This document shows, piece by piece, positions 1 through 64,000 of a stretch of DNA of 64,000 nucleotides. The stretch's first letter is position 1. Every line of letters begins with the position of its first letter. The DNA is taken from contig CAWJKZ010000017.1 of the NCBI GenBank assembly GCA_963843575.1, positions 1-64,000 on the forward strand. The letters run 5' to 3'. Under the pieces are notes generated by a model. The model was given only the letters and a program-made list of their open reading frames with translations. It did no database searches and was not told where the DNA came from. This DNA comes from an uncultured Acidobacteriota bacterium (lineage in GTDB: Bacteria > Acidobacteriota > UBA6911). The position numbers and the translations under genes are program-made.

Positions 1-362
1 TTAGGGATGGTGCGGGGGAGCTGATACGAGTCAGGGTGAAATACCGGGTCCACCACCGGCTCAAGCACCATCTTTGCGACCGTCTGCGCAACTCTGTCGG
101 CCACAGTGGGAATACCAAGTGGGCGGGTGCCGCCGCTTTCCTTCTCGATCTCAACAAGCCGCACGGGCGGCGGGAAATACGAACCCGACGACATCCGATT
201 CCAGATCTTGTACAGGTTGCCCTTCAGATCTTTCTCGAATGCCGCCAGCGACTCGCCATCCACGCCCGCTGCCCCGCGGTTCACCTTCACCCGCTGGTAC
301 GCTTCCCAGACGAGTTGCTTCGGAATGGTGTAAGGCTTTGCCTCGGCGCCGGCTCCTCCCAT
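1..362 (-). CDS. ltrA: Group II intron reverse transcriptase/maturase, N-terminal part (not in ORF track, no stop in window)
   Basis: Manual translation from ATG 362: MGGAGAEAKPYTIPKQLVWEAYQRVKVNRGAAGVDGESL...NLYKIWNRMSSGSYFPPPVRLVEIEK...RPLGIPTVADRVAQ...FHPDSY, typical of class D IEPs. Confidence 0.92.
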   Translation of the reverse strand, partial: MGGAGAEAKPYTIPKQLVWEAYQRVKVNRGAAGVDGESLAAFEKDLKGNLYKIWNRMSSGSYFPPPVRLVEIEKESGGTRPLGIPTVADRVAQTVAKMVLEPVVDPVFHPDSYQLPRTIP

Positions 363-894
363 CGCTGGTTGACTTATGCCCTCGGCCGATTCGTTGGGCT
401 ACCTCGCTCCACCCGCATTACCAGGCTTCATCGCTACGACGAGCCCATCCGCCCCTTCGCCTCGCATCGGTACTCGGCTCCTCATGGGTCCACCACTTGG
501 AGATCTTCCTTAACGTCGAGGCGATAGGTTCCCGCGTTCCGCACAGAGCCTGTGCTGGGCTCACGCCGCCTTTGTGCCGGTCACCACTCGGGCGGTCGGC
601 GGCTTCTCCCGAGCTTCGTCCCGAGCCAACAACCGGAGCCCGGTTTTGATGACGTCAATACGCTTTCGACACGTTATCAGCGGTTCACTCACGTTCGTCT
701 TCCCAGCCCTCACCTGACGGGTTTGTCCCGCCTTTTTCGAAACGCTCACCACCTCGGCCGTTCGACCAGAGCCACTTCCGGTGGTTTGGACCCTGGCCCT
801 GCAGCCCGAGTCCGAGGGGCCTCCCTCATCTCTTGTGCAGCATGGCTGCTTCAGGTGGCCATTACGGCCTCCTCTCCGCGCCTTCGCGGCGCAC
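1..894 (-). mobile_element. Inner group II intron (RmInt1-like, bacterial class D), 5' part; runs off window
   Basis: Minus strand begins GTGCGCCGCGAAGGCGCGG at 894 (GUGYG consensus); about 530 nt of ribozyme-like leader (GTGAACCGCTGATAACGTGTCGAAAG, GGAACGCGGGAACC, GTAGCGATGAAGCCTGGTAATGCGGGTGGAGCGAGG) precedes an RT ORF. Confidence 0.88.
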
Positions 895-1654
895 TATCAT
901 CTGCGAATCTGGCGTACTCGATCACCGCCCTTCCCGCCTGACGTGAGACCTCTTTCGCCCGCTCCAGCATCCTGTCCACTTCATTCAGGTACAAGTTACT
1001 GAGCAACGGCGATATCACCCCACCTTGCGGAACACCCTGCTTCCCCGACGCTTTCAGAATCAATCTGAGCAGCCACAGAACATCTTCATCGCTCACTCGA
1101 CGGGCCACCTTCTCCAGCACGATGTGATGCCGTACCGTGTCGAAGTAGCTCCGCAGATCAAGATCGATGACGTAGCTCTTGCCCTCAATGATCGCTTCCG
1201 CAACGCGCCGTAGCGCAGCGTGCGCTGTCTTCTTCGGCCGGTAGCCAAACGACCCCGGTTGGAAGTCTGCTTCGAAGATCGGTTCCAGGATGAGCTTCAG
1301 CGCCCCCTGGACCACACGGTCACGAATCGATGGAATCGAAAGCTGGCGAAACTTTCCGCCCTCCTTCGGTATCTCCACCTTCCGCGCCCGTTGGGGCCGG
1401 TAGCTCCGCTGCTCCAGCTCCTCTCGAAGCCGGTCGAGAAATCCCTCAGTCCCCTCAGCCTCAATCGCCTCGAATGTCACCCCGTCTATTCCTGGGGCTC
1501 CACCGTTGCTCTTCGCCAGCTGATAGGCTTCCCTGAGCGTCTCCCGCTTGCAGACGTGCACATACAAACCCCAAAACCGCCAACTCGGTTCAGCCTTCGC
1601 CTTGACGTATAGTCTTCGTCTCAGGTCCTGCAGACTCACGGGTGCCTTTGTCAT
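895..1654 (-). CDS. ltrA: Group II intron RT/maturase interrupted right after the FADD motif
   Basis: ORF 851..1654 has RT0-RT5 (GAPGIDG, IPSIRDRVVQ, GSFGYRP, GVPQGGVISPLL, YARFADD), then 14 out-of-family residues read from the inner intron. Confidence 0.93.
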
Positions 1655-2170
1655 CTCACCCCTGCCTCCCTTTCTGACTCAGACGCCATGTGCAGCAAGG
1701 CCCCTTCGCTCCACGGGTGTTACCCCGCTTCCCCGCTACTACGGACCTGGCCGCCACCGTCTCGCCTTCGGCCGCTTTCCCGGTTTGAGCCGGTTATACG
1801 GCCTACCTTGCTCCACCGATTTCTCGATGGGGAGAGGACGGTTTCTCCAGTTGCTCAGCGTGCCCTCGTCACCGTGCTGTCCCTACCACCCCGCCGGAGT
1901 GACCTGCCGCATCAGTCAGTTTGCGACATCCCATGCTGCCTTCGCCCTACCTTAGGGGGCTCGGCCTCCGGGGTATATTTTTTGTCGGGGCCACCTGTGG
2001 GTTCACTTTCGTTACGGCCCGGCAACTCGCTCACCATCCCAAGGACGGCTTTGTCAGTCGGCTTCATCAGCTTCGTTTCCTCCACTGATGCGACTCAAGC
2101 TACAAGACTCTGACTCTTATCTTGGTGGGTCTACCTCCCACTGGAACACGCCAGCCTTCGCTGGACACAC
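895..2170 (-). mobile_element. Outer group II intron, 5' part (class E/F-like, class not resolved), interrupted at 894/895
   Basis: Minus strand starts GTGTGTCCAGCGAAGGCTGGCG at 2170; domain I motifs GGAGGCCGAGCC...GGGCGAAGGC and GCAACTGGAGAAACC; RT starts at 1654. Confidence 0.85.
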
Positions 2171-2397
2171 TAGGGTGAAAAAACTCGGCCGGTCTGCAAG
2201 TGACTGAAGCGGCGGCTCTTGCCGAAGCCGCCGCGAGCCCTGTTTCGGACCGGTTGACAGGAACCCGCCGATCCCGGATGCTGCGTCTTTTCATGCCGCA
2301 TTCGGAGAGACATGAAGTTCGAAACGGCTATGGGCCATGTAAGGGAGAGAACCTGAGATGTTGTGGTATGTATCTGGATTAATGAGACTTACAGGCT

Positions 2398-2474
2398 TGG
2401 TAGCGACGGGTGGAATCGAACCACCGACCTTGGGGTTATGAATCCCACGCTCTAACCGACTGAGCTACGTCGCC
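2398..2474 (-). tRNA. tRNA-Met (CAT), probably elongator
   Basis: GGCGACGTAGCTCAGTCGGTTAGAGCGTGGGATTCATAACCCCAAGGTCGGTGGTTCGATTCCACCCGTCGCTACCA: cloverleaf, TTCGA T-loop, encoded CCA. Confidence 0.95.
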
Positions 2475-2680
2475 ACTCTGGACGCGAACAAGGCAGCGCA
2501 GCATTTTGCGGCCTCAAGCCCCCATTTTTCAAGGCCTAATTGAGTCGGCGCACCGAACCGTCCCCCGCGCGCCGCGCATTTTCATGCAACCGGCAGAGAC
2601 GTCCGGCGTCTAATAGGGAGCACCTCAAACGGCCGAGTCCCCATGTCCGACCGGCGTCCCCACTCGCGGGAGGACACACC

Positions 2681-4264
2681 ATGAAGATCCCCAAGCGCTT
2701 CCTGTGCCGCGCAGGCCTCCTTCTGTTCGTCTTTCCACTTCACGCCCAGGACGGCAAGCTCGAGATCGTGAACCCCGGGTCCAGGGAGCTCAAGAGAAGC
2801 GCCTTCCGACTGCGCATGCCTGCCGAGCGGCTGAAAAACGCGCGCGCGGCGCTGCAGGAGGCGACCGACATCGCCAGGCTCGCCCGCCCCATCCCCGTGC
2901 GGCACTTCTTTCAGCTCGGCGACTTCTGGGTCCAGCTCAACCGCGCCAAGGCCGAGGAAGCCATCAATGGCATGCTTGCGACCCTGCGCACGGCGGCACA
3001 GGGGGCCACGGCATCCAGCCAGTACCGCGACGCCACAACCGCCGCCCAGATGCTCATCGGCTCTCTCTCCCAGGTCGACCCCGACCAGTCCATTCAATGG
3101 GCACGGGAGTGGCCCAAGCCCTCCCCGTCGCTCGGGCCGGAGTCACTGGCCGGCGACGACGGACTCGAACGGCAACTCCGCCGATCGGCCCTGCAGCGCC
3201 TGGCTTACACCGACCCCGAGGCTGCGCTCAGGATATGGTCGGCCGGACCCGATCGCGCCACCGACGACTACGATGTGCGCGGGCCGCTCGCCGCTCAACT
3301 GGCGCAGACCGGACGCACCGAAGAGGCCGACAAGATCATCGATCGCACGCTTGCGGAATTCGCCGCCGCCAAGCCCGATCCCTCGGTCTGGAACAGCTAT
3401 GGCAACTTCCTTTCCTCCCTGTCCCAGGCAGCGCCCGACCGCTTCCTGGAAGCCTTCCGCCTCTGGGCCCGGAACCCGCCTCCCCCAACCCCGGGAACAA
3501 GCAGCACCATGCTCCCCGCGGGCGACCAGGCCATACCCCTGGACTCGAGCGAGGCGGCAGCGCTCAACATCCTGAGGAGTATCGGCTCCCGACCCGAGCT
3601 GATGATGAAGGCACTCGACAGCGTGCCGACCCTCAAAGCCAAAATCGACCAGGCGGGAGGGATCGATCGGGCACTCAACGGCCAGGGGTTCATGCGGGAC
3701 CGCATTCTCGTGCAAAATCCCGATGGTTCCCTCCGGACCGCGGCTGCGGATCCCGACAAACCTTCCGCCCCCACACTTTTCAGCGAGCTGCGCGGCAAGT
3801 CGGCAAAAAATCCCCAGCTCGTGCGCAACAGACTCGCCTCCGTCGCTAACCCGGAGGCTGTGGGCCAGTTGCTGCAGATCGCCATGATGAGCGTCGGGCA
3901 GGATCCGGACCTGACCTGCCTCGCGGTCGAGATGGCGCGCCCCATCGTGCTTCGCATCGACCCACCCGCCCGCCGCCTGTCCTACTTCCAGCAGTTAGTC
4001 ATGACCACCAGGCAATGCGAGGGCGAGGTCGATTCCAGTCTGATCAAAGAAGGATTTATCCTGGCCGACGAGCTGCGGGAGAGGGACGGATTTCCCCCGG
4101 CAAAGCCGGGGTATTCGGCGGCGGACCAGCTCGAAGCGAACCTCCTGTCCGAGCTGGCGCGCGACAACTTCGGCGCCGCGATCCGCTACGTGCGCAGCAT
4201 GTCCGAAGACCAGCAGAAACTGGGTGCGCTCATGCGCATCCTCCAGGCCTGCAGGCAGTATTAA
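2681..4264 (+). CDS. Secreted alpha-helical hypothetical protein
   Basis: GGAGG RBS before ATG 2681; signal peptide MKIPKRFLCRAGLLLFVFPLHA. Confidence 0.75.
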   Translation: MKIPKRFLCRAGLLLFVFPLHAQDGKLEIVNPGSRELKRSAFRLRMPAERLKNARAALQEATDIARLARPIPVRHFFQLGDFWVQLNRAKAEEAINGMLATLRTAAQGATASSQYRDATTAAQMLIGSLSQVDPDQSIQWAREWPKPSPSLGPESLAGDDGLERQLRRSALQRLAYTDPEAALRIWSAGPDRATDDYDVRGPLAAQLAQTGRTEEADKIIDRTLAEFAAAKPDPSVWNSYGNFLSSLSQAAPDRFLEAFRLWARNPPPPTPGTSSTMLPAGDQAIPLDSSEAAALNILRSIGSRPELMMKALDSVPTLKAKIDQAGGIDRALNGQGFMRDRILVQNPDGSLRTAAADPDKPSAPTLFSELRGKSAKNPQLVRNRLASVANPEAVGQLLQIAMMSVGQDPDLTCLAVEMARPIVLRIDPPARRLSYFQQLVMTTRQCEGEVDSSLIKEGFILADELRERDGFPPAKPGYSAADQLEANLLSELARDNFGAAIRYVRSMSEDQQKLGALMRILQACRQY

Positions 4265-4290
4265 TAACTCCGCCTGACATCAACCGAGTC

Positions 4291-4851
4291 TTATGGCGAG
4301 GGCTTCGAGATCGGCGACGAAAAGCCGTTTCTCGCGCCGCCGCGTTTCGCGTCAGGAGCACGCAAAATCGAAGAAGGGTGGACTGTTGCCACAACCACCG
4401 GTGCAACCGGCGACTCCACGAATTCGCCGCGAATGAGCGAGAACCGGGAAGGGGCATGATCCGGACTTCCAAGACTACAGAAGGGCCGCGCCGAGCCGTC
4501 GCGCCCAGGCAGACGGCGTGCGGCTTGACCACGGTAAGCTCCGCCTCCAGCCACGGACGGTAGGCCCTGATTTCGGCCCCGTTCGGTTTCGCGTGGATGC
4601 GGCTGCCGCGCGATCCCGGCAGCTATCGCCTCGTCCAGGAGGCCAGCCCGCAGGGCTCACGGACGGCTTGCCCGCCAAATCCTCCTCATTCCCCGGCCGC
4701 TCGCCGACAAACATGATCGTGGAACTTCGGCGTCCTTCCCCGAATACCGTCTGGGTGCCGCGCTTCCACAACGGGCAGGCACGGCAGACCGCAGCCGCCT
4801 TCCTCAGGGCTGGAAGCGTCGGCCGCGCCCTGATCAGTTTCCCACCCGCAT
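4291..4851 (-). pseudogene. udgX: UdgX-type (family 4) uracil-DNA glycosylase pseudogene
   Basis: Fragments in different frames: CRACPLWKRGTQTVFGEG...FVGERPGNEEDLAGKP; RIHAKP...PWLEAEL..VKP..VCLGATA; VVATVHPSSILRAPD. Frameshifts plus an internal deletion. Confidence 0.8.
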
Positions 4852-4900
4852 CCTTCCCCGAATCACGCCTTGACTAACGAACGGCCGGCAATGCAGAATT

Positions 4901-4920
4901 AGGTGAATAAAAGGTGAATA
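4901..4920. promoter_or_regulatory. Candidate LexA (SOS) box, GAAT-N7-GAAT direct repeat
   Basis: AGGTGAATA at 4901 and 4912 (11-bp period) overlapping the imuA start; resembles the GTTC-N7-GTTC type of box. Confidence 0.6.
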
Positions 4921-5636
4921 TGCAATCCGTCTTGCCTGTGAAAATCCAGCCGAACGATCCTCGGGGCGAACCCAAAGGGGCACGCAGTGCCGGGGCAATA
5001 CAATGTGTGCCGACCGGGATCGAGGCCATCGACCGCATTTGTGCCGGGCTGCGCGGGGGCGCGATGGCCGAGCTCTACGGGCCGCCATCGAGTGGCAAGA
5101 CGACCGTGCTGCACTCCGCCCTGGCACAGATCACGGCCCGGGGAGAGGTCTGCGCGGTGGTCGATGTCGGGGATGCCCTTGACCCGGATTCCGCTCAATG
5201 CTCCGGTGTCGACCTGAACCGACTGCTTTGGGTGCGATGCGGCGGCCAGCTGGATAAAGCATTGAAAATAGCGGATATGCTGCTGCATGGCGGCGGTTTC
5301 GGATTGATATCCCTGGATTTGGGTGACCTGGCGGCGACGGCAATCCGCAGGATCCAGATGATGTACTGGTTCCGTTTCCGGCGCGCCGCGGAAGATTCCG
5401 GCAGCATTTTTCTCCTCATCTCCCCGCTCCACATAACCGGCTCCTGCGCCGCCCTGACATTGCAGGCGAAAACCGGTACCCCGCGCTGGCGCGGTTCACG
5501 GCAGTTTCCATTTCTGGACTCGCTCGAATACCGCATGAGCTTCGGCCGGCTACGGGCCGGCCAGGTGCCATCGAATACAACGGGCGAAATATGTATGCGT
5601 GCATTTATGGACCCGCGCTCACGGAAGGTCAGCTAG
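4914..5636 (+). CDS. imuA: ImuA, RecA-like translesion accessory protein
   Basis: Walker A GPPSSGKT, GVDLNRLLWVR, GGGFGLISLDL; first gene of imuB-dnaE2 operon. Confidence 0.88.
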   Translation: MNMQSVLPVKIQPNDPRGEPKGARSAGAIQCVPTGIEAIDRICAGLRGGAMAELYGPPSSGKTTVLHSALAQITARGEVCAVVDVGDALDPDSAQCSGVDLNRLLWVRCGGQLDKALKIADMLLHGGGFGLISLDLGDLAATAIRRIQMMYWFRFRRAAEDSGSIFLLISPLHITGSCAALTLQAKTGTPRWRGSRQFPFLDSLEYRMSFGRLRAGQVPSNTTGEICMRAFMDPRSRKVS

Positions 5637-6922
5637 CGCTTCTGATCCGGTGCGGATATGGTTTCTCCCCGCACGTGGAGAGGACGGGGCCCAACATGGT
5701 CGTCCTGGACGCCCGGGGGAGCGGGCAGCTGTTTGGGTCGCCAGAAGCGCTTTGCGCCCGGATAGGCACCGAAGCGCGCCGCGCCGGAATGAAGGTGCGG
5801 GTGGCCATCGCCGGGGATCCGGATACGGCGGTGCTGGCCGCGCACGGGTTCGAGACCGACATCGTCGTCCCGCCCGGCCGGGAAGGCGATTCCCTCGCCT
5901 CCCTGCCCATTCAGGCCTTGGCGGCGTTTCCGCTCAGCCAACAACCGGGACGTGGAGTGTCCGGCAAAGCGGCCGAGAATCCTTGCGCCGCCCTCGAGCT
6001 GTGGGGGGTGAGGACACTCGGGCAGTTGGCGTCGCTGCCGGAGTCGGGCGTCTTCGAGCGGCTCGGGGCCGAGGGTGTGGCGCTGCAACAACTCGCCCGG
6101 GGGGTGCGGCGGCGGCCCCTGCTGCCGATCCGGCCCGCCCCCGGACTCTCCCAATCGATCGAACTGGAGCACCCGATCCCCGAGCGGGAGGCGCTCCTTT
6201 TCGTGCTCGGCAGCCTGATCAACCAGCTCTGCGCGAAACTCGAGGCGCACGCGTTCGCGGCGCGCGAGCTGCATCTTGGGCTGGTCCTGGAAAAGGGCGT
6301 CGACAGGGAGCGTTCCATCCGGCTCGCCTCCGCCACCCGCGACCACCGGCTGCTTCTAAAGCTCGCTGACGTCGAACTCGAGACGCACCCCCCCGAATCG
6401 GCGGTCACGGTGGTGACCGTATCCGCCGACCCGGCCAAACCGCGCACGACACAAAAAGGGCTGTTCTCACCCGCGTCCCCTGAGCCGGAAAAACTCGAGC
6501 TGCACATGGCCAGGATTGCCAAACTGGTCGGCAGGGAGAATGTCGGATCGCCCGAGTTGCTCGACAGCCATCGGCCGCAGGCATTCCGGATAAAGCACTT
6601 CCAACCTTCGAGCACAGGCACGGTGAGGGAGAAGGGAGAAAGGGCCCCGGCGCTCAGGGTCTTCCGTCCTCCTCTGAAGGCTTCCGTCAGCCTGGAGAGC
6701 AACCTGCCGGCCCGGTTGACGGCAGCGGGCGGCAAGGCACAGGCGGGTCTGCGCGGGAGGGTGATCCGGGCCGCGGGTCCCTGGCGCACTTCCGGCGACT
6801 GGTGGGGTGAAACTCGCTGGGCACGCGACGAGTGGGACGTCCAGCTCGACGGCGGTTCGGTCTGCCGCATTTACCGTGACGCCATCGCCGGAGCCTGGTT
6901 TGTGGAAGGGGTATACGACTGA
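5591..6922 (+). CDS. imuB: ImuB, inactive Y-family polymerase
   Basis: FSPHVE, GVRTLGQLA, QKGLF clamp-binding motif, C-terminal AGPWRTSGDWW...EGVYD. Confidence 0.9.
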   Translation: MYACIYGPALTEGQLALLIRCGYGFSPHVERTGPNMVVLDARGSGQLFGSPEALCARIGTEARRAGMKVRVAIAGDPDTAVLAAHGFETDIVVPPGREGDSLASLPIQALAAFPLSQQPGRGVSGKAAENPCAALELWGVRTLGQLASLPESGVFERLGAEGVALQQLARGVRRRPLLPIRPAPGLSQSIELEHPIPEREALLFVLGSLINQLCAKLEAHAFAARELHLGLVLEKGVDRERSIRLASATRDHRLLLKLADVELETHPPESAVTVVTVSADPAKPRTTQKGLFSPASPEPEKLELHMARIAKLVGRENVGSPELLDSHRPQAFRIKHFQPSSTGTVREKGERAPALRVFRPPLKASVSLESNLPARLTAAGGKAQAGLRGRVIRAAGPWRTSGDWWGETRWARDEWDVQLDGGSVCRIYRDAIAGAWFVEGVYD

Positions 6923-9900
6923 TGTACGTCGAGCTGCACGCGCGCTCGGCCTTCAGCTTCCTGGAAGGCGCGTCGCTGCCCGAAGAGCTGGCTGGACGGG
7001 CCGCCGCTCTCGACATGCCCGCGCTTGCCCTGCTGGACCGCGACGGCGTGTTCGGTGCGCCGCGCTTCCACCTCGCCGCCAGGAAGGCGGGGGTGCGTGC
7101 GCACATAGGATCGGAGATCACGCTCGCCGACGGTTCCAGGCTGCCGCTTCTTGCCCGCAACCGCACCGGGTATCAAAACCTCTGCAGGCTGGTCACACGC
7201 ATGAAGCTGCGAGCCGCCAAGGGGAACGCCTCCGCCACCCGCGAAGACCTCGCCACGTTCTCCGACGGTTTGATCTGCCTCACCGGGGGCTCCGACGGGC
7301 CTCTGGCGCGGTCCTTGGATGAGGGTCCCGAGGCCGCCGCCCGCGAGGCGGAAGATTTGTCGCGCATCTTTGGGCCGGAAAACGTCTACCTGGAAATCCA
7401 GCGCCATTTCAGCCGCGAGGAGGAGGCCCGCACCCAGGCCCTCGCCGCAATCTCGGGGAAGACGGGGCTCCCGCTGCTGGCCACAAATGGAGTCAGGCAC
7501 TGCAGGCCCGAGCAGCGCCGCATACTGGACGTGCTCGCCTGCGTGCGGCACAAAAAGACTCTCGAGACCGCGGGAAGGCTGCTTGCCCAGAACTCGGAAC
7601 GTCACCTCAAGGATCCACGGGAAATGGCCCGTTTGTTTCCCGACTTCCCGGAAGCCGTGGCCCGCACGGCCGAGGTGTCTGCCAGGCTCGAGTTTACCCT
7701 GGCCGACCTTGGGTACGAGTTCCCGCGCTATCCCGTCCCCCCGGGGGAGAGCATGATGTCGTTTCTCCGCAAACGGACGGATGAGGGGGCGCGAAACCGC
7801 TACCGTCCGTACCACGCGCGCGCGCGCCGCCAGATCGCGCGTGAACTCGAGCTCATCGAGAAACTCCGGCTCGCGGGATATTTCCTGATCGTCTGGGACA
7901 TCGTGAACTTCTGCCGCGACCACGGCATTCTCGTCCAGGGCCGGGGATCGGCGGCCAACAGTGCCGTGTGTTATTCGCTCGGGATAACGGCCGTGGATCC
8001 GGTGGGGATGGACCTGCTCTTCGAGAGGTTTCTGTCCGAGGAACGCGGCGAGTGGCCGGACATCGACCTCGATCTCCCGAGTGGGGACCAGAGGGAACGG
8101 GCCATCCAATACGTCTATCAGCGCTATGGCAAGCTGGGGGCAGCGATGACGGCCAACGTCATCACCTACCGCGGACGTTCCGCGGCGCGGGAGGTCGGCA
8201 AAGCCCTCGGATTTGACGGGTCCACGCTGAACAGGCTGTGCAGCCTGGTACGCGCCTGGGAATGGCACGACCCAAAGGATACGGCCGAGCGCCAGTTCCG
8301 GGATACCGGGCTGGACCTGCAGGACACCCGCATCCGGACCTTTCTTCGGTTGTACCAATCCGTCATGGAACTGCCGCGGCACCTGGGCCAGCATTCGGGG
8401 GGGATGGTCATCTGCCAGGGTCAACTCGACTCGATTGTCCCCGTCGAGCCCGCAACGATGCCGGGGAGGGCCGTGGTTCAGTGGGACAAGGACGACTGCG
8501 CCGCCATGGGGATCCTGAAGGTCGACCTGCTGGGATTGGGTATGATGGCGGTCCTCGAAGATACAATCACCCTTATCCGGAATGCCTACGGCGAGGAGGT
8601 TGATCTCGCCCACCTTCCGCCGGACGACCCGGATGTTTACGCGAGCCTCCGGGATGCCGACACCATCGGCATGTTCCAGGTCGAGAGTCGCGCGCAGATG
8701 GCCTGCCTCCCGCGCCTGCAGCCGCGTGTCTTTTACGACATCGTGGTCCAGGTGGCCATCATCCGGCCGGGCCCGATCGTCGGCAAAATGGTGAACCCTT
8801 ATCTCCAGCGCCGGCAGGGGCGCGAACCGCCGGATTGCCTGCACCCTTCGCTGGAACCGGTCCTGAGACGCACCCTCGGGGTGCCGCTCTTCCAGGAGCA
8901 GCTTCTGAAGATGGCGATGATCTGTGCCGGCTTTACGGGCGGCGAGGCGGAGGAACTGCGCCGCGCATTCGGGTTCAAGCGCCCCGAAGCCCGGATGCAG
9001 GACGTCGAGGTCAAGCTGCGCAGCGGTATGCAGAAAAACGGGATCACGGGGGCGCAGCAGGACGCGATCGTCCAATCGATCACCTCCTTCGCCCTCTATG
9101 GTTTTCCGGAATCCCACGCGGCGAGCTTCGCGCTCCTGGCTTATGCGAGCGCCTACCTCAAATGTCATTACCCGGCGGCCTTCACCGCCGCGCTTCTGAA
9201 TAACCAGCCCATGGGGTTCTACCACCCGGCCACCATCGTAAAGGACGCGCAACGCCATGGCCTAAGGGTGAAACCGATCGACATCACCCGTTCGGACTGG
9301 GGCTGCACGGTTGAATCGGAGCAGGCTGGGAAAACGCTCAGGCTCGGACTTAAATACGTAAAGGGGCTGCGCGAGTCTGCGGGCAAGGCCATTGCCGCTG
9401 AGAGGTGCCGGCTGCGTTTCGCGGGCATCGACGACCTGTGGCGGCGAGTTCCCGGGCTGCAGAAGGGCGAGGTGCGTGCGCTCGCGGCCTCCGGAGCTCT
9501 CAACTTCATCCAGGCCGGCCCGGCGACGCCCCACCGCCGGGATGCTCTGTGGCAGGCCGAACGTCTCGGCCGCTCCAAAGGAGCGCTATACGAGCGCCTG
9601 GTCGAGTCGGACGCCGGGTCGCCGCTGCAAATCATGACCGAGGAGGAACGGATCTCGGCCGATTTTCGTGTCACAGGTCTGACCACGGGACGCCATCCGA
9701 TGGCGCTGCGCCGGGCAGAAGTGAGGCGTCTCGGGGCCGTGCGCGCCGCGGACCTGAAGCGGCTGCCCAACGGCGTCCCGGTGCGCGTCGCCGGCTGCGT
9801 CATCGTGAGGCAGCGCCCGGGGACTGCCAAGGGATTCGTTTTCCTCAGCATGGAGGACGAAACCGGGATCGCCAATATCATCATCGAGCCGGAGCTTTTC

Positions 9901-10050
9901 GACCTGCGCCGGGTGGAGTTGGTGCAGCACCCGTTTCTGCTGGTTTCGGGGATCCTGCAGAACGTCGACCGCGTCGTCTCCGTCAAGGCCAGCGCCGTCG
10001 AACCGCTTCCCCTGGCGACAGCCGCTGCCGCATCGCACGACTTTCACTGA
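6922..10050 (+). CDS. dnaE2: Error-prone DNA polymerase III alpha (DnaE2/ImuC)
   Basis: PHP domain YVELHARSAFSFLEG, QGRGSAANS, PDIDLD, C-terminal SHDFH. Confidence 0.96.
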   Translation: MYVELHARSAFSFLEGASLPEELAGRAAALDMPALALLDRDGVFGAPRFHLAARKAGVRAHIGSEITLADGSRLPLLARNRTGYQNLCRLVTRMKLRAAKGNASATREDLATFSDGLICLTGGSDGPLARSLDEGPEAAAREAEDLSRIFGPENVYLEIQRHFSREEEARTQALAAISGKTGLPLLATNGVRHCRPEQRRILDVLACVRHKKTLETAGRLLAQNSERHLKDPREMARLFPDFPEAVARTAEVSARLEFTLADLGYEFPRYPVPPGESMMSFLRKRTDEGARNRYRPYHARARRQIARELELIEKLRLAGYFLIVWDIVNFCRDHGILVQGRGSAANSAVCYSLGITAVDPVGMDLLFERFLSEERGEWPDIDLDLPSGDQRERAIQYVYQRYGKLGAAMTANVITYRGRSAAREVGKALGFDGSTLNRLCSLVRAWEWHDPKDTAERQFRDTGLDLQDTRIRTFLRLYQSVMELPRHLGQHSGGMVICQGQLDSIVPVEPATMPGRAVVQWDKDDCAAMGILKVDLLGLGMMAVLEDTITLIRNAYGEEVDLAHLPPDDPDVYASLRDADTIGMFQVESRAQMACLPRLQPRVFYDIVVQVAIIRPGPIVGKMVNPYLQRRQGREPPDCLHPSLEPVLRRTLGVPLFQEQLLKMAMICAGFTGGEAEELRRAFGFKRPEARMQDVEVKLRSGMQKNGITGAQQDAIVQSITSFALYGFPESHAASFALLAYASAYLKCHYPAAFTAALLNNQPMGFYHPATIVKDAQRHGLRVKPIDITRSDWGCTVESEQAGKTLRLGLKYVKGLRESAGKAIAAERCRLRFAGIDDLWRRVPGLQKGEVRALAASGALNFIQAGPATPHRRDALWQAERLGRSKGALYERLVESDAGSPLQIMTEEERISADFRVTGLTTGRHPMALRRAEVRRLGAVRAADLKRLPNGVPVRVAGCVIVRQRPGTAKGFVFLSMEDETGIANIIIEPELFDLRRVELVQHPFLLVSGILQNVDRVVSVKASAVEPLPLATAAAASHDFH

Positions 10051-10235
10051 CCGGACTCATCCCGCCCTGCGCTTCCGGGATCGTGCGCCGTGACCTCCCC
10101 GGGTCAAATTTACCGGGGCGGAATTCCGGGATCACGGGCGTGCCTTGGCGGCAAATCCCTTCGGATCCTGCACATATAACCAATACAATGAGTGGGTCAG
10201 AGATTGCGTGTGCCGCGGTATAGGAAGTAGAGCCT

Positions 10236-11216
10236 GTGAAAATACTGATAGCCGACGACGACGACGTGTCCCGCCGCGTGTTGCAGGCCATGCTGGTCCA
10301 GTGGGGTTATGAGGTCGCCATCGCGTGCAACGGGATCGAAGCCTGGCAGTTGCTCCAGGACAGCAACGCGCCGAAGCTGGCGATTCTGGACTGGATGATG
10401 CCGGGAATGGACGGCGTCGACGTCTGCCGCGAGATACGTAAGCGGGAGGACTCGCCCTACATCTACATACTGCTTCTGACCGCCCGGTCGCGCAAGCAGG
10501 ACATGATCGCCGGCCTGCGCGCCGGAGCCGATGATTACGTGACCAAGCCATTCGACGCCCATGAGTTGAAGGTCAGGCTGCGGGCGGGCAGGCGCGTCCT
10601 CGATCTGCAGGCCGAGCTGGTCGCCGCCCGGGAGTCGTTGCGATATCAAGCGACGCACGACAGCCTCACCGGGCTGCTGAACCGCGGCGCCATTCTCGAG
10701 GCGCTGCGGAACGAGCTGGACACCGCCAATCGGCGCGGCCTCCCCATCAGCGTCGTGCTGGCCGACCTGGACCACTTCAAGAAAATCAACGACACCTACG
10801 GTCACATCATCGGCGACGCCGTGCTGCACGAAGCCGCCCGCCGGATGAAAAACTCGGTGCGCGCCTCCGATTCGGTAGGGAGATACGGGGGCGAGGAGTT
10901 CCTCTTCATTCTGCCAGGCTGCAACGGCTCGGAGGCGACCAGCCAGGCGCAGCGCCTGCAGACCTGCATCAACAGCCGCCCCATGGAACTGCCGCGCCTG
11001 ACGATCTCGGTGGCCATGAGCCTCGGAGTCGTCTTCAAGGACGACCCGAAGGTCGAGGACCTCGACTCGCTGATCCAGGCCGCCGATGAAGGGCTCTATC
11101 AGGCCAAGAGTCAGGGCCGGAACCGCCTCGTCCTGAAGACCCCCGACTGGAACGACCCTGCCTACGCCGCCCGTGTCCTCGGCGCCGACGGATCAGAGAC
11201 GGCTCCTGAGGCGTAG
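10236..11216 (+). CDS. Response regulator-diguanylate cyclase (REC-GGDEF)
   Basis: REC domain (ADDD, DWMMP, KPF), HDSLTGL, RASD I-site, GGEEF. Confidence 0.93.
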   Translation: MKILIADDDDVSRRVLQAMLVQWGYEVAIACNGIEAWQLLQDSNAPKLAILDWMMPGMDGVDVCREIRKREDSPYIYILLLTARSRKQDMIAGLRAGADDYVTKPFDAHELKVRLRAGRRVLDLQAELVAARESLRYQATHDSLTGLLNRGAILEALRNELDTANRRGLPISVVLADLDHFKKINDTYGHIIGDAVLHEAARRMKNSVRASDSVGRYGGEEFLFILPGCNGSEATSQAQRLQTCINSRPMELPRLTISVAMSLGVVFKDDPKVEDLDSLIQAADEGLYQAKSQGRNRLVLKTPDWNDPAYAARVLGADGSETAPEA

Positions 11217-11259
11217 TTTGCAGTTGCGTGGTGCGCCGCCGGGAGGTTAGCATCCTTCC

Positions 11260-11565
11260 ATGAGCGCCAACCCCGTCAACATCACCATCCCGTGCCCCTG
11301 CTGCGGTGCCACCCTCACGATCGATGCGCAGCTGCGCAAGGTGGTCGCGCACGAGGCGCCCCCGCAGAAGCGCCACGATGCTCCCGATCTCGAGCACGCC
11401 GGCGACCTCCTCCACCAGCAGAAACTGCGCCGCGAAGCGCTTTTCAAACAGAGTACGGAAGACGAAAAGAGCAAGGCGCAACTGCTCGAAAGGAAGTTCG
11501 AGGAGGCGCTCAAGAAGAGCAAGGACGAACCTATCACCAAGCCTCAGCGCGACATCGATCTGTAG
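11260..11565 (+). CDS. Small conserved hypothetical protein with CPCC motif
   Basis: 101 aa; CPCCG, charged helical C-terminus ending RDIDL. Confidence 0.7.
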   Translation: MSANPVNITIPCPCCGATLTIDAQLRKVVAHEAPPQKRHDAPDLEHAGDLLHQQKLRREALFKQSTEDEKSKAQLLERKFEEALKKSKDEPITKPQRDIDL

Positions 11566-11588
11566 GAACGGAAGCCGGAAGCCGGGGC

Positions 11589-12950
11589 TCAGCGGAAATC
11601 GGTCGAACCGACCATGGGCTGGTATTCGCGCTCGCGCAGTTCGACGTTGAGGCTGCGGGCCAGCCTCCGGCACGCCTCGACGTCCACGGCGGGAACGCCT
11701 ACGACCGTCAACGTCACCCGAGGGACTACCCCCACACACGCCCTCGCGAACTCGATCACCGCGCCGAACGCAGCCTCGCCGAAATCGGGCCGCACGAGCT
11801 TGCGGTAGCTTTCGGGGTCGGGGGCATCGATGCTGATCGAGACTTCATCCACGCACGGAGCCAGTTCGGGAGCGATGTTTCGCCCATGGATGAGGTTGCC
11901 GTGGCCGTTGGTGTTGAGGCGGATCCGGGAGCCCTTACGTTTCAGGGCGCGAGAGATTTCGAGCAGCGCATCGAGGCGCAGCGTGGGCTCGCCGAAGCCG
12001 CAAAAGACGATCTCGGCGTATCTGCCGGGGTCGCCGATGACTTCGAGGTATTCCTGGACGTCGTGCTCGCGCTCCAGCCGCAAGTTGTAGCCGCTGGCGA
12101 TCGGGGACGTTTCGCGGCGGCAGAAGACGCAGTGTGCCGTGCACCGGTTGGTCAGGTTGATGTACAGGCGGTCCCGGATGGGATAGACCAGCACGTCCCC
12201 TTCGGCCCACGCCGGTTCCCCCGTGAGCCGCCGGAAGTTGTGGGCGGCGTTGCGCGCGATGTCGTCGAACTCCACCTCCATGGCTGCGGCGAGCGCACGC
12301 GCCACCGATGCCGTCGCCGAGGGCTCGACGCCCCCTCCGGATTCTACCAGGACCTCGTCCAGGCGCAGCAGGCGCGCCACCTCGCGCAGCCGGCTCGCCG
12401 AATCCGGGCCAGCGAGCCGCGGAGAAAACGACAGCAGGAGCCCGAGGTCCAGGCACGCGCGGGCCTGATCCTCGGTGCCCGTGAAGTCGTGCACAAACCC
12501 GCGGGATCCCTGCTCCTCTTCGAGCACGGCAAAAAAATCGCTCCAGGCTTCCCGGCAATGAAGCACTACGGGAATCCCGGCCGCGTGGGCCAGCTGGAGC
12601 TGCTGCCGGAAAACGTCCCGCTGGGCCGGACGGGACAGGGTGGGGTCACCATAGTCCAACCCGATCTCGCCCCAGAGCAGCACCCCGGGGTGACCCATCG
12701 ATTCGCGGACCCGCTTCAGCAAAGGCGCGGTGGCGAGACCTGCGTCGCACGGGTGCACGCCCACGGCCGCGCGCAGTTCCGGGAATTCCGGCAGAAGTTG
12801 CAGGGTTTTCGAGATCGAATCGTCCGCCGGCTTGGCTCGCGCCACCGTCACGATGAGGCCCACGCCGGCGTCGCGCGCACGGCCGATGAGCTCCGCCCGG
12901 TTGTTGTCGAGCCTGGCCCCGTCCAGATGTGTGTGTGCGTCGATCAGCAT
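11589..12950 (-). CDS. TatD domain fused to TatD-associated radical SAM domain
   Basis: DAHTH, GEIGLDY, VLHCRE; then LYINLTNRCTAHCVFC and VFCGFGEPT. Confidence 0.88.
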   Translation of the reverse strand: MLIDAHTHLDGARLDNNRAELIGRARDAGVGLIVTVARAKPADDSISKTLQLLPEFPELRAAVGVHPCDAGLATAPLLKRVRESMGHPGVLLWGEIGLDYGDPTLSRPAQRDVFRQQLQLAHAAGIPVVLHCREAWSDFFAVLEEEQGSRGFVHDFTGTEDQARACLDLGLLLSFSPRLAGPDSASRLREVARLLRLDEVLVESGGGVEPSATASVARALAAAMEVEFDDIARNAAHNFRRLTGEPAWAEGDVLVYPIRDRLYINLTNRCTAHCVFCRRETSPIASGYNLRLEREHDVQEYLEVIGDPGRYAEIVFCGFGEPTLRLDALLEISRALKRKGSRIRLNTNGHGNLIHGRNIAPELAPCVDEVSISIDAPDPESYRKLVRPDFGEAAFGAVIEFARACVGVVPRVTLTVVGVPAVDVEACRRLARSLNVELREREYQPMVGSTDFR

Positions 12951-13053
12951 CGGTTAATAGTACTATGAACCCCGCGCGGATTGGCCAAAACCGGGCGAAT
13001 CAACCCGCTTCGCCCCGCAGCCGGGGACGGCATCCATAGTGTACAATTGAGCC

Positions 13054-13725
13054 ATGGCAAAACAGCGCAACCAGGCCAAGGCCGACAGCGGGCTGAATGT
13101 GCTTCTTACCGGCGTTGTCTGTCTGGCCGCCGGTCTGGGCATCGGATACTATTTCGGGCGGCAGACGGCCGCGAACTCTCCGGCGGCCCCGGCCGCGGCA
13201 CCGTTCTCCAACACGGCCCCGGCTACGGTCGCGAACCCGGCGGATTTCCGGGATAACGAGGCGAGCCTGAAGTCTGCCGTCGCACGGAATCCCAAAGACC
13301 TCAACTCGCTGGTGCGCCTGGGGAACCTCTACTACGATCACGGCAGCTTCCGCGAGGCCGTGGACTGGTACGGCCGTGCGCTGGAGATCGAACCGAGCGA
13401 CCCGAACGTCCGTACCGACAGGGGTACCAGCTACTGGAACCTCGGCGACGCCGACGCGGCCATCGCTGAATTCAACCGGTCGCTGCAATCGAGCCCCACC
13501 CACGCTCAGACGCTGTACAACCTCGGGGTCGTCTACCTGCACGGCAAGAACGACGCGGCCCGGGCCCGCGAGACTTGGGAAAAACTCCTCGCCACGAACC
13601 CAGGGTACCCCGACAGGGCAAAGCTCCAGCAGCAGCTTGCCCAGCTTTCGCCGACGCCTGCGAGCTCGACTCCGGCCCCCTCCCAGGGAGTCCGGAATCT
13701 GCTTGAGCAGCTCAAAAAACCCTAG
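13054..13725 (+). CDS. Membrane-anchored TPR protein
   Basis: N-terminal TM segment, TPR motifs (LGNLYYD, TDRGTSYW, YNLGVVYL). Confidence 0.85.
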   Translation: MAKQRNQAKADSGLNVLLTGVVCLAAGLGIGYYFGRQTAANSPAAPAAAPFSNTAPATVANPADFRDNEASLKSAVARNPKDLNSLVRLGNLYYDHGSFREAVDWYGRALEIEPSDPNVRTDRGTSYWNLGDADAAIAEFNRSLQSSPTHAQTLYNLGVVYLHGKNDAARARETWEKLLATNPGYPDRAKLQQQLAQLSPTPASSTPAPSQGVRNLLEQLKKP

Positions 13726-13820
13726 TTTCAGAGCCTTGTGGACCACCTGCGGCAGATCCGGCTGAGGCCAGGTACGATCGCTCCGGGGCACGAGGTCCCG
13801 GCGTTAACGTCGCCCCGGCT

Positions 13821-13836
13821 GGGCAACTCGATTGCA
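13821..13836 (+). promoter_or_regulatory. Possible sigma-54 promoter
   Basis: GGGCAACTCGATTGCA (GG-N10-GC) upstream of YHS gene. Confidence 0.45.
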
Positions 13837-13861
13837 TGGATTGGGGCACAAGGAGGTTTCC

Positions 13862-14029
13862 ATGGCAACCAGAAACAAAACCGAAACGACTCACCTGGAC
13901 CCCGTGTGTGGGATGGAAGTGCAGGAGGGCGAGTCGGCCGGCAAGTCCACCTTCAACGGCGAGACGTACTATTTCTGCTCCGCCGACTGCAAAACCGAAT
14001 TCGACCAGAGCCCGGAGGAATACATTTGA
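13862..14029 (+). CDS. YHS-domain metal-binding protein
   Basis: DPVCGM...YYFCSADC..F; AGGAGG RBS. Confidence 0.9.
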   Translation: MATRNKTETTHLDPVCGMEVQEGESAGKSTFNGETYYFCSADCKTEFDQSPEEYI

Positions 14030-14036
14030 CGGAAAG

Positions 14037-14077
14037 CGGAGCCGCGGGGTCGCCACTACTGCGGCCCTGCGGCTCCG
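14037..14077. terminator. GC-rich hairpin between convergent genes
   Basis: CGGAGCCGCGGGGTCGC / GCGGCCCTGCGGCTCCG. Confidence 0.55.
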
Positions 14078-15313
14078 TCACCTCAACTCGAGTGTGAACG
14101 TCGTGCCGTGATGCCCGTCGCTTTCGACGCGCAGGACGGCGCCCATCGCCTCGGCCGCCGTCCTGCAGAAAGCCAGGCCCAGCCCGCTGTCGACACGCAA
14201 GCCCGCGTTGCGGAGCGCGGACGCACCAAGGCGGTCGAACAGGAGCGGCTGCAGGGAGAGCGGGACGCCGGGACCGTCGTCGATCACGCTCAGGCGCGTG
14301 GTCGCGGCAGGCGTCCGTTCCACCCGCACTAGGACCTGCGTCCCCTTGGGGGTATGCCTGAGGGAGTTGCGGATGAGGTTGTAGAGAATCCTCCTGAGCA
14401 GCATCTCGTCCGCGCACGCGGTCACCGAGGTCGGGGCTTGGACCGCGAGTTTGTGTCCGTCGAGCGCTGCGACCAGTTGAAACGCCGCGGCGCCTTCCCG
14501 CGCGATTTCCGCGACATTGATCACACTGGCTTCTATGTTCAGCTGTCCGCTCTCGCCCCGGCTGACCTGCAGGACGTTGAGGATCATCTCGACCAGGTCG
14601 TGACAGCGCCGCAGCGCCTCCTCGAGCGCTTCGCGCTCCGGATCGTCCAAGCGCTCGGGCTGGGCGCGCAGGAGCTCCAGGAAGGCGATGATGCCGGCGA
14701 GCGGATTCTGCAGATCGTGGACGATCATATCGGTCAGCTGCTGTTTGGCCGCCTCCAGCTCGCGCAACTCGCTGTTCTGCCGGTCGAGAGCCTCGTTCTT
14801 CTGCTCGAGCCGGTTTTGGGCTTCCAGTATGTACGCGTCCAGGGCCAGACCCATGTCCAGGTAGACGATCTTGGTCAGCGACAGCATCGTCCGGACGTAC
14901 TGCCCCGGGGCGCCGGCGAAGGCGCGTGAGAGGACATCCGAAATGATCTGCAGGTACTTGTTGTATGCGCCCAGGTACCACTCCGGCGCAACGCCGATGC
15001 GTTCGTGTGCCTGGCCCACCCGAAGCCGGTTCTCGAAGTACCTTATGTCGTAGCGTCCAGAGGTCAGCTCGGCGAAGTATTTGGACTGCAATGATTTGAG
15101 GTGTTCGATCTGTCCCGGGGCGGAGATCATGCGGCGCGTGTGCTCGTGGGAGAGGAGGTAGTCGTAGAAACGCTCCGAAATCTCGCCTGCGCAGCTGCTG
15201 AGGTGAGGGTGCGCCTCGAGCAACCGCTGTTCGTCCAGTGGTGTTATCTCGAGGTAGCGCTTGCGCTTCGAGACTTCCTCTTCCGTCAGGGTAAACGATC
15301 CTATGGTGAGCAT
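14078..15313 (-). CDS. Globin-coupled (protoglobin-domain) sensor histidine kinase
   Basis: FYDYL, RVGQAHERIGVAPEWYLGAY; H-box VHDLQNPL; NLIRNSLRH, DDGPG, GLGL. Confidence 0.9.
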   Translation of the reverse strand: MLTIGSFTLTEEEVSKRKRYLEITPLDEQRLLEAHPHLSSCAGEISERFYDYLLSHEHTRRMISAPGQIEHLKSLQSKYFAELTSGRYDIRYFENRLRVGQAHERIGVAPEWYLGAYNKYLQIISDVLSRAFAGAPGQYVRTMLSLTKIVYLDMGLALDAYILEAQNRLEQKNEALDRQNSELRELEAAKQQLTDMIVHDLQNPLAGIIAFLELLRAQPERLDDPEREALEEALRRCHDLVEMILNVLQVSRGESGQLNIEASVINVAEIAREGAAAFQLVAALDGHKLAVQAPTSVTACADEMLLRRILYNLIRNSLRHTPKGTQVLVRVERTPAATTRLSVIDDGPGVPLSLQPLLFDRLGASALRNAGLRVDSGLGLAFCRTAAEAMGAVLRVESDGHHGTTFTLELR

Positions 15314-15469
15314 CTCAACAGCCGGTTGAAGGTTAAGGCACCGTACTCTCGCACCCGATGCACAGGATGGTAGCAGCCGACGGCGGTCGCGGCAACCTGC
15401 AAAGCACCGGAAACAGGGGGGCCCCGTTGTGATAGGATTCAGGCCACCTAAGCGAAAGGAGCAACGGCC

Positions 15470-16114
15470 ATGAAGAGTTTTATGCTAGCACTCGCGCTCG
15501 TAGCCGCCATCATGCCGGTCCGGGCACAGCAGCCCCCTGCCAACAAGCCCGCCCCCGTGCCCGCCCAGTGGGTATCGCTGTTCAATGGGAAGGACCTGTC
15601 CGGCTGGGTTCAGATCGGGAACGAAAAGTGGGTTGTCGAGGACGGGACGATTTACGGCGAAGGGATCACGGAGAAGTACGGGTACCTGTGCACCGACAAG
15701 GATTACAGGGATTTCGAATTCAGCATCCGGTTCAAGTGCGAGGCCGACGGCAACAGCGGCGTGTACCTGCGCACACGCTTCAAGCCGAACACCGTCGACG
15801 TCTCGGAAGGCTACCAGGTTGAGATCGATAGGGTGCTCAACCACCACACCGGCGGCGTTTATGGCGACAATCGCGGGTGGATGGCGTGGCCCGCATCCGA
15901 ATTCGAAACGGTGATCAGGCCCTACGACTGGAACGACATGCTGATCCGGGTGGTTGCGAACCGCACGATCGTGTGGCTGAACAGCATACAGGTCCTCGAC
16001 TTCACCAATCCGGCCCCGAAGTCGACCGAGGGGGTCATTGGCCTTCAATTGCATTCCGGCGGCCAGGGGAAAATGCGGTTCAAGGACATCTTCGTGCGTG
16101 ACTTGTCCAGGTAG
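15470..16114 (+). CDS. DUF1080 (3-keto-disaccharide hydrolase family) secreted protein
   Basis: Signal peptide; LFNGKDLSGW, GNSGVY, GLQLH, FKDI. Confidence 0.9.
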   Translation: MKSFMLALALVAAIMPVRAQQPPANKPAPVPAQWVSLFNGKDLSGWVQIGNEKWVVEDGTIYGEGITEKYGYLCTDKDYRDFEFSIRFKCEADGNSGVYLRTRFKPNTVDVSEGYQVEIDRVLNHHTGGVYGDNRGWMAWPASEFETVIRPYDWNDMLIRVVANRTIVWLNSIQVLDFTNPAPKSTEGVIGLQLHSGGQGKMRFKDIFVRDLSR

Positions 16115-16132
16115 TGCGGGAGCTTCGAGCGT

Positions 16133-16405
16133 TCACCCGATCAGTTTTTCGAGGTAGGCCTTGGATTGCCTGATGTCCTCGATCTGACGCGGGCCGGAGA
16201 TTTCGCGCTCTATCGTGATAGCCCCGGTGTAGTTCAGCGCCTTCAGGCGCTGGATCACCTTGGGGAAATCGACCTTTCCTCTGCCGATGGGCACCTCCTC
16301 CCCGAGTTTCCTCGGATCGGTGGGGAAGAGGCCGTCCTTGGCGTGCACGCCGCGCACGAGCGTGCCGACCACATCGAGCGCATCCACCGGATTGCCGGTG
16401 CCGCG
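16133..16405 (-). pseudogene. C-terminal remnant of sugar phosphate isomerase/epimerase (TIM barrel)
   Basis: GNPVDAL...VHAKDG...EVPIGRGKVDF...GAITIERE; N-terminal part absent. Confidence 0.75.
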
Positions 16406-16894
16406 TCAGTACCGGAGCCGCAACAGGGTCGGTTTCTGTCCGTTGCGCGGAACGAGGACCAAAAGGCTGTCGTATTCGTCGTGCTCGATCGTGATGGGTT
16501 CGAGATAGCCGAAGGCCTTGATGATGTTCGGGATCGTGTCGGAATGCCCGACGACCAGCACGACCTGGTCGGCGTTGTCGGTCCTGATCTTGAGCGCGAG
16601 ACCGGCGATGTCCTGGGCCTGGACGACGACGGGTTTCACGTTCAGGTGCTCGGCCAGGGGCTGGGCAGTCTGGGCGGTGCGCTGGAACTGGGTGACGTAG
16701 ATAGCCGAAACGCCCGCGTCCCCAAGCGTCCGGGCCAGCGTCCTGGCCCGCGCCTCTCCTGTTGCGGAGAGCTTGGTATCCTGCGATTGGTCGGCCCTCT
16801 CCGCGTGCCGCACGACGATGAGGGCTGACTGGGCGTATCCAGGCATGGCCGCCGCCGACAAAAGCAGGGCTGCCAAAAGAAAACGGGCCTTCAT
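16406..16894 (-). CDS. Secreted histidine phosphatase family protein
   Basis: Signal peptide, VRHAE, VGHSDT. Confidence 0.88.
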   Translation of the reverse strand: MKARFLLAALLLSAAAMPGYAQSALIVVRHAERADQSQDTKLSATGEARARTLARTLGDAGVSAIYVTQFQRTAQTAQPLAEHLNVKPVVVQAQDIAGLALKIRTDNADQVVLVVGHSDTIPNIIKAFGYLEPITIEHDEYDSLLVLVPRNGQKPTLLRLRY

Positions 16895-16919
16895 GAGGAA
16901 TTCCTCTTTCGCTTCAGTG

Positions 16920-17594
16920 TCAGGGTTTGGCGCTCTTCCCTTCAGGGGGGTCGGCGGGTGCCGGGCCGACCCGCTCGAACGTGACCTGCTTGATGATCAC
17001 GGGTTTGACCGGCTTGTCGGCTTCCGCCGGGACGTTCGCGATGGACTTCACGACGTCCAGGTCTTGGCATTGCCCAAAGATCGTGTGCTTGTTGTTCAGG
17101 TACGGGGTGGGAACCTCAGTGATGAAGAACTGGCTGCCGTTGGTCGTCGGGCCCGCGTTCGCCATCGCCAGCCTGCCGGGCACATCGAACTTGAGCGACG
17201 GCACGAACTCGTCCTTGAAAGGAAACCCCGGCCCTTCGGGGCTCCCTTCGCCGGTGCCGAGCGGGTCCCCCCCCTGGATCATGAACTTCGGAATCACGCG
17301 GTGAAAGGTCAGTCCGTCATAAAACCGTTTGCCGGTGACGGTCTTTTTCGTCGCGGGGTCCACATAGGACTTCTTCCCGGTTGCCAGCCCCACGATGGTG
17401 CGCACGGTGAGGGGCGCCTCGTTTTCGTACAATCTGCAGTGGATGGTGCCCAGGTTCGTGTACAGGTTCATGTACAGTCCGGGCTCACGGCCGGCGCCGC
17501 CCGCAGCCTGGGATTCGGCCGCCTCTTGCGCGCCGGGCAGCAACAGGGTCAGGATGGCCGCGAGATACGCGGACTTGATCGGTGTCTGGCTCAC
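16920..17594 (-). CDS. Cyclophilin-type peptidyl-prolyl isomerase
   Basis: FHRVIPKFMIQGGDP, LAMANAGP, NGSQFFIT, HTIFGQ. Confidence 0.95.
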   Translation of the reverse strand: MSQTPIKSAYLAAILTLLLPGAQEAAESQAAGGAGREPGLYMNLYTNLGTIHCRLYENEAPLTVRTIVGLATGKKSYVDPATKKTVTGKRFYDGLTFHRVIPKFMIQGGDPLGTGEGSPEGPGFPFKDEFVPSLKFDVPGRLAMANAGPTTNGSQFFITEVPTPYLNNKHTIFGQCQDLDVVKSIANVPAEADKPVKPVIIKQVTFERVGPAPADPPEGKSAKP

Positions 17595-17596
17595 GC

Positions 17597-18094
17597 TCAG
17601 CCTCCGGTTCGATTTTCGGGTTCAGTTGCGGGCATGCAAGCGGCGCCACGTCGCTTCCGCATGTAGATCTCGGTGCCTCCCCGATCGAAATACACCTCGT
17701 CCATGAAGCGCGTGATCATGTAGATGCCGCGTCCATGCGACGAATAGAGGTTTTTCCCGATCACGGGATTGGGCAGTGATTCCGGCGAGAAGCCTGGGCC
17801 GGGATCCCGGACAACGACGAGGATGCCGCGGTCCGGTTCGCACATGACGCTGACCTGGACGGATTTGTTCGCGTCGTGCCTGCAGCCGTGAACGATCGCG
17901 TTGGCGAGCGCCTCACGGAGCGCCGTTTCCACGTTGATCTCGTCTTCCCGGGCGCAGCCCATCTCGCGGACCGACTCGAGGGTGCGGTCGACAACCGGGG
18001 TGATGGCCGAATACTGCGCGGGGAGCGTGACGTCCAGCCGCAGCCGCAGCCGGTCGATCTGAAACTCGCATCGTGGAAGCAAGCCGCCAGCCAT
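17597..18094 (-). CDS. RsbW-like anti-sigma factor (HATPase_c)
   Basis: REALANAIVHG, DPGPGF, GRGIYMI; likely start ATG 18094. Confidence 0.85.
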   Translation of the reverse strand: MAGGLLPRCEFQIDRLRLRLDVTLPAQYSAITPVVDRTLESVREMGCAREDEINVETALREALANAIVHGCRHDANKSVQVSVMCEPDRGILVVVRDPGPGFSPESLPNPVIGKNLYSSHGRGIYMITRFMDEVYFDRGGTEIYMRKRRGAACMPATEPENRTGG

Positions 18095-18151
18095 CAGTAC
18101 GATTCTAGATTGCCTGCCTGCCAAGATCAATGCATTCGGCAGGCAGGCCCA

Positions 18152-18178
18152 GTGGGCCGCGGCGGCTCGACGCGGCCC
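18152..18178 (+). repeat. GTGG-footed REP-like palindrome, family A
   Basis: GTGGGCCGCGGCGGCTCGACGCGGCCC; other copies at 19667, 42449(-), 50712, 50768(-), 59294. Confidence 0.8.
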
Positions 18179-18218
18179 GTGGCTTCTGGCCCATCCCATT
18201 GTCCAGCAGCGCCTTGTT

Positions 18219-19649
18219 CTACGGCGCGGTGCTGGTGCTGCCGCGACTGTCGGTTGCGACGACCCGGCAGCGCGGTCGGAGAGATGCCCAGGACCGGGGC
18301 CATTCGACCCGGGCCGTGAACTGCAGCCCGTCGGGCCGCAGCGGCACCGTGACGGGGTTGCCGGTCCCTGCCTCGCAGTGAAGCTCCACCCGGGCGACGC
18401 CGTCGGGGGCCGTGACGGTCGGGGCGACATAAAGCGGCGCGGCGGCCGCAGCGACGCGCGGCGGCACCCACCCGATGTGGGGCGCCCGCCGGGTGATGAT
18501 CAGGCCCGAGACCAGCCAGTCGCCGCCCGATCCCGGGACGAATGCGACCTCCAGGCGATTCCCGGACACCCGGACGTGCATGGACTTCTCGCCGGTTTCG
18601 CCGGAGCCGTACCGAATCGACGACGGTCCAGCGCGCAGTTCGAACGATCCTGCGGCCAACTCGGGCTGGTTCGTGACGACGCAGGTCACCCGGTAGTCGC
18701 CGTCGGCGAGGTCAGCCACAAGCGTGGCGGTACCGTGGCCGCGCAGCCAGGTCCGGAAGGGCGGCGCATCAGGGGCCGGCTGCGATGCGCGCACCGGGGC
18801 CGCTCCGAGCCAGCCGAAGCCGCTGCCAGTGGAGTAGACGGCCGCGGGGTGGAGCCCCCTGAAGCGGCGCCCCGCGCCCGCCCGGCCGGCAGCCCCGAAC
18901 TCGAGGCCGAGGTCAAACAGGCCGTAGCGTTGGAGCACCCTTTCCGCCGCCGCGAGCCACAGAGAGTCGCGCCGCAGGAATTGCGCCTCGCGCCTGCAGG
19001 AGTCCACTTCGGCCGTGCCGAACAGGATGCCGGGAGTGTCGACCGATGTGATTAGACGCTCCCAGACGGACGTGGCGGCGGCGGTTTCCGACATCGCCAT
19101 CCGCAAGGCCGACAGATCCCCCGTCGCGTCGAAGAGCGCCAGCGCGGCAGCCCCCGCAACCCGGCGCGCGTGGTAGCGGCCCAGCAGCGCCAGCGCGTTC
19201 AGATCGGTTCGGCAGCCGGGACATTGCCGGAGCGCCGCCACGGCTCCCGCGGCGGCTTCCGACATCCGCAGCAGGTTGCGGACGACGTCTTCCGGGAGCA
19301 GGCCGGCCGCCGGCTTTCCGTCCAGCCGCCAGGAGACATATTCCCCCCACGAGGCGTAGCCGGCGCCGCGCGGGGCGTCGAGATAGGCCTCGAGTGGGCC
19401 CCCCGAAATCCGCCCCGGCCAGTCGAATCCTCCGTAACTTTTCAGAAACGGGATAACGCCGCCCGCGGCCCGGGCCGCCTCGAACGATGCCCCCAGCCCC
19501 GCCGCAGCCGGGATATCCCCGCGCAGGTAGTCGCGCCAGGCCCGGTCGAACCCCTCCTCCGCCGGTGCACCGGTACCATGGAAACAGCCGCCCAGTAGAA
19601 TCGCCAGCGCTGCCGTCTTCCAGACACGGTGGTGGTTTCGGTTACTCAC
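18219..19649 (-). CDS. Secreted hypothetical protein with C-terminal carbohydrate-binding-like beta-sandwich
   Basis: Signal-like N-terminus; VYSTGSGFGW...ADLADGDYRV. Confidence 0.6.
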   Translation of the reverse strand: MSNRNHHRVWKTAALAILLGGCFHGTGAPAEEGFDRAWRDYLRGDIPAAAGLGASFEAARAAGGVIPFLKSYGGFDWPGRISGGPLEAYLDAPRGAGYASWGEYVSWRLDGKPAAGLLPEDVVRNLLRMSEAAAGAVAALRQCPGCRTDLNALALLGRYHARRVAGAAALALFDATGDLSALRMAMSETAAATSVWERLITSVDTPGILFGTAEVDSCRREAQFLRRDSLWLAAAERVLQRYGLFDLGLEFGAAGRAGAGRRFRGLHPAAVYSTGSGFGWLGAAPVRASQPAPDAPPFRTWLRGHGTATLVADLADGDYRVTCVVTNQPELAAGSFELRAGPSSIRYGSGETGEKSMHVRVSGNRLEVAFVPGSGGDWLVSGLIITRRAPHIGWVPPRVAAAAAPLYVAPTVTAPDGVARVELHCEAGTGNPVTVPLRPDGLQFTARVEWPRSWASLRPRCRVVATDSRGSTSTAP

Positions 19650-19666
19650 AGCCCCGGATTATACCA

Positions 19667-19692
19667 GTGGGCGGCGGCGGCTCGACGCCGCC
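19667..19692 (+). repeat. REP-like palindrome, family A
   Basis: GTGGGCGGCGGCGGCTCGACGCCGCC. Confidence 0.75.
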
Positions 19693-19932
19693 TCTCGTCC
19701 CCCCAAGGACCAAGTGGTTCGCTGCCAGGGCTCGAATCGTTATATAATGTGGTTGTTAAGCCGTCGGGATGTTGAAAGAGCACTGAGCCCCCGATCCGGG
19801 AACCAGTCGCCGTACGTCACTCCAGCATCGCGCCGCGGATCGTCCCGGCGGCTGCCACAACGGGGCTCCACCCTGCCTGTATATCCGCTGGATCTTTGCC
19901 ACTGCGGAGCCCGTAGCTTAACGGAGACTCGA

Positions 19933-22611
19933 ATGAAGACGGCAACATGCAGAAACTCCTTCCTTTTTGCAGCAGTGGCGACGCTGGTCGGGCTGGGCAG
20001 CCCGGTTTTTGGCGCCGTCCGGTTTGACGTGATCGGCTCCCCGACCGAGGTGATCAACACGGGGCGCTCCGAGGTTTTGGGATCCATCAACCTGGTCGTG
20101 CGCGGATCCGGCAACGTCACCGGGACCGCCACTGGCGGCGCCTCTCAGATCGGCATTCTCTTCTCGAATCCGGGGCTGCAGATCGACAACACCTCCACTT
20201 CCGGGATCAAGCTCGTCGCGAGCCCCGGCTTCATGAGCGCCGGTCCTGTCATCGTCGACATCCGGAACATTGACGTCGGCGGGCACTGTTCGGGGCACCT
20301 GACCGTCAACCTGGCGCCCGGAGTCGCGCTGTCTCAGGGGGACTTCCTGCGCATCGAGGGCATTCGCGGCCGCATCGACGCGAGCGACGGGATCACGCCC
20401 GGTACCGATCTTTACGCGGACCTGCAGAGCGTGAACGACCCTGCCGCGAACAACTTCAGTCCCGACAGCGTCCGGGTGGCGAAATCGTTGAAGGGCGTCG
20501 ACGTCGACGTAGTCTCCACGACCACGAGTTACGAGGTGCGCATCAGCGAAGCTTTCGCCCGGGCGTTTGTCGATCGCGACGCGTCCAACGACGGCGTGAA
20601 CGCCAACGACCGTATCGACAGCAGCGGCGGCGGCCTGGGTGCGCCTTCGAATTCCACCCAGCTGCTGCTCCGGGTGGCGGGGATCCCTGATGGCATATCC
20701 GACGTCGTCTGGCCCTCGAGGTCCAGCGATCACGCGACAGGTGCGTCACTCCACCTGATCGGGAGCGATTTCGCCGGAGGAGTCTCGACCGCGACCTACA
20801 GTTACGAAACGGTCGACCAGGTCGGCACGAGCGACACCACCGTGGAGTCGTTCTCGTTAAGCCCGGGGTTCGTCTTCGGCGGCGGGAGATGCAGTCTCGA
20901 AGGGTTCTCCACCTCCGTCACGCTGGCGCCGGCGGTCGACCCCGCCTCCGGCTGTGCCGAGCCGGCCGACCTCGCGCGGCCGCGATTCCTGCGCCAGTAC
21001 GAGCTGACGGTCAACCAGCTGGAACCGTCCACGGCCGTGGTCAACGGGCCGGCCTTCACCCTCAAGGTGCACGGCACCGGATTTCTGCCCGGTTCCGTAA
21101 TCCTGTGGAACGGTGCCGCCCGCCCCACGACACTGGTCAACGACACAACGTTGACGGCGGCCATCCCGGCAACCGATATCACCAGGGTCGGGACCGTGAT
21201 GGTGACGGTGGCCAATCCCGCAAGTGCAGGGGGGGGATCCAAGGCGCTGGCGTTCTCCGTCGTCCCGCCGGCGTTGAGCCTCTACTTCCCGCGCCTGGTC
21301 GCAAGCGACGCGCAGGATGCGGACGCGACGGAGTTCACCGGGATCGCCCTGTCGAACATCAGCGGTAGAATCGCCACGGTGAAACTGACGGCGTTCGACC
21401 GGGACGGCGAAACCATTGCGGGCCCCGGGGTTACCAACCCGGCGACGCTCGTTCTCAAGGCCGGCGAGCAGCGTCCCCTCATCGACAACCAGATTTTCGG
21501 CGACGGGTTGCGCGGGCCGGACCGTGTCGGCTGGGTGAAGGCGGAAGGCGACGTGTCGCAGGTCGTCGGCTTCTTCCTGGGATTTAACGGCACCCTGACG
21601 AGGCTTGACGGAACCGACGTTTCCTCGAAGCTCTCCAGTTCCTTCATCCTCCCCGAGATCGAAAAGGAGGGGTCGAACCAGCTGAGCATCGCCAACCCCG
21701 GGAACGTGGCCGTGACGGTCAACTTCGAACTGGTGCAGCCCGACGGCACCGCCAAGGCCGCCGCGACCCGGACCATCAAAGCCAACGGCGTGCTGGCAGA
21801 GGGGCTCGGAACACTTTTCGAAGGTGTCCCCGTCAATAACCCGGACTACGTTCTGGCGACGGCTTCAGACGGGGTGGCCGCGCTCGCCTGCCTGGGCAAG
21901 ACGGCCAGGGACGTGGTGGCGCTCAACGGCCAGGATGTGGCCTCCGGCGCGACCGTTCTCTATTCTCCGCAGTTCGTGACCGGTGGAACGCAATGGCGGG
22001 CGACGCTTTCGGTTGTCAACCTCAGCCCCAGGGCAGGGAGCGTCAGCTTCAAGTTCGTCGGTGACGACGGCGAGCAGATCGGCTCGACACGAACGCTGCC
22101 CGTTGCGGCGCGGGGCAAGATTTATGTCGACGACCCGGCGTTCTTCATCGATGCCGGCAGCGTGCTCGAGCAGGGGTACGTCGTCGTCACGAGCGACGGC
22201 GTGAAACTGGCGGGGGACGTGCTGTTCGGGAATCCCGGCAGCACCCCGTTTGCCGCGGCCCTGCCGCTCGTCTCGACCGCGCATAACGAAATGGTCTTCG
22301 GCCAGGTTGCCTCCAACGACACGTTCTATACGGGGATCGCGGTACTCAATCCCAATGGGAAGCCGGCGGCTGGGGCGATCCGGGTCTTCGACAACGAGGG
22401 CAAGCTCGTCGCCTCCAAGGGGCTGGTGATCCCGGCGTCGGGCCGCGTCTCGAAGCTCCTGACCGAGTACTTTCCGGAACTGAACGGGAAGAGCATCGGT
22501 TCGGGGTACATCACGGTCAGCTCGAGCCTGTCGAACCTGGTGGGCTTTGCGCTGTTCGGGGCCAACAACCTGTCGGTACTGTCTGCCGTCCCGGCCCAGA
22601 TCGTGCCCTGA
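19933..22611 (+). CDS. Large secreted/surface protein: beta-rich N-region, IPT/TIG domain, four C-terminal beta-sandwich repeats
   Basis: GGAG RBS, signal peptide, FTLKVHGTGF..GSVILWNG; repeats YFPRL..TGIALSN, FILPEI..LSIANP, YSPQF..LSVVN, VFGQV..TGIAVLNP. Confidence 0.8.
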   Translation: MKTATCRNSFLFAAVATLVGLGSPVFGAVRFDVIGSPTEVINTGRSEVLGSINLVVRGSGNVTGTATGGASQIGILFSNPGLQIDNTSTSGIKLVASPGFMSAGPVIVDIRNIDVGGHCSGHLTVNLAPGVALSQGDFLRIEGIRGRIDASDGITPGTDLYADLQSVNDPAANNFSPDSVRVAKSLKGVDVDVVSTTTSYEVRISEAFARAFVDRDASNDGVNANDRIDSSGGGLGAPSNSTQLLLRVAGIPDGISDVVWPSRSSDHATGASLHLIGSDFAGGVSTATYSYETVDQVGTSDTTVESFSLSPGFVFGGGRCSLEGFSTSVTLAPAVDPASGCAEPADLARPRFLRQYELTVNQLEPSTAVVNGPAFTLKVHGTGFLPGSVILWNGAARPTTLVNDTTLTAAIPATDITRVGTVMVTVANPASAGGGSKALAFSVVPPALSLYFPRLVASDAQDADATEFTGIALSNISGRIATVKLTAFDRDGETIAGPGVTNPATLVLKAGEQRPLIDNQIFGDGLRGPDRVGWVKAEGDVSQVVGFFLGFNGTLTRLDGTDVSSKLSSSFILPEIEKEGSNQLSIANPGNVAVTVNFELVQPDGTAKAAATRTIKANGVLAEGLGTLFEGVPVNNPDYVLATASDGVAALACLGKTARDVVALNGQDVASGATVLYSPQFVTGGTQWRATLSVVNLSPRAGSVSFKFVGDDGEQIGSTRTLPVAARGKIYVDDPAFFIDAGSVLEQGYVVVTSDGVKLAGDVLFGNPGSTPFAAALPLVSTAHNEMVFGQVASNDTFYTGIAVLNPNGKPAAGAIRVFDNEGKLVASKGLVIPASGRVSKLLTEYFPELNGKSIGSGYITVSSSLSNLVGFALFGANNLSVLSAVPAQIVP

Positions 22612-22677
22612 CGAGGCAGGCCAAGGGATATTGTCCAGGATTGTCGGGTTTGCCGCGGCGCCGGGCGTCGTGCCTGC

Positions 22678-23673
22678 TCACGCCCCGGCGCCGCGGCTCT
22701 TGATCGTCCGGACTATGGTTTCCCCGTGGAAGCGGCCGTTTTCAATGAAGATGAGGTTGGTTTCGCGCCCTGCGACGACGCTCCCGGCCAGGAAAAGCCC
22801 GGGCACGTTGGTTTCAAAGGTCGTCGGGTCGTGCTCCGGCGCCAGGGTCTCCGGCCGCACGTCGACCCCCGCGCGCCGCAGCAGGCCCGTGTCGCAATGG
22901 TAACCCGTCAGCAGGAAAACGGCGTCGGCTGCGACCTCGGTGGCCACGCCGCCGCACTCCAGGAGCAGGCTGTCGGGGCGTATCTCGACGACGCGCGTCT
23001 CGAAGCGCGCCTCGATCGATCCTTCCTTTATGCGGTTCTCGATGTCGGGCCGCACCCAGTACTTGATCGAGTCCGACAGCCGGCTGCCGCGGTGCACGAG
23101 CAGCACCTGCACGCCGGACCTGAAAAGGTCCAGCGCAGCTTCGGCCGCCGAATTCCGCCCACCCACCACGGCGACGCACTTTCGAAAAAACGCGTGAGGC
23201 TCGGAGTAGTAGTGTGAAACGTGGGGCAGGTCTTCTCCCGGAACGCCGAGCAGGTTCGGGTTGTCGTAATAGCCGGTGGCCAGGACCACGTTCCGTGAAA
23301 GATGGGTGCACGTGTCTCCCGGCGCGCGACGAGTCGCGATCCTGAAGGCCTGCCCCGGCACGATGGTCTCGACCTCCTCGTTGAACTCGACATGCAGGCG
23401 ATAGTGTTCCGCAACCCTCCGGTAGTAGCGCAGGGCTTCGGCCCGGGTCGGTTTCTCGTACGGCGTGGTGAACGGGAGGCCGCCGATCTCGAGGAGATCC
23501 GGCGTGGTGAAGAAGACCATGTTACGCGGGTAGTGGTAGATAGAATTGACCAGGGTGCCCTTCTCGAGGACGCGGCAGCTCAATCCGGCCTGTTTTGCGG
23601 CGATTGCCGCCGCCAGACCGGCCGGCCCGGCGCCGACCACGATGACGTCGATTATCGACGGTGCCTCCGACAT
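22678..23673 (-). CDS. ypdA: YpdA-family FAD-dependent (bacillithiol disulfide reductase-like) oxidoreductase
   Basis: GAGPAG, NSIYHYP..MVFFTT, WVRPDIENRI, IFIENGRFH. Confidence 0.9.
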   Translation of the reverse strand: MSEAPSIIDVIVVGAGPAGLAAAIAAKQAGLSCRVLEKGTLVNSIYHYPRNMVFFTTPDLLEIGGLPFTTPYEKPTRAEALRYYRRVAEHYRLHVEFNEEVETIVPGQAFRIATRRAPGDTCTHLSRNVVLATGYYDNPNLLGVPGEDLPHVSHYYSEPHAFFRKCVAVVGGRNSAAEAALDLFRSGVQVLLVHRGSRLSDSIKYWVRPDIENRIKEGSIEARFETRVVEIRPDSLLLECGGVATEVAADAVFLLTGYHCDTGLLRRAGVDVRPETLAPEHDPTTFETNVPGLFLAGSVVAGRETNLIFIENGRFHGETIVRTIKSRGAGA

Positions 23674-23815
23674 CGATCACCTCCCGAACGAGCATGCCGC
23701 AGAACCCGGTGCTTTTTGAAGGGAAAAGTCGCAGCGGAGGATCGGTCAATTCCAGGTATCGCTTGAGCGCGCAAAGAACTCGGAGAATCTCGAAGATTCG
23801 GGATAGTATAGGGTT

Positions 23816-25027
23816 ATGGCAGAAAGTTTCGACGTGGCGATTGTAGGGGCGGGCATCGTGGGGCTCGGCACGGCGATGGCCCTCACTGAGGCGTATCCGC
23901 AGCGCACCGTGGTTCTCCTCGAGAAGGAAAAGGAACCGGGAACCCACCAGACCGGGCACAACAGCGGCGTGATCCACGCGGGCATCTACTACCGCCCGGG
24001 GAGCTACAAGGCGAAGTTGTGCGTCGAAGGCGTGGAGCTCATCACCGCATTCTGCGAATCCCAGGGCGTGCCCTTTGAACGCTGCGGGAAGGTGATCGTG
24101 GCGACATCCGAGGCGGAACTGCCGCGGCTGCAGGCCCTGTACGAGCGCGGCACCGCGAACGGCATCGATGGGCTGGAGATGATCGGCGGCGAGCGCGTGC
24201 GGGAGATCGAGCCGCACGCCCGGGCGGTGCGCGGCCTCCACTCGCCCAACACGGCGATCGTCGACTTCAAGGCGGTCTGCGACGCGATGGCCCGGGTCCT
24301 CGCATCGCGCGGCGCCCGGATCCTCACCGGGGCCGGGGTGCGCGCGATCAGGCGTGACGGCGGCGAGCTCAGGATCGAGACGGCCGGCCCGTCCATCACG
24401 GCCCGCAACATGATCAGCTGCGCCGGGCTGCACGCCGACCGGATTGCGCGGCTCATGGGTCTCGAGCCGAACGTCATGATCATTCCGTTCCGCGGGGAAT
24501 ACTACACGCTGCGCCCCGAGCGCCAGCTCGTTCGCGGTTTGATATACCCGGTGCCGGACCCGGAATTCCCGTTCCTCGGGGTCCACTTCACAAAACGGAT
24601 CCAGGGAGGATACGAGGCGGGACCGAACGCGGTTCTGGCCTTTGCGCGGGAAGGATACCGCAAGAGCGATTTCCGGATGTCCGATGTCGGGCAGATGCTG
24701 GGCTACCGCGGGTTCTGGGCCATGGGCTGGCGCTACTGGCGGATGGGGTTCTACGAGTACTACCGGTCGCTCAGCCGCGCCGCATTCCTGCGGGCGCTGC
24801 AGAAGCTCGTGCCGGACCTGCAGGATTCGGACCTGGCGCCGGGCGGGTCAGGCGTGCGCGCCCAGGGGGTTACGCCCAAGGGTTCGATGGTGGACGACTT
24901 TCTGATCCTGGAAGCGTCCAACGCGATTCACGTCCTGAACGCCCCGTCGCCTGCGGCGACCGCCTCGCTCGCCATCGGCCGGCACATCGCGGGTCTCGCC
25001 GCCAAATCTTTCTGGAAGAATTCCTGA
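23816..25027 (+). CDS. lhgO: L-2-hydroxyglutarate oxidase
   Basis: HQTGHNSGVIHAGIYY, FRGEYY, FLGVHFT, NAPSPAATASL. Confidence 0.93.
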   Translation: MAESFDVAIVGAGIVGLGTAMALTEAYPQRTVVLLEKEKEPGTHQTGHNSGVIHAGIYYRPGSYKAKLCVEGVELITAFCESQGVPFERCGKVIVATSEAELPRLQALYERGTANGIDGLEMIGGERVREIEPHARAVRGLHSPNTAIVDFKAVCDAMARVLASRGARILTGAGVRAIRRDGGELRIETAGPSITARNMISCAGLHADRIARLMGLEPNVMIIPFRGEYYTLRPERQLVRGLIYPVPDPEFPFLGVHFTKRIQGGYEAGPNAVLAFAREGYRKSDFRMSDVGQMLGYRGFWAMGWRYWRMGFYEYYRSLSRAAFLRALQKLVPDLQDSDLAPGGSGVRAQGVTPKGSMVDDFLILEASNAIHVLNAPSPAATASLAIGRHIAGLAAKSFWKNS

Positions 25028-25040
25028 GAAAGGCATTTGA

Positions 25041-25094
25041 GACGCGGGTTTCCGCTGATTTCCAGATACGACAAGATCAGCGGAAACCCGCGTC
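25041..25094. terminator. Perfect 19-bp inverted repeat between convergent lhgO and nifJ (related to GGACGCGGAT repeat family)
   Basis: GACGCGGGTTTCCGCTGAT / ATCAGCGGAAACCCGCGTC. Confidence 0.75.
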
Positions 25095-25101
25095 CTCAAA
25101 C

Positions 25102-28745
<3,644 letters not shown>

Positions 28746-28835
28746 TTAGGAGTCGAAACCACGCGGTCGCGGGCGTCCCCCGCTGCTGCCGCCTGCCTTC
28801 GCACGAGCTCCGGATCGTGATTCCAACCCTTGCGT

Positions 28836-30296
28836 TTATACTCCCGTTTGCTGCTTCACCGCCCGCTGTTGCAGGTATCGATGTATGGCCCGGGCCGCGG
28901 CGCGTCCGTCGCCCATGGCCGAAATGACGGTTGCCCCGCCGATGATATCGCCCCCGGCGAACACGCCCGGGATACTGGTCTGCCGTGTTTGCGGATCCAC
29001 GCTGATGCGGCCCCACTTGTCCGTCGTGAGGTCCGGCGTCGTCTGCGCCAGCACCGGGTTTGGGCTCTGCCCGATCGCGATGACAAAGATGTCGGCCTCG
29101 ATGAGGAACTCCGAACCCGGTTTCGGCACCGGCCGAGGCCGTCCGGAGGCGTCGGGTTCGCCGAGCGTCATCTCGAGGCACTCGACCCCCGCGACGTTGT
29201 TGTCGCCGTCCCCGAGAAGCCTGACGGGGGTGGCGAGGAAGTGGAACTTGATCCCTTCCTGCTCGGCGTGCTCGATCTCCTCGTGCCGCGCGGGAAGCTC
29301 CTGCCGCGAGCGGCGGTAGACGATGGTGACCGTGGCGGCCCCCATGCGCAGCGCCGTGCGTGCGCAGTCCATGGCGACGTTTCCGCCGCCGGTCACCACG
29401 ACGCGGCGTGCCGGCAGCAGCGGGGTCGGAGCCTCCGGGAAGAGGTAAGCCTTCATCAGGTTAACGCGGGTCAGGAACTCGTTTGCGCTGTAGACGCCCC
29501 GGAGGTTCTTGCCCGGGATGTCCATCATCAGCGGCAGCCCGGCCCCGGTTCCGATGAAGACCGCCTGGAAGCCGCGTTGCTCCATCAGGTTCCTGATCGT
29601 GAAAAGCCGTCCGACGACCGCGTTGTAATAGAACTTCACGCCGAGGCGGCCGATGTTTTCCACCTCCTGCTTGATGATCCGCTTGGGCAGCCGGAATTCC
29701 GGGATGCCGTAGATCAGAACCCCTCCCGGCTCGTGCAGCGCCTCGAACACCGTGACGTCGTACTTGAGGCGGGCGAGGTCGGCGGCGCAGGTCAGCCCGG
29801 CGGGACCGCTGCCGATCACCGCCACCTTGGGGGTGTCGTCCGGGATGGGCTCGCTGTCGGGGGGTTCGCTCTGCGCGCTGTGCCAGTCGCCGATAAACCG
29901 CTCCAGGCGCCCGACGGAGACCGGATCCCCCTTGACGGCAGCAATGCACTGGATCTGGCACTGCGTTTCCTGGGGGCAGACGCGGCCGCAGATGCTGGGC
30001 AGCAGGTTGTCGCGGCTGATCGTTTCGTAGGCGCCGCGGAAGTTCCCCGTCGCCATCTGCGAGATGAACTTCGGGATATCGATGCCGACGGGGCAGTTGG
30101 GAATGCACTTGGCCTTTTCCGCCTTGCACTCGTAGCAGCGCAATGCCTCCGCGATGGCATCCTCCGCGCTGTAGCCGAGCGGGACCTCGGCGAAGTTTCG
30201 GATCCTTTCGCCGGCGGGCTGCTCGGACATCGGGACGGCCTTTTTTTCGCGCACCCGCTTCGGGGCGCGCAGGACCGTGCGGTCTGTCTCAGTCAT
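28836..30296 (-). CDS. nfnB: Nfn large subunit (GltD-like, SudA) of NADH-dependent ferredoxin:NADP oxidoreductase
   Basis: EALRC..C, CPVGIDIP, CGRVCPQE, GIPEFRLPK, GGGNVAMD, ATVISAMGDG. Confidence 0.9.
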   Translation of the reverse strand: MTETDRTVLRAPKRVREKKAVPMSEQPAGERIRNFAEVPLGYSAEDAIAEALRCYECKAEKAKCIPNCPVGIDIPKFISQMATGNFRGAYETISRDNLLPSICGRVCPQETQCQIQCIAAVKGDPVSVGRLERFIGDWHSAQSEPPDSEPIPDDTPKVAVIGSGPAGLTCAADLARLKYDVTVFEALHEPGGVLIYGIPEFRLPKRIIKQEVENIGRLGVKFYYNAVVGRLFTIRNLMEQRGFQAVFIGTGAGLPLMMDIPGKNLRGVYSANEFLTRVNLMKAYLFPEAPTPLLPARRVVVTGGGNVAMDCARTALRMGAATVTIVYRRSRQELPARHEEIEHAEQEGIKFHFLATPVRLLGDGDNNVAGVECLEMTLGEPDASGRPRPVPKPGSEFLIEADIFVIAIGQSPNPVLAQTTPDLTTDKWGRISVDPQTRQTSIPGVFAGGDIIGGATVISAMGDGRAAARAIHRYLQQRAVKQQTGV

Positions 30297-30300
30297 CAGT

Positions 30301-31167
30301 TCATCTCCCGAGGCCGATGTTGCAGGTGTGGTCCTGGGCGATTTTTTCCTGGGGCCGGTAGGTGTTCAGCCGCGACATCAATTCGTCCCAGTTGACGCGG
30401 CTTCCATCGAAGTCCGGACCATCGACACAGGCGAAGTAGGTCTTGTCGCCGATCGTCACCCGGCACCCGCCGCACATCCCCGTGCCGTCGACCATCACCG
30501 GGTTCAGGCTGGCCATGACCGGGAATCCGCGCCGGACGGCCAGTTCGCAGGTCGCCTTCATCATGATGGGCGGGCCGATCGCGACGATCAGCGCCGGCTT
30601 GACGCCCTGGTCGAGCAGGTCGAGGAGAACATCCGTGACCAGCCCTTTGCGTGCGCAGCTCCCGTCGTCGGTCGCGAGGTGCAGGGCGTGGGCTGTCCTC
30701 TGGAATTCGTCGATCAACATCATCTGGTCGCGCGAGCGCGCGCCCACGATGGCGATGACCTCGTTCCCCGCCTCGCGGTAGGCCGCGAGCTGCGGCAGGA
30801 GCGGCGCGGCCCCCAGGCCGCCGCCGACGCCCAACACTGGACCGGGATAGCGGCGAATTTCGATCGGGCGCCCGAGCGGCCCGGCGACGTCCAGCAGGTT
30901 GTCGCCGGCGTTCAGCCGGCTCATGCGGCGCGTCGTGTGCCCCACGACCTGCACCACCAGCCGGATCCGGGTGCGTCCCGCGTCCACCTCCGCGATCGTC
31001 AGGGGAATCCGTTCGCCCAGCTCCTCCGCGCGCACGATCACGAACTGGCCGGGGCGGAACGCGGCCGCGATGTCCGCGGCTTCAACCCACATCGAAAAGA
31101 CGCGGTCGCTGAGCCAGCGTTTGTCGGCTATGCGAAAATTCTTTCCTAGTTCAAAAGCCTGGTGCAC
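30301..31167 (-). CDS. nfnA: Nfn small subunit (SudB)
   Basis: GERIPLTIA, SLNPVMVDGTGMCGGCRV, ACVDGPDFD. Confidence 0.92.
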   Translation of the reverse strand: MHQAFELGKNFRIADKRWLSDRVFSMWVEAADIAAAFRPGQFVIVRAEELGERIPLTIAEVDAGRTRIRLVVQVVGHTTRRMSRLNAGDNLLDVAGPLGRPIEIRRYPGPVLGVGGGLGAAPLLPQLAAYREAGNEVIAIVGARSRDQMMLIDEFQRTAHALHLATDDGSCARKGLVTDVLLDLLDQGVKPALIVAIGPPIMMKATCELAVRRGFPVMASLNPVMVDGTGMCGGCRVTIGDKTYFACVDGPDFDGSRVNWDELMSRLNTYRPQEKIAQDHTCNIGLGR

Positions 31168-31342
31168 GAAACGGTCCTCAATGTTGAACTGGATTCCTCA
31201 AATGCTTCCGGCGACGGTCCCGAATAACGAGCCGCCCCTCCAGAAGAAACGAGGGGCGGAGACGACACTCATCGCGTGGCCTGCGCGCGCCGAAACGGTA
31301 CGCTCTCACGATGCAAGCGCGAACTCACCTTCTGACCCGCCG

Positions 31343-31861
31343 CTACCTCTGCGAGCCCTGGATAACATACCGGCCTAAGTGCATCGTGAACTGCTCCCCC
31401 TTGAGCGTCAGCGCCACGGTGGATGCGGGTGCGGCAGCATCGAACTGCAAAGTGAGGCGATCGATGATCGACCCGTTGAAGTCCCGCGCGGTCAGGATCG
31501 CGGTCGGCGTTTCCTTGCCGCCGCCGAGCGAAAGCCCCACCATACCGGCCGGCAGGATCCACCGGCCGAATCTCAATTTCGTTTCGGAGACGAGCACATA
31601 CTCGTACTTCTGCTTCATCTCGGCTGTCAGACCGGCGGTGACCAGCCCGGCCACGCCCGCCCGCGTCTTGTCCGCAAACTGGACGACCGAGTAGTTTTTC
31701 ATATCCACCGGGATCATCTCGGCCTCCATCGGTACCCGGTCCGGGAGAAATCTCCGGCCGGCTTCCGCGTCGAGCACGCGGAACGCCTCCTCCTGCCCCG
31801 GCAGGATACCTGGGGTGCACGCCGCGAGCAGCAAACCGGGCGCTGCGATGCCTCTCACCAT
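31343..31861 (-). CDS. Secreted hypothetical protein
   Basis: Signal-like N-terminus, continuous ORF in operon. Confidence 0.6.
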   Translation of the reverse strand: MVRGIAAPGLLLAACTPGILPGQEEAFRVLDAEAGRRFLPDRVPMEAEMIPVDMKNYSVVQFADKTRAGVAGLVTAGLTAEMKQKYEYVLVSETKLRFGRWILPAGMVGLSLGGGKETPTAILTARDFNGSIIDRLTLQFDAAAPASTVALTLKGEQFTMHLGRYVIQGSQR

Positions 31862-31996
31862 GGCGGATAGCCTCCTGGCCCGGGTTGTGCCCAAGCGGAG
31901 CCCAAGGCTGCGGCGCAGCGTACGATATGTGGCGAACATTGAACCGCTGATCATACCACAAATCCGGCCCGAACGGTTGCACTCGGATGTCCGGTC

Positions 31997-33397
31997 TCAC
32001 GACGCGACGATCAGCCCCCGGCCCACCTGCAGGGCCTGACGGTTCACCTTCAACAGCTCGGGGCGCATCCCATGTTCGACCAGGGCCGAGAGGATGGATT
32101 CCGGGTCCAGCGTCCGGGTTTCCTGCAGAAAGGCCCCCAGCATGACCATGTTGGCGACCTTGGGATTGCCGATGTCGTTTGCGGCCTCGGTCGCCGGCAC
32201 CCAGACAACCTTGATGTCGCTCCGCCGCGGGCCATTTCGGACCATCGACGAGTTGAGCATCATGAGGCCGCCGGGGAGGATCTCAGGCTCGAAACGTTCC
32301 ACCGACGGCTCGTTGAACGCCATCACCATGGCCGGGCGGTTGATCAGGGGCGAGGCGATAGTTTCGGGCGACAGCCGGACGTGGCAGTGGGCGGTGCCGC
32401 CGCGCATCTCGGGGCCATAGGACGGGATCCACGATACCTGCAGCCCCTCGCGCATGCCCGCCTCCGCCAGGGCAATGCCGGCGAAGAGGACGCCCTGCCC
32501 GCCAAATCCGCTGATCTTCAGGGCCATGGGTTTCATCCCGGCGTGCCCCGGGGCCACAGCCGGTGCCGCCGTTTCCTCGGGCGGAGGCTGCACCCTGGGG
32601 CTGCGGTCCACGGCCGCTGGAACACCATTCCCTGCGCGCTCACGGTACAAACCGGGCGGAAACACCGGGAACATCGTCTTTTCCAGCCACTTGACGGCAT
32701 CCGGCGGGGACAGCTTCCAGCCCGTCGGGCAGGCGCTGAGCACCTCGACGAACGAGAACCCTTTTCCCTGAGCCTGCGTCTGCAGCGCGCGGCGCACGGC
32801 TTTGCGCGCCCGCATGTGCTGCTTGGCGTCGGTGAGCGCCACCCGCTCGATGTAGGCGGGGGCTTCCAGGGTCGCCAGCAACTCGCACATGCGCAGCGGA
32901 TATCCGTCGGCGGCGCCGGAGCGTCCATAGGGAGAGGTGACGGTGCGGAGCCCGAGGGGGGTGGTGGGGGCCATCTGGCCGCCGGTCATGCCGTAGATGC
33001 CGTTGTTGACGAAAAACACCGTGATGTTCTCGCCGCGGTTCGCGGCGTGCAGGATCTCGTTGCCGCCGATCGCCGCCAGATCGCCGTCCCCCTGGTAGCA
33101 CAGGACCAGGCTGTCGGGCCGGAGGCGCTTGATCCCGGTCGCCACCGCGGGGGCGCGCCCGTGCGACGCCTGGACGTGGCCGACATCCATATAGTAGTAG
33201 GCGAACACCGAGCAGCCGACCGGATCCACCCAGATGGCCCGGTCCTGAAGACCTAAGTCGGTCAAGGCCTCCGCGACCAGCTTGTGCAGCACGCCGTGTC
33301 CGCAACCTGGGCAGTAGTGCGTCGTCTCCAGGTCCCCGCCCTTGCGCTCGAACAGCGGGTAGAAAGCCTCCGGCCTGCTATGCGTAGTTTCCCACAC
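31997..33397 (-). CDS. 2-oxoacid:ferredoxin oxidoreductase beta-gamma fusion (VorA-like)
   Basis: [26 protein letters not shown]; then [17 protein letters not shown]. Confidence 0.92.
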
Positions 33398-34442
33398 ACT
33401 CGCTCTCCATCTCTTTCAGAACCGCATGGACATCCTCGGCGGTGGGCACCATGCCGCCCATCCTGCTCGACAGCCGAACGGGGGCGATCCCGTTTACCGA
33501 AAGCCGCACATCCTCGAGGAGCTGGCCGAAGCTGAGTTCCACGACCAGCACCGCGGAGGCATTCCCCGCGAGTTCGTGCAGACGCTTCATGGGAAACGGG
33601 TAAAGCGTGGTCGGGCGCATGAGACCGACGCGGATCCCCTCGGCGCGCGCCATTTCAACGGCGGAGCGGGCTACCCGGCTCGTGATGCCGTAACTCACGA
33701 CTACGATGGCGGCGTCCGCCGTCGCGTATTCCTCCCAGGAGCACTCCTTGGCTTCGACTTCCCTGTATTTCTTCTCGAGCTTCAGGATGTGCTGCTCCAT
33801 CGCCTCGTGTTGCAGGTAGATCGAGCTGATCAGGTTCTGCCGGCTCGCGGCCTCGCCGGTCACGGCCCACGGCTTTGCGGGAGCCTGGGCCGTCGTTTTC
33901 GGGAACACCACCGGCTCCATCATCTGGCCGAGGGCCCCATCGGCCAGCACGACGGCCGGATTGCGGTAGCGATCGGCGAGCTCGAAGGCCCGGATGGTGA
34001 AGTCGCACATCTCCTGGACGCTGTTGGGTGCCAGCACAATGGTGCGGTAGTTGCCGTGGCCTCCGCCCTTGACGATCTGGAAGTAGTCCCCCTGCTCCGG
34101 TCCGATGTTTCCGAGGCCCGGCCCGGCCCTCATGATGTCGACGATTACGCAGGGCAACTCGGCCCCCGCGATGTAGGACATGCCTTCCTGCATTAGGCTG
34201 ATGCCCGGTCCCGAGGAAGCGGTCATCACCCGGAAACCGGCCGCGGAAGCCCCGTACACCATCTGGATGGCGCCGATCTCACTCTCGGCCTGCAGGAATA
34301 CCCCGCCGGCCCTCGGGAACAGCAGCGCGGCACTTTCGGCGATTTCGCTCGCGGGCGTGATCGGGTACCCGAAATAAGCCCGGCATCCTGCCGCGATGGC
34401 AGCCTCGACGACGGCCTCGTTGCCTTTCAGCAAGCGGCGCAT
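33378..34442 (-). CDS. vorB: 2-oxoacid:ferredoxin oxidoreductase alpha subunit (VorB-like)
   Basis: [28 protein letters not shown]. Confidence 0.9.
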
Positions 34443-34479
34443 TGAAACGCCTCCCTCCTCGACAGACGGCAAACGCGGA

Positions 34480-34725
34480 TTACGCGGACGCCGCCTTCTC
34501 TTCCCTGAAAACCCGAACCGTCACCGCGCCCGGTTCGGGACACACGTAAAAGCAGATACCGCAACCGGTGCATCCCGAACCCGTGTATGAAATTGCATAG
34601 TAACCCTGCCGGTTCAGGAAATTGCTCTGGACCAGCACCCCGGGCGGACAGGCCACCGTGCAGAGGCAGCACCCTTTGCACAGGTGAGCCGCGATCTGTA
34701 CGTCGCCTCGTCCAGCGTTGCCCAT
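34480..34725 (-). CDS. 2[4Fe-4S] ferredoxin (delta subunit)
   Basis: [12 protein letters not shown] and [12 protein letters not shown]. Confidence 0.92.
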
Positions 34726-35031
34726 AACTCCTCCAGCGAAACCGGCTATTTACACCGGTTAAATAGAGGCAATCCCCGTTCCCGCGCAGGCGACGCAGCC
34801 GGGATCTGGACGGCACCTCGTTATCCTTGTGTTTCAATATATTACCTCATCGCCCCTGCCGCATTCCAGACTTGGCGGCCGTACGGCTGAGTCAAATGAC
34901 CCAGCGGTGCGCCGGGTAGCGTAAACCGGGAGGGCCGGGCCGACGTTCTCCGCCGCTGCGCCCATGGCTTCAGTTCCTTCCGTCCTATGGTTTTGCTGCC
35001 CTGTGCCGCTGGCGGCGGGTCGCGGGATGGC

Positions 35032-35048
35032 TTGGCAAGCGAGTTGCA
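35032..35048 (+). promoter_or_regulatory. Sigma-54 promoter candidate
   Basis: TTGGCAAGCGAGTTGCA about 30 nt before response regulator. Confidence 0.6.
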
Positions 35049-35079
35049 TCCGTGATCGGACAGGGTTTGCGGCAATCTT

Positions 35080-35481
35080 ATGATTAAGACAAGCGTGCTC
35101 GTCGTCGAAGACGAGAAACTCCTCAGTTGGTCTCTGGCCAAGTCGCTTGCGAAGTGGGGCTTCGAGGTGATGCCGGTTTTCAGCGGCAGCGACGCGGTCG
35201 CACAGCTCGAGAAGTGCGGCTACGACGTCGTACTGCTGGACTACCAGCTTCCCGACCTGGACGGCCTGGCGATCGCTCGAAAAGTGCGCGGAGTCCAGCC
35301 GAAGGCCTCGATCTTCCTGGTCACCGCCTTCCAGCTGAGCGAGCTGCCGGTCGAGGCGGGATTGATAGACGCCTACTTCAACAAACCCGTCGATCTGCAG
35401 CAACTGCGCCAAGCCCTGAGCAAAATCCCGGGCCGACCCGGGGGCGATACCCCGGTTGAAACGCAGGCCCGCCCGAATTGA
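35080..35481 (+). CDS. Single-domain response regulator
   Basis: VVEDE, LLDYQLP, KP. Confidence 0.9.
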   Translation: MIKTSVLVVEDEKLLSWSLAKSLAKWGFEVMPVFSGSDAVAQLEKCGYDVVLLDYQLPDLDGLAIARKVRGVQPKASIFLVTAFQLSELPVEAGLIDAYFNKPVDLQQLRQALSKIPGRPGGDTPVETQARPN

Positions 35482-35574
35482 AGCGGCGCCCGCGCTCCTC
35501 TGCAGCAGCCTACCACCTGGAATCTGCTACAATAGCGCTCTTTCGTGCAGCGACTCCCTTATCGACAGGCTCCT

Positions 35575-37476
35575 ATGGATAATGCGAAATCGGTCTGGCA
35601 AAACAGGATGACGGGAACCGGCGTTATCCTGGCCGCGCTCTCGATACTCTTTTTCATCAGCTTTCAGCTGATCGAGCTGATGCAGCCCACCAGCAACCCG
35701 TACACCGGGTTGTGGTCCTTCCTGGTGCTTCCCGCGATCCTGGTGGCGGGGCTGCTCATGATCCCGCTGGGCGCCATGCTCGAGCGCAGGAAGAGGCGCC
35801 GCCTCTACCCGGACGTCAGCGAGTGGCCGCGGCTGCCGCATTTCGACCCCAACGACCCGCACCATCGCCGTCTGCTGACGATCTTCGCGCTGGGTACGCT
35901 CCTCATCATACCCCTGATCGCGATCAGCAGTTACGAGGGGTACCATTACACGGACTCGACGCAGTTTTGCGGGCAGGTCTGTCACTCGGTGATGCACCCC
36001 GAATACACGAGTTACCTGAACTCGCCGCACGCGCGCGTCAGCTGCGCGGCCTGCCACATCGGGCCGGGCGCCAACTGGTACGTGAAGTCGAAGATCAGCG
36101 GCGTGCGCCAGGTGCTGGCCGTCACGTTCAACACCTTCAATCGCCCCATCCACACTCCGATCAAGGACCTGCGCCCGGCGCGCGAGACGTGCGAACAGTG
36201 CCATTGGCCGGAGAAGTTCTTCGGGGCCCAGCTCCGGACCCGCGCCCACTTCTACCCGGACGAGAAGAACACCCGCGACGAGCTCCAGCTGCTGGTCAAG
36301 ACCGGGGGAGCCGAGTCGTCGATGGGTCCCGCCTCGGGTATCCACTGGCACATGGCCCTGAGTCAGAGGATCGATTACGTGGCCGTCGACGCCTCGCGCC
36401 ATGTGATCCCCTGGGTGCGCGCTGCGGACGCTGCCGGGAACGTCAAGGTCTACCGTTCGGACGGGAAAGGACCTCAGGACCCGCCACCCGCCGGGGAGCT
36501 GCGGCGGGTGGACTGCATGGACTGCCACAACCGGCCGACCCACGTCGTCCAGCCCCCGGATCGGGCAGTCAACATCAGCCTCGAAACGGGACGGCTCGAC
36601 CGCTCGCTCCCTTACATCAAGAAAGTTGCCGTGGAGGCGCTCGTGCAGCCCTACGCGGTCGAGTCCGAGGCCGACACGAAGATCGATTCCTATATTCGCG
36701 ACTTCTACGCGAAGCTCGACCCGGCTCTGGCCGGGACGCGCAAGGACTCGATCGCCCAGGCCGTCGACGAGGTCCGATCCGTATATCACAGGAACTTTTT
36801 CCCGCGCATGAAGGTGAGCTGGAGGACGTACCCCGACAACATCGGGCACATGGTGTTTGACGGCTGCTTCCGCTGCCACGACGGGCGCCACGTCGACGCA
36901 GGCGGGGTGGCCATCACCAGGGAGTGCCACGTCTGCCACGACTTCCTGCGGCCCGCCTCGGCGGGCCAGGCGCGGGAGTATGCGCAGGGGATCCCGCCCC
37001 ACCCGCTCAAGCTCGAGGGGCAGCACGCCGGACTGAACTGCACGGCCTGTCACACCGGGGGGCCCGCCCCCGAGCGGACCTGCGCCGGTTGCCACACCGA
37101 CCAGAGGCTCTTCAGACAGGGAAAGAAGCCCGTGCTGCCCGGCCTCTCGGGCACCCCGACCGCCGTCATGGCCGACCTCGATTGCGACGCCTGCCACGAC
37201 CTGAGCAAGCCGCAGACGCAGGCCAACATCGGCGCCCAGTGCGCCGGCTGCCACGACAAGTCTTACCCGGACATGATCCAGATGTGGAAAGACGACGCGG
37301 CAGCGGGCCGTGCGAAGGCCGCCGCCGCGATCCAGGGAGTGCAGCGCGACGCCGCGCTCGCCGCGCAGCTTCAGGGCGCCTTCGCCCAGGTGGACAAGGC
37401 CGTCGCCGTCCACAACACCGATTTCGCCGACGCGATCTACCAGCAGATCGTCAAGCTCGCCTCGGAGAAAAAATAG
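35575..37476 (+). CDS. Membrane-anchored multiheme cytochrome c (NapC/NirT-like N-domain), about 10 hemes
   Basis: 3 TM segments; CGQVCH (CX3CH) plus nine CXXCH. Confidence 0.9.
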   Translation: MDNAKSVWQNRMTGTGVILAALSILFFISFQLIELMQPTSNPYTGLWSFLVLPAILVAGLLMIPLGAMLERRKRRRLYPDVSEWPRLPHFDPNDPHHRRLLTIFALGTLLIIPLIAISSYEGYHYTDSTQFCGQVCHSVMHPEYTSYLNSPHARVSCAACHIGPGANWYVKSKISGVRQVLAVTFNTFNRPIHTPIKDLRPARETCEQCHWPEKFFGAQLRTRAHFYPDEKNTRDELQLLVKTGGAESSMGPASGIHWHMALSQRIDYVAVDASRHVIPWVRAADAAGNVKVYRSDGKGPQDPPPAGELRRVDCMDCHNRPTHVVQPPDRAVNISLETGRLDRSLPYIKKVAVEALVQPYAVESEADTKIDSYIRDFYAKLDPALAGTRKDSIAQAVDEVRSVYHRNFFPRMKVSWRTYPDNIGHMVFDGCFRCHDGRHVDAGGVAITRECHVCHDFLRPASAGQAREYAQGIPPHPLKLEGQHAGLNCTACHTGGPAPERTCAGCHTDQRLFRQGKKPVLPGLSGTPTAVMADLDCDACHDLSKPQTQANIGAQCAGCHDKSYPDMIQMWKDDAAAGRAKAAAAIQGVQRDAALAAQLQGAFAQVDKAVAVHNTDFADAIYQQIVKLASEKK

Positions 37477-37479
37477 CTG

Positions 37480-37524
37480 GTGGGCAGGGGCGGCCCGGGG
37501 CGGGGTCGGGCCGCCCCCGCCCAC
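37480..37524. terminator. GTGG-bounded hairpin between convergent genes
   Basis: GTGGGCAGGGGCGGCCCG / CGGGCCGCCCCCGCCCAC. Confidence 0.6.
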
Positions 37525-37542
37525 CCAGTACCGCTTACATAA

Positions 37543-38334
37543 TTACTTCTCGGCGACCATCGCGATGAGGTAGCCGAAAAAGCCGGGCCACGCCCAGCGG
37601 GTCTCGACGAAATCGAACGGCCAGAGGAACAACGGGGAGAGGCGGTGCAGCGGGATGCCGCGGCTGAAGAAGAACAGGTCTGCCATCCGCAGGATCCCCG
37701 GGACGCTGAGTATCCCGGTGCGCCGGCTGACCCGGAGGCCGCTGCGGGCCACGACCTCGCGCAGTTCGCGGGCGCTGAAGCTCAACTCGGGCGAGTACGC
37801 ATATTTCCCGAAGCGGTCGAGCAGCGAGACCAGCATCGGCCGCAGGAACACATTCCACTTGTGGGGCACGCCGACGATCGCCTTGCCCCCCGGTCGGAGG
37901 ACCCGGCAGATCTCCCCCACGGCCTGCTGGTACTCGTCGATGTGCTCGATGGTCCCCATGGTGTAGACGAAATCGAAGCTCTCGGACAGGAACGGCAGGT
38001 CGCGTATGTCGCACTGGGCGATGTGCAGCGGGCCGCTGGCGTACACGGCGTTGTCGCGCGCCCGGGACGCCACCACGCGGCTGATGTCGATCCCGTAGGC
38101 TTCGGCACCCTGGTCGCGCATCCAGTGGAGGATGCGGGTGTTGATCGCCTCGTTCCAGAGATCCAGCTTCAGCACCCGCTTGCCCCGGAGTTGGCCGAAG
38201 CACCGCTGCAGCAGGGCGATCTCGCACCTCCGGTAATACTGGGTCGAGGAGGCGTGATAGAAGTCGGGCACCTTGTCCGCGACCGCGTCCCATTTCTTGC
38301 GCTGCTCCCGTCTCAGCTGTTCATCCACGTTCAT
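37543..38334 (-). CDS. Class I SAM-dependent methyltransferase-like protein
   Basis: DIRDLPF..ESFDFVY..GTIEH, RVLRPGG; motif I atypical (KLDLWNE). Confidence 0.8.
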   Translation of the reverse strand: MNVDEQLRREQRKKWDAVADKVPDFYHASSTQYYRRCEIALLQRCFGQLRGKRVLKLDLWNEAINTRILHWMRDQGAEAYGIDISRVVASRARDNAVYASGPLHIAQCDIRDLPFLSESFDFVYTMGTIEHIDEYQQAVGEICRVLRPGGKAIVGVPHKWNVFLRPMLVSLLDRFGKYAYSPELSFSARELREVVARSGLRVSRRTGILSVPGILRMADLFFFSRGIPLHRLSPLFLWPFDFVETRWAWPGFFGYLIAMVAEK

Positions 38335-39340
38335 TCGAACCTGCTTTCAGGAATTCAACTGTGCGCCGGACTCCTTCGCGGACCGGCAGCCATCGATACT
38401 CCAGCGCCTCGACCGCCCGGCTGGAGCTGAAGCACCAGTCCCGTGCCAGGGTTTCGACGGCCTGTTCGTACCCGGAGGCGCGCGGGAACCCCCGAACGCG
38501 ATCGGCCGCGCGGGCCGCCAGCCGGGTGCACGACAACGGGACCGAGGCGCGGACCAACGACGAGCTGCCGGCGGCCTCCAGGGCCGCCCGGTTAAGATCG
38601 CGGTGCGACCAGTCCTCGCCGCCCAGGATGTAGCCGGCGCCGACCGCCCCCGATCGCTCGGCCATGAGGATGCCGTCGACGACATCGGAGACAAAGACGA
38701 GGTTACGGCGGCACCGGCCGCCGCCCAGGACGACGTCGGCCCTGGTACGCAACAGCGCACGCAGTCCGCTGGTGACCCGGTTGGGATGGCTGCGTTCGTC
38801 CGGGCCGAAAACGATCGTCGGGAAAACTGTCACCGCCGGCAATCCCGAGGCGGCCAGCTCCTGGACCCGCAGGCAGCCCTCCTGTCGGGACCACTGGTAG
38901 CCGCCCGCAGGCGCGTCGGTCGAAAAACCGTCTGCCTCCGTCCGGGGCCGCGCGCCGCTGCCGAAAACCACGGCGCTGGAGACGTGCACAAACACGGCCA
39001 CCTGCGCCCGGGCGCACGTCTCGGCCAGCAGGCCGCAGCCAAGGACATTCGTTTCCCGGAACCTGTCCAGCGCCGCGGAGGGCCGGTTGCGCGCCGCCGC
39101 CAGGTGAAAGACCGCGACATCCCGGTTCAACCGGTTTCGATAGCTGGCCGGATCCTCGACGCAGCCGGGCAGGATCTGCAGGCGCGGGCCGACAAGGCCG
39201 CGCAACGCGTCCGGGGAGCGGCCCAGGGCCAGGACTTCCCGGTCGCCGCCCAAAAGCGCCCGTACCAGGTGCCTGCCGATGAAACCCGTCGCGCCCGTGA
39301 CCAGCGCCGGTCCTTCGGTGCGGCGGACTTCAGGGCGCAT
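38321..39340 (-). CDS. NAD-dependent epimerase/dehydratase (extended SDR)
   Basis: TGATGFIG, FHLAA, YQWSR in place of YxxxK. Confidence 0.85.
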   Translation of the reverse strand: MRPEVRRTEGPALVTGATGFIGRHLVRALLGGDREVLALGRSPDALRGLVGPRLQILPGCVEDPASYRNRLNRDVAVFHLAAARNRPSAALDRFRETNVLGCGLLAETCARAQVAVFVHVSSAVVFGSGARPRTEADGFSTDAPAGGYQWSRQEGCLRVQELAASGLPAVTVFPTIVFGPDERSHPNRVTSGLRALLRTRADVVLGGGRCRRNLVFVSDVVDGILMAERSGAVGAGYILGGEDWSHRDLNRAALEAAGSSSLVRASVPLSCTRLAARAADRVRGFPRASGYEQAVETLARDWCFSSSRAVEALEYRWLPVREGVRRTVEFLKAGSNERG

Positions 39341-40691
39341 CGCTCTCCTTCGATTGCAGGACCATGGGCGCCTGGAGGTCGCGGGCGTCTTCCCGGCGAC
39401 GTATCATGCGCAGCGCCCCGTCCTCCTGCAGGAGATGGACGGACGGGGAGAGCCCGGCGTAACGGCTCGCGCGGGATATCGAATACGCGCCAGCGTCGCA
39501 TAGCACCAGCACGTCCCCCTCCCGGCACACAGGGAGCCTGCGGCGCAGGTCGACGATGTCCGCGGTGTTCAGAGTGTTGCCCGAAAGGTGGTAGAAGCGC
39601 CGCTCGCGACCCGCGGGGAGCGATCCGTGCATTATCGTGCGGGAGAAAAGCAGCAGCGATTCCGGGAGAAAGTTGCGGCTGGCGTCCAGGAAAAGCCAGT
39701 TCCCCTCGGCCGCGATAATGCGCGTCACGAGAAAACCGGCATTACCCACTATCGACCGTCCCGGCTCCATTCCGATGGCCGGTGCCGCGTCGATCCCCGC
39801 CTCCCGCATCCGCTCCCGGTACTGCGAGGCGAGGGATGCGGCAAACTCGCGCAAGGCCTCCACGCCGCCGGCGGGCGGCGCCGCGTCGCCGAGCCTCGCC
39901 GCCAGAGTCTTCAGACCATTCCTGTGCAACGACTGCGAAGGGATGCCGCCGCCGAGATTAACCTCCTCCAGCAGAACGCCGAAACGCCTGCGAAGCTGCG
40001 CCGTGACCGCGCAACTCTTGCGCAGCAGGTTCGCGTAGTTCACGGGGGCGCCCTGTTGAGTCCCCCGGTAAAAATTGATGGCCGCGAGCGTCAGTCGGCG
40101 CGAGCGGCGAATGAATTCGGCTGCTGTGGGAACCGCGCGCGCGTCGAACCCGAGCCTCCGGGACATGAAATTCAGCGGCGACAACCTCAAGCGGCGGGAA
40201 TCGTTGCGCAACCGCAGCGAGACGCGCACGGAAACCTGTTCCCGCTCCGCCTCGCTTTCCAGTACCTGCAGGTCCTGGACGCGGTAAGCGTGAAAGAAGC
40301 GGACCCCGGCAGCGAGGGCGCTGCGGACTTCGCCAGGGACCGACACGGGCCGCTGATAGGCCACCTTCTCGGGGGGAAACCCGCAGCTCAATGCCAGCTG
40401 CAGTTCTTCCGGATTCGACGCGAGCATGCCGCTCCCAAGACGAGCCAGCACCGAGAGAACCCCCGATTCGTTGTTGGTCTTGCCGCAGTAGCGCACCCGC
40501 ACCTCTGCGCCGGCGGAGGACAACCCTTCGCAGATCGCGGCATAGTTGCGCCTGAGGCGTGCCTCATCCAGGAGGAAAAACGGGGTGCCGAGCCGCTGCG
40601 CGAGGTCCACCACCGTAGTGCCCGACAGCAGGAGTTGTCCTTCGCGGTATTGGAACGGCGCGACTGCCTCGACACGGTTCTCCGGCAACAC
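39330..40691 (-). CDS. Fold-type III PLP enzyme (diaminopimelate decarboxylase-like, atypical)
   Basis: GTPFFLLD, YCGKTN, NLGGG, EPGRSIV, DAGAY. Confidence 0.82.
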   Translation of the reverse strand: MLPENRVEAVAPFQYREGQLLLSGTTVVDLAQRLGTPFFLLDEARLRRNYAAICEGLSSAGAEVRVRYCGKTNNESGVLSVLARLGSGMLASNPEELQLALSCGFPPEKVAYQRPVSVPGEVRSALAAGVRFFHAYRVQDLQVLESEAEREQVSVRVSLRLRNDSRRLRLSPLNFMSRRLGFDARAVPTAAEFIRRSRRLTLAAINFYRGTQQGAPVNYANLLRKSCAVTAQLRRRFGVLLEEVNLGGGIPSQSLHRNGLKTLAARLGDAAPPAGGVEALREFAASLASQYRERMREAGIDAAPAIGMEPGRSIVGNAGFLVTRIIAAEGNWLFLDASRNFLPESLLLFSRTIMHGSLPAGRERRFYHLSGNTLNTADIVDLRRRLPVCREGDVLVLCDAGAYSISRASRYAGLSPSVHLLQEDGALRMIRRREDARDLQAPMVLQSKESDAP

Positions 40692-40759
40692 AATCCCTCA
40701 CACTCGCAGGCATGGCAATGGTTCGCAGATCTTACCCTAGCGCCCAACCCGGGACAATC

Positions 40760-40999
40760 GGTCTTCGAGATCCTTCGAGACTTAGTACCGATGTTCACGA
40801 ATACGCCAACGTATTTTTCAGGACGCGGATGCGCGCGGAATCTGCGTTCTGTTTCGGCTTTGGTTTTTCATCGCCCGTATTGTTCTGCGTCCTGAAAGAT
40901 ACGTCAGCGTACTTATGAAACTGTGTACTTAGAGTTTTCGAGGTGCTCTTTTAAAAACCCACCTCAAAGCCTCCAAGCACTCAAAGAATCTCGAAGGCC
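40760..40999. repeat. Long imperfect palindrome (family B, CTTCGAG/CTTGGAG units) split by a MITE
   Basis: After MITE removal the arms GGTCTTCGAGATCCTTCGAGACTTAGAGTTTTCGAGGTG and CACCTCAAAGCCTCCAAGCACTCAAAGAATCTCGAAGGCC pair. Confidence 0.75.
40785..40928. mobile_element. 144-bp MITE, ~45-bp imperfect TIRs, TTA target-site duplication
   Basis: TTA|GTACCGATGTTCACGAATACGCCAACGTATTTTTCAGGACGCGG ... CTGCGTCCTGAAAGATACGTCAGCGTACTTATGAAACTGTGTAC|TTA. Confidence 0.8.
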
Positions 41000-41048
41000 C
41001 GGGGGAAACTCGGGTAGAATCGCGCCAAACTCCAAAGGGGGGGGCAGA

Positions 41049-42416
41049 ATGCGAACAGACGCTTTGTCCAGACGCTGTTTTCTCTCAACGACCGCGGCGG
41101 GCATCGGGGCTGCAGCGGTGCCTCGGCGGGCGGGCTCCCAAGTGGCGGTCAAGACCGCCGTCGCGGTCCCCGGCAAGCCTGCGATACTTGGGGGGACCCC
41201 GGTGCGTTCCCGGCCGTTCCCCTCGTGGCCCGTGATCGGCGAGGTCGACGAGCGAAATTTCCTCGACGCGTTGAGGAGGAAGGAATGGTGCCGGCTCGGC
41301 GCCAACATCACCACAAACTTTGAACAGAAGTGGGCACAACTCCTCGGCGCGAAACACGCGATCGGGGTCGCGAACGGCACGAACGCGCTCTACGCGGCGC
41401 TGTATGCCCTCGAGATCGGCCCGGGGGACGAGGTGCTCGTCCCCTCATACACCTTTGTGGCGACCGTCAACGCAGTCATCCAGCAGTACGCCCTCCCCGT
41501 GTTCGTCGACACCGACCTCCGCACAATGGAGATGGACACGAAGAAGCTCGAGGGGTTGGTCACTGGGGACACCCGCGGCATCATCCCGGTCCACCTCGGC
41601 GGCAACATGACCGACATGGACGGGGTGCGCAAGGTCGCGGCGGCGCACAACCTCGCCGTCATCGAGGACGCCTGCCAGGCCCACTACGCCGAGTGGCGCG
41701 GTCAGAAGGCGGGAACCCTCGGCGACATCGGCTGCTTCAGCTTCCAGGCTTCCAAGATCCTGCCCTGCGGCGAGGGGGGAGCGGTCGTCACGAATCGCGA
41801 CGAGCTGTACGATCGGCTCCACGCCTTTCAAAACAACGGCCGCGACCGGCTCACCGGGACACGCAACGGCTACCAGTATCAGGGGTCCAACCTGCGGATG
41901 ACCGAGTACCAGGCCGCGCTGCTCCTGGCGCAACTGACCCGGTTCGAAGACCAGTGCCGGCTGCGCGACGCGAACGCCGCCTACCTCGCGCAGCTGCTGT
42001 CGTCCATCCCGGGTATCCACCCCGCCGAGAGGCACGAGGGCTGCACGCGGAACACCTATTACATATTCATGGCGCGCTACGACGCCTCCGAGTTCGCCGG
42101 GATGCCGCGCGCGCGGTTCCTCGAAGCGATCCACCGCGAGGGGATCCCGTGCGGCGGCGGTTATTGCCGGCTCAACGAGGAGCCGTTCCTGCAAAAGACC
42201 TTCGCGTCGAAGGCGTACCGAAGGATCTACGGCGAGGCGAGGCTGAAGCGCCATCGCGAGATGAACGCCTGCCCTGAAAACGACAAACTCTGCGACCAGG
42301 GCCTTTTCTTCTCACAGACGTGTCTGCTCGGCTCCAGGAGCGACGTCGAGCAGATCGCCGAGGCCGTCTCCCGGGTCCGGAAGCATGCGCCGGAAATAGC
42401 CGCCGCGCGGGCATAA
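41049..42416 (+). CDS. Tat-signal DegT/DnrJ/EryC1/StrS aminotransferase
   Basis: SRRCFL; IEDACQAH, FSFQASK, GEGG. Confidence 0.9.
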   Translation: MRTDALSRRCFLSTTAAGIGAAAVPRRAGSQVAVKTAVAVPGKPAILGGTPVRSRPFPSWPVIGEVDERNFLDALRRKEWCRLGANITTNFEQKWAQLLGAKHAIGVANGTNALYAALYALEIGPGDEVLVPSYTFVATVNAVIQQYALPVFVDTDLRTMEMDTKKLEGLVTGDTRGIIPVHLGGNMTDMDGVRKVAAAHNLAVIEDACQAHYAEWRGQKAGTLGDIGCFSFQASKILPCGEGGAVVTNRDELYDRLHAFQNNGRDRLTGTRNGYQYQGSNLRMTEYQAALLLAQLTRFEDQCRLRDANAAYLAQLLSSIPGIHPAERHEGCTRNTYYIFMARYDASEFAGMPRARFLEAIHREGIPCGGGYCRLNEEPFLQKTFASKAYRRIYGEARLKRHREMNACPENDKLCDQGLFFSQTCLLGSRSDVEQIAEAVSRVRKHAPEIAAARA

Positions 42417-42448
42417 ACCGCTCCCGTAATCTCTCGGGATAATCGCAG

Positions 42449-42475
42449 GGGCCGCGGCGAGCCGCCGCGGCCCAC
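42449..42475 (-). repeat. REP-like palindrome, family A
   Basis: Reverse complement GTGGGCCGCGGCGGCTCGCCGCGGCCC. Confidence 0.8.
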
Positions 42476-42493
42476 TCCTTCGGAGCAGCACTC

Positions 42494-44621
42494 ATGAAAC
42501 GTCACCTGAACACGTGCCTGATCGCCGCCCTGGGCTTCATGTCGGCCGCCCTGTCGGTCGCGCAGCAGCCGCCCGCCCCCGGTCGCCCCGCGCATCGAAC
42601 ACAAGAACGTCTGGCACGGCGAGACCGTGGTCGACCCATACTTCTGGCTGCGGGAGAAGGCCAACCCCGAAGTGGCGAAGTACCTCGAGGCGGAGAACGC
42701 ATACACGCAGGCGATGACCAAGACGCTCGTGCCTTTCCAGGACTCTCTTTACAAAGAGATGCTCGGGCGCATCAAACAGACCGACCTGAGCGTCCCGGTG
42801 CGAAACGGGAAGTTCTACTATTACTCCCGCACCGAGGAGGGGAAGCAGTACCCGATCTACTGCCGCAAGGCCGCGGCTCCGGACGGCTCGCTCGATTCCC
42901 ACGCCGCCGAGATTGTCATGCTGGACCAGAACGAGATGGCCCAGGGCCTCCCGTTCCTGAACATAGGAAACGTCCGGATCAGCGACGACGACAATCTCCT
43001 GGCCTACACTACCGACACGACCGGCTTCCGGCAGTACGAACTTCACGTGAAGGACATCCGAAACGGCCGGATCCTGCCGGACACGGCCGAAAGGGTCACG
43101 ACGGCGGCCTGGGCGGGCGACAACCAGACGCTCTTCTTCGTCACCGAGGACAAGGTCACGAAACGCCCCAACCAGCTGTGGCGCCTGGGGCTCGGGGGGA
43201 CTGCCCTGCTGCTGTACGAGGAGAAGGACGAGCTCTACGAGATCGGCGTCGACCGGACCAAGGACAGGAAATACCTCCTGCTCGTGGCCGAGAGCACCGA
43301 CACCTGGGAGACCAGGTACCTGGATTCCGGCACCCCATCCGGTGATTTCACAATCGTCCTGCCGCGGGAAAAAGGGCACAAATACAGCGTCGAACACCGG
43401 GAGGGACTCTTCTACATCCGCACCAACAAGGGCGCCAGAAACTTCAGGGTCGTGACGGCGCCGGTTTCCAATCCCGGTGCCCCCGGCTGGAGGGAGTTCA
43501 TCCCGCACCGCGCGGACGTGCTCGTGCAGTCGCTGGAAATCTTCAAGGACTTCGCGGTCGCGCACGAACAGTCGCAGGCGCTGAACCGTTTTCGTGTGTT
43601 CAGCTTCAAGGGCTCGGCGTGGCACGGCGTGAGGTTTCCCGAAAAGGTGTACTCCGCCTCCGGTAGCGACACGCCGGAGTTCGGCAGCGCCACGTTTAGG
43701 TTCAGCTACGAGTCGCTGGTCACACCCTCCAGTGTCTTCGAATACGACATGGCCGGCCGAACCCGGAGGCTCCTGAAGCGGCAGGAGGTGCTCGGGGGGT
43801 ACGATCCTGCGCGCTATCGGACCGAGCGACTGTGGGCGACGGCGCGCGACGGTGTGAAGGTGCCGATTTCCATCGTGTACAAGAGAGGGTTCAAGCGGGA
43901 CGGCTCGGCTCCCCTGTTCCTGTATGCCTATGGTTCGTACGGCTATGGTACCCCGGCGGATTTTTCGAGCAGCAGGCTGAGCCTGCTGGACCGCGGTCTG
44001 GCCTACGCCGTCGCCCACATCCGCGGCGGGGACGAGATGGGCGAAGCGTGGCACGACGACGGCATGCTGATGAAGAAGAAGAACACGTTCACCGATTTCA
44101 TCGACGCCGCGGAGTTCCTGATCGCCAGGAAATGGACCTCGAAGGATCGGCTCGTGATCGAAGGGGGGAGCGCGGGCGGTCTTCTGATGGGCGCCGTCAC
44201 CAACATGCGCCCCGACCTATTCAAGGCGGTCCACGCCGCGGTCCCGTTCACGGACGTCATCAATACCATGATGGACGCGACGCTCCCGCTCACGGTGGGC
44301 GAGTACCTCGAGTGGGGCAATCCCAACGAGAAGGCCGCGTACGACTACATGAAATCCTACAGCCCGTACGACAACCTGGAGAAAAAGGCGTACCCGGCGA
44401 TCCTGGTGACCACGAGCTTCAACGACAGCCAGGTCATGTATTGGGAACCGGCCAAGTACGTAGCCAGGCTGCGCACGCTCAAGACCGACGGAAACGAGCT
44501 CTTGCTGAAGTGCAAGATGGAGCCTGCCGGCCACGGCGGCGCCTCCGGCCGCTACGACAGGCTGAAGGACACCGCTTTCGAGTACGCCTGGTTCCTCAAC
44601 CAGCTCGGCATCCGGAAGTGA
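42494..44621 (+). CDS. ptrB: Oligopeptidase B (S9A), frameshift near 42585 between signal peptide and mature part
   Basis: DPYFWLR, YAYGSYG, GGSAGG, NDSQV, AGHGG. Confidence 0.92.
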
Positions 44622-44650
44622 AACGGGGCGCACCGTGTGATTCTTACCAA

Positions 44651-44829
44651 AAAACAAGTGGGTTCGGGCTTCAGCCCGGACGCTGTTTGCGGTCGCTAGA
44701 ACGTGCGCCCGTCGCCAAATAGATCAGATCAAAAGACGTCCGGGCTGAAGCCCGGACCCACTTGTTTTGCGGGCAGGGCGGGCGGTTCAATCGTTGGACA
44801 GCCTCTAAAGCCCGGACCCACTTGTCTTT
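44651..44829. repeat. REPIN-like cluster, family C (GTGGGTCCGGGCTTCAGCCCGGAC)
   Basis: 32-bp inverted pair 44651-44682 / 44737-44768 with one mismatch, plus partial copy ~44807-44829. Confidence 0.85.
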
Positions 44830-44938
44830 GCGGAAACCGTTTTTTGCGGAAAACTGTAGCCCGTGCCTCGCGTCCCCTTGCCCTCGTCTCCGCCGGGGAG
44901 CATTCTTAGCCTTGGGAATTCGGAAGGGAGAAAGCCAT

Positions 44939-45559
44939 TTGAAAGCACTCCGATTCACCGTCACCGCATCGCTGCTCCTGACGTTTTTCGCCGCCTGCGC
45001 GGAGGCGCAGGGGCGCATCGACGCTTACTTCGGCCTAGGCACTGCCAGGGTGGGGTCAACCGATCAGCTGATCGACATCGGAACCGGCATCGCACTCCCT
45101 ACCCCTTCGATGGGCGGCGTCTTCGGTACCGTCGGAGGCGGCGTCATGCTCACTCCCAGCCTCGGAGTGGGGGCGGAGGTGGCGTTTCGTTTCGCCAAGG
45201 ATGACTACGCGGGGCTGCAGTACCGACCGGTTTTCTACGACTTCAACGGGATCTTCACGCCGAAGCTGGGTGGCGACCGGATCATGCCGGAATTCCAGGC
45301 CGGGCTGGGCGGAACCAGCCTGCGCTTTTACGGCGGAGGGGCATTGTCCTGCGACTATTACGGGCAGTGCAGCGACTTCGCCGGGAGCAGCAATCATTTA
45401 CAGCTTCACGCGGGCATCGGGCTCCGGGTTTACGTGAAGGAGAACATCTTCATTCGCCCCCAGTTGGATTATCACTGGGTGCACGGCCTCACCGACGAAT
45501 TCAAGAGCAACTCGGTGCCGGCATTCAGCATCGCCATCGGGGTGAGTTCGACCCGCTGA
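44939..45559 (+). CDS. Outer-membrane beta-barrel protein
   Basis: Signal peptide, amphipathic strands, FIRPQLDY. Confidence 0.75.
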   Translation: MKALRFTVTASLLLTFFAACAEAQGRIDAYFGLGTARVGSTDQLIDIGTGIALPTPSMGGVFGTVGGGVMLTPSLGVGAEVAFRFAKDDYAGLQYRPVFYDFNGIFTPKLGGDRIMPEFQAGLGGTSLRFYGGGALSCDYYGQCSDFAGSSNHLQLHAGIGLRVYVKENIFIRPQLDYHWVHGLTDEFKSNSVPAFSIAIGVSSTR

Positions 45560-45567
45560 CTGCCCGT

Positions 45568-47084
45568 CTATCGGCCAAGCACCACGCGCCGGCCGTCGTA
45601 GGCCGGGTAGACCGTCCCTTTGCCGCGGATGTACTCCGCGAGGACTTCCATCCGGACCCTGCCGCTGTCCTGAACGGCGAGGCCCTTCAACGCCTGGCCG
45701 GCGAAGTACGAGTTGGTGACACCGCTGTAGGTGCGGTTCTCTTCGACAGGCTTGCCGCCGATGGTGGCCTCCGTCAGTGCGCCTTGTTGAATCCGGTAAC
45801 GGATACCCGACACCGAGGGCGCGTACTTCTTGAGCAGCGCGAGGATATCGCGGCCCGCAGCCTTGAAGGTCACGACCGTGTTGCTGAACGGGTCGAGCGT
45901 GACCAGGTCCCCGCGTGTGATGTCACCGCGCAGCAGGGGAGCCCGGATTCCCCCGAGGTTTCCCATGGCAAAATCGCTCCCGGTCGTCTCGCGCAGGGCG
46001 TCGTCGACGAGGTGGTACTCGGCCAGGTCGATCCCGCGGCTGCTGAACTCGCCCGTCGCTTGGCCCAGCATCTCGCCATACCGCGGGGCGATCGTCCGCC
46101 AGAATTTCTGCACGACGGCGGCGACGCCCGGATCCTCCGGGATCTCGGATGTGATCGGGAGGAGCCGCGATCGGTATCGGTCGACGCGCCAGGAGCCCTT
46201 GTCGTTGCGGGTGAAGAGCAGATCGAGCCTTCCGAGTTCGCCTCCCCACTGGTGCGCCTGGACGAGAACGGTGCCGTTGACATCGGTCGCGAGGAGGTCT
46301 TCCGAATGCCAGACCAGGTTGCCCGGACGGAAGCCGGGAGTGGGAGTGCCCCCCGACGATGACGTCGATCTCGGGGATCTGCGGCGCCGAGCTTCTCGTC
46401 CGCGCGCTCCCCCGCGTGGGATATCGCGAGGATGATGTCCACCTTGGGATGCAGCTCCGCAACGATCTGCCGCGCCGCCGCAAACTCGTCGGCGACATCG
46501 ATGCCCTCCTTCCCCGCCCGGTAGGTCGCCGACTCCTGCGTCAGCAGGCCGAAGATCCCGACCTTGATGCCGCCGACCGTCCTGATGACATACGGGCGCC
46601 ACCAGGGGCCGCCCGGTCTCCCGGTCGAAGGCGTTGGCGCACACGAGCTGATACCGGTGAGCGAGACCAGCTTTTCTCAAGTTGCGCCGCCGGGTAGTTG
46701 AATTCGTGGTTGCCGAAGGTGCCGAAGTCGTAACCGGTCGCGTTCATGGCGGCGACGTCCGCCTCGCCCTGGTACTCGATGGAAAACGGCGTCCCGTCGG
46801 AGTAGTCGCCGGCGTCGACCAACCACACCGTCGTGCCGCGCTGGCGCAATTGATCACGGATCTGCTTGACGAGCGTCGCCCGGCGGGCGATCCCCCCGAT
46901 ATTCCTGTGTTCCCGCAGTCCCTGGATCTCGGCGCCCGACGAATCCGGGTAGCTGAACGGCCGCAGGTGGCTGTGGGTGTCGTTGGTGTGCAGGATCGTC
47001 AGGGCGACCGGCCTCGTCGGACGCGCTCAGGATGGCACACAGGCAGAGTGCGAGTGCGGCGATGAAACACAATCGGCTCTTCAC
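45568..47084 (-). CDS. Secreted 5'-nucleotidase/metallophosphatase with several frameshifts
   Basis: HTNDTH, DAGD, GNHEF, GGHSH, NLGGIRA, PFSN spread over different frames. Confidence 0.85.
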
Positions 47085-47207
47085 AACAGGACCTCGCGGC
47101 AAAACGTGAGCCGACATCGTACCAAATGGACCGGGAGATTCAACGCCTGTCGGCGAGGTCGGGCCTCGCAGCCATCTTGAATTGCAGGCGAGGAAAGGCA
47201 ATAAAAA

Positions 47208-47250
47208 CCAGTCACCCAAGACACAGAAAGAAACGGAAGGACACGGAAAT
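47208..47250 (+). repeat. Periodic CACGGAA-type repeat, family D
   Basis: ACCAGTCACCCAAGACACAGAAAGAAACGGAAGGACACGGAA; related copy on minus strand at 62829-62876. Confidence 0.7.
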
Positions 47251-47314
47251 CGGAGCCCGGGCTTGAAGTTCAGGTTACAATCCATTGAGCACGATTTTTC
47301 CAAGGAGCACACTC

Positions 47315-47623
47315 GTGAAACTTCCCGGCAATCTCCAGCAGATGATGCAGCAGGCGCAAAAAATGCAGGAGGCCCTGCAGCAGGAAATCGAAAAAATCAA
47401 AGTGACCGCCAGTGTCGGCGGGGGCATGGTTTCGGTGGAGATGGACGGCAAGAAGAACCTGTTGAGCGTCCAAATCGACCCTGAGGTCGCGGGCGACGTC
47501 GAAGCGCTGCAGGAACTGGTCCTGTCCGCCGTGCGCGAGGCCTCCAGGAAGGCGGAAGAGGAAATCCAGTTGAAGATGCAGGAGAAGATGGGTGGCCTGG
47601 GCCTCCCGCCCGGGCTGTTCTGA
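47315..47623 (+). CDS. ybaB: YbaB/EbfC nucleoid-associated protein
   Basis: MMQQAQKMQ, SVGGGMV, IDPE, LQELVLSA. Confidence 0.92.
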   Translation: MKLPGNLQQMMQQAQKMQEALQQEIEKIKVTASVGGGMVSVEMDGKKNLLSVQIDPEVAGDVEALQELVLSAVREASRKAEEEIQLKMQEKMGGLGLPPGLF

Positions 47624-47995
47624 TTCCCACGGATGTGCTGGAAACGAGTCATTCAGCGGCGCTCCCCATGAAAGACCGGTCACCGAAACCGCCGGGTGCC
47701 CGAGCACGCGTCCGCGTGGATCAGGGGACGCGACGGTAGTTCTCCAACTCCCATAGGTGGACCGGCCCACGCCCTGCGATTCACATCCCGCAGACCGAGC
47801 CGCACGCGTCTCTAAAACTATTTCTAACCAAACGAGGGCCTGCGGGCCTACAATACCCGTCATCCGAGCCTTGGCGGTCAGACGCAGCGCACAGTCACTG
47901 GAGCGCGAGCGTGTTTCTCTCGATAGATCCGAACCGCACTCCTTCTTCGGCGTCACGACGTCCACTTCATCAAATCTTCCCACGGAGGCTGCAAA

Positions 47996-49543
47996 ATGGA
48001 ATCGAAACAAGGTATAGATCGCCGCAAGTTTCTGGAGTCTGCGGCCGTGCCTCTTGCCTTCACCATCGTCCCGAGACACGTGCTGGGGGGGCGCGGGCAT
48101 GTCGCCCCGAGCGACAAACTCACGCTCGGCTACATCGGCTGCGGCACCCAGGGCTTCAGGGAACTTTTCCGCCTGGTGGCCCACCCGGAGGTCCAGATCG
48201 TCGCGGTCTGCGATCCGGAGAAGGACAACACCAACTATGTGGAATGGGCTAAGAACGATCTGCGCAACAGCATCCGGAAGCTTCTGGACAAACCCAGTTG
48301 GGGTGAGGGCGTCCAGGGGGTCCGATGCGGCCGGGACGTGGCCAAGGAGATCATCGAAAGCTACTATGCCCAGAAAAGGGCCACCGAGCAGTTCAAGGCC
48401 TGCAGTAGCTACGCGGACTACCGGGAACTGCTGGACAAGGAAAAGGACCTCGACGCGGTAAAAGTCGTCACGCCCGATCATCACCATGCCAGCATTTCGA
48501 TCGCAGCCATGATGAAGGGGAAGCACGTGATCTGTCAGAAGCCGATCGCCAACAGGCTGGCCGAAGTACGGATGATGGTCGAAACTGCTCGGAAAACCGG
48601 GGTCGCGACGCACTGCTCGGCGTGGCGCAGCGGCCAGGACATCGAGGCGGTGAGGGGGATGATCCGCGACGGCGCCATCGGCACCCTCAAAGAAGTCCAC
48701 AACTGGACGGATCGGCCGTTCTGGCCGCAGTATCAGACGCTCCCGACCGACAAGCCGGCGGTGCCCAAGACTTTCGACTGGAACCTCTGGCTCGGTCCCG
48801 CGCTCGACCGCCCCTACCACCCGCATTACACCCACACCGTGTTCCGCGGCTGGTACGACTTCGGCGGAGGAAGCATCGCGGACATGGGCAATTACAGCCT
48901 CTGGCCGATTTTCATGACGCTCGACCTGCCGGTCCCGAACAACGTCGAGGCCCTCGTGAGTTCCTGGGTCGAGATCAACGACCAGATCAGCGAGGTGAAG
49001 ATGAACGACTTCTCCTTCCCGATTGCCTGCCAGGTCTGTTTCAGGTTCCCGTCCCGGGACGACAGGCCCATGCCGACCCTGTACTGGTATGACGGCGGCT
49101 TCCGGCCCTACACGCCCGAGGCGCTGCGCGGCGTGGAGAAAAAACCGAACCTCGCCACCGGGACTATGTACGTCGGCGACAAGGGAATCATTCTCGGCAA
49201 CCAGATCTTCCCCGAAAAGCGCAGGGCGGAGTACATGGCGGGCAGGACAGCACCCAAATCCGGGGCACCCCAGGCGGATGCGCGACGAGGAGACGGCGAG
49301 TGGATTACAGCCTTCAAAGGCGGACCTCCGTCGGCCGGCAACTTCCTCAACGCGGCCAACTGCTCGGAAACGATTGCGTTGGGCGGCGCCGCCATCCGGA
49401 TCGCCCGCAAGAACTTCAATGAGAGCCGTACGACGGGCCCGTTGGAGTACGACGCCCAAACCATGCGTTTCACCAACATGCCCGAGGCGAACCCCTACCT
49501 CGTGCGCGAATACAGAAAAGGCTGGGAACTCGGACGGTCGTAA
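47996..49543 (+). CDS. Tat-exported Gfo/Idh/MocA oxidoreductase
   Basis: DRRKFL, GYIGCG, TPDHHHA, CQKP, WYDFGGG, REYRKGW. Confidence 0.9.
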   Translation: MESKQGIDRRKFLESAAVPLAFTIVPRHVLGGRGHVAPSDKLTLGYIGCGTQGFRELFRLVAHPEVQIVAVCDPEKDNTNYVEWAKNDLRNSIRKLLDKPSWGEGVQGVRCGRDVAKEIIESYYAQKRATEQFKACSSYADYRELLDKEKDLDAVKVVTPDHHHASISIAAMMKGKHVICQKPIANRLAEVRMMVETARKTGVATHCSAWRSGQDIEAVRGMIRDGAIGTLKEVHNWTDRPFWPQYQTLPTDKPAVPKTFDWNLWLGPALDRPYHPHYTHTVFRGWYDFGGGSIADMGNYSLWPIFMTLDLPVPNNVEALVSSWVEINDQISEVKMNDFSFPIACQVCFRFPSRDDRPMPTLYWYDGGFRPYTPEALRGVEKKPNLATGTMYVGDKGIILGNQIFPEKRRAEYMAGRTAPKSGAPQADARRGDGEWITAFKGGPPSAGNFLNAANCSETIALGGAAIRIARKNFNESRTTGPLEYDAQTMRFTNMPEANPYLVREYRKGWELGRS

Positions 49544-49569
49544 TGGGGCCGGCGCCCCAACATCATAGG

Positions 49570-50699
49570 AGGGGCAGCCCGGCTACCCGGCGGGCCGGCT
49601 CGTTTTCAACCGCAACATGACCGGCCGGGATCCGTTGACCAGCAGCTCCAGCCAGGGTAACGGTCTCGCCACGATGTTGCTCGGCTGGGGAAGCAGCGGA
49701 GAGATGGACATCGACTACCCGACCGCCACCTCGTCGGGCTACTTCGGCGTCTATGTTCAGGACGACTGGAGAGTCAGCTCCAAGCTCACCCTGAACCTCG
49801 GGTTCCGCTACGATTTCGACATCCCGCGCACGGAGCGCTTCGACCGGCTGAACTGGTTCGACTTCAATGCGGTTTCCCCGCTGGCGGGCAAGGTGCCGGG
49901 GTATCCCAACCTGAAAGGCCTGATGCGTTACGCCGACAGCTCCCAGCGCACCCCGTATGACGGCGATTACAACAACATCCAGCCGCGCATCGGCATCGCT
50001 TACGCTCTCGGCAAGAAGATGTCCGTGCGCGCGGGGTACGGGATCTACTACTCGGTCTCGCGCGCTTCGATCAAGGGCGAAATCGGGTCCGCCTTCCGGT
50101 CCGGTTCCAGCTTACAGTTCAGCCGCGACAGCAACTTCACCCAGTATGCGACCCTGCAAAACCCGTTTCCGACCGGCCTGACCATGCCGCCGGGCCCGAC
50201 CAAGGATCCGCTGTCGTACATCGGCCTCGGTTTCGACTCCTACGACCCCAAGACCGTCAACCCGCAGATCCTCACTTTCAGTGCCGGCTACCCGATCGTC
50301 CCCCAACTGGACTCCCCGGATCTGCTGTCGGGAGACCAGCGGCCAAACATCGTCGGCGACCCGCGCACCACTGGCTCGCCGAGCCAACGCATCAACCAGT
50401 ACTTCAATGTCGATGCCTTCTCGCAACCGGATACCGATGTGTACGGCAATGCCCCACGGACGCTGCCCAATTACCGCACTTTCGGAGTCCGTAACGGCGA
50501 CCTGACCTTGATGAAGAACTTCCGGTTCACGGAAAGCAAGTATGCCCAGTTCCGGATCGAGGCGTTCAACATGACGAACACCCCGATCTTTGGAAGACCA
50601 AACGAGGCATACGGCAGCGACACATTCGGGCAGATAACTGGTTACGCCTCTGGTTGTGGCCCACGTCAGCTTCAGCTGGCGATTAAGTTCTACTACTGA
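49570..50699 (+). pseudogene. Truncated TonB-dependent receptor (C-terminal pieces only)
   Basis: YVQDDWRV..KLTLNLGFRYD, NIQPRIG, QFRIEAFN, RQLQLAIKFYY; no N-terminus, internal deletion near 50265. Confidence 0.8.
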
Positions 50700-50711
50700 C
50701 CTCCGGGAAAA

Positions 50712-50794
50712 GTGGGCAGCGGCGGCTCGCCGCGGCCCACTAAGCCGATTGACTGAACCTGGTCCACGGGCAGCGGCGAGCCGCCGCTGCCCAC
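50712..50794. repeat. Inverted pair of family A REPs (REPIN-like)
   Basis: GTGGGCAGCGGCGGCTCGCCGCGGCCC ... GGGCAGCGGCGAGCCGCCGCTGCCCAC. Confidence 0.85.
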
Positions 50795-50809
50795 TTCCCT
50801 GGACGCGCC

Positions 50810-51697
50810 ATGTTGCAGATAAGACTGCTGTTCCTCTCCGCCGCCGTTTTTGCCGCCTCCTCCCTCGTTTCGCAGTCGAAGGACCCACCGCGGCCCGGCG
50901 TCAAGTTTGCCGGCGCCCGTTCGTCCGCCTACGGCATCAGGCCTTTCCCATCGACCGAAGGCTGGACCAACGGCCTTAAGACGATGGCATCCTACTTCCC
51001 GGGATCGACCCCCGTCGCGGTCTGGATCGTCGGCCGGCTGCACGGCGCCAGCAAGGGCATGTCGCTCGAGTTCCCGCGTCCCGACGACGGCGCGGATTAC
51101 GGGCCCTCCATCAACTTCGCCGACACCGACAAGCACGAGCCTTTCCTCACCGCGTTTGACGCCAGCGGCATCAAGGTGTTTCTCCAGATCGAACCGGGCT
51201 TCGCCGACGTCGAAACCGGCATCGACTTGGTCCTCAAGCGTTACAAGCACCACCCGAGCGTCGTCGGGTTCGGCATCGACGTGGAGTGGTACAAAAACGC
51301 CAGGACCGACAGCCCCAACGCGGTCGTCACGGACGATCTGGCCAAAGCCTGGGAGACCAGGGTGAAGTCGCACAATCCGAACTACCGCCTTTTCGTCAAA
51401 CACTTCCGCAAGGAAGACCTGCCTCCTAGGTACCGGGGGGACGTGGTGTTTGTCGACGACAGCCAGCAGTTCACCGGGCTCGATAGCTTCCTGTCGGAAT
51501 TCAAGGAGTTCGCGGACTGGTTCTATCCGAACACGGTCATGTATCAGATCGGATACCGTGCGGACAAGAAATGGTGGGGCGGCATCGAGGCGCCGATTCC
51601 GAAAACGATGGGCGAGAAACTGGCCGCGCAGACGCGGCAGGATTGCGGCATCGTCTGGGTGGATTTCACCCTCAGGGATGTCGTCGATGTGAATTAG
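50810..51697 (+). CDS. Secreted hypothetical protein, possible TIM-barrel glycoside hydrolase-like
   Basis: Signal peptide; GFGIDVEWY. Confidence 0.7.
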   Translation: MLQIRLLFLSAAVFAASSLVSQSKDPPRPGVKFAGARSSAYGIRPFPSTEGWTNGLKTMASYFPGSTPVAVWIVGRLHGASKGMSLEFPRPDDGADYGPSINFADTDKHEPFLTAFDASGIKVFLQIEPGFADVETGIDLVLKRYKHHPSVVGFGIDVEWYKNARTDSPNAVVTDDLAKAWETRVKSHNPNYRLFVKHFRKEDLPPRYRGDVVFVDDSQQFTGLDSFLSEFKEFADWFYPNTVMYQIGYRADKKWWGGIEAPIPKTMGEKLAAQTRQDCGIVWVDFTLRDVVDVN

Positions 51698-51705
51698 CCT
51701 GCAGC

Positions 51706-51739
51706 CCCTGGAGGTGAGCTCCGCGGCTCACCTCCAGGG
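51706..51739. terminator. 14-bp perfect hairpin between convergent genes (family B related)
   Basis: CCCTGGAGGTGAGC / GCTCACCTCCAGGG. Confidence 0.65.
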
Positions 51740-51753
51740 CTCGAAGCACGGCG

Positions 51754-52632
51754 TCAGACACGCTTCAGGTTGGCCAGCGCTTCCTTGGCCCACGTGGCGT
51801 ATTCCGGGCGCTGCTGCAGGTTCTCGACCCGGAAGATCCTCAGGCCGCAGAGCTTCCCCTCATTGATGTCCTTAACGAAGAAGTCCAGTAGCTGCTTGTA
51901 TTCCTGCTCACTCAGCCAGCGGCGTTCGCTCCCCGCATTCAGGTAAACCGATCCCATCAGGGGCTTCCCCTCGAACTTCTTCAAACCCTGGTCGAGGAGC
52001 TTCGCGTGGTCCTGCAGCACTTTCGTGTTGTAGAAACTGAAGATGATCGCATCGATATCGTAATCGAAGTTTCGTTCCAGTTCCTTGGGCGGGTAGCAGG
52101 GAACCCAGATCGGCAGTTTCGGGTTGATCGATTTGGCCTTGGCGATGATCTGCCGGAACTCCTTTTCGGAGTGCCCGCCCTTCTGCACTTCATCCATCTC
52201 CTCGATGAAGTCGTTGAGGTACAGGCCGATGATCTCGGGGTGGCTCCGGGAGAGGTCGGCGATCCACTCGGCGTGTGCCATGGCCTGATCGAACTTCCAG
52301 CCCCAGATACCCCGTTCGATCTTGGCGATGACATACTTCACGCCCGGCGTGCGGCTGTGCGTGTACATCAGGGTTTCTTCGAACTTCTGGCCCGTGTAGG
52401 GCTTGTCGTGTGTCCAGACGGTGTTGAACCCGACCTCTCTGATGGTAGGGGCGATGTCTACTTTCGCGCTGTGCTCCCAGACGGAAATCAAGGGCTCCGA
52501 CGGGATCTTGGCCAATTGGGGCGCGACCGCAGAGCGCTCGGAACGGCAGAGTGGCGCCATGAGGGCGCCGCCCGCAATTTGCAGGACGCTGCGCCTGCTG
52601 AGGAATTTCTGCGCGCGGTCGGATGAGTTCAT
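51754..52632 (-). CDS. Tat-signal hypothetical protein
   Basis: GAGG RBS, SRRSVL, IGLYLNDF. Confidence 0.72.
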   Translation of the reverse strand: MNSSDRAQKFLSRRSVLQIAGGALMAPLCRSERSAVAPQLAKIPSEPLISVWEHSAKVDIAPTIREVGFNTVWTHDKPYTGQKFEETLMYTHSRTPGVKYVIAKIERGIWGWKFDQAMAHAEWIADLSRSHPEIIGLYLNDFIEEMDEVQKGGHSEKEFRQIIAKAKSINPKLPIWVPCYPPKELERNFDYDIDAIIFSFYNTKVLQDHAKLLDQGLKKFEGKPLMGSVYLNAGSERRWLSEQEYKQLLDFFVKDINEGKLCGLRIFRVENLQQRPEYATWAKEALANLKRV

Positions 52633-52785
52633 AAATAGCCTCTCCTTGGTTCGATTCGGGTCACTTGGGCGGGAGTGAAGAGCCACAACCCGCCGGGTTC
52701 GGGCGACCCGAGTATACACCCGGGACGCACTAGGGACGCCGGCCCGCAGGTTGCGCTTGGTTCGGCATCCCTCCGTAGCAGGCTC

Positions 52786-52867
52786 TTCTGAGGTTCTTCG
52801 AGTGCTTCGAGAAGTCTTGGAGGTGAGTTCTGGAAACCCACCTCCAAGACTCCAGGGCACCTCAAAA
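52786..52867. repeat. Family B palindrome
   Basis: AGTCTTGGAGGTG-loop-CACCTCCAAGACT with flanking CTTCGAG units. Confidence 0.75.
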
Positions 52868-52936
52868 CTCGCGGCCGACCGCCGGCGGGGCCCGCGTTTT
52901 CGTGGTCAGGCGCGATTCGGGCCGGTATGATGGTTA

Positions 52937-53902
52937 GTGTTTCGCGCGCTGCCGCGGAGTGTCGTGATGTCTGTCGCCGTCGTGATTGTTCTCTCGTTGT
53001 GCGGTTTCCTGCAGGGGGCCCAGCTGCCGGCCCCGAAACCTGCTCCTGCCGAGGTGAGGCCTGAAGTCATACCCTATCTGCACGCGAGATCTGTCGTCGA
53101 TTTCTCCAGGCAGGAACTTGTCGCGCTGATGCCCGAGCTGAAAACCCTGGAGTTCACCGACTCGCAGCAGGAGCTTGCCACCCTGCTGGAGAAGTCGGGA
53201 GCCAACGTGGAGGCATTTTTCAGGGACTTCCCGAACACGAGCGCCCTGGAAAACGTGAATTACGAAAGGGAGGCGCCGGGACGCACCGATGGGCAGTACC
53301 TGAAGCGGCGCTACCACTACATCATCACCGCCCCCACAAGCCCGGACGAGCTCGCCTTCGAGGAGTTCCGAACCGACCTGAAAGACGAGTCGCTCAATCC
53401 CGACGAACTGAAGGGCGCCTACCTGCTCACGTCCGGGCACGCGAGCTCCCCGATTTACTTTCACCCGAGGGCCAGGCCGGGGTGCGCCTTCCGTTATCTG
53501 GGCCGCGACAGAAGCGGCCGTCGCGCCCACGCGGTGGCTTTCGCGCAGAACGCGGAGGTTGCGCAGACTACCGGGTCCATCAACCTGCTCGGAACCGAAG
53601 TGCTGCTCTATGTCCAGGGGGTGGCCTGGATCGACCCCGACAGCTTCCAGATCCTGAAAATGCGCCTGGATCTGCTGGTGCCGCGCACGGACGTCGGGCT
53701 CGAGCAGCACACCACCTGGATAGAATTCGAGGAGGTTAGATTCGACAACGCTTCCCGGACCCTCTGGCTCCCCCGCGAGGTGCGGATTCTTATCGTCTGG
53801 AAAGGTTGGAGGTTCGCGAACCGGCACGGCTACAGCCAGTACCGGCTCTTTTCGGTGGAAAGCCGCGACGGCGACAAGCAGATCCTCCGCCCGAAGCCGT
53901 GA
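52937..53902 (+). CDS. Secreted hypothetical protein (acidobacterial type)
   Basis: Signal peptide; QGVAWIDP..FQILKMRLDLL, WLPREV. Confidence 0.7.
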   Translation: MFRALPRSVVMSVAVVIVLSLCGFLQGAQLPAPKPAPAEVRPEVIPYLHARSVVDFSRQELVALMPELKTLEFTDSQQELATLLEKSGANVEAFFRDFPNTSALENVNYEREAPGRTDGQYLKRRYHYIITAPTSPDELAFEEFRTDLKDESLNPDELKGAYLLTSGHASSPIYFHPRARPGCAFRYLGRDRSGRRAHAVAFAQNAEVAQTTGSINLLGTEVLLYVQGVAWIDPDSFQILKMRLDLLVPRTDVGLEQHTTWIEFEEVRFDNASRTLWLPREVRILIVWKGWRFANRHGYSQYRLFSVESRDGDKQILRPKP

Positions 53903-53959
53903 CGCCGTGTGCCCGGGAGGACGCTCGAAACAGCCGGCCGGCGGGGATTGGAGAGTGCG

Positions 53960-54718
53960 ATGCGCGATCCGACGGAGAGATTTTCCGACCGGGTGGGTGC
54001 CTATGTGCGGAGTCGTCCCTCGTACCCGCGCGGGATCATCGAACTCCTGCGTTCGGGATGCGGGCTCTGTCCCGCATCCGTGGTCGTCGACGCGGGTTCC
54101 GGGACCGGGATCTTCACCCGGCTGCTGCTCGCGACCGGCTGCACCGTGATTGCCGTGGAGCCGAACGCCGCGATGCGCCAGGAGGCCGAGCGCCTGCTCG
54201 GGCCGGCTTCCGGTTTCCGCAGTGTGGACGGGACCGCGGAGAACACCGCGCTTGGCACGGCCAGTGTCGACATCGTAACCGCGACCCAGGCGTTCCACTG
54301 GTTCGACCGGGAACGAGCGCGGCGCGAATTCAGCCGCATTCTGCGTCCCGGCGGCTGGGTCGCTGTGGCTTGGAACCAGCGCCTGAAGGATGCCGACCCG
54401 TTTCACGCCGGGTACGAGCGGCTCTTGCGAAAGTGGGGCACCGACTACGACCGGGTCGACCACAGCCGCATCGGGGAAGAGGACCTGAAACGGTTTTTCC
54501 TGCCGCACCCCTGCTGGGCCGGGGCATTCGACAACGCCCAGACTCTCGACCGTGATGGATTGAGGGACCGGCTGCTGTCGTCGTCTTTCGCCCCGAACAC
54601 CGGCTCCCCGAACTGCGCGCCCATGCTGGCTGAGCTGGACGCCCTCTTCCGGGAGCACGCGCGGGAGGGGAGTGTGGTGATGCGCTACCGCACCGTCATC
54701 TACTACGGACGGCTTTAG
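53960..54718 (+). CDS. Class I SAM-dependent methyltransferase
   Basis: RPSYP, DAGSGTG, QAFHWFD. Confidence 0.9.
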   Translation: MRDPTERFSDRVGAYVRSRPSYPRGIIELLRSGCGLCPASVVVDAGSGTGIFTRLLLATGCTVIAVEPNAAMRQEAERLLGPASGFRSVDGTAENTALGTASVDIVTATQAFHWFDRERARREFSRILRPGGWVAVAWNQRLKDADPFHAGYERLLRKWGTDYDRVDHSRIGEEDLKRFFLPHPCWAGAFDNAQTLDRDGLRDRLLSSSFAPNTGSPNCAPMLAELDALFREHAREGSVVMRYRTVIYYGRL

Positions 54719-54825
54719 GCAGCCCTCCCGCGGCGGCTTTCGCCGTTCCTGCGCGGTCCGTCTACCAGGGCGATACAAGTGCATGCCCGACCTGGCGTAT
54801 CGGGAGTGAGGGTGCCGCGCCCCCT

Positions 54826-54896
54826 CTTTGAGAATCTTCGAGCCCCTTGGAGGTCGAAAACAAAGACTCGAAGGTCTCCAGGAATCTCGAGGCGCT
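54826..54896. repeat. Family B degenerate palindrome
   Basis: CTTTGAGAATCTTCGAGCCCCTTGGAGG ... CTCGAAGGTCTCCAGGAATCTCGAGG. Confidence 0.6.
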
Positions 54897-54939
54897 CCGG
54901 CAAATCCAGGGTGCCTTCAGGCGTACGTCCGTTCCAACC

Positions 54940-55284
54940 TCACCACCGGCGCCGGTCATTCCGGAAGCGGTCGCGGCCGCGGTAGCCGGAATCGTAGCCC
55001 TGCCGATACCCGGCGCTGTATCCCCGGTTGAAGTCCCCGGGACGACCGTAGCGCCCGTCGTAAAACGAGTCGCGCCGGGTAAAGCCCCTGAACCTCGGGT
55101 TGTAACGCAAACCTGCACGGTAATCGCGGTTGCCCTGCCGCAAACCGTCCCGGTAGCCATCCTCGTAGCCCGCACTGTAAGCGGGGTTCCGGTTTCCATC
55201 CCTCGGGTATCGCTCGCGAAACTGTGCCGCCGCAGGAAGGGCGGCGAGAAGCACGAGCATCACAGCCTTCGCCGTGGCCTGCAT
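54940..55284 (-). CDS. Small secreted Gly/Tyr/Arg-rich protein
   Basis: Signal peptide; GYxxGY repeats. Confidence 0.7.
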   Translation of the reverse strand: MQATAKAVMLVLLAALPAAAQFRERYPRDGNRNPAYSAGYEDGYRDGLRQGNRDYRAGLRYNPRFRGFTRRDSFYDGRYGRPGDFNRGYSAGYRQGYDSGYRGRDRFRNDRRRW

Positions 55285-55383
55285 AACGCCCTCCGTGATT
55301 TGAGTCCTGATAGTTGGAGTTTCGCGGGCGTCACATGGTTCAATCGCTCGTGCTGCGCCCGGAAACGGCGCGGCACGGCCGGG

Positions 55384-55869
55384 TCAACGGAAGGCCAGGC
55401 CGACGCGGAAGAGATAGGTGTGCGGGCTGTCGCTGGAGAAGATGAAATCGCGGAACTCCACGCGCAACGCGACCCGCTCCCGCAGCCAGTACTGGATTCC
55501 GCCGCCGAAGCTGCCGCCCCCCGCACTGCCCCGGGCGCGAAATGCGACGGCGCCCCCTCCGACCGCAAACGGCACCAGCCGGCGGCCCGCGTCGCGCCCA
55601 CCGAAGTGGTAGGAGACGTCTGCCGAAGCCAGTCCCACGCCGTTGCCGCCGGAGTGCGCAAGATACCCCAGCTCGCCTCCGAGACCCAAACCGCGGCCCG
55701 CCAGCAACGTGCCGCCCCCTCCAAGATTGAAGGCAGCCGGTCCACCGTCCGAGAGAAAGCCCGCGCCTGTGAAAGCATAGACCCAACCGTGACGGTCCCC
55801 TGCAGACTGCGCGCCGGACCAGGCGGGAAGAGTCAGGACAGCAAGAACAGCGAGCGCGGTTTTGCGCAT
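55384..55869 (-). CDS. Small outer-membrane beta-barrel protein
   Basis: Signal peptide; PFAVGG, NxGGG-like turns, LRVEFRD, terminal FR. Confidence 0.75.
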   Translation of the reverse strand: MRKTALAVLAVLTLPAWSGAQSAGDRHGWVYAFTGAGFLSDGGPAAFNLGGGGTLLAGRGLGLGGELGYLAHSGGNGVGLASADVSYHFGGRDAGRRLVPFAVGGGAVAFRARGSAGGGSFGGGIQYWLRERVALRVEFRDFIFSSDSPHTYLFRVGLAFR

Positions 55870-55892
55870 GGCGTCACCTCCGGGCATACCTC

Positions 55893-55908
55893 AGCAACAC
55901 GCGTGCCA
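55893..55908 (-). promoter_or_regulatory. Sigma-54 promoter
   Basis: TGGCACGCGTGTTGCT, near-consensus -24/-12, 24 nt before ATG 55869. Confidence 0.72.
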
Positions 55909-56077
55909 GAGGGTAAACGCAGCACCGCAGCGCCTGTGGCGAACGGTCGCGGGATCCGTGGAGCAAGAATGTCCACCGGGTGCCGAAGTTCTTGTCGGTG
56001 GGCCCGAAGTTCAAATATCCAGGACGCGGATTGGCGCGGACGCACGCGGATGTCGAACCGGAGGCAGGCCGCGTTGA

Positions 56078-56767
56078 CTAGTGGCCAGCTCCATCCCAGG
56101 TCTTGGCTTCTGTCGCACCACCGCGCGTCACGCGGCGCCGATCAACCCAATAGGCCCAGATGACGAAAAGCCACGCCCCATTCCCGACGAGCGCAAGGAC
56201 CTGCGTGTCCGGGGGTGGCGCGCCACGCGCGTTGAGGGCGTAGATCACGGCGAGGACGCCCACCAGGCTCCAGAATCCGTAAGTGCCCGCCCGGTCCTTC
56301 CCCCGTGTCGCCCCGGCATACAGGGCAACGCCTGCGACGAAGAGCGCCGACTCGACGAGCAGCGTTCCCGGGATCGAGTTCCACAGCCCGAGCCCGAGCC
56401 TCGGGCCGCCGGGCCACAACGGCAGGTCGGGCCGGTGCGTCAGGTAATCAAGGACCCAGTGGCTGAATACGCACAGCGTGACGACCTGCGCCCCGCGCCC
56501 GTAGCGTCGAAGACAATAATAAAGGGCGCCGAACAGCACCGCCCAGGCCATCGCCCCTACCAGGCTGTGCGAGATCGGGTAGTCATAGAAATCGAGGGGC
56601 GTGAACGAGGTGTTTCCCGGGTCGATCCTGACATGCTCCACGCCCGCAACCAGCAGGACGGGCCAGAGCAGATCGACGAACTGGGCCGCCAGCATCAGTG
56701 TGCCGAGCGAGGCTCGCGGCGCGGTCTTTTTGGCCGCGAGCGCCACCGCGTAGTGTCCGAGGAACAT
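56078..56767 (-). CDS. Membrane metal-dependent hydrolase family protein
   Basis: MFLGHY, DLLWP, SHSL, SHWVLD..HRPDLP. Confidence 0.82.
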   Translation of the reverse strand: MFLGHYAVALAAKKTAPRASLGTLMLAAQFVDLLWPVLLVAGVEHVRIDPGNTSFTPLDFYDYPISHSLVGAMAWAVLFGALYYCLRRYGRGAQVVTLCVFSHWVLDYLTHRPDLPLWPGGPRLGLGLWNSIPGTLLVESALFVAGVALYAGATRGKDRAGTYGFWSLVGVLAVIYALNARGAPPPDTQVLALVGNGAWLFVIWAYWVDRRRVTRGGATEAKTWDGAGH

Positions 56768-56884
56768 GGCCAGACGTCATATCACAGCTCACCGCCCGAT
56801 GTACATCGCTGCAGGGCTTCCTTGCAGCATCCCGCGATTCGGTGTGGCGCCGAGGCGCCAGGCATTCCGGCCGTCGGACATAAA

Positions 56885-56922
56885 CAAAAGCGGCGCCGAG
56901 GCTGCCGAGGCGCCGCACTCCA
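56885..56922 (-). repeat. GGAGTGCGGC-type palindrome, family E
   Basis: TGGAGTGCGGCGCCTCGGCAGCCTCGGCGCCGCTTTTG; similar at 61321-61356(+). Confidence 0.6.
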
Positions 56923-57016
56923 GATTGGCGCAGTCGTCCAGGCGCCAATCGTTTAACAGTTAATCGTTGGAGAGCCCTGGAAGCCCGGGTAATATTTAGT
57001 TCGAGGATCGCTCGGG

Positions 57017-59287
57017 GTGGTTCTGCCGGACAAAATTGGTCACTACAGGATTGTGCGCAAGCTCGGGGAGGGCGGCATGGGTGTGGTCTATGCTGCCGAG
57101 GACGAGAATCTCGGCCGCTCGGTCGCCCTGAAGATGATCCAGCGGGCACGCGGCAACGAGTTGGCCCGGCGGCGCTTCTGGCGCGAGGCGCGGGCTGCCG
57201 CAAGGGTAAGCCACCCGAACATTTGCCACATCTACGATGTCGGGGAGCACGACGGCGAACTCTTCCTCGCAATGGAGTTCCTGCAGGGTGAGTCGCTCGG
57301 TTCGGTGATCGCCAGATCGCCGCTCCCGGTCTCCGAGGCGTTGCGCTTGATGGTGCAGATCCTGGAGGCGCTCGAGGCCATCCACGCCTGCGGCCTGGTG
57401 CACCGCGACCTGAAGCCCTCCAACATCTTCATCACGCCGACCGGCCCGAAGATACTGGATTTCGGCCTGGCCCGCATCGACGAGCCGGGCGTGGAGCTGA
57501 CCAAGACGGAGCTTACACTGCCGGGGGTCATGCTTGGCACCCCGCAATACATGGCGCCGGAGCGGCTCAAGGGGGCCCCGGCGGACGCCCGGGCCGACAT
57601 CTTCGCCGCAGGGGCCGTCCTGTTCGAGGTGCTCACCGGGAAGCCCGCGTTCGGCGAGGGGAGCGTAATGGAGGTCCTGCACGCCGTAATGTATGAGCGG
57701 CCCGCGGTGCTGGGGGGCTCCCCCGCGATCGCGGCCGCGGACCGCATCATCCACCGAGCGTTGAGCAGAAATCCCGAAGACCGCTATGCCAGCGCGCGCG
57801 CCATGGCCGACGACGTGCGCCAGGCCCTGCAGCTCACGGACGCCGCGGAAACGGTGCGGGCGCGCCCCATGAGCCGGCTCATTGTGCTCCCCTTCCGCAT
57901 ACTGCGCTCGGATCCGGAGACCGATTTTCTCGCCTTCAGCCTGGCCGATGCCGTCACGAGCTCGCTGTCCGGGCTGGAGTCCCTCATCGTGCGCTCGAGC
58001 GTGTCGGCTTCACGCTACTCGGCCGAGACCCCCGACCTGGATGCGCTGGCCCAGCGCGCCGACGTGGATATCGTGCTGACGGGCACCTTGCTCCGTTCCG
58101 GCAGCCAGGTGCGCGTCAACGCCCAGCTGGTCGAGGCGCCCGGGGGAGCCGTCCTCTGGTCGATGACGTCTCAGGTCGAGCTGGGTGACGTCTTCCAGCT
58201 GCAGGATACCCTCACCCAGCGCATCGTGGACTCGCTCGCCGTCCCGCTGTCGGCCCGGGATCAGCGCATGCTCCGCAGCGACGTGCCCGGGACGGCCAAG
58301 GCGTACGAGTTTTACCTCCGGGCCAACCAGCTGGGGTACGAGCCGAAAAACTGGTCCCTGGCGCGCGACCTGTACCTCCGGTGCCTGGAGGAGGATCCGG
58401 GCTACGCACCGGCCTGGGCCCGGCTCGGACGCATCTATCGCGTGCTGGGCATGTATTCGGACGCCGATTCCGCCGAATGCTACCGACAATCGGATGCTGC
58501 CTTCAAACGGGCCTTGTCGTTGAATCCCGACCTGCCGCTTGCCCACAACCTCTACACCAATCTCGAGGTGGAGCTGGGCAACGCGCGCGAGGCGATGCTC
58601 CGGCTGCTCAAACGGGCACAGACCCACTCCGGCGACGCGGAGCTCTTCGCGGGGCTCGTGCAGGCCTGCCGCTACTGTGGGCTCCTGAAGGCGTCGGTCG
58701 CAGCCTACGAGCGCGCCCGGCGGCTGGATCCGGAGATTCGCACCAGCATCAACCACGCTTACCTGATGCTGGGGGAATACACTCGGTCGATCGAAAGCAA
58801 CGTGGAGGATCCTCCGACCCTCGATTCACTCGCACTCTGGCTGATGGGGCGGCGCGCCGACGCCGTCGCGCTACTGCGCAAGATCGAAGCGGGCACGCTC
58901 ACCCCGGGACACCGCCTGTTTGTCGTCGCCACCCGCGCGCTGCTCGAGGGCAACCGCACCCTGTGCTCCGAAGCCACGGCGCGCCTGCTCGAGGGATGGC
59001 GGCCGCGCGACCCCTGCCCGCTTTTCTACATGGCTCGGCACCTCTCGTTCCTGGGGGACCGGGAACGCGCCCTGACCGTTCTCGAGCAAGCGGTGGAGGG
59101 GGGGTTCTACCCCTATCGTTTTCTCTCCCGTGATCCATGGCTGGATACGCTGCGCGGCGAGACCCGGTTCGTGGCCATCGTGCGGCGGGCCGAGGCCCGC
59201 TACCGTGAGGCCCTGCACGCCTTCGCCCAGGCGGGCGGGGACAGGGTGCTCGGGCTCGGCAAGGCCGTTGAAGCCCTGTCGTCCTGA
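57017..59287 (+). CDS. Hanks-type Ser/Thr kinase with TolB-like and TPR domains
   Basis: GEGGMG, VALK, HRDLKPSN, DFGLA, YMAPE; IVLPF. Confidence 0.93.
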   Translation: MVLPDKIGHYRIVRKLGEGGMGVVYAAEDENLGRSVALKMIQRARGNELARRRFWREARAAARVSHPNICHIYDVGEHDGELFLAMEFLQGESLGSVIARSPLPVSEALRLMVQILEALEAIHACGLVHRDLKPSNIFITPTGPKILDFGLARIDEPGVELTKTELTLPGVMLGTPQYMAPERLKGAPADARADIFAAGAVLFEVLTGKPAFGEGSVMEVLHAVMYERPAVLGGSPAIAAADRIIHRALSRNPEDRYASARAMADDVRQALQLTDAAETVRARPMSRLIVLPFRILRSDPETDFLAFSLADAVTSSLSGLESLIVRSSVSASRYSAETPDLDALAQRADVDIVLTGTLLRSGSQVRVNAQLVEAPGGAVLWSMTSQVELGDVFQLQDTLTQRIVDSLAVPLSARDQRMLRSDVPGTAKAYEFYLRANQLGYEPKNWSLARDLYLRCLEEDPGYAPAWARLGRIYRVLGMYSDADSAECYRQSDAAFKRALSLNPDLPLAHNLYTNLEVELGNAREAMLRLLKRAQTHSGDAELFAGLVQACRYCGLLKASVAAYERARRLDPEIRTSINHAYLMLGEYTRSIESNVEDPPTLDSLALWLMGRRADAVALLRKIEAGTLTPGHRLFVVATRALLEGNRTLCSEATARLLEGWRPRDPCPLFYMARHLSFLGDRERALTVLEQAVEGGFYPYRFLSRDPWLDTLRGETRFVAIVRRAEARYREALHAFAQAGGDRVLGLGKAVEALSS

Positions 59288-59293
59288 GTCCTG

Positions 59294-59320
59294 GTGGGCC
59301 GCGGCGGCTCGACGCGGCCC
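59294..59320 (+). repeat. REP-like palindrome, family A
   Basis: Identical to copy at 18152. Confidence 0.8.
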
Positions 59321-59333
59321 AGAATCATCCTTA

Positions 59334-59490
59334 GTACCCGATTTCATAAACGCGCCAACGTATTCTCGGGATGGAGCTGTTCCCGAACAACACAGCAGGA
59401 CGCGGATTTCCGCTGATTTATCGGATCCACGCAGATCGGCCGCGCGCGACCGGCGGATTCACGGGAAGGTTCATAGATGAACGATGTATA
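59334..59490. mobile_element. Second, decayed copy of the GTAC-ended MITE family
   Basis: CTTA|GTACCCGATTTCATAAACGCGCCAACGTAT; internal CAGGACGCGGAT; right end uncertain. Confidence 0.6.
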
Positions 59491-59607
59491 GCGGGTCGAC
59501 CGGGCCGTCGTGCGGGGCGGTCCTGATGCCGGGTCCCGGTGTGCGCCGGTGCCATTTGTCCATCGACGTGATCCGGCCGACAACGAATCCTGTTATGCTA
59601 ACGGGCC

Positions 59608-60063
59608 ATGAACCAACTCGACATCTGCCCGGCCGACGACGAGGACAGGGAATGGGTGGCGGCGCTGCTCGCCGGATCGGAACCGTGGAAAACCCTGGGA
59701 GCGACGATCGACAAGTGCCGCGCCAGCTGCCACGATCCTGAGTACCTGGTCTATGTGGCGCGCAGCGACGGGCGGCGGTGCGGGGGCATGGTAATTCATC
59801 CCCGCGGGCTGGCGAGCTCCCCATACGTAAAATCCGTGGCAATCGCCGAAGGCTCTCGCAGCCGGGGTTTTGGAGCCCAGCTGCTGGATTTCGCTGAGAA
59901 CCTGTTCCGCGGGAAATCGCGGCACATCTTTCTGTGCGTTTCGTCCTTCAACACGCGCGCGAGGGCGTTTTACGAACGCCGCGGCTACTTTGCCGTTGGC
60001 GAGCTCGCGGACTACATCATCGAGGGCGCCTCGGAAACGATCCTGTGCAAGAGACTGGGATGA
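59608..60063 (+). CDS. GNAT N-acetyltransferase
   Basis: RSRGFG, FN.RARAFYERRGY. Confidence 0.88.
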   Translation: MNQLDICPADDEDREWVAALLAGSEPWKTLGATIDKCRASCHDPEYLVYVARSDGRRCGGMVIHPRGLASSPYVKSVAIAEGSRSRGFGAQLLDFAENLFRGKSRHIFLCVSSFNTRARAFYERRGYFAVGELADYIIEGASETILCKRLG

Positions 60064-61310
60064 TCCGCGAGCCGGGCCCGCGCGGGATCGTCGCGCTCCT
60101 CTGCGCCACCGCCACCGCGGGCTACGTCTGCCGCGTCAACGTGTCGACGGCGGGCGCTCTGATGATGACGGAGTTCGGCCTGGATCAGCCCGCCATGGGT
60201 CGGATTTTCAGCGCGTTCCTGCTCGGGTACGCGCTCTGCCAGATCCCGGGAGGCGCGGCAGCGGACCGCTGGGGGGCCCGCAAGACCCTCCGGGTAGCCG
60301 CCTGGCTGTGGGCCGCGATCACCGTCGCACACATCCTCGTCGGCTGGGGACCCTTTGCCACGGCGGCCGTGTCGGCGTCCGGCGCCCTGATGGCCGCCCG
60401 GTTCGTCCTTGGCGTTTCGGCGGCACCGACCTACCCGGCGTCGGCACAGGGGGTGGCGCGCTGGGTCCTGCCGTCACACCAGGGCCGGGCCAGCGGCGTC
60501 GTGATCGCATCGGTGGGGCTGGGCTCGGCGCTCGCGTCGCCGCTCGTTTCGAGCGTCATGGTCCGCTGGGGCTGGCGCACCGCCATCGCCGTTTCGGCAC
60601 TCCCCGCCCTGCTGGCCGCCGTCGTCTGGCTGCGGGTCCGCGAACCGCGTCCGGTTGCCCTCCAGGGAGCACCGCAGCCTGCCCAGGGAGTTCCGCCTCC
60701 GGCGCGGCGCGGTTCTTACTGGAACCGTAGCTTTGCCTTGCTGACCCTGAGCTACTCGCTTCAGGGGTATGTCGGCTACATTTTCGTATCCTGGTTCTAT
60801 CTCTACCTGGTCCAGGAGCGGGGCTTCGGCATGCTCGCGGGTGCATGGGTCAACAGCGTGTCCTGGCTGCTGTCGATAATCTCGATTCCAGCCGGAGGGA
60901 TGATATCGGACCGGCTGGCTGCGGGCGCCCTGGGATCGACCTGGGGCCGGCGCCTGGTGCCGGTTGCGGGGATGGCCGTTTCCGGGATCCTGATTTCGAT
61001 CGGCGCCCACACGAGCAGCCCGGCGCTTGCGGCCGTGACCCTCGCGCTGGCAACCGCCGCAGTGCTCTCGGTCGAAGGTCCGTTCTGGGCCATGATGATG
61101 AGGATTGCCGGGCCCGCCAGCGGGACGGCGGGGGGCGTCATGAACATGGGATGCAACCTCGGGGGCCTGATATCCCCGGTGTTGACCCCGGTACTCGCCT
61201 CCTGGATCGGCTGGGAGAATGCGCTTCATGTTGCCGCCGGCCTCGCACTCGTCGCGGCTGCGCTCTGGCTGGGCATTTCCCCGGACGCCCGCGCCGATTC
61301 CCACACCTAA
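60060..61310 (+). CDS. MFS transporter (ACS-like)
   Basis: QIPGG..ADRWGAR, about 12 TM segments. Confidence 0.9.
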   Translation: MIREPGPRGIVALLCATATAGYVCRVNVSTAGALMMTEFGLDQPAMGRIFSAFLLGYALCQIPGGAAADRWGARKTLRVAAWLWAAITVAHILVGWGPFATAAVSASGALMAARFVLGVSAAPTYPASAQGVARWVLPSHQGRASGVVIASVGLGSALASPLVSSVMVRWGWRTAIAVSALPALLAAVVWLRVREPRPVALQGAPQPAQGVPPPARRGSYWNRSFALLTLSYSLQGYVGYIFVSWFYLYLVQERGFGMLAGAWVNSVSWLLSIISIPAGGMISDRLAAGALGSTWGRRLVPVAGMAVSGILISIGAHTSSPALAAVTLALATAAVLSVEGPFWAMMMRIAGPASGTAGGVMNMGCNLGGLISPVLTPVLASWIGWENALHVAAGLALVAAALWLGISPDARADSHT

Positions 61311-61415
61311 CGGGGGCCTCTTTGGAGTGCGGCGGCTCGACCGGCTCGGCGCCGCGGTACGCCGACATCCCCGATTTCGTCTGCCGGGCGTCACAACCAT
61401 TCTATCGAAGGTTTC

Positions 61416-61480
61416 CAGGACGCGGATTATCGCGGTTTCACGCGGATATCAGTGAATCGTCCGCGGAGATCCGCGTTCTG
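61416..61480. repeat. CAGGACGCGGAT palindrome (MITE-related)
   Basis: CAGGACGCGGAT ... ATCCGCGTTCTG with internal CGCGG repeats at ~10-nt spacing. Confidence 0.65.
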
Positions 61481-61679
61481 ACGCGCCCTCGTCGATTGTG
61501 GAACCTGCGAAAAGTACGGCGACCAGGTCGCCCTTTGGTTCCGACGCCTGAACAGCGGAAAGCGTAATTTGCGTTGGCGGCATGAGTTCGGCTAGAATCC
61601 GGCGGAATCAGGAGCTCCGAAAACCGGTCCAAACAATCGTCGCCCGGGAAAAGTCGCATCCCGGCCAGAAACGGAAAAT

Positions 61680-62780
61680 ATGAGCAACACTGTTCAGCTG
61701 AATCAGGAGCAGAACCGGATTCTCTCGATCGACTTCTTCCGCGGGTTCACCATGTTCATGCTGGTAACGGGAATTGCCAGCCTGTTCAGAGGACTCGTTG
61801 CGCAAGGTCAGGGCGGAACTATTATCACTTTTATCGATCAACAACTGGAACATGCCCCATGGAGCGGACTGAATGCATGGGACCTTATCCAACCGTTCTT
61901 CATGTTCATAGTTGGTGTCGCCATGCCGTTTTCGCTGGCAAAACGGCTGGCGCGAGGGGATAGCTGGAAAAAAGCATTTACTCATGCGTTGACCCGTTCG
62001 TTCTGGCTGCTTGTGCTCGGTTTCATGCTGGGTGCCGGCGAGAAGTCCTATGATCTGACCAATGTCCTGGCTCAGTTAGCGGTAACGTATCTCATTGCCT
62101 TTCTGCTGCTGCAAGCGGATGTCAAATGGCAGCTACTGGTCTCCTTTGCCATGATTCTTTTGAACGACCTCCTTTATCGATACTGGAACGTACCGGGATA
62201 CAATCAGCCGTTTACCCCTGATCATAACTTCGGCACCTGGGTCGACCTGACCATGACCGGCTATCTGAATTCCGATCACTGGGTCTCATTTAACGCCATT
62301 CCGACGACCGCTCACACTATCTGGGGTGTCGTTGTCGGCAATTTACTTTTGAAGGATTGGCCTCAAAGAAAAAAGATATTCAGCCTGCTTATAACCGGCT
62401 TGATCGGCGTCATCGTCGGATATTCCATGAACCCGTTCATCCCGATAATCAAGAGGATCTGCACCAGCTCTTTCATCATAGTGAGCGGAGGGTGGTGTCT
62501 GATCGCCATGGCATTTTCGTATTGGCTGATCGATGTGGTGAAATTCCGGAAGGTCGGACTGTTCTTTGCCATCGTCGGCATGAATCCTATTTTCATCTAC
62601 CTCTTTTCCAATCTGGGCGGAAAGAGGCTGCTTGCCCGCATGGTCCGACCGTTTACTTCGAGGCTTTTCTCCTGGAGCGGCGAGATCGCCATCAACATGA
62701 TCACCATAGTCATCGTGACCGCTTTCGTCTGGTACATATGCTATTTCCTCTATAAGCGAAAGATATTCATCAAGATTTAG
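61680..62780 (+). CDS. DUF5009 / heparan-alpha-glucosaminide N-acetyltransferase-like membrane protein
   Basis: SIDFFRG, DLIQPFFMFIVG, IIKRICTSSF, GMNPI; visibly lower GC. Confidence 0.88.
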   Translation: MSNTVQLNQEQNRILSIDFFRGFTMFMLVTGIASLFRGLVAQGQGGTIITFIDQQLEHAPWSGLNAWDLIQPFFMFIVGVAMPFSLAKRLARGDSWKKAFTHALTRSFWLLVLGFMLGAGEKSYDLTNVLAQLAVTYLIAFLLLQADVKWQLLVSFAMILLNDLLYRYWNVPGYNQPFTPDHNFGTWVDLTMTGYLNSDHWVSFNAIPTTAHTIWGVVVGNLLLKDWPQRKKIFSLLITGLIGVIVGYSMNPFIPIIKRICTSSFIIVSGGWCLIAMAFSYWLIDVVKFRKVGLFFAIVGMNPIFIYLFSNLGGKRLLARMVRPFTSRLFSWSGEIAINMITIVIVTAFVWYICYFLYKRKIFIKI

Positions 62781-62828
62781 CAGCCGGCCAAATGGAGGCG
62801 GGCTAGCGGCCGAGCTGGTTACGGGGTA

Positions 62829-62876
62829 GTCCTTCCGTGTCCTTCCGCTTTTCTTCCGTGTTTTCCGTGACTGGTC
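62829..62876 (-). repeat. Periodic CACGGAA-type repeat, family D
   Basis: Reverse complement GACCAGTCACGGAAAACACGGAAGAAAAGCGGAAGGACACGGAAGG. Confidence 0.7.
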
Positions 62877-62898
62877 TTTTGGCGGGGCCGCCTGCAGG

Positions 62899-63420
62899 TC
62901 AATTCCCTTTTCCGAGCAAGCGCCGCATCGTTGCCGTGATGACGCCCTCGACTCCGGGTGCGACAAGGGATGCATCGGGACCCGCTTCGTAACCTCCCTG
63001 CTCGTAGGCAATATCGGTACAGATGTAGCCGGGGGCGTAATCACCGTAAGCGGCCATCGCAACGAAAAGGTCAGGCCGCATCTTCTGAGCTGCGAGTTGG
63101 TACTCGACGAACAGCTCTCCGGGCATGTGCAAAACACGAGCGTCGCCCAGCCGCAGCAAAGCGATGTCGACCGTGTCGCCCTTGCGGCAGCGGCGCAGCC
63201 ACGCCAGGTGGTCTGCAGCCGTGGCTCGTGCAAGAACGGGGGCCTTTTCATCCTTCAACTGATCCAGGAGCTTCGATTCGTCGAGGTGAGTCGAGACGGG
63301 CAGCGCTGTCGCTATCGAGTCCCAACCCACGTCGTCGGCTGTGATCGGCTTCTTCCTTGTTGCCCGCCACGCGAGCTCTATCCCCGCAGCGACACGGTCT
63401 GCCAGGATCTGACGATTGGC
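62899..63420 (-). pseudogene. C-terminal fragment of conserved hypothetical (neutral ceramidase-like) protein
   Basis: HMPGELFVEYQL, AAYGDYAPGYI, GGYE; no plausible N-terminus. Confidence 0.6.
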
Positions 63421-63539
63421 CGCGTCGGACGGCTTCCGGGCGCGGCGCCAGGCTCTCTCGTGGAGGACTTGCGTTTCGTCTCAGTCGATCTGCCAACCAG
63501 GACTTTTTCCTCATGCTCGCAAAGTAGGCCCCCCGCCGG

Positions 63540-64000
63540 CTATGTGGCAAGCCCTGCCTTCCGGATGCGCTCAATGAGGCTCCGTTTATTCGCATGCTCC
63601 TCGCGCAGCCGGGTAATGCGTGTCTCGGCCTCGGCTTGCCGGCCACCGCGGATGCACAAATCCCGGAGGTCGCAAAGCAGGTCGATGGCCTCGTCGTACT
63701 TCTTGGGCTGTTTGGTGGCAATGAGCGCTTCCACCTGCCGCCAAGCCTCGGCCTCGTGCCTTGAGAGTTCGGTGAGGTGGCGCTCCCGCGCCGCAGCTGC
63801 TTCTCGCTCACGGCGCGCGTTCTCGCGGTCTGCACGCTCTGCCTCCCGGCGCATCCGTTCCTCCGCTCGCGCCGCCCCGGCCTCGAGGATTTCGCCGACC
63901 GTGCGGGCCTTGGCGACTGGAGCCTTGGGGACGCGGAGCGACTCGCGGAAACGAAGGAGCAACTCGGCACGAACGTGGGCCTCGGCGCCGCCGGTCAGGC
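63540..64000 (-). CDS. Hypothetical protein, C-terminal part (runs off window)
   Basis: RTVGEIL, EAWRQVEALI, YDEAIDLL.DLRDL. Confidence 0.7.
   Translation of the reverse strand, partial: LTGGAEAHVRAELLLRFRESLRVPKAPVAKARTVGEILEAGAARAEERMRREAERADRENARREREAAAARERHLTELSRHEAEAWRQVEALIATKQPKKYDEAIDLLCDLRDLCIRGGRQAEAETRITRLREEHANKRSLIERIRKAGLAT

What the first reader, a model, noticed from the sequence alone, without database searches (positions are those of the whole stretch)
1..2170. Group II twintron: a class D intron inserted at the catalytic FADD codons of another intron's RT
Seen: the outer RT reads TTC GCA GAT GAT A| and is followed at once by GTGCG (894), a ribozyme-like leader and a second RT of a different lineage (362 to 1) in the same orientation. 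Known: twintrons homing into RT ORFs are described (e.g. Methanosarcina). Inference: the inner intron targets the most conserved motif of RTs, so it could parasitise RT-bearing elements generally, and the outer maturase is made only after the inner intron splices. A candidate EBS1, GUCAUC (+ strand 648-653), is complementary to exon GATGAT.
Basis: partly seen in the sequence, partly recalled or inferred. Interest (0 to 1): 0.8.

Follow-up and report, generated by a model that had tools for sequence, protein, structure and literature searches.

The report
Intron nested inside another intron's gene
One self-splicing mobile intron has inserted exactly at the catalytic-site codons of another mobile intron's reverse transcriptase gene; this is real, but it belongs to an intron lineage already described as doing precisely that.

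Summary
On the minus strand an outer group II intron starts at 2170. Its RT frame reads ...RFADD and is cut after base 895 by GTGCG (894), a second ribozyme domain I (Rfam RF01999, E 3e-19) and a second RT (362-24).

The window is the start of a contig. The inner intron's 3' part, the rest of the outer RT and the outer DV/DVI are not in this assembly.

Three proxies support a true insertion:
- A contig of a public run carries the same outer RT (9 differences in 531 bases) without the insert. It departs from the window exactly at 895 and reads on in frame.
- A same-class genome (G353) holds a complete homologous twintron. Removing its inner intron gives a 436-codon open RT frame.
- 43 of 58 5' junctions of metagenomic relatives follow [YF]ADD codons plus one base.

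EBS2 is GCGUA (663-659) and EBS1 is the loop GGUUGUU (634-628). Both covary with the exon across relatives; GUCAUC does not.

Introns that home into RYADD codons and make twintrons (M.a.I5, UA.I3, P.l.I2, B.th.I3) have been in print since 2003/2008. This is a new member of a known kind.

The parts
2398..2474 (-). tRNA-Met gene, 228 bases upstream of the outer intron; flank only, not part of the element
   Evidence: ARAGORN; Rfam tRNA, 70 bits
895..2170 (-). 5' part of the outer group II intron: GTGTG start at 2170, domain I, and the RT frame up to the FADD codons plus one base
   Evidence: Sequence. RF02003 at 2143-2007, E 2.2e-27. A homologous complete outer intron exists in G353.
896..1654 (-). 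N-terminal 253 codons of the outer intron's RT/maturase, ending ...EYARFADD
   Evidence: ORF list; TIGR04416 at 3.4e-75 and PF00078 at 9e-26
903..907 (-). IBS2 of the inner intron's target (TTCGC, exon positions -13 to -9; the Phe and Ala codons)
   Evidence: 4 of 5 positions pair with EBS2; lineage-wide covariation (helix 1)
895..901 (-). IBS1 of the inner intron's target (GATGATA, exon positions -7 to -1; the two Asp codons plus one base)
   Evidence: 6 of 7 positions pair with EBS1, four of them G-U; lineage-wide covariation (helix 2)
1..894 (-). 5' part of the inner group II intron (class D-like, RYADD-homing lineage), cut off by the contig start
   Evidence: GTGCG at 894. RF01999 at 827-712, E 3.1e-19. 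Alignments to G353 copies begin at this very base. Contigs of runs X2 and X3 stop matching the window exactly at 895.
659..663 (-). EBS2 of the inner intron, 5'-GCGUA
   Evidence: The column covaries with exon positions -9 to -13 in 61 relatives
628..634 (-). EBS1 of the inner intron, 5'-GGUUGUU, in the loop of a hairpin whose stem covaries
   Evidence: helix 2: 89.9% of cells paired; helix 3, the stem: 95.9%, all 6 pairs changed on both sides
648..653 (-).
   Evidence: It stays CAUC or CGUC in relatives that sit at CCAUCU, GCCAAA, CUGCAA and other sites
24..362 (-). First 113 codons of the inner intron's RT (RT motifs 0 to 2)
   Evidence: TIGR04416 at 1e-37. 67-90% identical to 80 metagenome loci. 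65% identical to a 419-aa S. meliloti IEP beside IS66 genes.
1..23 (-). 23 bases at the contig start that do not continue the RT; unexplained
   Evidence: tblastn similarity ends at base 24. No 14-mer or longer of it occurs in any fetched locus, and relatives read GYRPG[KR]SA there. No public contig covers 1-87.

Best explanation
Window 2170-1 (minus strand) is the 5' two thirds of a group II twintron. The host is an endonuclease-less group II intron that sits downstream of a tRNA-Met gene.

A second mobile intron of the RYADD-homing, class D-like lineage reverse-spliced into the host's RT gene, between the base after the FADD codons (895) and the next base.

Recognition is by RNA-DNA pairing:
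- EBS2 (5'-GCGUA, 663-659) pairs with the Tyr/Phe-Ala codons.
- EBS1 (loop 5'-GGUUGUU, 634-628; lineage consensus AGUCGUU) pairs with the two Asp codons.

In the lineage consensus, a G of the intron lies opposite each C/U third codon position (-2, -5, -11). The four-fold degenerate third base of the Ala codon (-8) lies unpaired between the two sites. One ribozyme can therefore find the motif in RT genes only 31-57% identical in protein.

What is shown and what is inferred:
- Shown: the junction, the two ribozyme/RT pairs, the pairing and its covariation, and restoration of the frame in relatives and in an insert-free copy.
- Inferred: the outer RT/maturase can be made only after the inner intron splices from the outer intron's transcript, so the inner element is a parasite of the outer one.
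- Inferred: insertion occurs by reverse splicing at replication forks. Full-length relatives' IEPs have about 415-420 aa and no endonuclease domain.
- Not shown: that this particular copy is complete or active.
For: - Junction and both elements.
- Exact 5' boundary: three G353 copies align from the homologous first base while the preceding base varies (A, G, T).
- Insert-free copy: X2 contig record 9 (4803 nt) matches 895-1425 with 9 differences. It then leaves the window at 895 and reads on as D-D-M-V-V-L-V in the RT frame. X3 record 17 also stops at 895.
- Complete homologous twintron, G353 locus L040: outer D1 3493-3632, inner intron 4746-6620, inner DV 6546-6620, outer DV 7220-7315. Removing the inner intron gives 436 codons with no internal stop; left in, the frame stops after 267 codons.
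- Independent invasion of a different host RT in G353 (L042).
- Lineage-wide target: 43 of 58 5' junctions, found in 55 of 80 metagenome loci, follow [YF]ADD plus one base.
- Frame restoration: of 34 such loci with both junctions, the restored frame is open for at least 100 codons in 19, open to the contig end in 10, and stopped earlier in 5.
- Hosts: 28 of 28 match TIGR04416 and are 31-57% identical to the window's outer RT.
- Pairing in the window: EBS1 6 of 7, EBS2 4 of 5.
- Covariation by script: among 20 distinct non-YADD targets, 185 of 240 cells pair. Shuffles give a mean of 111 and a maximum of 145; 0 of 10000 reach 185.
- Covariation by the count of structure pairs: 90.9% of cells paired against 78.0% in shuffles (0 of 500) and 22-44% when slid. 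16 of 18 pairs change on both sides.
- Wobble layout: -2 is C in 27 and T in 18 junctions, -5 is 21 and 24, -11 is 26 and 19, and all four bases occur at -8.
- Print: PMC2504315 section 13 describes the same target and pairing region for B.th.I3, M.a.I5, UA.I3 and P.l.I2.
Against: - The 3' half of the inner intron, the outer RT's C-terminal part and the outer DV/DVI are absent from this 88%-complete, 27-contig assembly. blastn finds no other copy. tblastn with the G353 outer C-terminal part and the inner IEP finds only other introns on C9 and C24.
- No contig of the four public runs laid crosses 894/895 in the window's form, so the join has no read-level support independent of the assembly.
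- Bases 23-1 do not continue the RT. The copy may be broken, or the contig end may be faulty.
- Pairing with the present host is weak. The -1 base is mismatched, four of six EBS1 pairs are G-U, and there is a U-U mismatch in EBS2 because the host has Phe, not Tyr.
- 15 of 58 junctions of relatives lie elsewhere.
- No RNA data bear on splicing.
Confidence: 0.85

Rival explanations
1. The join at 895/894 is an assembly chimera. The assembler walked from this genome's uninterrupted outer intron into a twintron of a closely related outer intron from another population in the same sample. A twintron would still exist, but not next to this tRNA-Met gene.
For: - The element sits at a contig start, and the last 23 bases fit nothing.
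- An insert-free copy of the same outer RT, about 98% identical, exists in nature.
- Introns of this lineage are common in such samples: 581 confirmed stretches in the metagenome scan.
- No laid contig bridges the junction.
Against: - A graph join needs a shared word that spans host-specific sequence. The other genome's host RT would therefore have to be nearly identical up to the FADD codons, and the structure itself would still be real.
- The junction has the exact form seen in 43 independent loci.
- The window's EBS sites pair with this host.
Confidence: 0.1
2. It is a dead remnant. The inner intron copy is truncated or interrupted at base 23/24 by a deletion or a further insertion, so the outer RT can never be restored and both elements are decaying.
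For: - The RT frame departs from all relatives after ...PDSY.
- The 3' half is nowhere in the assembly.
- Truncated and nested copies occur among relatives: L063, L100, and L039 with a transposase gene inserted in the host RT.
Against: - Up to base 24 both frames are open and both ribozyme parts give full-length Rfam matches.
- Odd bases at contig ends are a common assembly artefact.
- Repeated elements usually break contigs without being broken themselves.
Confidence: 0.2
3. The twintron was not made here. It moves or is inherited as one composite unit, and the inner intron did not invade this copy of the outer intron independently.
For: - G353 holds two copies of the whole composite with identical Rfam scores (L039, L040).
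- Outer and inner parts are each 68-72% identical in DNA between the window and G353, as co-descent would give.
- Mohr et al. 2010 discuss retromobility of a composite intron as one route (PMC2882425, passage read).
Against: - An insert-free outer copy about 98% identical to the window's exists. That is far closer than the G353 composite, so the insert is younger than the split from G353.
- Within G353 the same inner intron also sits in a different host RT and at two non-RT sites.
Confidence: 0.15

Closest known systems
[quoted passage not shown]
   Same: As described in PMC2504315 section 13:
- The target is the RT active-site codons, and IBS1 plus IBS2 lie in them.
- The IEP has no endonuclease domain.
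- The RNA is B-like and about 1.8 kb long.
- The result is a twintron.

The window's lineage shows the same target consensus (CGN TAY GCN GAY GAY N) and lengths of 1832-1937 nt.
   Different: - No sequence of the named introns was at hand, so homology to them was not measured.
- The primary paper (Dai & Zimmerly 2003) is not held.
- The window's host RT has FADD, not YADD, and sits in a different phylum's genome.
B.th.I3 of Bacillus thuringiensis israelensis (Tourasse & Kolsto 2008)
   Same: It has the same printed 5' target, AGGTATGCTGATGACT (RYADD), which fits the consensus found here. The authors place it in the same lineage.
   Different: Its host is a retron-like RT, not a group II intron. 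In my samples hosts were group II RTs: 28 of 28 and 74 of 76 by profile score. No retron-type host was found.
RmInt1, RmInt2 and Sr.md.I1 of Sinorhizobium (bacterial class D, IIB3)
   Same: - Endonuclease-less IEP of about 419 aa.
- The class D C-terminal motif (PMC4615759 section 6) is present exactly in the G353 relative.
- 55% identity over 407 aa between the G353 inner IEP and a 419-aa S. meliloti IEP beside IS66 genes, and 65% over 105 aa for the window's piece.
   Different: - Their printed targets are insertion sequences (ISRm2011-2, ISRm17, IS66), not RT genes.
- I did not verify that the S. meliloti protein used is one of the named introns.
- Only 5 of 62 metagenomic relatives keep the strict motif; many read ...LF[VA]LW.
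Thermosynechococcus elongatus twintrons (TeI3 inside TeI4; Mohr et al. 2010)
   Same: An intron that has evolved to insert at a conserved site of another mobile intron. Identical inner copies sit in diverged outer introns (PMC2882425, passages read).
   Different: There the site lies between the first two ATGs of the ORF and the inner intron has no ORF. Here the site is the catalytic motif and the inner intron carries its own RT.

Membership tests
Group II intron (inner element) | 5' end GUGYG followed by a domain I-IV ribozyme fold | tested here: met
   GTGCG at 894; RF01999 full-length match at 827-712, 94 bits against a gathering score of 36
Group II intron (inner element) | Catalytic domain V and domain VI with a bulged A, then the 3' splice site | not testable with these tools
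   It lies beyond the contig start and is absent from the assembly. It is present in relatives: RF00029 matches in L039-L046 and nhmmer 3' ends in metagenome loci.
Group II intron (inner element) | Intron-encoded RT/maturase in domain IV | tested here: inconclusive
   Only the first 113 codons are held. They match TIGR04416 at 1e-37, below the curated cut-off because the piece is partial.
Twintron | The inner intron lies wholly inside an outer intron that has both of its own ends | tested here: inconclusive
   The outer 5' end and domain I are present. The outer 3' part is not in the assembly. The complete arrangement is seen in the homologue L040 of G353.
Twintron | Removing the inner intron restores the outer element's sequence or frame | tested here: met
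   - By proxy for this copy: an insert-free contig of the same outer RT continues in frame from base 895.
- Directly in L040: 436 codons with no stop.
- In metagenome loci: 29 of 34 restored frames are open for at least 100 codons or to the contig end.
RYADD-homing lineage (M.a.I5, UA.I3, P.l.I2, B.th.I3) | The 5' exon at the insertion site is the RT active-site codons | tested here: met
   Window: TTC GCA GAT GAT A | GTGCG. Relatives: 43 of 58 junctions.
RYADD-homing lineage (M.a.I5, UA.I3, P.l.I2, B.th.I3) | IBS1 and IBS2 lie within that motif and pair with the intron's EBS1 and EBS2 | tested here: met
RYADD-homing lineage (M.a.I5, UA.I3, P.l.I2, B.th.I3) | Sequence homology over the whole length to the named members (58-67% among them, as printed) | not tested
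   No sequence of the named introns was fetched. Membership is inferred from shared target, size and IEP type.
Bacterial class D (IIB3) | The IEP lacks the D/En domains and has a C-terminal tail with LX3AX3PXLF[V/A]HW | tested here: inconclusive
   - The window's C-terminus is off the contig.
- The G353 relative (71% identical in the N-terminal part) has the motif exactly.
- Among 62 metagenomic IEPs read to their stop, 5 keep the strict motif, and many more a one-residue variant.
- Lengths from the match start are mostly 409-429 aa.
Bacterial class D (IIB3) | The IEP clusters with class D references in a phylogeny | not tested
   No reference set was at hand. Only pairwise figures exist: 65% and 55% to a 419-aa S. 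meliloti IEP beside IS66 genes, against 32% for the outer RT.

The most novel reading that the evidence does not exclude
The RYADD-homing introns are a very widespread hyperparasite of retroelements, and their exon-binding sites are laid out to read a protein motif rather than a gene.

- A G of the intron lies opposite every C/U synonymous position (-2, -5, -11).
- The four-fold degenerate Ala third base (-8) is left unpaired between EBS2 and EBS1.
- One ribozyme can therefore enter RT genes that share only about a third of their residues. These include its own family, and even the 5' junction of a resident copy, which would give head-to-tail arrays.

Because the host RT/maturase is split at its active site until the inner intron splices, the lineage would act as a natural brake on group II intron load. 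I found no statement of this wobble layout in the passages I read. The primary 2003 paper was not available.
Probability: 0.4. Interest if true: 0.5.

Novelty: new member of a known kind. Interest (0 to 1): 0.32.

Why it matters
For this window it settles an annotation. The split 'RT' frames at 1654-851 and 362-1 are not two genes. They are one host gene interrupted by a mobile intron.

The same arrangement is annotated piecemeal in named genomes, as 'reverse transcriptase domain-containing protein' + ltrA + 'maturase-specific domain-containing protein'. Examples are the C. pasteurianum BC1 plasmid, the Sulfobacillus acidophilus plasmid and S. meliloti ml59.

More widely, the census shows that a lineage known from four introns is common in soil, wetland and sediment metagenomes and occurs in many bacterial and some archaeal phyla. 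The pairing map explains how it finds a protein motif across diverged genes. That map could be useful for retargeting work and for counting active group II introns correctly.

Tried and rejected
- Other copies in the genome. I looked for another copy of either intron, or the missing 3' half, in the window's own genome. blastn of 1-2400 hit only itself. RF00029 and PF00078 searches found other introns on C9, C10 and C24, none at a contig end. tblastn with the G353 outer C-terminal part and inner IEP found nothing that fits (the first try used a wrong frame for the outer part and was repeated).
- First 60 bases. I searched the genome for them; there was no match of 20 bases or more.
- Regular expression for the inner 5' end. 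It missed the homologues, so BLAST anchors and then nhmmer profiles replaced it. The first anchoring misplaced L067, L119 and L063; the profile search corrected the first two.
It was rejected because the stretch does not change with the target.
- Public runs. No run holds more than 0.31 of the sampled words. None of the four runs laid covers 1-87 or bridges 894/895 in the window's form. This is no evidence against the join.
- Non-intron hosts. Of 76 genome-collection hosts with at least 150 codons, the lowest scorers were rescanned. L136 matches no family. L237 is an IS3 transposase frame. L164 is a nifH-like frame running into a truncated RT. L166, L152, L149 and L144 are group II-type. No retron- or DGR-type host was seen.
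- Alignment A2. It misplaces the exons of six rows (L092, L095, L125, L098, L044/L045, L122:185), so understates the pairing. One search takes exon positions by coordinate. I left L088 (gap in the alignment), L100 (5' exon rearranged), L066:7307 (second tandem copy) and one exact duplicate out of A2.
- Not attempted: EBS3/IBS3, the class of the outer intron, and an IEP tree against reference classes.
- Papers. Dai & Zimmerly 2003 (PMC1370365) is not held. Supplements were not opened; Figure S1 and the tables of the Toro and Mohr papers might list RT-gene targets that I did not see.
- Searches for prior description.
- Unpublished genomes. Locus L021 of G152 was fetched automatically and not used.
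It was sent again with that field added and nothing else changed.
Full report
**What is in the window.** The window is the first 64 kb of contig C17 of a 27-contig assembly that is 88% complete. All features of the finding lie on the minus strand.

- A tRNA-Met gene lies at 2474-2398.
- A group II intron begins with GTGTG at 2170, 228 bases downstream of it.
- Rfam gives a full-length match to RF02003 at 2143-2007 (119 bits, E 2.2e-27).
- The outer RT frame starts at 1654 and matches TIGR04416 at 2.1e-75.
- That frame reads ...EYARFADD (TTC GCA GAT GAT at 907-896), then one more base (A895), then GTGCG from 894.
- Left as it is, the frame stops 14 codons later.
- From 894 downward there is a second ribozyme, RF01999 at 827-712 (94 bits, E 3.1e-19), and a second RT frame from ATG 362 (TIGR04416, 1e-37 for 120 aa).
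- The two RTs are about 40% identical.

**What is missing.** The contig starts inside the inner RT. No other copy of either element is in the assembly. The three other DV matches (C9, C10, C24) belong to other introns and lie far from contig ends. tblastn with the C-terminal part of a homologous outer RT and with a full inner IEP finds nothing suitable.

It cannot be run on this genome.

The last 23 bases (23-1) do not continue the RT. Relatives read GYRPG[KR]SA after ...PDSY, while the window reads QLPRTIP, and these bases match nothing fetched. I cannot tell a faulty contig end from a real break.

**Proxy 1: an insert-free copy.** Contigs of four public runs were laid on 1-2600. In run X2, a 4803-nt contig matches 895-1425 with 9 differences in 531 bases. 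It then leaves the window exactly at 895. Read on the minus strand, its next letters continue the RT frame as D-D-M-V-V-L-V-N-S. A 153-nt contig of run X3 also stops matching at 895.

So the same outer intron exists without the insert, and the insertion point is between 895 and 894. No contig of these runs crosses the junction in the window's form. That neither supports nor refutes the join.

**Proxy 2: a complete homologous twintron.** A search of 401 genomes of the phylum with the 120-aa inner piece found close relatives (68-75% identity) in five genomes. In G353, a genome of the same class, locus L040 aligns with the window without a break from the outer RT across the junction into the inner intron, at 68% DNA identity.

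L040 holds all four landmarks in order:

| Landmark | Position in L040 |
|---|---|
| Outer domain I | 3493-3632 |
| Junction GATGATA then GTGCGCC | 4745/4746 |
| Inner DV | 6546-6620 |
| Outer DV | 7220-7315 |

Removing 4746-6620 gives a 436-codon frame with no internal stop that reads RFADD, then IVITVSGHH... Left in, the frame stops after 267 codons.

G353 also holds:
- a second copy of the whole composite (L039), with a transposase gene inserted in the host RT;
- the same inner intron in a different host RT at a contig end (L042);
- two copies outside RT genes at look-alike sites...RYAGD in a frame with the H-L-H-V-H motif I recall from HIT-family proteins, and ...SYDDD (L041, L043).

The base before GTGCG differs among these copies (A, G, T), which fixes the 5' boundary. 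Restoring the frame in two unrelated genes, and in an IS3 transposase in G377, fixes the 3' boundary after ...CUCACC.

**Proxy 3: the lineage as a whole.** A metagenome scan with the window's 120-aa piece returned 581 confirmed stretches. The best 80 were kept, at 67-90% identity.

- An nhmmer profile of the intron's first 110 bases placed 58 5' junctions in 55 of the 80 loci. The other 25 lack the upstream sequence or gave only partial matches.
- 43 of the 58 follow [YF]ADD codons plus one base. The consensus is CGN TAY GCN GAY GAY N, then GTGCGCC.
- Of the 15 others, some are look-alikes: IYEAD inside RT motif 2a (L065), IYAMD (L074), and RHEGD inside another copy of the intron (L114).
- Three share CTGCAA or CTCCAA, one lies in a tRNA-like stretch, and one is the second unit of a head-to-tail pair (L066).
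- Of 34 YADD loci with both junctions, the restored frame is open for at least 100 codons in 19, open to the contig end in 10, and stopped earlier in 5 (L053, L066, L087, L113, L117).
- All 28 host fragments of at least 150 codons, including the window's and G353's, match TIGR04416. They are 31-57% identical to the window's outer RT.
- Two hosts (L102, L122) are of the inner intron's own family.

They come from Acidobacteriota, Actinomycetota, Bacillota, Chloroflexota, Planctomycetota, Pseudomonadota, Myxococcota and several archaea. Of 76 hosts there with at least 150 codons, 74 score as group II RTs, and none is retron-like.

**Named plasmids show the same arrangement.** It is annotated in pieces:
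- Clostridium pasteurianum BC1 pCLOPA01: ...TRYADD+A, then GTGCGCC.
- The Sulfobacillus acidophilus DSM 10332 plasmid.
- Sinorhizobium meliloti ml59, where two copies stand head to tail inside one host RT.

**How the target is read.** Aligning domain I of 65 copies against their own 5' exons shows two stretches that change with the target. One is 5'-GCGUA in an internal loop (window 663-659). The other is 5'-AGUCGUU in a hairpin loop (window 634-628, here GGUUGUU).

- Copies at other targets carry matching changes. Examples are CAACGUU with ...ACGUUG, AGUCCAU with ...AUGGACU, UUGCAG with ...CUGCAA, UGAUGU with ...ACAUCA, and GUGCUC with GAGCAC.
- For 45 YADD junctions, the mean is 6.58 of 7 EBS1 pairs and 4.78 of 5 EBS2 pairs.
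- For 20 distinct non-YADD targets, 185 of 240 cells pair. Shuffling exons among them gives a mean of 111 and a maximum of 145, and 0 of 10000 shuffles reach 185.
- The count of structure pairs on a MAFFT alignment of 61 rows gives 90.9% of cells paired against 78.0% in shuffles (0 of 500) and 22-44% when the partner is slid. 16 of 18 pairs change on both sides, including all six pairs of the hairpin stem that presents EBS1. That alignment misplaces six exons, so it understates the pairing.

In the window, EBS1 pairs with 6 of 7 positions (four are G-U, and -1 is mismatched). EBS2 pairs with 4 of 5, with a U-U mismatch because the host has Phe.

**A layout that tolerates synonymous codons.** Among the 45 YADD junctions the third codon positions vary freely:

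| Exon position | Bases seen |
|---|---|
| -2 | C 27, T 18 |
| -5 | C 21, T 24 |
| -11 | C 26, T 19 |
| -8 | all four bases |

In the consensus EBS a G faces each of -2, -5 and -11, and so pairs with C or U. Position -8 falls in the unpaired gap between IBS2 and IBS1. This would let one intron enter very different RT genes. It is an inference from the alignment, not an experiment.

**Class.**
- RmInt1 is IIB3/class D (PMC5894124, passage read).
- The class D tail motif is LX3AX3PXLF[V/A]HW (PMC4615759, section 6 read).
- The G353 inner IEP (416 aa, no endonuclease domain) ends ...LGGLARREPRLFAHW..., an exact fit.
- Of 62 metagenomic IEPs read to their stop, only 5 fit strictly; many read ...LF[VA]LW.
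- A 419-aa S. meliloti IEP beside IS66 genes is 55% identical to the G353 IEP over 407 aa and 65% identical to the window's piece over 105 aa. Its identity to the window's outer RT is 32%.
- I did not verify that this protein is one of the named class D introns, and I ran no reference phylogeny.

'Class D-like' is as far as the evidence goes.

**What is already known.** Tourasse & Kolsto 2008 (PMC2504315, section 13 read in full) report the following:
- B.th.I3 is inserted at the RT active site (RYADD).
- Its IBS1 and IBS2 lie in that motif.
- These introns are 58-67% identical over 1.8 kb, B-like, and without an endonuclease domain.
- B.th.I3 sits in a retron-like RT.

They cite Dai & Zimmerly 2003, which is not held. 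Zimmerly & Semper 2015 and Mohr et al. 2010 discuss such twintrons as perpetual homing sites and as a route of proliferation (passages read).

My searches found no paper on the scale of the lineage or on the wobble layout. Supplements and the 2003 paper were not seen.

**Verdict.** This is a real twintron fragment, most likely a fairly recent invasion of an otherwise intact outer intron, and a new member of a known kind. What goes beyond print is modest: the correct EBS1 and EBS2, formal covariation, the breadth of the lineage, self-invasion, and head-to-tail pairs. The copy itself is incomplete in the assembly, and its activity is unknown.

Noticed in passing
window 1-23: The contig's first 23 bases do not continue the inner RT frame and match nothing fetched. 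This is either a contig-end artefact or a real break or insertion.
   Followed up: partly
L066 5441-9204; L127 (S. meliloti ml59 pMl3) 1963-5683: Two copies of the RYADD-homing intron stand head to tail inside one host RT: the last base of the first copy is followed at once by GTG[CT]GCC of the second. A second intron could have entered at the intact 5' exon / intron junction of a resident copy.
   Followed up: partly
L114 4812-7337, with 5135-5793 inside: A three-level nest. The host RT (RYADD) holds an intron, and a short relative of about 660 nt, apparently without an ORF, sits in that intron's domain I at a GGCGACG look-alike site. Its EBS1 and EBS2 differ accordingly.
   Followed up: no
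L102 1301, L122 1432: The host RT is of the inner intron's own family (...PFERYADD, then [VG]IAHC...). The lineage also invades itself.
   Followed up: partly
L039 and L040 (G353): In G353 the outer intron sits in transposase genes, right after codons reading ...RWQI. In L039 the host RT is also interrupted by a 607-codon transposase-like gene on the other strand (6910-8733).
   Followed up: partly
L044, L045 (G311); L046 (G377): Close relatives of the inner intron use other targets: a palindromic repeat (...CCATCT/C) in G311 and the T-D-I-T-Y codons of an IS3 transposase in G377. Their EBS1 and EBS2 are changed to match.
   Followed up: yes
L129 (C. pasteurianum BC1 pCLOPA01), L130 (Sulfobacillus acidophilus DSM 10332 plasmid), L127 and L251 (S. 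meliloti ml59): Public annotation splits the host gene of such twintrons into 'reverse transcriptase domain-containing protein' and 'group II intron maturase-specific domain-containing protein' on either side of ltrA.
   Followed up: partly
3' ends of the lineage (L040 6620, L046 3238, L127 3822): Part of the lineage ends ...CUCACC rather than with the A-pyrimidine end that I recall as usual for group II introns. Others end ...CUCGAC. The boundary is fixed by frame restoration in three unrelated host genes.
   Followed up: partly
G000 C9:75514-78612, C24:about 402000-403400, C10:569166-569246: The same genome holds one more apparently complete group II intron (C9), a degraded one with stops in its RT (C24), and a lone domain V match with no RT nearby (C10).
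   Followed up: no
window 2171-2186: A contig of run X1 carrying a relative of the outer intron stays similar to the window up to 2186, 16 bases beyond the intron's 5' end, and then differs. This is as expected if the outer intron's homing site (IBS1 and IBS2) is shared between different insertion places.
   Followed up: no
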